This document shows, one piece after another, positions 1-64,000 of a DNA stretch of 64,000 nt. Made by a program: the position numbers and the translations under genes. The stretch covers positions 354,696-418,695 of the forward strand of contig NIVC01000889.1 of assembly GCA_002269645.1 (NCBI GenBank), read 5' to 3'. Source of the DNA: Macrostomum lignano (taxonomy: Eukaryota). A model generated the notes under the pieces. The model was not told the origin of the DNA, did no database searches, and was given only the letters and a program-made list of their open reading frames with translations. How positions within the stretch are numbered: the stretch's first letter is position 1; each line of letters starts with the position of its first letter.

Positions 1-14339
<14,339 letters not shown>

Positions 14340-14900
14340 TTCCAACTGGCAACATGGCACGCTTGCGAGAGGCCGCTCTACTTCGAAATCACTTGCCCGG
14401 CCACCTCCCGGCTTCTTCTAGTAGAGGAGAGAAGGGTGGAAATGTTTTTTAAAAGCCGCACAGAGAAGGGGAACCTGCCCGGTTGGCCAGGGAGAGGGGA
14501 GGAGCCGGCGGCCTTGAGGTGGTCCAGTTGGTCCGGCGATTGGCTGGCAGACGGACAGCCGCAAACATGCAACAGACAGGCGGACAAAGAATTCACAGAC
14601 TGGCCTGTTCGCTGGGTCTTTTTTCTGTCTGTATTCGGTAATTTCTGCTCAATATAAATCTGCTCGTTGATTTTTCTTTTACCTTTTTCTCTACTAAATG
14701 ACCATGTCAAATTAGAGAATTTGGAGAATTACTGCTCCGTAGATAGAAGCCATTTATTTTAGTTACGAAAACGTGCCACACTGTGCTGTCCGCAAGCGGC
14801 CACTGTACTGCCGGCCGTGCCAGGTGGGGTGGGGGCCGCCCGAGCCCCTGCGCCCGGGCCAATGGACCGCCAGACCAATCAGTGGCTCTCGGTCGGTCCA
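14340..14900 (-). promoter_or_regulatory. Putative BCL11 5' UTR / proximal promoter
   Basis: GC-rich region immediately upstream of the ATG with CCAAT boxes (gattgg ~14538, ccaatgg ~14858, ccaatc ~14875). Position-based inference only. Confidence 0.35.
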
Positions 14901-15131
14901 GGGGAAGGGGCAGGGCAGGGGACCCCGTCGACGCCACTTCCCCAAGGCAGCTTTTTCCCTCCAAAATCTTCCCAGCCATTTTTTCGGTCTTAGCATTGGT
15001 CAGGTGGCCGAGTGGGAGGAGGCGGGGGGAGATAAAACGATACGGGAAGGTGAGTTCTCCAGCGGACAGAGAGAGACATACTACTATACGAGGTGGGTCC
15101 AGTAGCATGCGACGAATATATGCAAATTAAC

Positions 15132-15973
<842 letters not shown>

Positions 15974-16672
15974 CTCATACTGCATCCGGTTTACCAGGTG
16001 GCCCCCAGGTGTGAAGCGCGTGTCACCCCGGTTCCGCATGCAGTCCTCGCTCCTTACTCCCCTATTTTCTCTCATCGGCAATCCTCCGACAACAATGAAC
16101 CAAGAGGATTTTCAAGAATTATAAATTAGCTCTCAGATTTGGCAAGGCACCCATTGTCCTCAATGATAGGCGGGGCTCGGAGTCACTCGAGTTTGAAGGT
16201 CGCTCAGCTTCTTAAGCGCACTTATGAATCGCCCAGAGCATCAAATCTGCCCCGCAACCCTCAGCTCGACCCTGCAATTTTATTTTTTAACCAGTGATCT
16301 TAATAATGAAAAAAATGGACGGCTCAATTAAAAATGTAGTTGCCATGCCGCACCAGCGATAGTTCACAGGAGTCGTCTTCCTTTTTGTTGCAACGCAAAA
16401 CCGTGACTTCGCTTCTGACCCCAAAATCTGCTTTCCACAATGCTCAGACCGAATCGCCTCGGGGTGGCTTTTAATAGTCGCTCGGGTCGCTCGTAGAGCA
16501 GATGTTGAAGCCCGTTATTCCGAATTTATATTTCATTGATGCACTGAGCTGGCCAGAGAAGTTCTACCTCGCTATTCTCTTTTTTCTCTACTTACTGTCT
16601 CACCATTTCTCACTACACAGCTGGTTGTTCTCCCGCCCTGTTATCTTCTCTTTTCTCTTCCCACTCCGCCAT

Positions 16673-17640
16673 CTCTCCCTCTCCATTTTCCCTCTTCCTC
16701 TCTCCCACTCTCCCACTCTCCCACTCTCCCACTCTCCACTTCTCTCCCACTCTCCCCCTCTCCACCTCTCTCCCACTCTCCCCCTCTCCACCTCTCTCCC
16801 ACTCTCCCCCTCTCCACCTCTCTCCCACTCTCCCCCTCCACCTCTCTCCCACTCTCCCCCTCTCCACCTCTCTCCCACTCTCCCCCTCTCCCCTCTCTCC
16901 CACTCTCCCCCTCTCCACCTCTCTCCCACTCTCCCCCTCTCCACCTCTCTCCCACTCTCCCCCTCTCCACCTCTCTCCCACTCTCCCCTCTCCACCTCTC
17001 TCCCACTCTCCCCTCTCCACCTCTCTCTCCCACTCTCCCCCTCTCCACCTCTCTCCCACTCTCCCCTCTCCACCTCTCTCCCACTCTCCCCCTCTCCACC
17101 TCTCTCCCACTCTCCCCCTTTTCACCTCTCTCCCACTCTCCCCCTCTCCACCTCTCTCCCACTCTCCCCCTCTCCACCTCTCTCCCACTCTCCCCCTCTC
17201 CACCTCTCTCTCCCACTCTCCCCCTCTCCACCTCTCTCCCACTCTCCCCCTCTCCACCTCTCTCCCACTCTCCCCCTCTCCACCTCTCTCCCACTCTCCC
17301 CTCTCCACCTCTCTCTCCCACTCTCCCCCTCCACCTCTCTCCCACTCTCCCCTCTCCACCTCTCTCCCACTCTCCCCCTCTCCACCTCTCTCCCACTCTC
17401 TACCTCTCTCCCACTCTCCACCTCTCTCCCACTCTCTACCTCTCCACCTCTCTCCCACTCTCCACCTCTCTCCCACTCTCCCCCTCTCCACCTCTCTCCC
17501 ACTCTCTCCCACTCTCCCCCTCTCCACCACTCTCCCCCTCTCCACCTCTCTCCCACTCTCCCCCTCTCCACCTCTCTCCCACTCTCTACCTCTCTCCCAC
17601 TCTCCCCCTCTCTCCCACTCTCCCCCACTCTTTCTCTACC
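16673..17640. repeat. Pyrimidine-rich low-complexity tandem repeat (CTCTCCCACT/CTCTCCAC units)
   Basis: About 1 kb with essentially no G on the + strand, built from CTCTCCCACTCTCCCC-type units. Confidence 0.95.
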
Positions 17641-18344
17641 TAGTCTTCCTATCTCTTCCTCTTATCTCTCTGCCTCACTCTCTCGTCGCCTCTCTCCCCT
17701 AGCTCTCTCATATCCGTCTTCTGTCTGTTCCTCTGAGTGCGACTTCGGTACGATCCTGCAGCCAGCAGTCAGATCTTTCTTCTCGTCACTCGCTGAGCTG
17801 AAAGAGCTGAACTCTTACCGCTCGTACGAGTAGTCTCTAGAAGAAGCTGTGCTCGGTTTAACATTGAAGTGTCAAAAAAACGTAAGCGCTCCTCCTTCTT
17901 AACGCTCTCTTCTCTTTTAGTCAGCGAAACAATAAACTGAGAGACTGGTTCAGACCAGAGGAACAAATTCTAACTACAATGACAGCTTTGTGGGCGAGAC
18001 TCTAAAGAAAAGGTTGTCAACTGTCAAGTCAAGTGTACAAGCCTTTCTGGTATTGTATTTTTTAAACAAAAAAAGTTTGCACGGGCGCTGGGACACTCGA
18101 TGATATTGATCCCACACTGGTCCGCTCTCGGTCCAGTGAGTTTTGGATTGCCCATCAGAGTCATCAAGTGAGCTTTGTGCGAACATGGGGTTTATATATG
18201 TTTATATATTTAATTTTAATATTCTGTCTGCTCTAAGCAGCTAGGAATACTACTGTGAGTAGAAATATAGCCATAGGTATAAAAATATAAACGATAGTTT
18301 ATCCGAAGAAATAGGTGCTGCTGGTCAAAGTGTATATCTGTCTA

Positions 18345-18760
18345 ATTGTTTGTCTAAGTGTCTGTCTAGTGTCTTTTTAAGTGTCTTAATGTCTGCCTTG
18401 GTGCCTCTCTCAGTGTCTGTGCTAGTGTCTGTCTTAATGTCTGTCTTAGTGCCTGTCTTAGTGCCTGTCTTAGTGTCTGTATTAGTGTCCGCCTCAATGT
18501 CTGTTCTAATGTCTCAGTGTCTGTCTTAGTACCTTGTCTGTCTTAGTGTCTTTCTAAGTGTCTGTCTTAGTGTCTTTCTATGTGTCTGTCTTAGTGTCTT
18601 TCTAAGTGTCTGCCTTAGTGTCTGTCTCAGTGCCTGTCTCAGTGTCTGTCTCAGTGCCTGTCTCAGTGCCTGTCTCAGTGTCTGTCTCAGTGTCTGTTTC
18701 AGTGCCTGTCTCAGTGCCTGTCTCAGTGCCTGTCTCAGTGTCTGTCTATCTCAGTGTCTT
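18345..18760. repeat. 12-bp minisatellite downstream of iGluR-like gene A
   Basis: GTGTCTGTCTTA / GTGCCTGTCTCA units. Confidence 0.85.
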
Positions 18761-18776
18761 CCTGTCTATCAGCCTG

Positions 18777-21700
18777 TCAGTACAGCACGCAGTCAGCGGG
18801 CTGCCGGTGCCCCAGCCGAGTCCAGGCCAGCTCCATCAGCAGGATGCAGACTCCGATGCTGTACAGACCGCCCACCAGCAGCAGGCAGCCGCCCACCCTG
18901 TCCAGTCCGATGGATGCCGCTTCGGTCGCTGCAGCGCCGCTGCCCCCGCCGCTGCTCACATCGCAGCCGTCGCCCCTGGACTTGGCGAAGTCCACATACT
19001 CGTCCAGCAGTTTCTGCAGCAGCCCCGACTCGCGCAACTTCTGCAGACTGCAGGTTTTTTGGGGGCTCGCTTTCGCTCTTCCAGAAGAAGTAAAAGTAAT
19101 TGGTGAGCCCTAATTACCGAAATCGACTTCCCTAATTTCCCTAATCGGCTTCCCTAATTCCACCCTAATCGACTTCCCTAATCCCCCCTAATCGACTTCC
19201 CTAATCCCCCCTAATCGACTTCCCTGATTCCCCCTAATCGACTTCCCTGATTCCCCCTAATCGACTTCCCTAATTTCCCCTAATCGACTTCCCTAATTCC
19301 ACCCTAATCGACTTCCCTGATTCCCCCTAATCGACTTCCCTGATTCCCCCTAATCGACTTCCCTGATTCCCCCTAATCAACTTCCCTAATTTCCCCTAAT
19401 CGACTTCCCTATTCCACCCTAATCGACTTCCCTGATTCCCCCTAATCGACTTCCCTATTCCACCCTAATCGACTTCCCTGATTCCCCCTAATCGACTTCC
19501 CTAATTTCCCTTAATCGACTAATCGACTTTCCCAATTTCCCACTCGTCTCATCAATTCTCCTGCACGAGCTCCCCTATTATCGCTCTCACTGGAAGTCCA
19601 TCAGTTCTGAGTACACAGCATCCTCAGGGTACATGTAGGCTAGGCTGGCCCTGTTGAACTGCTCCTTGGCCAGGTAGAACTCTGAGCAGCTGCGACTAGC
19701 AAAGACCATCAAGAAGGTGTAGTCTCCGATGCAGGCTCGCTCCTTTGATTCCATCTGTGAGAAAAATTTCATTGATTTTTTATTGGATTTAACAGCGATT
19801 ACTGCATCGGCTAGCTGAAAGTGCTAGAAATCAGAACATCTGGAGAATCCCATATAAGAGTCTGAGTTTTTGGAGAATTTCATCACTGAGATCATGAGAG
19901 TCTCAACATTGAGATCACGAGAGTCCAAACATTGAGATAATGAGAATCTCAACGTCTCACTGGTAAGCTCATGAGAATCTCAGAACTGAGATCATGAGAA
20001 TATCAGAACTGAAATCATGAGAATCTCAACATTGAGATCATGAGAGCTCAACATTGAGATCACGAGAGTCTAAACATTGAGATAATGAGAATCTTAACAG
20101 CTCACTGGTGAGCTCATGAGAATCTCAATGGTGTGATAATGAGAATCTCAAGGGTGAGATCGTGAGAATCTCAGAACTGAGATCATGAGAATTTCAGAAC
20201 TGAGATCATGAGAACTTCAAGCGTGAGATCATGAGAATCTCAGAACTGAGATCATGAGAATCTCAACGTCTCACTGGTGAGATCATGAGAATCTCAACAT
20301 CTTACTGGTGTGATGATGAGAATCGCAACACGAGACCATGAGAATCTCAACACTGAGACCGAGAATCTCAACTTTGTTGACTTTCATCATGTTTAGTTTC
20401 TATAAAACAAAACAGCGATCTCACCTCATCCATGCATTTCCGACCAGACTCTACCGGTATCACGGTATCGCCGACCTGCTTGTAAACGCCAGATTTTGCT
20501 TCCTTAAATAGCGAGTGAGAATTCGTATCGACAATGACCATCGGCTTGATGGCGGACTGAGCCACCAGCTCATCCAGGGTCTCGATTGACTTGGCCACGG
20601 TGTTTACAGTCAGGTGTGACGTTAAATCAGCTGCAGATGAATTTGCAGATATTATAATACTTTCAAATCACTGATAGCTCATCCTCAGATGTAATCATTC
20701 CCGTGTACACCCCAAAGCATAGATAGCTCAAACCCGTGTACACCCCAAACCATAGATAGCTTAAACCCATGTACACCCCAAACAATACAGTGTAGATAAT
20801 TCCTCTGTGTACATTTCAAACCATAGATAATTCCTCCGTGTACACCCCAAACCATAGATAATTCCTACGTGTACACCCCAAACCATAGATAATTCATTCC
20901 GTGTACACCCCAAACCATAGATAGCTCAAACGCGTGTACGCCCCAAACCATAGAATACACCCAATACCCATTCCAATAACCCCTCAGCTCATGAATTCAT
21001 CCGCTTTCTCACCCCTCACAATCTCAAGTCTTACCCGTGAAAGCGCAGTAGATAATCACGGTAAACATCCACCAGAAAGCCATGGCAGTCCGGGCAGACA
21101 CAGCGAATGGATAGAAGTCCTGGCCTTGCTGCATAAAACTGCCAATCGCACTCCACAGATACTCCTGCAGCCAGACCTCGTCGGCGATGGAAAACTCAAG
21201 ACCGAGATTGTACGCCGAGAATGGAGAGAAATAAGCAAAAAACCAGACGGAGATTGCGCAAAACGCAATGGACGCTACTAACAGTAGCCAGATTAGGATG
21301 CCAAACGATTGAAAGGCATTCCACAGTCGGGGCGGCGGCCGCGGCCGAGGCAGCATCATACCGGTCGACTCCTCCATCAGTGGCACCGAAAATTCAATCA
21401 CCGTTTGCCGAGCAGCCGTCATCGTGAAGTGCCCGGCGGCCAGGGTCACAAGCTGCAACAGTGACACGGCTACCTAAACTCCAGGTCAGGAAACAGAACA
21501 CCCCAGACCCACTGCAGACTACTCACGCCTTTCTGCAGTTCTCCAACACAGCCGGAAAAGATGCTTGAGTTCGGCAGTGGAGCGCCCCATTTGTTGTCGT
21601 CAGAACGTTTCGCAATGAAACTTGAGGAGATGGATATTTTGCATGGATTTTGTATTGATGAGGTAGCCTCAATTCTTAGTTTTTGGTCAACAGATACCTG

Positions 21701-24700
21701 AGCGACACCGTACACACTCCATGAGCAGCCAGTCTCTGACCGACACCGCATACACTCCAGCAGCCAGTCAGTCTCTGACCGACACCTTGCGCACTCCATG
21801 AGCAGTCAGCCCCCGCCAACACTTACCGGAAGTCCATTTTCTCAGCCAGCTTGTTCAGCACGGACGCTGTGAAGCCAGAAAATTTGGCGCTGCTGTCCTA
21901 CAAAGAGTATTTTTGCGGTTTGGCGGCGTGAATATTGACACAACATTAAAATTTATTTCTCTCAGCAACACCCGACTTACCGCAGGTGCCTCGGGTGCGC
22001 AAATGGTGATGGTCTCGTTCTTGAAGCCCAGAAAGGTGTTGGGGAAGACCAGCTGCTCAGACCGGTAGCTGAACAGTTTGCTCAGCTCACCGCTGGACAC
22101 GTCGAACGCGGCTGATCGAAGGAACTCCAGCGGTGAGGACTTCAACTTGTTGTAAGAAGCGACCAGCTCTAGACCCTGCGAGTCGAGGTGTCTGGTGCTG
22201 GCGTTGAAGGACGTCCGACCTTTCAGCTGTGAAATGGTGAACAGGTATGAGTAGGTATTTGACTCGACTATTCAGTCCTGGTAATCTAGCGAAGCTTCAA
22301 TCTATATAGCTCAGTTGGCTCACAGCGATCAGTTTAGTCATCACGGAGCTACCGTTGCTCCAGGGTTGCAGAGGCAGACAGGAGGCATTGCTGGGCTGGA
22401 ATCCGGGCAACAGCAGCGACTGGTTCAGCGCGGCAGCCACAGCTTCCACAGCCTCAACGAATCGAACGTCCAGGGTCTGCGGATCAAGTCAAGCTCGCAT
22501 TTTTACTAAATTTGCGCAAAGTCAACAATTGATCTCTAAGACTTAGAGAATGATACATCATTCACATCTTTAAGCCTCAAACACTTTTGCATCTTAAAAC
22601 AAAATTTGTCCTGACGCTTTTTATCTTTAGGAAATCCTTTCATCCTTGACGCACGCGTTTCGACACTCCTGTTCACATCATGTGCCGTTGAAAACTACGG
22701 AAACTGTTGGCATTCGGGTTCTTGACACTTTCAACTTCAGTGTTACGAGCTGCATCATGTTACTTAATATACCAAATAATGTGACCTGTTGGGCCGTTGG
22801 CGACACCAGCTGGCAGGCAACATCATCCGCACCGAGTCGTACATGTACTGCCCACAGCGTGGTGCAGTAGGTGCTGCTGCTGAGGATCTCACATCCTTGA
22901 TGCAATCCTCAGACACTGCTGTATCTCACACCCTTGATGCAATCCTCAGACACTGCTGCACCTCACATCCTTGATGCAATCCTCAGACATTACTGCATCT
23001 CACATCCTTGATGCAATCCTCAGACATTACTGCATCTCACATCCTTGATGCAATCTTCAGACATTACTGCATCTCACATCCTTGATGCAATCCTCAGACA
23101 TTACTGCATCTCACATCCTTGATGCAATCCTCAGACACTGCTGCATCCATAACGTCCATTGCCATCTCGAGTCCTTACTCCCAGCTCACCCGCAAGCTCC
23201 GGCCGTCTCCAACTTCAAGCAGGTCCGTGCAGGCGGTTGAGCACTCGGCCGTGGCTCCTCTGAGCAGCGCCACATTGGCGCCAGCCGAGGCGGCCAGCGA
23301 AGCCGCCAGCGGGCCCGTGGAGAGGCCGCCGCCGTCCAGCAGCAGCCAGAAATAATTCTGCCCGAGCACCGCCGCGTCGGCCGCACGTCGCAGCGTTTCG
23401 ATCGCGTTGGCCGGCGTTGCCAATAGCAACAGACGGCGGACTCGCTTGCGGACGAGGCTGCGCAGACGCGACGTCAGGTTGGAGGAGGCCGTAGCTGTTG
23501 AGTCGAGCTGCAGGGCGAAGCTGCCGACTCCAACTCGAGACAGGCGGGACTGCAGCCGCTCCAGCACTGGCTGACCTAATGTTTCATAGAATAAAGCATA
23601 AATTCAGCGTCATATTTTTACTGCTAAATAATTGGCTTCATATACTGAATCTCAACTCTGCTCCCTATCGAAGAGAATCGCGGCCTGGCTGTTCCGCGAT
23701 GAGCTGCCAGTGCCAGCTGACTGGATGGCCGCCACGGCTGCCGAGATGAAGTCCCGACTTGAATGCATGCCGAACAGGACAGAACTGCCGTCTGAAGTGT
23801 GAGAAAGTCTGTTGATAGCTAATAATGTCTTTTGGAGTCAGTCGAAATCTCTTGTAAGCATCGACAGCGTTTCGCAAAAAATCAAAGGAATCAGCTTTTA
23901 AAAATTTGACTAATGGCCCTTCTAGATTTCTGGATATCACTGTAATCAGTGGAGCTAAGCTTAGAGTAAAGTATTAGATTTCTAATATATCAAACAGTCT
24001 TTCACTTCGAAATCAGAGAATCTCCCCCTGAAATTTAAGAATCTCACCTTGAAATTTGAGAATCTCACCTCGAAATCCGAGAATATCACCTCGAAATCTA
24101 AGAATCTCACCTTGCAATTTAAGAATCTCACCTTAAAACCTAAGAATCCCACCTCGAAATCTAAGAATATCACCTTTAAATCTTAGAATCTCACCTCGAA
24201 ATCTATTATTCCTACCTCACATCTTATATTAGAATTATCTAGAATCTTAAATTTTAAAAAGACTCCCCCAAAAAGTCTCAAAGAGGCTCTCTAGTAGGTG
24301 GCTCACCAGTCCAGTCGCACCCCAGCTCGGAGGGCAGGGCCAGCAGAGGCACCCGCAAAGACTCGGCCAGGGGAGTCACCTGCCTGAGCAGGCGACAACG
24401 GCCGGTGGCAATAATTGCTGAGAGATTCCGCTCGCTGCACACTGTGAGGTTGAAAATGTGTCTTTGTACATACTATGGACATGTACTGTCTATGGACACA
24501 AGCTGTACCGCCTGTGGACATAAGCTGTACTGTCTATAGACACGGACTGTATTGTCTATGGACACAAAATGGACACAAACTGTACTGTCTGTGAACACAA
24601 ACTGTACTGTCATTAGACAAACTGTGCTGTCTGTAGACACAAGCTGTACTGTCGATGGACACAAGTTGTACCGTTTATAGACACAAACTGCACTGTCTGT

Positions 24701-25613
24701 CGACACAAACTGCACTGTGTATAGGCAAAAACTGCGCTGTTAGTAGACACAAACTGGACGCATACTGGACTGTCTATAGACACAAACTGTACTGTGTGTA
24801 GACACAAACTGTACTGCCTATGGACACAAAATGGTCACAAGCTGTACTGTCTATGGACACAAATGGTCACAAACTGTACTGTCTATGGACACAAAATGGT
24901 CACAAACTGTACTTTTCTATGGACACAAAATGGTCACAAACTGTACTGTCTATGGACACAAATGGTCACAAACTGTACTGTCTATGGACACAAAATGGTC
25001 ACAAACTGTACTGTCTATGGACACAAAATGGTCACAAACTGTATTGTCTATGGACACAAAATGGTCACAAACTGTACTGTCTATGGACACAAATGGTCAC
25101 AAACTGTACTGTCTATGGACACAAATGGTCACAAACTGTACTGTCTATGGACACAAAATGGTCACAAACTGTACTGTCTATGGACACAAAATGGTCACAA
25201 ACTGTACTGTCTATGGACACAAAATGGTCACAAACTGTACTGTCTATGGACACAAATGGTCACAAACTGTACTGTCTATGGACACAAATGGTCACAAACT
25301 GTACTGTCTATGGACACAAAATGGTCACAAACTGTACTGTCTATGGACACAAATGGTCACAAACTGCACTGCATCACTCACACGCTCTCGCAGCCTCCAG
25401 ACCATCACTAGTTCGCACAATGACCGCAGTCATTGTATGACCCGCCAGCACTCTCCAGTTATTGCTGATCCGCAGTCGAAGTGTCAGGTTGATTAAAGAA
25501 TCGCTCAGCAGGTCGGCCTCAGTCACCACAGCAATCTTCAGCAGCAGGCTGCAGCTGGGATTAAAACTCAGACCCAGTAAGAGAATCAAGGAAAGTCCTG
25601 TGAAACCTGGCAT
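18777..25613 (-). CDS. Ionotropic glutamate receptor-like subunit A (signal peptide, ATD, S1, M1-M3, S2, M4), about 836 aa, 12 exons
   Basis: Exons 25613-25382, 24441-24307, 23791-23657, 23575-23190, 22476-22324, 22226-21981, 21897-21827, 21620-21527, 21452-21035, 20630-20425, 19754-19591, 19047-18777; GT-AG, phase-compatible, total 2511 nt. Motifs: MPGFTGLSLILLLGLS signal, DNKWG...GCVGELQKG, AGHFTMTAARQTVIEFSVP, GSFMQQGQDFYPFAVSARTAMAFWWMFTVIIYCAFTADLTSHLTV, M4 GLDRVGGCLLLVGGLYSIGVCILLME. Confidence 0.9.
19110..19545. repeat. ~21-bp intronic minisatellite containing CCCTAA
   Basis: CCCTAATCGACTTCCCT(A/G)ATT(C/T)C units in the last intron of iGluR-like A. Confidence 0.92.
19885..20370. repeat. 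~21-bp intronic minisatellite
   Basis: TGAGATCATGAGAATCTCA(GAAC/ACAT) units. Confidence 0.9.
20700..20955. repeat. ~30-bp intronic minisatellite
   Basis: GTGTACACCCCAAACCATAGATA-core units. Confidence 0.85.
22885..23145. repeat. 36-bp intronic minisatellite, shared with paralog B
   Basis: CACATCCTTGATGCAATCCTCAGACA(T/C)T(A/G)CTGCATCT, about 7 copies; same unit at 32590-32735. Confidence 0.92.
24000..24240. repeat. 21-bp intronic minisatellite
   Basis: AAGAATCTCACCTCGAAATCT units. Confidence 0.85.
24475..25365. repeat. 32/33-bp intronic minisatellite
   Basis: TGGACACAAA(A)TGGTCACAAACTGTACTGTCTA; homogeneous at 24820-25365, degenerate to the left. Confidence 0.95.
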
Positions 25614-25999
25614 TCTTTTTGGTGATAAGAAATCTTCAAATAATTTCTTCCGCGAATCTATGTCTTTTATATAAAAATGAGAGAAGGCATTTTCACCTGT
25701 TATTGATTTATTGAAGTTAAAAGTTAATAGCTTAATTCTGATTTATTGGCATTGGCAAAGCTCTCTTTCGCCTTACAGACTTTTATTGAATTACTTTTTC
25801 CTGAAAAAGCATTGAGGGACATGATAAAAGCTTTTAGTTCCACGTGTAATATTGATTTCATTTTTGGTTTGATAAATGCATTTACTTTTACCGATTAAGT
25901 GAACTGACTTAATGGAAATTCGACATTAAGCTAGGACTGATGACAAGCTTCGGATAATTTTCGAAAAACAGCAATATATCGATGTCTTTTAGCCCAAGA

Positions 26000-28079
26000 A
26001 AGGGGATGTCAACTTAAGCACCAGAATGGAGCCCGAAGTTCAGCTCCGGACCAAACCGACTGCAATCGATAACTTGTCGGCCCAGACGACTAGAATCGCC
26101 GAGACATCCCATCCGGGTCCCTTCCTTGGGGTCCCAGGGGATAAAGGGGATAAAATGGGGATCTCATGTCAACTTAAGCACCAGAATGGAGCCCGAAGTT
26201 CAGCTCCGGACCAAACCGACTGCAATCGATAACTTGTCGGCCCAGACGACTAGAATCGCCGAGACATCCCATCCGGGTCCCTTCCTTGGGGTCCCAGGGG
26301 ATAAAGGGGATAAAATGGGGATCTCATGTCAACTTAAGGCTCTGGAATGGAGCCCGAAGTTCAGCTCCGGCCCAAACCGACTGAAATCGATAACTTGTCG
26401 GCCCAGACGACTAGAATCGCCGAGACATCCCATCCGGCTCCCTTCCTTGGGGTGACTGAAACTCCTCTTGCTTGCCGCTAGACTGTTGCTCAGTAGGCTT
26501 CCGCTGCTGTGGTAAAGCATTTTCTCTGGCATAAAGTCTGGCAACAAGGCTGCGTGGAACTTCCAGCTTCCAGCTTTTGCTGATGAGTAGTAGCCACGAA
26601 GAAGTTGCAATCCAGGATCTCTAAAACCAAAGCGATTGTCCGCTGCTGTCACACACTCTAAGAATCACGCGTAGGATTTCGAATTATGGCGCGAGAAAAC
26701 GACAGCTAGTAAAATCAAAACGGATGCCACCGACCGAATAGGTTGCTCCAGTTTTCTAACGGCGTCTCTTGCCGAATCTTCCAACACTCCCGGCGGCTCG
26801 GATGTGTAACTCAAAGTCTCTCCAGGAGTCACCTTCGTAGCTACCGAGAACCTCCTTGACACGAATGTTTTGAATGTAATAATCAGCTTGATTTAGTTGA
26901 TACGGACCCACCGAAACCTCTGACAAATTCACTGTGTGAATTCGGGGGAACCCCGAGCTTTTTGGATCCAGCGGGTTGACGGCAATCCATGCCCTTGTGT
27001 TAGCAGGGGGGCACGCTTCAGATCACAGTTGAAGTGCAGCTGCTCAATTTCGTCCAGTTCGTTGGACAAGAGCACTCGGCGCATGAAATTCTGACCGAAT
27101 TCGAACAACGATAGCCCTGTCCATGACGGTGGAGCTGTTTAAATGATTCAAAACCTGGATGCGCCCGGTTGTACTTTGCCATCGAGGTCTCGATAACAAC
27201 GTCTAATCGGCTGGGCTTACTGAAGCCGGCTGACGGCAGCCACTGATACGGTTTGTGCCTCTCGTTAACACATTAGTCCTGCTTAATGGCAGCAAAGCAG
27301 CACATAGCGGAACATAGTGGCACAGCGGATGTCTCTGCGATTCTTGTCGTCTGGGCCGACAAGTTATCGATTGCAGTCGATTTGGGCCGGAGCTGAACTT
27401 CGGGCTCCATTCCAGAGCCTTAAGTTGACATGAGATCCCCATTTTATCCCCTTTATCCCCTGGGACCCCAAGGAAGGGACCCGGATGGGATGTCTCGGCG
27501 ATTCTAGTCGTCTGGGCCGACAAGTTATCGATTGCAGTCGGTTTGGTCCGGAGCTGAACTTCGGGCTCCATTCTGGTGCTTAAGTTGACATGAGATCCCC
27601 ATTTTATCCCCTTTATCCCCTGGGACCCCAAGGAAGGGACCCGGATGGGATGTCTCGGCGATTCTAGTCGTCTGGGCCGACAAGTTATCGATTTCAGTCG
27701 GTTTGGGCCGGAGCTGAACTTCGGGCTCCATTCCAGAGCCTTAAGTTGACATGAGATCCCCATTTTATCCCCTTTATTCCCTGGGACCCCAAGGAAGGGA
27801 CCCGGATGGGATGTCTCGGCGATTCTAGTCGTCTGGGCCGACAAGTTATCGATTGCAGTCGGTTTGGTCCGGAGCTGAACTTCGGGCTCCATTCCAGAGC
27901 CTTAAGTTGACATGAGATCCCCATTTTATCCCCTTTATTCCCTGGGACCCCAAGGAAGGGACCCGGATGGGATGTCTCGGCGATTCTAGTCGTCTGGGCC
28001 GACAAGTTATCGATTGCAGTCGGTTTGGTCCGGAGCTGAACTTCGGGCTCCATTCTGGTGCTTAAGTTGACATTCCCTT
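26000..28079. mobile_element. Foldback-like element: inverted arms of 160-bp tandem units around a ~0.87-kb core
   Basis: Left arm 26000-26453 has ~2.8 units (ATGTCAACTTAAG at 26006, 26166, 26326). Right arm ~27326-28079 has ~4.7 units in reverse complement. Termini AAGGGGATGTCAAC / GTTGACATTCCCTT, flanked by a CAAGA direct repeat. Confidence 0.8.
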
Positions 28080-28179
28080 CAAGAAATTCTGCGACCGTCC
28101 CAGAAATGCACAAAATCTTGTGGTCTTCAGTGCCAGTCTTTATTGATCTTGTGGCTTCGAACTTTACATAAAAAATCTC

Positions 28180-28820
28180 CCGGATGTCACTTGTCTGGGG
28201 TCTTCATGACGTCACATGTCTGGGGACTTCAGGATGTCACATGTTATAGGGTCATCAGGACGTCACATGTCTGGGGTCTTCAGGACGTCACATGTCTGGG
28301 GTCTTCAGGACGTCACATGTCTGGAGTCTTCAGGACGTCACATGTCTGGGGTCTTCAGGATGTCACTTGTCTGGGGTCTTCATGACGTCACATATCTAGG
28401 GTCTTCAGGACGTCACATGTCTGGGGACTTCAGGATGTCACATGTTATAGGGTCTTCAGGACGTCACATGTCTGGGGTCTTCAGGACGTCACATGTCTGG
28501 AGTCTTCAGGACGTCACATGTCTGGGGTCTTCAGGACGTCACATGTCTGGGGTCTTCAGGACGTCACATGTCTGGGGTCTTCAGGACGTCATATGTCTGG
28601 GGTCTTCAAGACGTCACATGTCTGAGGTCTTCAGGACGTCACTTGTCTGGGGACTTCAGGATGTCACATGTTATAGGGTCTTCAGGATGTCACATGTCTG
28701 GGGTCTTCAGGACGCCTCATGTCTGGGGTCTTCAGGATGTCACATGTCTAGGGTCTTCAGGACGTCGCATGTCTAGGGTATTCAGGGCGTTAGGACATCT
28801 TGGGGTCTTCAGGATGTCAC
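28180..28820. repeat. 25-bp intergenic minisatellite
   Basis: GTCTTCAGGACGTCACATGTCTGGG, about 25 copies. Confidence 0.95.
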
Positions 28821-29176
28821 ATATTGACCCTTCATCTTAATTTGATTCTTTGATCGGGTAAGTCCTTGGAATTTCTTAAGCTCATTGACACTCTACTGTC
28901 GGTAGTCTAAAAAACACTCTACTGTCGGTAGTCTAAAAAACATGGACTAGAAACCGTTTTAAAGTAAATGCTAAAGTAAAAGTTTTATCTTAAATAAAAC
29001 GGATGTGAAGTAGAACTCGTATATTTAGCAAGTCTATCTTAACAAAGCATATTGATTTTTCTTGCGTTAATTTTGGGATTTTGTTTGATTTTGAGAAAGT
29101 CCCACTCGTGATCGTGAAGATCGCGAAGTACGCTCGTGCACTACTCCGTGTCAGAGACCCAAACCTGCACTGATTA

Positions 29177-32100
29177 TCAGAAGACGCAGTCCTTCGGCTG
29201 GCTGAGCCCCAGTCGAATCCAAGCCACTTCGACTAGCAGAATGATCAGCCCAAGACCATAGAAGCAGCCAGTCAGCGCGAGTCCTCCAACAACGTGATTG
29301 AGTCCAATGGAACTCGCGGTCGAAGCTGCGTTGCCTTTGCTGCTACTGGCGCAAGCTGAAGTAACATTTTCCGATCGCATGTAGGTCCAAAATAGTCGCT
29401 GCATCGCTCCCGTCTCGTGCAGCTTCTGCAAACTTAATTAAAGAATTATCAGTTGTTACAAAGCGTCATTGTGTTAATTTATAACTTTGTCAGTAGACTT
29501 GTATTTTAAGGAAAGTATATTTGTATTTTAAATATTGTGGTTTGTACTTTAAGAACACTAGCTTGTACTTTTAAAATTACATGTTTGTACTTTTTAGACT
29601 TGTAGGATTGTACTTTTAGAATTGTAGGATTTTACTTATAGAATTGTAGCTTTGTACTTTAACAACTATAAGTTTCTACTTGATGGATTTTAGACTTGTA
29701 CAAATTATTAGTTTATCGGAGTTTAGGAACAATGGTATTAAGTTTTGATACATTCGATTTTTCGCTCAAGGAGTTTAGATCTGTACTTTAAGGAGTGTAG
29801 AATTGTACTTTCAAGATTGTAGATTTATGCTTTAAGGAGTGTTTATTATCACATTTATCGTTCGAACTCTTTTAGCGTACTAGAAATCCATGACGTCTGC
29901 GTACAAGGCATCCTTCGGATACATGAATGCCACGGTGGCTGTGTTAAAATGCTCCTTGGCAATATAGTACTCCTTGCACTTTTCGTTGGCAATCGGCAGC
30001 AGGAAGCTGTAGTCGTTGATGCAGGCTCGGTGACCCTCGGATACCTGCAAAGTTCCAAAACTTCCTAGGCAAAAAATTCCGCATCGCATTGAAATTGTAT
30101 GAAGTGTGAGCTCGCTAAAGTGATCTGCAAGACTTTTTGACTTCGGGAAGTTTCGAGTTTGTGAAGATTCGAGCGTGCGATCTGTGTACACATGGCCTGG
30201 CTCACAATACCCGATTAGCACACACGCCCAAGCACTCACCCCGTCGAGACAGTGTCCCAGCGGCACTGCAACCATTGTCTCAGCCAACTGTTTGTACATT
30301 CCATCTGGCGCCTGACTAAACATGGTGTACAGATTCGAGTCTAGGACCACATTAGGTAGGATTGACGACTGAGCTAGCAGATCTTCCAGCGACCGTATGG
30401 GCAGATTTTCGGTGTGGACCGTCAGGAAGGCAGTCAGGTTGGCTGTCTCAGGAAAAGGCAGCGAAAAAGTAGGTTGGGTTTTGAATTCCATGTATATTAT
30501 GAAATATAGTAGAAATTCACGAAAATCTAAATTCAATGAAGCACTTAAAGAAGCTACATAATAAATTGCCTTTAACACGGACTCACCCGTGTAGGCGCTG
30601 TAGACTATCACGGTAAACATCCACCAAAATGCCATGACAGTGCGGGCTGACATTGCGAACGGAAAGAAATCCTGACCCTGCTGCAGAAAGCTGCCCACGA
30701 TGCTCCACAGGTACTCCTGCACGCGAACCTCGTCAGCGATGGAATACTGCAGGCCGAGGTTGTAAGCAGAGAATGGCGAAAAATACGACAGGCACCAAGC
30801 GATGACTGAACTCATGACGACAAACGCAACCAGCGTTAGCCAAACGTACGAATGAAACGACTCAAAAACGCTAACAAGGTCCGGAGCAGAGACTGGTCGG
30901 GGTAACAAAATGCAAGTCGACTCTTCGAACAAGGACACGGAGAAGTCTATTACTCGTTCTCGAACTGTTGTCCTGGTGAACGGGCCAGCGGCGAGAGTGA
31001 CTGCCTGTCGTTAAAAAAAATGGATAAAAATTGGTCAGTTAAACTGATTTCATCAGTAGGTTGTAGTTACCAACAGCCGGCACTTATGTGGACTGAAACC
31101 GATATTGCGGAAATTTTCTAAGGTCCTACATCTTGTTCTGCGGTGAAAATCCGGTACTTTAGCGGTTTCTGCTACCTACAGACTAAACTCTAATTGGGAA
31201 CATCGTCAAAAAGCAGAATCTTTCACAGCCCTGAAACTTCATATCCGTTAAAAACTCTTACTAGTCACTTTCGCCAGCTCACAACCCAAAGTATTTCGAC
31301 AATGTGAAATTTCCAGCTTGGGAAAGTGACTCCTTTGGTGGTTTTTTGCTACCTACATTCTCTACATGGATGATTTTCCGACTTTACGTTGCCTACACTC
31401 GATTTTGCATCATCGACGCAACATCGAGTGCCTAACAGCCAGATGCACTGGACTAACCAGCCAGCTATACTCGTACTCACCCCTCTCTGCAGCTCCCCTA
31501 CGCAGCCAGAGTAGACAGTTGAATTTAGCATCGGAGCGCCGAACTCCCCGTCGGCTGGTTGTTTGGTGACGTAGCTAAAAAACAAAATTTACTTTCGTTT
31601 AGTTTTGCTACTTTCAGTAGTACACAGTTCTTGTTTGTTTTAAAGCAATACTCTCACCGAAATTCCATTTTCTCAGCTAGGAAGTTAAGTAAGTCCATTA
31701 TAAATCCTTTGATTTGCACCGTGTTGTTTGCGGATCTAGACACGTAGCTCGTCAGTGGTACTTGCTGCAACAAAAAATAATCTATGCTCATATTTTGTTA
31801 GTTCATTAATGTGCAACAGTGAGATGCCTACCTCCGGTGCGCAAATGGTGATGGTCTCGTTCTTGAAGCCCAGAAAGGTGTTGGGGAAGACCAGCTGCTC
31901 AGACCGGTAGCTGAACAGTTTGCTCAGCTCACCGCTGGACACGTCGAACGCGGCTGATCGAAGGAACTCCAGCGGTGAGGACTTCAACTTGTTGTAAGAA
32001 GCGACCAGCTCTAGACCCTGCGAGTCGAGGTGTCTGGTGCTGGCGTTGAAGGACGTCCGACCTATCAGCTGTGGGATGGCGAACAGGTATGAGTAGGTAT

Positions 32101-35100
32101 TTGACTCGACTATTCAGTCCTGGTAATCTAGCGAAGCTTCAATCTATTTAGCTCAGTTGGCTCACAGCGATCAGTTGAGCCATCACGAAGCTACCGTGGC
32201 TCCAGGGTTGCAGAGGCAGACAGGAGGCATTGCTGGGCTGGAATCCGGGCAACAGCAGCGACTGATTCAGTGCGGCAGATACAGCTTCCAAAACTTTTAC
32301 AAATTGAACGTCCAAGGTCTGCGGGGAGAGATGCGTTGATTCTACGTCCTTGCTTTTAATGGCACTGTTATACTCGATACTATTAGTATCAAATGCTATT
32401 TGAATAAAACTTTCATTCACTTTTGGACTGGTTTCTCCTTGGCTTAAAATAGTGAGCTGTGGAGAGTGAGCTAACGTCCTTTTTTGTGAGTAGGCCTCAA
32501 CAACTATAGCAGAATATCACGAGCTGCCTTTGAAATTGAGCTTTGTCTGCGTTCTGGGGAAGTGACTTTGCAGGTTGAACAATGGAAGGTCTCACATCCT
32601 TGATGCAATCCTCAGACATTACTGCATCTCACATCCTTGATGCAATCCTCAGACACTGCTGTATCTCACATCCTTGATGCAATCCTCAGACACTTCTGTA
32701 TCTCAAATCCTTGATGCAATCCTCAGACACTGCTGCATCCATAACCTCCATTGCCATCTCGAGTCCTTACTCCCAGCTCACCCGCAAGCTCCGGCCGTCT
32801 CCAACTTCAAGCAGGTCCGTGCAGGCGGTTGAGCACTCGGCCGTGGCTCCTCTGAGCAGCGCCACATTGGCGCCAGCCGAGGCGGCCAGCGAAGCCGCCA
32901 GCGGGCCCGTGGAGAGGCCGCCGCCGTCCAGCAGCAGCCAGAAATAATTCTGCCCGAGCACCGCCGCGTCGGCCGCACGTCGCAGCGTTTCGATCGCGTT
33001 GGCCGGCGTTGCCAATAGCAACAGACGGCGGACTCGCTTGCGGACGAGGCTGCGCAGACGCGACGTCAGGTTGGAGGAGGCCGTAGCTGTCGAGTCCAGC
33101 TGCAGGGCGAAGCTGCCGACTCCAACTCGAGACAGGCGGGACTGCAGCCGCTCGAGCACTGCCTGATCTATATAGTGATGTTTTCGAACTGTTAATGACA
33201 GTACCGCATACAAAACTAGACAGCTAGTCCAACCTAGGACAGTCAACGTACTTTGTTCAGCGTCGTACAGTATCGCCGCGTAGCTTCCTGGCACGCGGCG
33301 AATCGACTGCATCGTTGCTACCGCCGCTCTGACAAAATCCTCGGTCGATTGAGTACCGAAGATGGTGAAGCTTTCGCCTATTGTAATATTCAGATTGGGT
33401 TAATGTCTTTAAATTCAAATGTTTTTTGCGCAAATCAAGGGCAACCATAGAAGTTACAGTGAGATGGCAAATGTACCTTTTAAAGTTTCTTAACAGAACT
33501 ACCGGGGGGTTAATTTCCCCTGTTTTTTGCAATGCAGCCACATGAAATTCCAGAACACGGACTAAATTTCTTTTGCGCACCTTCTCAAACAAGAATCAAG
33601 TCACCAGTCCTCAGGACCGTCGAGATATTCAATGATTCTGTCAAAAGGTTGGACTTTTCGTATAAGCGCTACTGTATTCAATACACCCGTAGCACTGAGC
33701 CTCAATGCGGCCTTATAAAGCCTTCAAATTTCAAACCGCATGTGTCTGCATGCTTCAGCTCTGACTTCGTTGGTCACTGGCCTTCACTCAGGTGGGAATT
33801 CAACAAGTGGCACTAAGTGACTATGGACACCCTGTTGCGAATTTCTCTATAGTTTCGTTGTTCAAGCTTCAATAATGGGCAAACCTTAACTGCTAGATCT
33901 TCGTTCTCACTGCTTTTGTCAGTCATGTCTAAATGAAAATATAAAGGTGAAACTATAGAGCCACAATGGACCAAATTGATGCTTGTTGGACCAGAATAAA
34001 TGCTGCTGTGCCAGCCTTGTTACCATAGACGAAAGCTCCACTACTTTGGCAAAAATACCTTAGATTAAATTCAATGCGTGTACGCCCAAATGGGCTGCAA
34101 AATGCTATACTTTTTCCAACCTTTTTCTTGCTAGACTTCGACAAAGCATGCGCTTACTTCAATTTGGAATTCGAAACGACTGTTGAAAAATTGAAAATTC
34201 AGAGCTAAAATACTGGAAACTTTCTGTCTCACTAAACTTTTACCCGCGAAACCCGGCATCCAGCCAAATTATCGCGATTTTGCGAGAGAAGCGTCATTCT
34301 GCGTCAGGCTCCATACCGTAGCTTCCAGTGGTCCTTGGCACCAAACAACTGGATAGTTAAAGTTCTTGCGTTGACTCACCGCTCCAGTCGCAACCCAATT
34401 CGATTGGCAAAGCCAGCAGTGGAAGCTGCAGCGAGGTGGCCAGCGGTTTCAGCTGTTTCAGCAGGCGGCATCGGCCGGCTGAGATGATAGCGGCGAGGCC
34501 TGACTCGCTGCACACTTTTGGTGAATTTTTTATGCATTGCTGTAGAATTAAGCTCTTTAGCTTAAAAAAAACTTACGACGACTCTTGAGCACATGACCAT
34601 AATACTGTACACTGCTCACGCAGGGTGTACAAGCGTCCCCGACTTTCTAATCGTCAGGCATTTACACTCGCCTGTGCTTTGGGGGTTGGCCCTGATGATT
34701 GTGAACTACTGCGTGGCCCATCTGAAGGCTGCGGTACGACTGGTTAGTCCAAGGACGGGGGGTCGCCACACAAACCCTCAATTGCCCCAGCAAATGCTTG
34801 TCCTATTTTACAGCTGGGTGAACTGAAGCAATGCAGAGTTAAATATCTTGCTTAAGGACACAAATTGTTCCAAGTTGGTCGAGAATCGAACCCCCGACCT
34901 TTCATGGGTGAGTCCGACGCTCTAACCACAAGGCTACAACCCCTCTCCCAAACTCTATAGCATGCATGTAATTAGACCAGCCCATATCAGTGACCACTCA
35001 CAAGATTTTGCCGCCTCCAACCCGTCCGATGTTCGGACAGTTATCGCTCTGACCTCGTGACCCGTCAGCAGCCTCCAGTTCTCGTTGACGCGGCGTTGCA

Positions 35101-35338
35101 CAGCCAAGTTGATCAGCGAGTCGCTCAGCAGGTCCGGCTCAGTTACTACGGCGATTTTCAAGACGAGGGTGTCACCTAAGGGACCAGTTTACGACAAGAT
35201 ATAATTTGGTGATTAATTGAGTCGCCATAGCGATTTTTATCACAAATCTGTGTTACCTGAATGGTTGCCGTTCAGAACAATTAGATGCACCAGCAGACAC
35301 AGCAGACTAGTTGGAGTTAAGTTCGTCTGGGTAGGCAT
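29177..35338 (-). CDS. Ionotropic glutamate receptor-like subunit B (tandem paralog of A), about 844 aa, 13 exons
   Basis: Exons 35338-35257, 35175-35002, 34514-34380, 33377-33252, 33167-32782, 32318-32166, 32068-31832, 31764-31658, 31574-31481, 31004-30587, 30442-30240, 30044-29881, 29432-29177; total 2535 nt in frame. Motifs: KGFIMDLLNFLAEKMEF, DGEFG...GCVGELQRG, AGPFTRTTVRERVIDFS, GSFLQQGQDFFPFAMSARTVMAFWWMFTVIVYSAYTANLTAFLTV, M4 GLNHVVGGLALTGCFYGLGLIILLVE. Confidence 0.9.
29510..29845. repeat. Degenerate AT-rich minisatellite in last intron of iGluR-like B
   Basis: Recurring TTGTACTTT(T)A(A/G)GAA-type ~18-bp units. Confidence 0.6.
32590..32735. repeat. 36-bp intronic minisatellite, shared with paralog A
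   Basis: About 4 copies of the unit seen at 22885-23145. Confidence 0.9.
34580..34943 (-). mobile_element. tRNA-derived SINE with a Meta-domain-like core, in intron of iGluR-like B
   Basis: Minus strand: GGGGTTGTAGCCTTGTGGTTAGAGCG (A box) ... GGTTCGATTCTCG (B box), then TTGTGTCCTTAAGCAAGATATTTAACTCTGCATTGCTTCAGTTCACCCAGCTGTAAATAGG, then a tail GCCAACCCCCAAAGCACAG...GTACACCCTGCGTGAG shared with the other two SINEs. Confidence 0.75.
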
Positions 35339-36208
35339 TAATGAGGCAAGTCAAAAGCTGTATGTAAAATTAAAGCTGATGGCTTTACCCTGTCAGGCTT
35401 AAGTTTAAGTCTGTTTTAATAAGCCCAGCTCAGTTCTGCCCAAGGTACGCTCGTATGCGATTGGTTCTCGCTAGAGCATTGTCGGTATGTAGGTGAGCAA
35501 CTTTCCGTGTACTAGTATAATCCCAATCCACTGAGTGTTTATTCAACAATAAGGATTCAATGCAGTAAAGAGATCTACAGACAATCTTTGAAGTTAACTG
35601 CGTATTTCATGAGGATGTTGTTGAGGCCGAGATTCTTTATGAGAATATGGGAACTACATTAGCCTAAACACCAAGGTACATCGGGCTGTTTTCTGTGTGC
35701 CTCTTCACAGTCTCCCCTCTAGTGTTGGCAATCAATCCATCTATGGGGGAATTTTGTTTATCTAACAACCTGAGAGCGTCGATAGAATGGATTTCTCATA
35801 TGCGCCGTCAGGACTGCGCAGTGCCTACACAACTGTATATGGCCCCCTGGCATTGCCCGGCCATGTTGACTTAGGGAATTCGGAATGAATCTAAGCTGCC
35901 CAATACAGGCTGGGATCCGCGATTCAACACTATGGAAACAGTAATTTGAACAGAATCCCTTTTGTTGATCCTATATAGTAAATAATATTGTATCATATTT
36001 ATAATATCATACTCTATAACACATATGCAAGTCTTCTCTTCAGATGAACACAGAGTAAGATGTACACAGAAACGTAAAATGTTACGCTTCATGTCCATAC
36101 ATAAAGTCCATGTGTGCATTAATAAAGCAATTTTTTAGACGGATATAAATTTGTAAAGAAACGAAATAGAGAGTATATTTATCTGAATGGCTTCTGAACC
36201 GTGGCTAT

Positions 36209-36837
36209 TGTGACAGTGTGATTCGTAGAAGCGTGTATCGTATTTCTTTATTTTCATATGCATACCGTATTCTTTCATTTATTTTAACAATATTCGTACG
36301 TATTATTATCGCGCTATTTTTACTGTTAATTGCTTTGGTTTTGTAGCCTCGTATGTATTTATTCTATTATTTGTATTTCATTCATATCGTTATTATTTCT
36401 CGTAAAGTAGTTCTACCTATGTACATGTACTGACGTATGTTATTCTTGCATGATATATTTATCGATTAATTTGTACATGTACATTGCGCGCCGCGTGGGG
36501 GGTTGTTTGTCTGGGTTTTGGATTAAGGGTGTTGTTGTTATCTGTTTACCTTTAAATATATGCTTACACTGCAGTCAGCAGCCGCTCTCGCCCTTCCCCT
36601 TGCTTCGCTTCTAGACCTAGGCTCGCTAACCCTTAGCTGTGACGCTGTCTGGCCTCCTTACACCAACTCTTCCGCCGTCTACCTTGGCACACCAATTAGT
36701 TAATTAACTGATCCAGCAATTTTAAGTAGCACTAGCAAAAGTCTAAGGGTTGAAGCGGCTTGCCGATCTGCTAACTAATCGTGAACTATCTAAATTAACC
36801 GCTACACAAATCCATCTTATTCGCCTTATTCGTCACA
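36209..36837 (-). mobile_element. Solo LTR (629 bp) with 4-bp target-site duplication
   Basis: Termini TGTGAC...GTCACA, flanked on both sides by CTAT. Minus strand has a TATA-like TATATTTAAA (~36555) followed by AATAAA motifs (~36250-36280). Confidence 0.7.
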
Positions 36838-38819
36838 CTATATCTCATTACATAAAAACTTTTAAATACGTTTAATTTATCCAGGAGAGTAAGGATCGTT
36901 GCTGTTTGTCACTCTGATCATAGCATTTCTCCTCGATCATTTACAGCTACCAACATATACTGCAAAGTTTACTGTTGTGTTAGCAACTATTAGAATAGCA
37001 GTATAGAATCCGCATGGTCATACAAAGTTTAATATTTAAGTAGATAGATCATGTTCGCTTCATTTTCAGCAGTTTACAAATAAATTTTGACTCTTCATGA
37101 GCGGCTTGATCAATTTTTTAATTGAATTCATCTTATAACTAAAAGTCATAAGTTTTTCAGAAGGACTATTGGAAATAGATAATACATTTTCAGTCTGAGA
37201 TGCATAGAAAAAACCTATGTTTTCATCGAATTCCAATTCGGTTTTGCATTACAAACCGAGTTATAATTTCAAGCGTAAAAAACTGAGGCCGTTTTTTGCT
37301 TTTTTAAACATCTTTCGTTTCCTAATCATAAAAATGAGGGGATACAGGAAGATCTATCCCCGTATAACCTCCAAGCTACGCTAACAACGCTATGTCGTCG
37401 TGGTATGCTTACAACTGGCTTAGAAATACAGTTTGACAGGCTTTTTTTCTAAAAAAGGTTTGCGTAATCAATAAATTACGTTAAAAAAGAATAGTTATAT
37501 CCTTCTTAAAAACAAAATGCAGTGCTCAAGTAGAGAAACTGAATATGTTTTGTTTTACCCTAAGAACCTAAAAACTTATATATTTAATTTTTTCGATAAA
37601 AATATACTTAGAAATGGCTCTCTCGCGCTGACTTACTGTGAATGAAATACACCCCAGTTGCTGAATCCCTTGTTAAACCAGGTCAACCAAAGTAAATTCT
37701 TTCTTAATTTTTTGCAAAACAACTTACGCCGCAGATTTCATGCCTAAGCTGCATAAAATGGACTGTCAAAAATTAGTTAGATTGATTGTCTGATACTCTA
37801 ACTGTATGACTATAGCTTGATTATTTGATTGATTGATTGATTATAGGCCTAGCTGAATATAAAAACATAAATGATTTCATGCTCATTGAATTACATAGTG
37901 ATTTTATAACTTGCAAAATTGTTCCTGATATAAACTTTTATATTTATACAGAATTTAACTAGTCTAATTTTTAAAAAATTAACAGAGAAGTAATGTATTG
38001 TAATTTGTAAAGTAATGTATTTTTATCTTGGCATTACATATTGTATAATAATTTTAATTATAATATTTATTCATTTTTTACTATTTCTTCCTCAATTTCA
38101 TTGCATAAAATAGTATGAAAAACATTTATTCTATGTTTTTCTTAAATTTTATTCTTTGAGGGCCACACTCTAGATCATATCTCTGGATCTAGATAAAAAA
38201 ATTGGGTGTGCATCGGCCTTGTATGCCAAAAGTTGGCATGCAAGACTCTTAAGAAAATAGTATATGTGCACACCTGGTATGTATTTCATAGAATCATACC
38301 AAAAAGTTAATATTATTTAAAAGTGAAAAAAAATCATTTTGAAAAGTTCATTTTTAAGCATAAATTTCAAGCTTTCTAGTTTTTAAGTGCCTAACATAGC
38401 ATATATAAAAATGTTTATGTATATCAGTTTTCCTTTTTCTACTAAAGATAGTATAAGCAAGAATGATAAAAAAGCAACCAAATTATTTACCCAAAAAGGA
38501 TTCTTTAATGCAACACAAAAAGGTCACTTAACTTGTCAAAATAAAAAGGTCATTTATTGTTGCAATACTGGCATAGATATAAGAGTATAGGTATGCATTA
38601 TTTTTTTGGCATGTATTTTTAACTATTCAATTTTTGTTTGGGCCTGCACCAAGCATTATCTAAACTATGTCTTAGTAGGGGACCTACAAATAATTTTTTT
38701 ATATTATAAAAAGTAAAAAAATAGAATAAGGAAAAAAGTATATTAAGACAAATAGAGAGAAATACATAAAAAACTGAAATAAATAGTTTAATGGAAAAAA
38801 TGATAAAAAATAAAGACAA

Positions 38820-39240
38820 AGAAAGAAGAGAAGAGAGAAAAATCAATAGAAGCAGAAATATATAGAGATTTTAAAAATGAAAAGAAAGATTATAGCCTAA
38901 TAGTCTACAAACAAGCCAGCAAGATTTTCATTTTTAGTATATAGACAGAACTTATATATCAATGCCAATGGCCAAAAATAGTCATATTAATCTCATATAC
39001 TAAAAATTTTAAGGCTAAATTGGAATCTTAGCTTAGGTTTGCTTGTGCAATTAATGTCTTTGAGTCTTTACCCCTAAGGCAAAGCACAATGAAATATACA
39101 TGCCAAATATATGAGCCTATATATGAAGTTAAGACATATACTTATTAAGTATATGCCTATGTAAAAACATATATGTATCTGCGTACCTGTAGATCTACTT
39201 AGGGAAGTTGGTAGAATAAACAGTAATATCTTTTCTTAAT
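38820..39240 (+). pseudogene. Possible highly decayed LINE apurinic endonuclease fragment
   Basis: Stop-interrupted translation ILISYTKNFKAKLES ... RFACAINVF ... KYTCQ ... RTCRST*GS loosely follows the GDFNAK.G ... F...N ... TW ... R..D.GSDH order. Recognised by eye only. Confidence 0.3.
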
Positions 39241-39545
39241 TCAATTGAGAGTAACAATGTTGTATAAATTATACCATGGTATACATAGCCTCCTTTGTCT
39301 TCAAGTAACTTAAAACTAGAGGAAAAGGGAGGTGGAAGTAAATAAAATGAGAGCAAGACAATAAATTAGATAGTAAGGGAGCAAGACAGAAGTAGATAGG
39401 AGAGCAGAGGCGCCTTTCAACAATAGGGATGATGGCATACTCATAGCAGTCAGTTTGTCAAAGCTAAGATAAAAATATGACCAAACCAATGAATAATGTT
39501 TCACTGTGAAGAGGTGTTACATGAAAAAAGGGCCAATTAGATTCA

Positions 39546-42500
39546 ATGAATGCATCCACCAACATTGCAATGTCGCCAAAGCCGCCGCCGCCACCGTCGC
39601 CATTGGCGGCAGCAACAGCAGCAACAGCGGCTCCAAGCTGCAGCCTTGAACTGCCTGAGCTGCCAAGGCGCCGCAACAGCGACACTCCAGTGACCGTCTC
39701 GCTTCAGCTAGAGGTCAGCAACCATCCGCCAGAGTTGTTGGCATCCCTGAATGCCCTCCGTTGTGAGGCTGCCTTCACTGATGTCGCCCTAGAGGCGGAC
39801 ACGTGCACACTGCACGCGCACCGAGCCCTGCTAGCGGCCGCTTCGCCCTACTTCCGGGCGATGTTCTCCAGCCAGTTCAAAGAGGGCGCCGCTTCTACAG
39901 TCAGCGTCACCAGTGTATCCGGGGAGACCCTCAGGCTCATAGTGGAATACGTGTACACCAGCAAGATAGAGATCACCACTGACAATGTGCAGGATTTGAC
40001 TGTCGGCTGTAAACTATTGCATTTCCCTTTGATACTTCATCAATGCGTCAGCTTCCTGATGCATCATTTGGACTCGACTAACGCTGTAACCATGGAGCAG
40101 TTCGCGGCGGCTTACGATTTTGTTGAACTACGGGAAGAAGCTCGACAACGCGTGTTGGAAAATTTTGCCAGCCTAGCAGAGTCGGACGAACTGGCCGAGT
40201 TGACCTTGGAACAGCTGACCGGCTGTCTGCAGTCGGACGATCTGTTTGTCCGATCGGAGGACGAGGTCGCTCGAGCTGTGCTGCGCTGGGTCGGCCACCG
40301 GTCGGTTGAGAGATCGCAACATCTGAGCGGCCTGCTTCTGGGCTGTCGGCTGAGCTGTTTGAATCGAGAATTTATTCAGGTCTGTGTTTTCCCAATGAAT
40401 CGATTGGTAGATACTTCATTGACCTTCATTTGTAATCTTTACCTGGGACCTTAACCATCTTTGTCACCTTGGCTAGATTAGTGGAATCCTGTCTGTGTGA
40501 CCTTGACTAGATTAGGGGAATCCTGACTCTTTACCTTGACTAGATTAGGGGAATCCTGTCTGTGACCTTGACTAGATTAGGGGAATCCTGTCTGTGACCT
40601 TGACTAGATTAGGGGAATCCTGTCTGTGACCTTGACTAGATCAGGGGAATCCTGTCTGTGTGACCTGGACTAGATTAGGGGAATCCTGTCTGTGTGACCT
40701 TGACTAGATTAGGGGAATCCTGTCTGTGACCTTGACTAGATCAGGGGAATCCTGTCTGTGTGACCTGGACTAGATTAGGGGAATCCTGTCTGTGTGACCT
40801 TGACTAGATTAGGGGAATCCTGTCTGTGTGACCTTGACTAGATCATGGAAATCCTGTCTGTGACCTTGACTAGATCAGGGAAATCCTGTCTGTGTGACCT
40901 TGACTAGATTAGGGGAATCCTGTCTGTGTGACCTTTACTAGATCAGGGGAATCCTGTCTGTGACCTTGACTAGATCAGGGGAATCCTGTCTGTGACCTTG
41001 ACTAGATCAGGGGAATCCTGTCTGTGACCTTGACTAAATCAGGGGAATCCTGCACTTCACGACTTTCAACTCGCCACCCCACCGGCTGTCTCCATGCAGT
41101 CCGAGCTGCTCTTATCGCCGCTGCTGCGAGACTTCAGCTCCGAGCTGCTGACTCAGCTGACTGGCCATCTCAGCCTGGAAGAGTCCCCGGATGCGACGCC
41201 GCGACCTTCAACTCTGCGCCGCGAACAGCTGGTTGTGCTGTCGCACGACTATTTGGAGGCCTACAACCCGGCCAAGGACAAGTGGTGCCGCATCGCCTTC
41301 CCGACTGGCGGCTTCCGCCCGACGGCGCGCGATTCCGCCGTCTGCGTACTCGAGAATGAAATCTGGCTGACTGGCGGCGTGGACTCCCAGGGCCGCGCCT
41401 TGCCAGATGTTGTCCGCTACAGTCCGCTGACCAACGCCTGGTCCGAGGGGCCGCCCCTGCTGTCCGCCCGTAGCCGGCACACCTGCGTTTGCGTGCGGGG
41501 CAGCCTGCTGGTGATGGGCGGCGTCGGGCTGGACGGCCGGATGTGCACCGGGGCGGAGGTGCTGCGGCTCCGGGCTGGGGGTGAGTGGCCTCTGGGGGGG
41601 GGCAGGCAGGCAGACAGGCAGAGACAAACATTAAGATAGACAGACAGGCATCCACTATGACAGACACTAGGACAGGCATTAAGGCAGGCAGACACTAAAA
41701 GAAGCACTGCTTAAGGCAGACACTAAAGAGATATACGGATAGATTAATCCATCAAATGGACAGACGATTAAGCAGGCAGACATCTGTGTGTGACATCACT
41801 AAGACGGACAGACAGACAGACAGACAAACATCACTAAGACAGACAGACAAACAGACAGACATCCATCACTAGGACAGACAGACAGACATCACTAAGACAG
41901 GCAGGCAGACAGACAGACATCACTAGGACAGACAGACAGACATCACTAAGACAGACACACAGACAGACAGACAAACAGACATCACTAAGACAGACAGCCG
42001 CTAAGACATCCAGACAGACACGGAAAGCTGGGGAGCCAATCCCGATATTCTACTGAGTTGTGCCCCCAGAAAATCTTTAGTTCCGGCAGACATCTGCTGC
42101 CAGTTGCCATGATATTTATCCGAAACTTTTCAATCCGCTTAGCGTTTGGCCTTGAAGCAGTTTTTGTATTGAATTGTAAATTTATTTATAAGTATTGAAA
42201 AACCTTTGCAATTTTTTCAGTCTTCACTACATTCTTAATCGTTTGATTGGAGCTCTCGCAGCTTGGCTGAGGTCGCGAACTTCTCAAAAATATCTCTATT
42301 CTTGTCTGAATCTCTATCTCCTCCTCAGTGTCTACCTCTCGCTCCCACTCTCTACCTCTCTCCCACTCTCTACCTCTCTCTCCCACTCTCTACCTCTCTC
42401 TCCCACTCTCTACCTCTCTCTCCCACTCTCTACCTCTCTCTCCCACTCTCTAACTCTCTCCCACTCTCTACCTCTCTCTCCCACTCTCTACCTCTCTCTC

Positions 42501-43623
42501 CCACTCTCTACCTCTCTCCCACTCTCTACCTCTCTCTCCCACTCTCTACCTCTCTCTCCCACTCTCTACCTCTCTCTCCCACTCTCTAACTCTCTCCCAC
42601 TCTCTACCTCTCTCCCACTCTCTACCTCTCTCTCCCACTCTCTACCTCTCTCCCACTCTCTACCTCTCTCTCCCACTCTCTACCTCTCTCTCCCACTCTC
42701 TACCTCTCTCCCACTCTCTACCTCTCTCTCCCTCTCTCTACCTCTCTCCCACTCTCTACCTCTCTCTACCTCTCTCTCCCACTCTCTACCTCTCTCTCCC
42801 ACTCTCTACCTCTCTCTCCCACTCTCTACCTCTCTCCCACTCTCTACCTCTCTCCCACTCTCTCCCTCTCTCTCCCACTCTCTAACTCTCTCCCACTCTC
42901 TACCTCTCTCTCCCACTCTCTACCTCTCCAACTCAGTCTCTGCCTCTCTCTCCCACTCTCTACCTCTCTCTCCCACTCTCTATCTCTCCAACTCAGTCTC
43001 TACCTCTCCCTCCCCCACTCTCTACCTCTAACTTTCAGTCTCAACCTCCAACTCCCAGTCTAACCTCTCTCTTTCTCCCCCTCAGCCTCTACTTCTCACC
43101 CCCATTCACCGCAGGCCAGGCGGTGTGGGAGCCGGCCGGCCAGCTTCCAGAGCACGCCTGCCGCAAAGAAGCCTCGGCCACTGCGCTCTCCTCCTCCTGC
43201 CTAATAGAAGTCGGCGGCGTGAAAGTAATGAACGGCAACACGCTGATCATGAACACTCTAGACCAGCACCTGGTCAATGACAAAGGAGTTGAGTACACTG
43301 GCGAGTACTATGTACTGCCGGAGAAACTTCGGTGCGCCCTGCTAGCGGTGATTGACAATCTGGTATTGATTCTGTCCAGTCAGACTGGCAAGTTCTGGTG
43401 TCTGGAGCCGATGCGCAAGTCTGTCAGATCGCTGCCAGCACTGAGGCCGGAGCCAACTCAGCCACTGCTGTGCGCCACTGTCTGCGACCGACGGCTATAT
43501 TGCGTTGATCGGGGGCATCCGCACTCCATTGCCGTGTTCGACCCCGAGTCCAGCTGCTGGTCAACTGTGCGGCCGCCTAAATTGTCTACGGAGATTTTGC
43601 ATTGCGTCACTCTGCAGCTGTGA
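39546..43623 (+). CDS. Kelch-like BTB-BACK-Kelch protein (Cullin-3 adaptor type), about 607 aa, 3 exons
   Basis: Exons 39546-40379 (BTB FTDVALEADTCTLHAHRALLAAASPYFRAMF plus BACK; CAG|gtctgt), 41100-41580 (catgcag|TCC; kelch IWLTGG, LLVMGG; G|gtgagt), 43115-43623 (ccgcag|GC; stop TGA). Total 1824 nt in frame. Confidence 0.92.
40470..41050. repeat. 32/34-bp intronic minisatellite
   Basis: GT(GT)GACCTTGACTAGAT(T/C)AGGGGAATCCTGTCT, about 17 copies. Confidence 0.95.
41610..42020. repeat. Degenerate GACA-rich repeat with CATCACTAAG spacers
   Basis: GACA runs interrupted by CATCACTA(A/G)GAC. Confidence 0.8.
42310..43030. repeat. Pyrimidine-rich tandem repeat (CTCTCTACCTCTCTCCCACT)
   Basis: 20/22-bp units with no G on the + strand, in Kelch intron 2. 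Confidence 0.95.
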
Positions 43624-43684
43624 GGATAAAACTCCTTCTCTGTGTTTCTTTGGGCTGTTTCTTGTATCGTAGATTAGCGTGCGC

Positions 43685-44045
43685 GCATTCACTCAAGATT
43701 CACACGAATCATACATTCACTCAAATCAGCGATTCACACGAATCACATTCACTTAAGTTAGTGATTCACGCGAATCACTCATTCACTCAATTTAGTGATT
43801 CACTCAAATCACTCATTCACTCAAGTTAGTGATTCACACGAATCACATTCACTTAAGTTAGTGATTCACGCGAATGACCCATTCATTCAAGTTAGTGATT
43901 CACAGTAATCACTCATTCACTCAAGTTAGTGATTGGCACGGATCATCCATTCACTCAAATCAGCGATTCACACGAATCACCCATTCACTCAAAGTTAATG
44001 ATTCACATGAATCACCCATTCACTCAAGTGAGTCACAGGGATCAT
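43685..44045. repeat. ~34-bp minisatellite 3' of the Kelch gene
   Basis: ATTCACTCAAGTTAGTGATTCACACGAATCACTC-type units. Confidence 0.85.
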
Positions 44046-44989
44046 TCTCTTAACGACTCAACCCCCTCCTGTTTTTCCCGATCGAAATTCAAACTTCTCA
44101 TTAAAGACTTGGCCACTTAAGAGTTCATGTCACGATACAAGTAATACAATGGTTTTTTATGTAACTGCAGTTTAACAAATCCGTTTTTCCTGACTTTTTC
44201 GATTCGGTTTCAATAATGCACAATAATAGTTTGGTGAATGTAGACTGTGTTTAGTCATCTACTAGTTTGTGTTTTTATTTCTAGTATTTATGAGGCACAT
44301 ATGTGTCTTGTGATTTGATCAAGTGTTGTAAATCGTATTAATATTATTATTATTATTATTATGTAATATGTATAAGAGCAATTTGTTTCAGTTAGGATAA
44401 TTTCCCAACTTGTATTCTCTCAACAGGAAGCATTCTTTCTTAGAAAGTAGTGCCACTTGTCCCCTTTCTCAGAAAGGTTTTCGCCACTTTGAGTGCGTGT
44501 CTGTGTTTGCTATCTGCTTTTAGTCATTCCGGAAACTGGGACAAGGGGAGTTTCAGAATTTTTTTCAATTGCTTTTCAACATATTAATTAAGGACTGTTT
44601 TGTAGTATTTTTTCTGATCTGTACTATTGATAGCTAATTTTGCTTTGTTTATTATGTATAAATTTATGTTTTTGAATATTTGACAGCATTAATTTTCTGC
44701 ATGTATTCCGTATTGCTTGTGTTGTGATTTAGATTTAGAAATATCAGAAGTTCCTGATTTTGTAAGTAAATTTATAATATTTTAAAAGCACTTACAATTA
44801 GCATCGAGTACGTTCTGTAAACTAAATAAACCTCCTATACTTTTTGTTCAACGTTTTGCCCGCTTCTTGCTTTCAGTGCATAATATCGTGCATAACTGAA
44901 CTCGTTAAATTGCTGTGTTGGGTCTTCGCCTACTCATTTTGCGGTGGTTTACTTGTTATGATTTCAATTCAGCGTGCTATTCAGCGTAC

Positions 44990-45002
44990 GACACAGGCAG
45001 GC

Positions 45003-45057
<55 letters not shown>

Positions 45058-45152
45058 AAGACTGTAGACAGACAGAAAGACATAAAGACAGACAGACAGA
45101 CAGACAGAAAGACTGTAGACAGACAGAAAGACAGACAGACAGGCAGGCAGGC

Positions 45153-45199
<47 letters not shown>

Positions 45200-45900
45200 A
45201 AGACTGTAGACAGACAGAAAGACTGTAGACAGACAGAAAGACAGAAAGACTGTAGACAGACAGAAAGACTGTAGACAGACAGAAAGACTGTAGACAGACA
45301 GAAAGACTGTTGACAGACAGAAAGACAGACAGACAGACAGAAAGACTGTAGACAGACAGAAAGACAGAAAGACTGTAGACAGACAGAAAGACTGTAGACA
45401 GACAGACAGACAGACAGACAGGCAGGCAGGCAGACAGACAGACAGACAGACAGAAAGACTGTAGACAGACAGAAAGACTGTAGACAGACAGAAAGACAGA
45501 AAGACTGTAGACAGACAGACAGACAGAAAGACAGACAGACAGACAGACAAACAGAAAGACTGTAGACAGACAGAAAGACTGTAGACAGACAGAAAGACTG
45601 TAGACAGACAGAAAGACAGAAAGACTGTAGACAGACAGACAGACAGAAAGACAGACAGACAGACAGAAAGACAGACAGACAGACAGACAGAAAGACTGTA
45701 GACAGACAGCGCAAGTGCATCTGCAGATTGCAGTTTTTACCGATAATTTCTGCAGTGTAATTTCGCTACTATAGTCTTTCTGTCAGTCAGTCAGACAGAC
45801 AGACAGACAGACAGACAGACAGGCAGGCAGACAGACAGAAAGACTGTAGACAGACGGACAGACAGACAGACAGACAAACAGAAAGACTGTAGACAGACAG
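44990..45900. repeat. Compound (GACA)n / GAAAGACTGTA repeat
   Basis: GACA runs with recurring GAAAGACTGTA inserts. Confidence 0.93.
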
Positions 45901-47503
45901 CGCAAGTGCATCTGCAGATTGCAGTTTTTACCGATAATTTCTGCAGTGTAATTTCGCTACACCGCCTCGCCTTGCCCCAACCCCTCCCCCCTCAGTGCCG
46001 CTCTGATTCCACTTTGTTATCATACCCTCTTTGACTACAGTGCGCTTGAACGAACTGTTTCAGTCGCGGTATTTCATACTCTTAGTTATCTTCTAGTATG
46101 CAATTCACGTATACGTAGAGGTGCACACACAGCAGGTTATATGCGCAGTATTAAAGCTGGTGCACTGCTAGCACAAACAGTCTGAGAATGGAAAACTTGA
46201 TTGAGTTGACAGTTGACTTGCACTTCTCTCACTCTCCCCTGTCTATTCTCTCTCTAACTAGTCTCTCTAGTAATGAGTTAGCTTTGAATATGGGCTTACC
46301 TCTATTGTATATAATAAAAGTGTATCTGCATTTTACGGCGGTGGGTGATTCTGTGGCCGCGTTATAAATAGAACTCATTGTGCGTCATCGGCTCAATTGT
46401 TCCAGATTTATGCGTTAGTGTATGCACAAGACTCATTTTATTGTACTTTTCTATCGTGAAGGTGAGTTGGACCAGACATGACCATGATCGCTTTCATAAT
46501 ATGAAATGAAAGACTTTCTAACAGTAGAACTACCAAGGGGGGGGGGTTCCCGACGGCGTCGTGGTGATTACGGAATTATGCTTAAGAGACTAGCTGAGGA
46601 TGTAGTGAAATTCGCAACACAGGGTGTCCATAGTCGCCTGCAGTGCTATCCATTGAAGGTCCAGAAGCTTGTTCGCTCGCTCGCACTAGGGCAAACCCGC
46701 TAATCCACTAAGACAGAGTGTACATGCCTGGTATGCCTTGATTTTTCTCTTCGTTTTGTTGTATTTTTTATATCTGTTTTTCACAGTCCTACGCTCGTAG
46801 CTATAGCCAGATTGATAAAAACAATATTAATGCCTGGGACAAGACTCTACTATGTACTACAGATTCGGGGCAGCAGGGCCTAATTGGCACGGGAACACGA
46901 AACACTCGCTCTGCCCTGCCGCCCCTCTTTCACCTACAGCTCGAGTTCGAGAGTTGAGACGCCAATCATAATCAATATTTTTCTCTCCTCTCCGCCTCTT
47001 TATCAGCGAGACTACACCCCCTCTCAAGTCACGATCCCAGCTGCTCCTGCGAGTCTAATTAGCGAGCTCAATCAGCTGCAGCTGCTCATCTTCTGATCAT
47101 CAAAAACACGTCAGACTACTCCACTGTGCTCAATCAGACGTTTTTTACATGCCTTCTCCACTGCTTTTTCTTTGGAGGTGGGGAGGGGGGTTTAAGTAAG
47201 CCTTTGCCTTTTTGTTTTAATTAACCAAATTAACAGTACTTTAACTCGAGTACATATTGCTTCTCAGGGCCTTTCCCCAAGGTGCCGGAAATGAATATCA
47301 ACTCAAAGCACCGACTGCAATGGACAATCGTTTCGTTCCTCCAAAATACCATCGAATTGACTGCCGCGAGAAATAACAAATTAAGTCTATTTCGAATGAT
47401 TTAAAATAGGGATTGTAAAACTAAAAAACACCTCACTTCCAAGATGAACTACTAGAGAACATGCTACTCGTACTTTAAGTAGCCAGTAGTGCATATTGTT
47501 AAC

Positions 47504-50128
47504 TCAGGGACGGAAAAACCGTCTCAGATCGGCCAACTGCTTTGAAAACCCGACACCGCCGCCGCAGCCGCCGCCTCTGCCGTCGATGCCGCATTCCAGA
47601 GCTGCGCCTGACAGTGACGCCGCCAAGCAGACGAGAAACGCTTGAACATCGCCAAAGTTCTCGCTCTTGTCGCCGCCGTCGAACCAGTCGCTGTTGCTGT
47701 TGTTCTCGCCGACGTTGTCACTAGCTGCTTCGTCTTCGACTTGTCCAGCAGCGCTCGCAGCCACCGAGGCTGACAGCACGGAGAAAAAGCCGGGACACAG
47801 AGCCCGCCTGACCAACTGCTGACGTTGGTTCGCCGCAGGCACCGTCGTGTTAGAGTCCGCAGCCGAGCAGATCAGCAGACAGGCGGTCACCAGCGGGCAG
47901 ACGGCAGATAGCGGGCTGGAGTCGGAGAACTCACTTATCGCCTGCAGACAGCGGTGCAGGCAGTAGCGCAGCGGCTGTCGCGACTCCGGCAGCTGGCGAA
48001 CGCTCAGTCTCGACTGCCAGGCCTCCAACCATTCGATCCCACCAACGTCCGGGTCCGCTGTCGAGTTGCTGTCCAGTTCAAAGTCATCGCGCTGCCGACA
48101 CCAGCGGGCAAACTGACGGCCGTTGTTCGTTCGCAGGTCATACTTGGCACCGAGCTGCCAGGCCTCTGCATCTTCAAGCTCGTCGACAGCAGCGGCGCCG
48201 CCTCCGCCGTCGAGCCGACGCTCCGCTCTGGCGAGGCTCTCCTCGAGCGAGCGCGGGCGTCCGCTCGTGTACTCAATTCGAAACACCTCGTCCCTGGTCA
48301 GGTCGAACACTCGGCAGATCCGGCGGACCCAACCCATGGCGGCCGAGAAGTAGATTAGGCCGACCTCCGCCTTCCGCCTGTCCCCACCAGTCGACTGGCA
48401 GCTGGCTACGACGGCGTGTCGAAAGGTCAGCCTGTGACAGTCATCATCGTCATCGTAGTCGTTCTCGTCAAAGTCGTCCACGCCGATGTCACTGACGTGT
48501 CGCCGGTAGCTGACCGAGCAACCGGGCTGCAGCTCATCGGCAGTGACGACGCGTCTCACCGTGTAGCCGTCGGCGTGCTTGGCGCAGGCAGCAGCCAGCG
48601 GGCAGTCGAAGTCGGCATGCTGCAGCGATACTCGGATCCGCTGGTGAAAACTGGTCCGTCGAGTGTCGACAAAGCAGCGGAACTCGCACACAGGGTCGCG
48701 GTCGACGTTCTGCGGTGCGTGCCCGTAGATCAGCAGTGCTGCTGTAATCAGAGCACCGCTGCAACCGTCCGAAGGCTCAACACGCTGCAGCTCCGTCAGC
48801 AGGCCAGGCGGCTGGCCGTCAATCGACACAACATCGCCGACGCGCAGGTCGCTCAGCGGCACGGAATCGACGCCGTAGCTGCTGTTGGTCCCAACGCTCC
48901 CGGCGCCGCCGACGCTGTCAGCCAGCACCAAAGCCTCCAGCGGGTCACGAGCTGCGGCTAGCGTGGCTGCAAAGCTCAATGGCGACACTGTGCCGGCCTG
49001 AAATACGGCGCCAAGAAATGCGGCGGCGCGACGTTCCACACGTTCAAGAGGCAGCGCCGGCGTCGGGCTGGACGTCAGACGGTGGCGAAGTGCCGGATAG
49101 GCTGCCGGATAGGCGGTCACGGTGCGGCGATGGGCGAACTCCAGCTTGGCAGCGTTCACCTCGACGGATAGCACCATCAGCCGGAGCGCTAAGAGGTTGT
49201 GCCGACGACCTACTGCGCGGACTTCGGCGTGCACCGAGCGTGCAGACGATTCGCTGCCATCAGCCGCCGTGGCGCTAGTCGGCCAGTTGATGTGGTCACC
49301 GGCGCGCAGCTCGGAGTGTTCTTCGAAGACGGTCAGCGAGGCGAATCGCTGCACAGCGGAACCGGCCGAGTGCAACTTGCACCAGCGAGCGAACTGACCG
49401 GCATTGTTGCCAAGCATCGAGTGTCCGGCGTGTCCGAGGCAGCTGCGCGCCCGGTCAACGGTCTCCCCGGCCGGTCGGCAGGCGGAAGCCGGGTAGCGTC
49501 GAATAGCGACTCCTCCGCCGTCCAACCGGAAGTCGTCGCGCAACACGCGGATGCCACCGAAAAGGCTCGGGCGGCCGAAGTGAATGGCGCGTAGAAGACG
49601 CGGCTGCCCAGTGGCCGGGTTGCGCTCCACCGACTCGGCCACGACCAGGTGCGGCAGGCGGTAGTAGCGCAGCTCGACAATGTCACCTGGTTCCGGTGGC
49701 GTATCTGGCGTTACGGCGATCTTCACGGAGGCCGGCGCCATGTCGTTGCCATTGGCAACGCAACAGTCGGTTCCAAATTGTCGGCGCCAGATTCTACTGG
49801 CCAGACGCGGCTCCTCCAGCAGCGGTGCCAGATCGCGCGCCAGACAGCAGCGCAATTCGCGGAGGGCTACGCGAACTGCTCGTTCTGGCAAGTCGATGAA
49901 TTGCTGTTGAACGCTGTCCTGTTGGCTTTTCGACTGACTTGATCGAAGCGCCGGAAATGTCGTTTGCTGAACCGGTGTCGTTGGCAGCAACAGCGGGGAC
50001 GTTGGCAGCCAGAGATTGCGCAGCGCCTGACGGCATTCGAACAGCTCTACTGGGAGGTCGAGGCTGGTGCTGGAGGCTGTGTCGAAGGAGTGTGAGGCGC
50101 TAGGGTAGGTGGCCCTTCTCGACTGCAT
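47504..50128 (-). CDS. 874-aa protein with tandem LRAT-like (permuted NlpC/P60, PLAAT/HRASLS-type) domains, catalytically degenerate
   Basis: Uninterrupted GC-rich 2.6-kb ORF. Repeat 1: PGDIVEL..PHLVV..AIHF..ETVDRARSCLG..SMLGNNAGQFARWCK. Repeat 4: LQPGCSVSY..FRHAVV..LIYF..EESLARAERRL..KYDLRTNNGRQFARWCR. Weaker repeats start at LRAGDHINW and LRVGDVVSI. Pattern matches LRAT GD..H..H..RA..Y.L..NNCEHF. Confidence 0.8.
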   Translation of the reverse strand: MQSRRATYPSASHSFDTASSTSLDLPVELFECRQALRNLWLPTSPLLLPTTPVQQTTFPALRSSQSKSQQDSVQQQFIDLPERAVRVALRELRCCLARDLAPLLEEPRLASRIWRRQFGTDCCVANGNDMAPASVKIAVTPDTPPEPGDIVELRYYRLPHLVVAESVERNPATGQPRLLRAIHFGRPSLFGGIRVLRDDFRLDGGGVAIRRYPASACRPAGETVDRARSCLGHAGHSMLGNNAGQFARWCKLHSAGSAVQRFASLTVFEEHSELRAGDHINWPTSATAADGSESSARSVHAEVRAVGRRHNLLALRLMVLSVEVNAAKLEFAHRRTVTAYPAAYPALRHRLTSSPTPALPLERVERRAAAFLGAVFQAGTVSPLSFAATLAAARDPLEALVLADSVGGAGSVGTNSSYGVDSVPLSDLRVGDVVSIDGQPPGLLTELQRVEPSDGCSGALITAALLIYGHAPQNVDRDPVCEFRCFVDTRRTSFHQRIRVSLQHADFDCPLAAACAKHADGYTVRRVVTADELQPGCSVSYRRHVSDIGVDDFDENDYDDDDDCHRLTFRHAVVASCQSTGGDRRKAEVGLIYFSAAMGWVRRICRVFDLTRDEVFRIEYTSGRPRSLEESLARAERRLDGGGGAAAVDELEDAEAWQLGAKYDLRTNNGRQFARWCRQRDDFELDSNSTADPDVGGIEWLEAWQSRLSVRQLPESRQPLRYCLHRCLQAISEFSDSSPLSAVCPLVTACLLICSAADSNTTVPAANQRQQLVRRALCPGFFSVLSASVAASAAGQVEDEAASDNVGENNSNSDWFDGGDKSENFGDVQAFLVCLAASLSGAALECGIDGRGGGCGGGVGFSKQLADLRRFFRP

Positions 50129-50799
50129 GGCGGACGGATGAGCTGACTAAAAGAGGAAAGTACGAGCGGGGAAAAAGTGCTTTGACTGTACGAGTTTGAC
50201 CATATTTCAAGTATAAATTGTGCAAGGCAATTGTTTAAAGAAATGGCCATGAATGCGACGGTTGCTTTCAAGCTACTTTTAGTAATATAGCAATGTAGGT
50301 AAAGCAGTTTTTGTAAACTTTTTGCCGCGTTATGTACACTTTTTAGGCCTAGTTTTACGTTTGAATTTGTTAGGGATTTCAAATACCTTTTAAAGATCTT
50401 TCATAACAATTATCGCTTAAATAATATTATAAAGTTGCATACCTTTATCTCCGAATTAACAGTTTAAGAGAAATCATTAGAAGTATTGAAACTGGTTCCA
50501 GTTACTGAATTTCAAATAGTATAATAACTTTAAAATGTGATGGTACTCACTCACCCGAACATCGGCTTGTATACTAATTCAGCACTTTATAAAGAGGACA
50601 CGGCAATCAATAATGTACATTAAGATCAATGCACAAACTTTTATGTACAACGTCTGCGCGCTTATCTTATCTTTTCCTGCCCCTCCAGCCCCTTCGTCGC
50701 CCTAGCCGAAACCTCATTTAGTTGATTTCACAGCCCTCTCAACCACCCACCCCACTCCCAAGTCGCTCATTCCCCCGCGATGCCATCTGATTGGCTGGC

Positions 50800-51085
50800 T
50801 GAAGACGTAGTAAAAATTTAGAGCCAAGAAGAGCGACAGGCAGGTCAAGACTACTGAGGAAAAAAATCAATTGAACACCTCCACCATACGAGCGCAGTGA
50901 CCCTTCGGTAAAGATATTCCAGAGGTCAGAATTTAGTAAAAGCAAAGTGTACACAGAAATTTTCAATCTTGGTTGCCACTGCCAGAAAAACAGAAGATCG
51001 ATAAAGGACGTTGCTTCGTTTTTGTTTGATGGCTTTAGATCGATATAAGCTGGACCGATGCTCTTAGTGTCTGGTGTCATTCAAG
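50800..51085 (-). mobile_element. Probable Penelope-like retroelement RT/thumb relic
   Basis: SIGPAYIDLKPSNKNEATSFIDLLFFWQWQPRLKISVY...RSYGGGVQLI resembles the PLE pattern (IYP..L.LK.T...S.LDL.....L.T.LY...AYG..SQLI). Recognised by eye. Confidence 0.4.
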
Positions 51086-52424
51086 ACCCCTAGATCTTGT
51101 TAATTTAGAAACACAAGATGTCAATCAAATAAGAAATGCAAATTCATTCAGTGAGAAAACTTTTTAGTCGATTTTCAAGAAAGTTTTACAAGGAAAGTCA
51201 GTCTAATTATAATGAAGTGGCAGCACACTCTCCATACATCATTCCCTTGTATGCAAAAAGTGCAAGTTTTTCTGATGAGGCGGCGTATTGAGAGGAAGCA
51301 GCAAACTTCCCTAAGCTCATCACATCACTCCCCCTCTCCCTTCCCCCTCTCTCTCCCTCTCTTTTTGCGTAGAATTTCTGTCGCACAAAAGGCAAACTAT
51401 AACAACAGCAGCAGCAGCAGCAGTTCATGAGCTAAAGGCTTAAAAAAAAACGTTGGGTCTTCATCAGCTTTACTCTCTCTTTTCTCAGCCTTCCCAGCTT
51501 TGCCTTTTGCTTCTCTTCTTTGCACTCTTTATACGTAGTTATATAGTTCTAGGGGGCGCCAAGCCTATATAATACATAGGTCGCATATTGGCCCACCCTC
51601 TATTATTGCTCAGGGAACTTACGCTCGTATCTAGACAAGGCCAATCCTTCTCTAACCGTCATTCAAATTTGAGACTGACTGAGTATAGTGTGAGATACCG
51701 CCATGCAGTGAGAGAGATTGTGGGACAGAGAGATAATCGATAGACTCTCCCAGCAGCGCCCATGCAGCGAGACAGCGGTTCAATTAAAATCTGTCAGTTT
51801 ACAACCCTCTCCCGTGAGAGTCAATTTTTCTCAAGTCCAAGAAGCTAGCAGCGAATTCGAGCAGGCTGTGCGCAGTGCAATGCAATATATCGAATTCCTT
51901 CACCAGATTTCTAAGGCGGCAGAGAAAAAAATCAATTTCATTTTCTCTGACAGTTTTTGTTGTGAATTTCTGCGCCCGGCTAATCTCTGCCTTGGCTCTG
52001 GCCTGATCCTCTAGCAGTAAAAGTTCAAAGGCGAGCGTAAAATTCCACGCAACTTCGCCTTCTCCTCTAACCAACTCCCTGCAGCTCCTTCCCCGCCTAG
52101 CAACCAGTAAAATCTATCAAATGTCAATTTTCATAAGTCGCAACCGCAGTTCCTCTCCTACCAATCGATAAACTCCTCCTTTCCCTTTGCTGCCAGCTGA
52201 CTCGGAGGTCGAAAGCGAAATTCTAACCGAGTTCAGAGTCTCTCATTATTAATTCAGCTAGGCCGGGAATTAAGCTTTGCCCCAAATCCCAATTAGAATC
52301 CGTGCTAGCATTCTAATGCCTATGCAGAAAGACCTCCACTGACTTCAATTTCGGACTTGGAATGAAAGTATGAAAAAATTACAAGTTTTTAACTGTTAAT
52401 TATGTCTTCAAGATACTTAAATCG

Positions 52425-52668
52425 CTCACCCCTACCTCTCATATCTAGCACTCTATCTCTCACTCCTACCTCTCATATCTAGCACTCTATCTCTCACCCC
52501 TACCTCTCATATCTAGCACTCTATCTCTCACCCCTACCTCTCATATCTAGCACTCTATCTCTCACCCCTACCTCTCATATCTAGCACTCTATCTCTCACC
52601 CCTACCTCTCATATCTAGCACTCTATCTCTCACCCCTACCTCTCATATCTAGCACTCTATCTCTCACC
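52425..52668. repeat. 33-bp minisatellite
   Basis: CCCTACCTCTCATATCTAGCACTCTATCTCTCA, about 7 near-perfect copies. Confidence 0.95.
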
Positions 52669-53439
52669 TATATCCACTCCATCTGACTCTATCTCTCATA
52701 CACACGAGCGTATTTTCTTTTCTATCAAGCTAATTTGAGATGGCTACGTTATCCAACAGCCTCAACACTCCTGTGGCAGACAAAATATTTGAGCGAATTA
52801 TTATTTTTTTCATCTTCTTTTCTAGCCTTGCCCAGAGAAAACTGACGACCTAGAAAAAATGATGACTAAAATTGCTAGAACCAGATCAATCCAGATTGAT
52901 CGACAGAAATCCTATCCTTTAGTGGCGACGCGACAAATTCCCAAGTAAAATGAATCCCCCAAGGCAGAGCAGCTCCTCGCGCATTCGTTATTAGTCGTTA
53001 GGATCATCTCCACATCAAACATTGCTACATCAAATTCGAAAATGTTCTCGGATTTTCTGAGCTTAAAAATTCGGAAACTGGAATGAACCGAGGCATCAAG
53101 TCTAAGATCTTTGGTTCTCACGAGAAGTTTGAGCAGTTCGGGGCCTCGAGTCAACAGATCGATGCCCACTTAAAGCAAACTGCTAGATCGAGGATAGAAA
53201 CAAGTCTGAAAATTGTTCGAAACCGAAGAAAGTGTGTCATTTGCTTTAGAGTACTTTTGGCTTCCAAATTGCTCTTTTTAGTTGTAAGTTAGTTTTGTTT
53301 AGCCAAGTTTACGAGATAGTTTAGAGTATTCTGCATGCACAGCTTTAATTTTTCGAGGTTTGTCTGAGAAGTTCTGTGTACTCGTATTTTGTTATAAGTT
53401 TTGTGGCTCAGGAAGTTGCACACTCTTTCGAGTGAAGAG

Positions 53440-54010
53440 TCTCCAAATATGCACCCTCAGCCTCCAGACTTCAGGCCTCCTGGCTCATTGTTCATCGCAG
53501 TGACGATGCTTTTCTTCTGTAGGCCCTCATCGATTCCTTGATGCGAGGAAAAAGGAGGAAGTCGAAAGGACTGACGTCCGGGTAGTACGGCGGATGCGGA
53601 AGAATTTCTAGCCATCCTTGATGACTCGATGATGCAGGCCTCTTGTCACGAATGGCCCTTCAAACCTTCACAATGACTAACAAGTAGAAGTCGCCATTCA
53701 CCGCCTGCCCTGCTGGCACTGGCTGGTTCAAGCGGCAAACTCTTGACGGTCAACGAAGGTGATGCGCTTGATCTTCAGCTGGGCCATGGACCGAGCGACC
53801 TCCCATCGATTCCGATGCTTCTTGCGCTTGATCTTCAGCTGGCCCATGGACCGAGCGACCTCCCATCGATTCCGATGCTTCTTGCGCTTGATCTTCAGCT
53901 GGGCCATGGACCGAGCGACCTCCCATCGATTCCGATGCTTCTTGCGCTTGATCTTCAGCTGGGCCATGGACCGAGCGATCTCCCATCGATTCCGATGCTT
54001 CTTGCGCTTC
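53440..54010 (-). mobile_element. Degenerate mariner (Tc1/mariner) transposase fragment
   Basis: Minus strand, with shifts and stops: ARSMAQLKIKRITFVD ... PVPAGQAVNGDFYLLVIVKV*RAIRDKRP ... QGWLEILPHPPYYPDVSPFDFLLFPRIKESM ... AEGAYLE, matching mariner motifs K.MLITFFD, GQTVN..YY, HPPYSPDLAP.DF.LF, GDYFE. Confidence 0.85.
53762..54008. repeat. 60-bp tandem repeat (about 4 copies) inside the mariner relic
   Basis: GCGCTTGATCTTCAGCTGG(G/C)CCATGGACCGAGCGACCTCCCATCGATTCCGATGCTTCTT, nearly identical copies. Confidence 0.97.
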
Positions 54011-54879
54011 TAGCTTAACAGATACGCTCGTAGTCTGTTATCCGTTACAGCCCGTTTCTGTTATCCGTTACAGCCGACCGAATGAAGTTACTCGTACAAG
54101 TAGTTGAGGTAAAAAGCAAATTCTCGGTCTAATTTGGAGCGCAGCTCCAGACCCAGAAATAAAACCAGACTCTAATTTTGAGTCTGGATCGTCAGCACAG
54201 TTTTCAGCCATTCCTTTCCTCTCAAAGGTGTCGCTATATGGGCATAAAACTGGGAACTGTCTTCCAGCAACTCATATTCATATTCCCAATATTCACATTC
54301 TGCCTGCTTGACTTCCTCACCCGGCCTTTCATCCCCCCGCTCCTAGAAGAAGGAAAAGTCTCCCCCCCACTCTCTCTATCTCGCTTCGTTTTTTAGACCA
54401 AAGCACGCAGAGAGACGGAGACACGGGAGTGACAGGGAGGGGCATCTATCTTCATCATAAAACTCTCGGCTTACTTTTGCAGAAAATCAGCGAGCCATCA
54501 TTATTATAGGCCATGGGAGAATTCAGTAGAAAATCAGAGAGTTCGTCTTTTCCTCACGCACTCGTAGGACCGTCTGCGTCCTGACGAGAGGAATCCATGC
54601 CGAGTGTTACAGCCGGTGCTGGATGCTGGCCTTCTGCACATGATTCCTTCGATCCCATCAGCTAAGCTGCTCGGGAATTAACATTGCCGAACCTTTCCTG
54701 TCTTCTTTGCTACTCGCATTGCATTCATCGGCTGATTCTGTTTCGGTTGCTTGGTCTAAATATAGACTGACGGCAAATTATACTGCATTATCCTTTGATG
54801 CTTTGATCTTCTGACTGCGTGGCGAGAGCAATGCTGGCTGTTAGTGCTTGCTGGGTGGGGCTTTTGTGTCTTAGTGAAG

Positions 54880-55210
54880 TACCTTAATATAAATATTCGA
54901 AGGACGGATGTGGGGCGCCCTGGTGCAACATCTTCGGCAACATTATTCTGCCCATTCCGCTGACTCCTCCTGAGCACATGCAGGAGCGCCAATACTGTAC
55001 GCTCACACAGGGTGCACAGCGGCCCTCACTTTCTAATCATCACGCATGTACACTCTCTGTGCCTTGGGGGTTGGCACTCATGGCTGCGAATCGCAAAACA
55101 ACCCCAAGGCCAATTTTCGTGCACACAAGCCCCAAATGAGTGTGGCCGCGCAGGGAATCGAACCAGGGCCCTGGTGCGAGAGTCAGACAGGTTTGAGCTG
55201 CTCTGCCCCC
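54880..55210 (-). mobile_element. tRNA-derived SINE
   Basis: Minus strand GGGGCAGAGCAGC...GGTTCGATTCC (B box), then GCCAACCCCCAAGGCACAGAGAGTGTACATGC...GGGCCGCTGTGCACCCTGTGTGAG...GCTCAGGAGGAGTCAGCGGAATGGGCAG, matching the SINE at 56575. Confidence 0.75.
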
Positions 55211-55221
55211 TGAATTAATGC

Positions 55222-55562
<341 letters not shown>

Positions 55563-56574
55563 CACTTCATATTACAGCAGTTTTAAGACTTTTGGTTTTA
55601 GACACGAATGTCGATTTTCGTGTGAAATGAGCAGCTACCTGCACTTTTAAATTCCACGTTTGATAAAGTAATCTGAGGAAAGAATGGAAGGGGTCTGTTT
55701 TTAGCTAGCGAAATCAACTTAGTCTCAATTTACCTAATTACGATTTCGATGCATTGTTTTGAGCTGTTCAGTCAGTCGATGCAGAATTGATTACAGATAA
55801 ACAGGGTCTCAACTGGACAGTTTTGAGTAGCCAGCTAGCCAGCTATTGTTCATGAATATTCATATCATTTCTAACAACTTTCATAATTCCATAGCTAGTG
55901 CTGACGGTTTTTAGCTTGGGAGACTTGAGCTTCAGACAATGTTCTACTCAGCACACGCAAGTCTAAGGCTCTGTCTCTATTCCCTATTGGCATTTCAGGC
56001 TGATCCGCATTCTGCTGAGGCAGAAGCAGAGAGAGAGAGAGGTAGAGAAGAGAAAGCAGAAAGACTCCCAAGTGCCGTTTCCTCGCTAGCACCTCTAATT
56101 TATTTCTGGCCCAATAATGTCAAGAGTAATTTGCTGGATTTTTAGCTACTGTTTCTCCCAGCCTGTTCCGCCGTCTCTTTGAGTCTTTGCTCGAGGATTT
56201 GCGAGGAAAAACCAACTTTGCGACACAGTTTGTAATTTCCGTTGGCTTGGCTTGACTTGGCCCGGAATGCTGAACCTAAGCTTCTTAATTTTGAGTTCTA
56301 ATTGTTTTCAGCTAGCTAGAAAAAAATCTTGCAAGCTAAAAAAGTTGGTGTAATTAACTAATTTATTTACTTCTTACATTTTTAGCAGTATTTCTTATGA
56401 AAATTTATGTACATCAATGGACATTAGTCAGTATAGCATGGAGTTAGGAAATAAAAGGCTATTTATTTACGAAAATGTTAATTAAAACTTCCTGGAAAGT
56501 AAAAAAAAATAAAACTCAGTGTTTTATCACTGTAGGCTCTGAAAAGACAAATAAACACACCATAGGGTTAAATA

Positions 56575-56933
56575 GGGGGCCGTAGCCCAGCGGTAGCGCA
56601 GCTGCTCTGGTGTGCCAGCGACCCAGGCTCGATTCCAAGTGCAGTCACATTAATTTGGGGCTGAATTGGAATCTCGGCTTGGCTCTGCTCGTGCAATTAA
56701 CGGCCTTGAGAGCCAACCCCCCAAGGCGCAGTGAAGTGTACATGCCTAACGATAAAATAAAGTTAGGGCCGCTGTACACTCCTGTGTGAGTGTGTGCCTG
56801 CGTACGTATCCGCGCGCTTGTATGCCTGCTCAGGGGAGTCGGCGGAATGGGCAGTAATGCCTCTCGCCGGTTGTGTGCCTATGTCGCTTAAAGTGCGCCA
56901 GGGTGCACACAACCCCCCTGCCTCTAATAAAAA
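56575..56933 (+). mobile_element. Full-length tRNA-derived SINE with 13-bp TSD
   Basis: GGGGGCCGTAGCCCAGCGGTAGCG (A box), GGCTCGATTCCA (B box), shared SINE tail and A-rich end; flanked by ATAGGGTTAAATA at 56562-56574 and 56934-56946. Confidence 0.85.
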
Positions 56934-57849
56934 ATAGGGTTAAATATGAAGCTATTTGTTTATAATCCTGTATTAAACGCGTTTATTGCATAATATGCCG
57001 ATTTTATTTATTTAAGTTGTTTACATTTGCTTCGGACGAACCTAAATTTTTTATTCGTTTTGAAGAAACATTTACCATTGCAATAGGCGTTAATGAAAAA
57101 ATCTTAGATATATAATTCTTCTCTCAGCTCAGTGGCCCTTTGCCGATTTTTTTGCTTACTCTTCCTATCTTTTGTTGCTGTTCGTCCTGGTGCCTGGCTC
57201 GGACGACACCAAGGCTGCTATTTTCTTGATATTATTAAAATAAGAAATCCAATAAAAATATTGCATTTAATAATATACCGAATATATTTGCATCCGTATT
57301 AGCATATTGTGTCAATTAATTAATATTCAATAGTTCGATTGAATTAAGCACAAAATAAGTTATATTCAAGTGAACTTGACTTTACTGGAGCATGCAAAAA
57401 TTTTAACAAAAGCAAATTTAAATTGATCACAGCTAACATAAAATAATTAAAAAATTCACAGAGTATGGGACTTATTACATAACCATTTTCACGTACTGAT
57501 TTTAATGTTGCAAAAGTACATTTTAAACATAACAATAGCTATTCAATAAAGTCCAAAATTGTAAATTTAAAACGCCCCCTATAGCAGAAAAATCAATTAG
57601 AAAGTTGAGAGAAATTTTAATTCTGTAAATACAGGTAAATAGAAATAGAAGTCAGCTCAAGGACTTAACAATTAACAAGTAAAAGGAATTGGACAGAGAT
57701 TAGGAAAGTTTGTGAGGGAGCTAGACAGACTGATTCGTTATCAAATTATTAGAGGTAAAAAGCAAGGAAACGAGATGGTGGAAAGGAGATAGATTAAATA
57801 GAATCTATCTATCTCTAGAGGGGAATAAATAAAAGAGAAGAAAGAATGA

Positions 57850-58200
57850 GGATGAAGCGGGTAGGGAGATGAAGGGAGGGAGATGAAGGGAGGGAGATGA
57901 AGGGAGGGAGATGAAGGGAGGGAGATGAAGGGAGGGAGATGAAGGAAGGGAGATGAAGGGAGGGAGGTGAAGGGAGTGAGATGAAGGGAGGAAGATGAAG
58001 GGAGGGAGATCATGGGAGCTGGGAGCTGAGGGAGAAAGATGAAGGGAGGGAGATGAAAGGAGGGAGATGAAAGGAGGAGATAAAAAAGGATGAAGGGAGG
58101 GAGATTATTGAAGAAGACGGAGGGACGGAGATGAAGAGAGGGAGATGAATGGGAAGGAGATGAAGGGAGGGAGAAAAAGAAAGAGAGATGAATGGATGGA
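57850..58200. repeat. Purine-rich 14-bp repeat
   Basis: GATGAAGGGAGGGA units. Confidence 0.9.
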
Positions 58201-59256
58201 GATGCATTGAAAGTGAGCAGAGTGTAGCAGATACAGATTTAGTGTATAGGTTAAAAATAGAATAATTCCAGACTTTAAAGAAAACGCCACAAGTAGCAAA
58301 TAGCTATTGAAAAAATTAGACTTGCAGAAATATCAATGTTAGCGGCAAACTTTGAGATTAAAATTGAACTGCTCATAATTTATGTACATTGTTATGAATC
58401 GCAAGGTAGTTTTAATGCAGATGTGAACAGTTTATCAAAAAAACAAATATGAACTGACTTGCTGAGCTGTAGTTAAATGAATACAAATTAAAAACAGTTA
58501 AAATTTGACAAATTGTAATTACAATATAGGATTATCGGCGCTAGTTAACGGATTTGAAATATAAATAAAATTTGCAATAACAATAGAATAATTTGGTAAA
58601 TCACAAGACTGCAGACAAGTTGAATTTCTTGTGTCTGTGTTAAACACAATCAGACAGTCGGTAAAGTACAAAGTGCTGTTCAATGCTTTTTTCTACTTGA
58701 GCCAGTCACTGCGGATTTCCAAACTGCTACAGACGAACCAACAGTAATAGAGGGCATGAAGTCGCTGCTAATGGCTCCAAGTGAACCGTTGTCAAGCATC
58801 AGAAATGCATCAATGATCCCGAAACCCGATGGGGCTTTTAAACTTCTTTGTGGTCTTACGCATGTCGAACAGAAGGACTTCCGAAGGCGTTGGTTATGTA
58901 TTTGCAGAGACAATCCTTAGCTTTGCAAAATGTATTCAGTCCAATACGAAAGATGCCCCTTTTTCAATAGTAGGTTCTTTAGTCAGACTTAATCTTCAAA
59001 AATTAATAGTAACTTTCGATTTTTGCGTAAAGATTTAGAACATTCGAGTGCCATGCGATAATCGCGCGTTTTGGTAGGAAAAATGTATGATTTATTACCA
59101 CTCCACTTTACGATCTACTTAAGAAGTTCTTAAGAAAAGTCAGAGCGAATGGACCTGAGACCTGGCATCCGCTGAGACAACAGTGCTCAAAGATCACCCA
59201 AAACACGGTCCCTTTGTGTTCAGTGCCCATGCAACTTCGGGTCACCAGCTGATCCG

Positions 59257-62200
59257 TCAGTCTCTCTCACGCCTTGTCCGCCTCCCCGTGTCGATCTTGA
59301 CAACCAGCACAAGATAGTAGAGCCAATAGAAACAGTTGTACAGCAGGAAGCAGGCCGGGAACAGGAACCGGCTGTAGGCGTCGATGTCAGAGTCCGGCGA
59401 GGGCACCGGCGAGGCCGTCTGAGCGGCACCGCCTCCGCTGGCGCCTTTGCCGCCCTCCTCTACGCTGACCACCAGAAGGTCTTCGAGCTCCTCTGGGAAA
59501 CCCGGATAGCCATGCGCGTTGCCGGCGGAGGCTACGGCGGCTGAGCCGGAGTCGGCAGGCCCGGTGGCGGACCCGGATGACGGCGAGTCGCTGGAGTTCC
59601 GAGCGAACCACGCAGCGAATCTCCTGCTGCCAGTTCTCCATTTTGGTTCGACGGGCGCGGAATGAAGCGACGGCGAATTCGATCAGGGCGCCGATGACGA
59701 ACATGATGCTGGCGATGATCCAGATGTCTATGGCCTTGATGTACGCCACTCTGGTGGAGGAGGTATTGGGAGCTCTTAGCATCTGTGTGTTTGCATTGCG
59801 ATTCGAATGATGGGTCGAAGTCTTCCAAATGAGATGAATAGCCTATTTTATTAGCCTCTCAGAGCATGTAGATGAATTTATGCGATGTATTATAATGTCT
59901 CAACTATAATCAATTAATAGTATTAACATTCCATCTCCAAATTTATGCAAATTAGTGCTGAAAAAGATTTTAATATCTTAGTTCAATTTTCAGACTCCGT
60001 CATCAGCTCATAGCCGATTTCCTTGCAGATTGTTGTGAATCCAGGGCCCCCGAAAGAAGAGCTGAACTGAATTCCCCTAGACCGAGCCGACGAGTGCCCT
60101 CATGCAGAATTCCCCATCAAGTATTCGAGTGAGTGGCTGCGTCGGGACTGCACCGTTCCCTCCTCTCTCCCCTACTCCTCTTGGATTCCTCAAGCCAAGA
60201 TTTTGCAGTCCCTGCCAGTTGGTCTCTCCGCGGGTTTCCTGCTTCCAGGCAGGCACAGAAACTTGGATAGCCGCCCCTAGAAGTCCTTCGTTTCTCTCTG
60301 TCTCTCTCTCCTCTCTCCTCGGCATTTCGGAATCGGAATTCGGGCTCTGGGGTGCCGGTGGGGCTGAGTTAGAATCGCAGGCCAGCATAGACTTCAGTCG
60401 AAATGTCGCTTTCTGAGAGAGCTGAACTACCTTCGACTCATTTTCTCTACTCCCTCCCGCAGCCGTGCAGGCCACTGCTAACTCCACTCCTCGCTATGTC
60501 TAAAACTCCCCCTTTCAGATTCTCTCCCTCCGCTGTTCCTCAAACCTGCGTTGAGTTCAAACTCCCCTCACACAGTCCAAGAAACGAGGTGGAGGGACTT
60601 CGGTCGAGGGTGGAAAGGGGGAAGATTTGAGACAGCGGGAGTCGCAGGCAGAGTCTCTGGAGAGCCGCTGACAGGATGACAAGAGTGAGTAGTCGAGGAT
60701 TTTGTTTTGGTCAGGAGAGGCTCAACGTGAGATCGAACCGTACCTCAATTCAAACTGAAAATTTCCGGCCTCAACTGCCACTCTCCAGCCATGATAACGC
60801 CTCTTCGGAATGCCAATTCTTGTAGAATCAACAAATATAAAAGCTCAAAATCTGACAACATCCCGTTTTTTAGCTCAAGACGTCAAGGCTTCTCTTGTTG
60901 TTGCCATTGGACACGATGCAGCTGCTATAGCTAAAATGTTAAACACTGGGTGAAGGGACTTTGGCAGAGCTATGGGCAGGGCAGAAACGATGCATCGGCA
61001 TCAGCAAGTGAGTTATCGATCTGCTGTGAGCTGTCGTCAGCTCAGGCAGTGAGGGAGAAGACACTGAGGGAGTGAGTAGGCGGAGCTGGAGGAGAGAAAG
61101 ATGGGAGCGAGAGAGAGAAAAGAAACTACAAAGCAGCATCCAGTAATTTTCAAAGCAACGATGCATCCCACGGCGCTATTAGCAATTTTAGGCCCTAATA
61201 ATGAAGGCCGAAATCAGTCAAACACGACAGGAGGCTCAGAAAGTAGCCGAGTCTACTCCTGACTTGCTGGAATGTTTACAAGGCTGATGAAATGTACTTT
61301 ATTTGTTGTGCATATACATCCGCAGATTCGTTGGATCCGATTATTTTTTGGCGAAAATTTTCCACTCCTGTAAACGAGAAGAAACAAGGCAGTTTTCTTG
61401 GCAAGATTCGGCCAGCCAGGGCTGCATGGTCAGGAGGTTGGGGGCGAAGGAGGTGAAGCCACGGGCCGGGGGAAGGCTGACGAGCTGACGAGCCGCTGCA
61501 TGTCACATCCGCTTGACAACAGGGAGATCAGCCGGGGCGTCAGAAACAGCTACAACAACAGCAAAAGCAGAAGAAGCAGAACCAACAGCAACACCTAGAA
61601 GACTGGCAGAACTGTTCCTTGCCGCAACTCTCGCAATGCGCCTTCTTGCTTGGAGAACGGTATAAGGGGACAGTGAAAAGAGGCAGGGGGAGAGGGCGTG
61701 GCTGATTGAGCCCGGGAGATACAGAGCCGCTGCAGTTGAAAGGCCTGTATAAACAGAGCCCCCGGGTTCCCCTAGTTGGTCGTCCGGTCCATCAGGAGTG
61801 CGATTCTGTGAAAAAAGGGAAGCTGCTTTGCTTTGCCGAGACATGCAGGGGCAGCGAGAGAGAATTTAAAAAAGAGGAATACAGACGCGGAAAAATATAC
61901 AGACAGGGACCTTGGAATGGAGAGAAAGTGTAGGCGCACTGTTTCAGTTTTCGGAACTGGAACAGCTGCCGCTGCCTCAACTGATTGCCTCAGGGGGTAA
62001 GGGAGCTCTTGCTCTGGTCCGAGCTGACCACTGAGCTCAAAACCTTTCAGCCCTTCCCCCAGCCAAGAAAAGAGATTTTCTTTTATAAAGCGAAAACACT
62101 TTAAAACGGTCTTTTTCCTATTTTCATAGAAACTGGCATGCAGTTACTAAGCTGACTTGGGCGAGTCGGCCGAGTGGGGACTCGAGAGCGCGGGGGGTTC

Positions 62201-64000
62201 TCTTCCACTTCAATCCAATTCCGCTGCTGCGTCAGCTCGAGAATGAGCATTCCCAGAGAAGCAACTTTTCTCTCTCTCTCTCTCTCTCTCTAAGGCCGGT
62301 TAAACACGCATCTCCTTAGGCTAAGCGGGCAGTCAGAGAAACTGGGAGGGAAAGCACTGCCAGCCTGGGGTCAATCAGGCTGAAAGCTGGACCCTGAATG
62401 TGAACAAGAGTGGACGGGAGTGCTGAGTCCACATTGTGGTTGTGTGTGTACTGGGGGGGGGGGGGAAGTTAGTTGATGCAGTGGAAAATCAGAGGGAAAT
62501 TTGTCGATTGGTCCGAAATTCGACAAATAACTTCAGAATTCGGCTCTGGTTGGAACTTGCGTCGCTCTCTTTCCTAGCTCGCTGTGTTTGCACAAACTCC
62601 CGGATAGCAAACTCAAAAAGACGGTTGTTCTTCATCTTTTACTTCTTTCTGTCTCTGTCTTTTCTTTTGCTTTTCATGCCAGCCTCCTTGGCACGTATTT
62701 TTGGGACTTTGGTGAATCAACAAATCATTTAGTATTTTCGGGTACGTGATGCCTTGCATAGAAAATGAAGAAAGAATTTTTTGAGCAGCATCCACCATCA
62801 CATATTTAACTTTCCGCATGCAGCTCAATACCCGAAGTCACTGCTCAGACTGTGATAGCAAAGTTTCGATCTTCTTGGTAATTTCTCTCCAAACTTGATA
62901 TTTTTTATCGTCTAAAGCCCCTCCTAGAGTCTAAGACTCAGTCAACCGCATCATCATTTCTCAGCTGAATCCTTTTTTCCAGTTCTTGGTTATGCAAAGT
63001 AGGCGGCTGGTTTGCGAGATTTACGGCCGAGACGTGGCCAGATGATGAGCAGAGAGGCAGCGACAATACGTCAAGGATATGGAATGAGCATCGGGATACG
63101 ATCCCACGGGCTCAATTTTCCCTAGAGGGATGGACCCTCGTCTCCTGACTAGTCTCACCTGGGCAAATTTCCCATCACGGTCGAAGCCTGAGTGAGAATG
63201 CCCAGCAGATGAGCAGTCCAGAGTCACCCTGGCGGGCACTGCTCTGTTGACCAGAAGTTCAGCCAGCTGACTGTCACGATGAGAGAAGGTGATGTAGGTC
63301 CCAGCAAGGTAGCTGCTCGTCAGCTGCCTCTCCAGTTTGAACTCCGCCTTGGGCAGCGTAGGCGCCAGTGCTGGTGGCGCTGCCTTTGGTGCAAGTCGAT
63401 CGGTCTTTGCTTTGCCGGGGCGTGTTGAACTCGGCAATCTGCATTGAAGTGTCCAGCTCCACCGGCTGTTTGTCCTTGTCCTGCTTCCACTTGAACAGCA
63501 GATTCTTGGTTGTGTAACCGTAACTGCCGATGTTGACGAAGCAGTTCTGTATGTCCATGGGGAATGTCTGCAGCTGCATCTGGCAGGAGAACTTCATGGT
63601 GATCTTCTGCGAGTACAGGATGTCACCGTTCGGACGCCACTCGGATTAGATAATTTGGCTGCGTCATCTTGTGCAGGTAACCCTCTTTTCCGTTGCGAAG
63701 AAAAGATCTGGCAGCCACAGCTGCTCCTTCTTGGCCGGTATAGCGATGGAGTCATTGTAGAACTTGAACTGCGGATATTCTCCCAGCTGAGCCGGTGATC
63801 GCGCCAGAACTGCCTCAGGTACATGTCCAGAGCTGAACTCCATATTTGTCGACCTTGTTGATGCTGAGAATTTTCATGTTCACGTCGACTTTAGTCGGCG
63901 CTCAAACGGTTTTCCACCTTCAACCAGCGGCGGCTGCGGCTTGCCTCCCATCGTATCAAAAACTTCCACTGGCCGCTGGTGCTTGTTGTAGTTGGTGAAG
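59257..64000 (-). CDS. Cys-loop ligand-gated chloride channel subunit (GluCl/glycine-receptor-like), frameshifted in this sequence; 5' end beyond right edge
   Basis: Exon >64000-63159, read across shifts: YNKHQRP, VDVNMKILSI, MYLRQFWRD.RL, LWLPDLFF, Cys-loop SCQMQLQTFPMDIQNC, KAEFKLERQL, VSWLNFW, AVPARVTL, LLGILTQ...NLPR|gtgag. Exon 59750-59257 (ccag|A GTG): VAYIKAIDIW..EFAV (M3), IDAYSRFLFPACFLLYNCFYW (M4). PAR motif indicates anion selectivity. Confidence 0.88.

What the first reader, a model, noticed from the sequence alone, without database searches (positions are those of the whole stretch)
47504..50128. Large protein of tandem LRAT/NlpC-P60-like repeats with the catalytic cysteine replaced
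Seen: one 874-codon ORF with two clear and two degenerate LRAT-like units, an acidic insertion in unit 4 and a helical C-terminal region. The NCEHF position reads NAGQF (unit 1, ~49400) and NGRQF (unit 4, ~48120); the first His is kept in both. Known: LRAT/PLAAT enzymes need this Cys, and Cys-less single-domain relatives exist (FAM84/LRATD). Inference: a multi-domain pseudoenzyme acting as a lipid/membrane-binding or scaffolding module. It is the most unusual architecture in the window.
Basis: partly seen in the sequence, partly recalled or inferred. Interest (0 to 1): 0.7.

Follow-up and report, generated by a model that had tools for sequence, protein, structure and literature searches.

The report
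Cys-less tandem LRAT-like flatworm protein
This intact flatworm (Macrostomum lignano) gene encodes a protein made of repeated copies of a lipid-acyltransferase (LRAT/PLAAT) domain that have all lost the catalytic cysteine; it is a divergent member of an uncharacterised gene family whose other members keep one working copy, so it is most likely a non-enzymatic binding or regulatory protein.

Summary
Window 47504-50128 (-) is an intact 874-codon ORF, identical to an annotated Macrostomum lignano hypothetical protein. It has two clear LRAT-like units, aa 146-254 and aa 531-681. Their NCEHF boxes read NNAGQFARWC (Cys->Ala243) and NNGRQFARWC (Cys->Gly670), and the first His is kept in both. Two degenerate units lie between them. 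The C-terminal 190 aa match nothing.

Pfam's LRAT model alone is sub-threshold (18 bits against 24.3). Leave-one-out profiles, profile-profile comparison, PDB profile hits (only PLAAT/LRAT) and BLASTP to canonical PF04970 proteins establish homology.

The closest relatives are at least eight M. lignano paralogue lineages with the same unit order. Most carry an extra C-terminal canonical NCEHF unit plus transmembrane helices. This gene has lost that unit, as have P0006 and its tandem neighbour.

Two genomic copies differ by 0.46% in the CDS with no indels, against 2.4% and 36 indels in the flanks, so the ORF is maintained.

Best reading: a constrained, non-catalytic derivative that acts as a binding or regulatory module. 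The mechanism is inferred. It is a new variant of a known kind, of moderate interest.

The parts
47504..50128 (-). Complete single-exon ORF of 874 aa plus stop. It equals an M. lignano hypothetical protein (cluster with PAA74139.1 / BOX15_Mlig014099g3).
   Evidence: GC is 64% against about 42% in the flanks, and GC3>GC1>GC2 throughout. There are sharp AT-rich boundaries at the ATG and the stop.
49709..50128 (-). N-terminal region, aa 1-140: predicted helices at low confidence, not conserved among paralogues.
   Evidence: hhalign probability 0; pLDDT <50
49367..49693 (-). LRAT-like unit 1, aa 146-254. His160 and His183 are kept; the catalytic Cys is replaced by Ala243.
   Evidence: Leave-one-out HMM 71.8 bits. 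hhalign 99.9% and 99.5%. BLASTP against the PF04970 protein P0064 gives E 1e-8. PDB profile hits are to PLAAT2/3/4 only. AF2 pLDDT is 90-96.
49379..49408 (-). Pseudo NC-box 1, NNAGQFARWC (aa 241-250). Ala243 sits at the Cys position and is invariant in six aligned paralogues.
48899..49315 (-). Degenerate unit 2, aa 272-410: five strands then helices, no NC-box.
   Evidence: N-terminal motif only; hhalign 83.7% against canonical units and 9.5% against Cys-less units; paralogue P0023 unit 2 is detectable; pLDDT 60-87
48548..48853 (-). Degenerate, C-terminally truncated unit 3, aa 426-527.
   Evidence: 76.7% over profile positions 1-86; P0010/P0048 aa 342-406
48086..48538 (-). LRAT-like unit 4, aa 531-681. 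His571 is kept, the second His is Tyr593 and the catalytic Cys is Gly670.
   Evidence: 22.9 and 21.1 bits; 99.7% and 99.5%; pLDDT 90-97 outside the inserts. tblastn of the paralogues' unit 4 also hits unit 1.
48431..48496 (-). Acidic insert specific to this protein, aa 545-566 (VSDIGVDDFDENDYDDDDDCHR), between strands 1 and 2 of unit 4.
48149..48208 (-). Second insert specific to this protein, aa 641-660 (Gly/Ala/acidic), before the NC-box helix of unit 4.
   Evidence: pLDDT 44-52
48098..48127 (-). Pseudo NC-box 2, NNGRQFARWC (aa 668-677). Gly670 sits at the Cys position.
47507..48076 (-). C-terminal region, aa 685-874: predicted helical, with no significant similarity to anything. It stands where the paralogues have unit 5, the catalytic NCEHF unit and the TM helices.
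47852..47920 (-). Hydrophobic segment aa 737-759 (Kyte-Doolittle 1.96), a possible membrane helix.
47585..47647 (-). Hydrophobic segment aa 828-848 (Kyte-Doolittle 1.83), a possible membrane helix.

Best explanation
The gene encodes a maintained but catalytically dead member of a Macrostomum-specific family of multi-unit LRAT-like proteins. SHOWN: The ancestral layout, still seen in paralogues P0004, P0005, P0010/48 and P0023, has three parts. First come five Cys-less or degenerate LRAT-like units. Then comes one canonical NCEHF unit, then two or three C-terminal transmembrane helices. This gene keeps units 1-4 and has lost the canonical unit. No remnant of that unit lies elsewhere in the window. 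Unit 1 keeps both triad histidines around an invariant Ala; unit 4 keeps one. INFERRED: Without a nucleophile it cannot form the acyl-thioester intermediate of LRAT/PLAAT enzymes. It most likely works as a non-enzymatic module. The retained His-lined pseudo-active-site groove would bind a lipid head group, an acyl chain or a partner protein. The protein may be tethered to membranes by its hydrophobic C-terminal helices. It may also modulate its catalytic paralogues.
For: Identity and homology: searches show collinear paralogues. One search gives the leave-one-out and canonical-unit HMMs. One search gives hhalign 99.5-99.9% for units 1 and 4. In one search all nine PDB hits are PLAAT/LRAT. In some searches the Cys-less unit-1 profile retrieves PF04970 proteins carrying NNCEHFARWCKTG, with BLASTP E 1e-8 for unit 1 and 2e-4 for unit 4. 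In one search Pfam LRAT scores 34.7 bits on paralogue P0019, with its best stretch on the Cys-less unit 4. Loss of the catalytic unit. Cys replaced. Structure: one search gives pLDDT 90-97 for units 1 and 4. One search gives Foldseek BFVD rank 2 as a Catovirus 'lecithin retinol acyltransferase' (probability 1.00, rmsd 3.4 A over 121 columns, E 0.018) and rank 1 as a C51/CHAP peptidase. Constraint: the CDS diverges 0.46% with no indels, the flanks 2.44% with 36 indel events (Fisher p 1e-11); non-synonymous sites against flanks give p 8e-11. Literature: the catalytic Cys lies in NCEHFV and the triad is Cys-His-His (PMC5133064, PMC10318531). The LRAT-domain protein FAM84B/LRATD2 associates with vesicle membranes (PMC8536394).
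Against: Pfam LRAT is below its gathering score on this protein (18 against 24.3 bits). Foldseek against the PDB with the whole model gave no significant hit and no PLAAT in the top 50. pN/pS between the two copies is 0.48, which is not distinguishable from 1 (p 0.20, 12 differences). Synonymous divergence is also below the flanks, so gene conversion could mimic constraint. A third, near-identical copy carries a 1-bp deletion. The branch is long and the protein carries low-complexity inserts. There is no expression, localisation or binding data. The membrane anchoring rests on hydropathy alone, in an Ala-rich, GC-biased protein.
Confidence: 0.6

Rival explanations
1. The gene is a decaying relic. 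After losing the catalytic unit it drifts towards pseudogenisation, and the long ORF survives only because the duplication is recent or because copies are homogenised by gene conversion.
For: It has the longest branch among the paralogues. It has specific low-complexity inserts and an orphan C-terminus. pN/pS of 0.48 is not significantly below 1. One near-identical copy has a frameshifting 1-bp deletion. GC is 64% with sharp boundaries, and synonymous divergence is lower than in the flanks, which fits GC-biased gene conversion.
Against: There are 874 codons without a stop in two copies whose flanks carry 36 indel events and five-fold more substitutions. Key unit-1 residues are invariant across paralogues that share only about 20-30% identity. 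AF2 folds units 1 and 4 with pLDDT above 90. The 1-bp deletion lies in a G/C run of a long-read assembly and may be an assembly error.
Confidence: 0.2
2. It is still part of an enzyme. Either it uses another nucleophile, or it completes an active site in trans by pairing with a catalytic paralogue, as in domain-swapped LRAT-type dimers.
For: Both triad histidines are kept in unit 1, and His236 and Cys250 are invariant in the paralogues. In bivalve relatives, units with Ser at the Cys position keep both His as often as canonical units do (69/79 against 23/27), so nucleophile replacement may occur in this superfamily. Domain swapping in an HRASLS3/LRAT chimera appears only as the title of a reference (Golczak 2015) listed in PMC10318531.
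Against: Ala243 and Gly670 cannot act as nucleophiles. The residue equivalent to His of NCEHF is Gln in both units. Cys250 and Cys677 lie two helical turns from the active-site position. No assay exists.
Confidence: 0.1
3. The middle of the protein (units 2-3) consists of Tudor/Agenet/SH3-like beta-barrels unrelated to LRAT, making the protein a peptide-binding adaptor.
For: The Foldseek PDB top hits are tandem Tudor domains of UHRF1/2 (E 0.07-0.6). UniProt names the paralogue fragment P0040 'Agenet-like domain-containing protein'.
Against: None of those hits is significant, and their rmsd is 15-17 A. Pfam finds no Tudor or Agenet domain even at E 10. The paralogue blocks for units 2 and 3 match LRAT-unit profiles at 77-84% probability. 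Each unit has helices after its five strands, like unit 1.
Confidence: 0.1

Closest known systems
LRAT / PLAAT1-5 (HRASLS) acyltransferase-phospholipases, Pfam PF04970, NlpC/P60 superfamily
   Same: Units 1 and 4 are homologous over the whole domain, including the H-box His, the 'RA.sRLge' helix and the NC-box helix (N-x-x-x-F..WC). The strand-then-helix order is the same. There are hydrophobic C-terminal helices.
   Different: There are four tandem units instead of one. The catalytic Cys is Ala or Gly, and the NC-box His is Gln. The second triad His is lost in unit 4. Pfam's own threshold is not reached.
Small, probably bacterial, PF04970 proteins from metagenomes with NNCEHFARWCKTG plus a C-terminal TM helix (P0064-P0069)
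   Same: These are the best canonical matches to unit 1: 33% identity over 64 aa, with a near-identical NC-box context (NN.xxFARWCK).
   Different: They are single-domain proteins of about 140 aa with an intact Cys-His-His triad.
M. lignano paralogues P0004 (PAA52141.1), P0005, P0010/P0048 and P0023, named 'LRAT domain-containing protein'
   Same: Collinear units 1-4 with the same Cys-less NC-boxes: Ala in unit 1 and N-S/N-x-x-D/Q-F-A-R-W-C in unit 4.
   Different: They add unit 5, a canonical NCEHF unit and 2-3 strongly hydrophobic TM helices. They have lower GC (46-57%), one short intron and no acidic insert.
M. lignano P0006 (PAA73093.1) and its tandem neighbour (L005 584-3520)
   Same: They have no NCEHF anywhere, and they group with this protein in a crude NJ tree.
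   Different: They still keep the N-terminal half of the last unit (WDHIVIER...). This protein has an unrelated C-terminus.
LRATD1/LRATD2 (FAM84A/B)
   Same: They are LRAT-domain proteins with non-enzymatic roles reported: membrane or vesicle association and trafficking (PMC8536394). That they lack the catalytic Cys is recalled from memory and was not checked here.
   Different: They have a single domain and are vertebrate proteins with a proline-rich region. No orthology was tested.
Bivalve multi-LRAT proteins (Potamilus KAK3603616.1, Mytilus VDI83150.1)
   Same: They have many tandem LRAT-like units, most of them without Cys.
   Different: The order is reversed: an N-terminal canonical unit, then TM helices, then the repeats. 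Most repeats have Ser at the Cys position with both His kept.

Membership tests
LRAT/PLAAT (Pfam PF04970) | Pfam PF04970 score at or above the gathering threshold (24.3 bits) | tested here: not met
   18.0 bits, E 0.0037, covering only aa 216-252. Unit 1 alone scores 16.4 bits and unit 4 gives no hit.
LRAT/PLAAT (Pfam PF04970) | Demonstrable homology to bona fide LRAT domains | tested here: met
   The canonical-unit HMM hits units 1 and 4. hhalign gives 99.5%. PDB profile hits are PLAAT/LRAT only. The Cys-less profile retrieves PF04970 proteins. BLASTP gives 1e-8 and 2e-4.
LRAT/PLAAT (Pfam PF04970) | Catalytic Cys of the NCEHF box | tested here: not met
   Ala243 and Gly670 sit at the aligned position. 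Units 2 and 3 have no NC-box.
LRAT/PLAAT (Pfam PF04970) | First (H-box) histidine | tested here: met
   H160 in unit 1 and H571 in unit 4
LRAT/PLAAT (Pfam PF04970) | Second histidine of the Cys-His-His triad | tested here: inconclusive
   Kept in unit 1 (H183) and replaced by Tyr593 in unit 4
LRAT/PLAAT (Pfam PF04970) | Permuted NlpC/P60 fold | tested here: inconclusive
   AF2 models units 1 and 4 confidently, with five strands followed by helices. BFVD Foldseek returns a Catovirus LRAT (probability 1.00, E 0.018) and a C51 peptidase. PDB Foldseek with the whole 874-aa model gives nothing significant. No domain-level search was possible.
LRAT/PLAAT (Pfam PF04970) | C-terminal transmembrane anchor | tested here: inconclusive
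   Hydrophobic segments at aa 737-759 and 828-848 score KD 1.8-2.0, against 2.1-2.4 in the paralogues. AF2 confidence there is low.
Macrostomum multi-unit LRAT-like paralogue family (unnamed) | Collinear units 1-4 with the family-specific Cys-less NC-boxes | tested here: met
Macrostomum multi-unit LRAT-like paralogue family (unnamed) | C-terminal canonical NCEHF unit | tested here: not met
   It is absent from the protein. tblastn of seven paralogues finds no remnant anywhere in the 64-kb window.
LRATD/FAM84 | Single LRAT domain; orthology to vertebrate LRATD1/2 | not tested
   No LRATD sequence was fetched. The architecture (four units) differs on its face.
Tudor/Agenet | Match to a Tudor/Agenet profile or a significant structural match | tested here: not met
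   Pfam finds none at E<=10. Foldseek Tudor hits have E 0.07 or worse and rmsd about 16 A.

The most novel reading that the evidence does not exclude
Spiralian animals (Macrostomum, bivalves) may carry an undescribed class of membrane-associated proteins built from arrays of LRAT-fold units. One Cys unit would do the chemistry. The many Cys-less units would be either lipid or partner sensors or, where Ser replaces Cys with both His kept, a new Ser-His-His catalytic variant of the NlpC/P60 fold. On this reading the window's gene is a free-standing 'sensor-only' derivative that regulates its catalytic paralogues.
Probability: 0.25. Interest if true: 0.6.

Novelty: new variant of a known kind. 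Interest (0 to 1): 0.42.

Why it matters
LRAT/PLAAT enzymes remodel phospholipids, store vitamin A and degrade organelles. Their Cys-less relatives are poorly understood. This is a lineage-specific family with tandem Cys-less units. It includes members that have shed the catalytic unit altogether, so it offers a natural series for asking what a dead LRAT fold does: binding, regulation or scaffolding. It sits in a flatworm that is amenable to RNAi and transgenesis. For genome annotation, the work turns an 'uncharacterised protein' into a placed family member and shows that Pfam thresholds miss these units.

Tried and rejected
1. The word-indexed homologue search found only the query itself, both with the whole protein and with the six-paralogue alignment, so I got no relatives from either search. 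The exhaustive HMMER search found them.
2. Single-sequence AF2 was useless, with mean pLDDT 37.
3. Whole-protein BLASTP self-comparison showed no internal repeat.
4. PDB phmmer with the single sequence gave only noise.
5. NCBIfam gave nothing.
6. Three searches looked for relatives of the C-terminal 190 aa, and none was significant: against the paralogue C-termini, against the P0006-type C-termini, and by tblastn in all frames. MAFFT places this region opposite unit 5, while hhalign and HMMER weakly place it opposite the TM hairpin. Neither placement is supported.
7. An ORF arising by chance in GC-rich DNA is rejected by homology along 680 aa and by the CDS-against-flank contrast.
8. A missed downstream exon carrying the NCEHF unit is not supported.
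9. Literature searches for the gene id, for Macrostomum plus LRAT, and for LRAT pseudoenzymes found nothing.
Full report
WHAT IS THERE. Window 47504-50128 (-) is one uninterrupted ORF of 874 codons. It is identical to a deposited Macrostomum lignano protein. Its 90% cluster holds PAA74139.1 (BOX15_Mlig014099g3) and the 424-aa PAA77774.1. The source contig is NIVC01000889.1. The ORF is 64% G+C and sits between flanks of about 42%. The composition switches exactly at the ATG and at the stop, and GC3>GC1>GC2 holds along the whole length. NNAGQFARWC is at aa 241-250 and NNGRQFARWC at aa 668-677.

IS IT LRAT-LIKE? Pfam's LRAT model (PF04970) gives only a sub-threshold hit: 18 bits against a cutoff of 24.3, on aa 216-252. 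It gives nothing on unit 4. The word-indexed homologue search returned only the query. The exhaustive HMMER search found 43 relatives.

From these I iterated a unit profile, which found 197 LRAT-like units, 178 of them nearly full length. Leave-one-out tests are clear. A profile of 142 Cys-less units from other proteins hits aa 146-254 (71.8 bits) and aa 569-679 (22.9 bits). A profile of 34 canonical NCEHF units hits both, at 20.3 and 21.1 bits, and aligns Cys with Ala243 and Gly670.

Profile-profile comparison of the Macrostomum blocks with non-Macrostomum unit profiles gives these probabilities:
- Units 1 and 4: 99.5-99.9%.
- Unit 2: 84% at best.
- Unit 3: 77% at best.
- The N-terminal control: 0%.

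A PDB profile search returns nine hits, all PLAAT2/3/4 or the HRASLS3-LRAT chimera, and they span the whole domain. A profile made only of Cys-less Macrostomum unit-1 sequences retrieves small PF04970-annotated proteins that carry NNCEHFARWCKTG. BLASTP of unit 1 against one of them gives E 1e-8, and unit 4 gives 2e-4, with NNAGQF and NNGRQF opposite NNCEHF. Pfam itself scores paralogue P0019 at 34.7 bits, with its best stretch on the Cys-less unit 4.

STRUCTURE. AF2 with a 63-row alignment folds unit 1 (aa 131-255) and unit 4 (aa 521-640 and 670-680) at pLDDT 90-97. Units 2 and 3 reach 60-87, and both termini stay below 50. Each unit has five strands followed by helices. Foldseek with the whole model found nothing significant in the PDB. 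In BFVD, rank 1 was a C51/CHAP peptidase. Rank 2 was a Catovirus 'lecithin retinol acyltransferase' (probability 1.00, rmsd 3.4 A over 121 columns, E 0.018). Fold support is therefore suggestive only. A domain-level search could not be run.

CATALYTIC RESIDUES. Unit 1 keeps both histidines (H160, H183) and has Ala243 at the Cys position. That Ala is invariant in six aligned paralogues. Unit 4 keeps H571, has Tyr593 for the second His and has Gly670 for Cys. The His of NCEHF is Gln in both units. LRAT-type enzymes use a Cys-His-His triad with the Cys in NCEHFV (PMC10318531, PMC5133064). Classical catalysis is therefore not expected from this protein.

The closest relatives are all M. lignano paralogues at about 20-33% identity: P0004/46, P0005, P0006, P0010/47/48, P0019/40 and P0023. 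They are collinear with this protein through units 1-4. P0004, P0005, P0010/48 and P0023 then add a further degenerate unit, a canonical NCEHF unit and 2-3 strongly hydrophobic helices.

This gene lacks all of that. tblastn with seven paralogues finds no remnant anywhere in the window. Its last 190 aa match nothing. P0006 and a tandem neighbour (L005 584-3520) have also lost NCEHF but keep the front half of that unit. A crude NJ tree groups them with this protein on long branches. More distant relatives are bivalve proteins (Potamilus, Mytilus) with an N-terminal canonical unit, TM helices and many Cys-less repeats. Amphioxus proteins with tandem canonical units are also related.

IS IT MAINTAINED? 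A second genomic copy (L002) differs at 12 of 2625 coding bases, 5 synonymous and 7 non-synonymous, with no indel. The 4.8 kb of flanks differ by 2.44% and carry 36 indel events (Fisher p 1e-11). pN/pS is 0.48, which is not significant on its own. Non-synonymous sites are far less diverged than the flanks (p 8e-11). Synonymous sites are also lower (p 0.003), so gene conversion may contribute. A third copy (L003) is 99.74% identical over 14.6 kb. It carries a 1-bp deletion at codon 409 and a 6-bp in-frame deletion at codon 857. This may be a real null allele or an assembly error.

INTERPRETATION. Three things are shown: a constrained ORF, a tandem Cys-less LRAT-like architecture, and loss of the family's catalytic unit. 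One thing is inferred: a non-enzymatic binding or regulatory role, possibly membrane-tethered through aa 737-759 and 828-848. One precedent is weak. The LRAT-domain protein FAM84B/LRATD2 associates with vesicle membranes and affects trafficking (PMC8536394). Three rivals remain open at lower probability. These are a decaying relic, residual or trans-complemented catalysis, and Tudor-like middle domains.

NOVELTY. The domain superfamily and the idea of Cys-less LRAT proteins are known, and the protein itself is in public databases as 'hypothetical'. The tandem, mostly Cys-less architecture, its expansion in Macrostomum and the catalytic-unit-less derivatives do not appear in the literature I could search. 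I rate it a new variant of a known kind, of moderate interest.

Noticed in passing
homologues P0008-P0035 (bivalve-type proteins), not in the window: Among non-Macrostomum units, 79 have Ser at the catalytic Cys position, and 69 of these keep both triad histidines. The figure for canonical Cys units is 23 of 27, and for units with other residues it is 0 of 22. This co-retention suggests a possible Ser-His-His catalytic variant of the LRAT fold rather than dead domains.
   Followed up: partly
window 47504-50128 versus flanks: The gene is 64% G+C (GC3 72%, Lys 1% against Arg 10%), set in about 42% G+C DNA with boundaries exactly at the start and stop. The paralogues are 46-57%. Synonymous divergence between copies is lower than flank divergence. 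GC-biased gene conversion between copies is one possible cause.
   Followed up: partly
L003 (NIVC01000724.1), codons 409 and 857 of the gene: A third copy is 99.74% identical over 14.6 kb. It has a 1-bp deletion in a G/C run, giving the annotated 424-aa product PAA77774.1, and a 6-bp in-frame deletion. It could be a null allele or a long-read assembly error.
   Followed up: partly
L005 584-3520 (NIVC01001037.1): An unnamed 920-aa gene sits in tandem with paralogue P0006. It belongs to the same family and also lacks NCEHF.
   Followed up: partly
P0023 (PAA65928.1), aa ~430-550: This 1379-aa paralogue has a duplicated N-terminal module, seven detectable units in all. One unit reads ANCGTRF, with a Cys one residue upstream of the canonical position.
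   Followed up: no
window 39546-43623 (+): A BTB-BACK-Kelch gene lies convergent with the LRAT-like gene, about 3.9 kb from its 3' end. Its introns hold long tandem arrays: 34 bp x18 at 40461-41052 and a CT-rich 20 bp x38 at 42331-43072.
   Followed up: partly
window 29880-30938 (-): A 352-aa ORF matches the ligand-gated ion channel domain (Pfam Lig_chan, E 1e-20), probably an exon of an ionotropic glutamate receptor gene.
   Followed up: no
window 1-2000 and 16001-18000: The first 2 kb are 69.6% G+C. The stretch 16-18 kb has an extreme GC skew (-0.65) and overlapping long ORFs on both strands with no Pfam match, probably low-complexity repeat DNA.
   Followed up: no
window 44993-45709, 55228-55563, 53763-54009: Long microsatellites (ACAG)n x184 and (TGTC)n x84, and a 60-bp x4 tandem repeat at 98% identity.
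   Followed up: no
P0040 (UniRef A0A1I8J5..), fragment of paralogue P0019: UniProt names this fragment 'Agenet-like domain-containing protein', and the non-significant top Foldseek PDB hits are tandem Tudor domains. The five-stranded front half of these units may look Tudor/SH3-like to automatic methods.
   Followed up: partly
L006 (Logan SRR30276804 contig, 972 nt): P0007 is a stand-alone 156-aa Cys-less unit (NNATYF) that is 43% identical to unit 1, the highest identity of any hit. The source organism is unknown.
   Followed up: no
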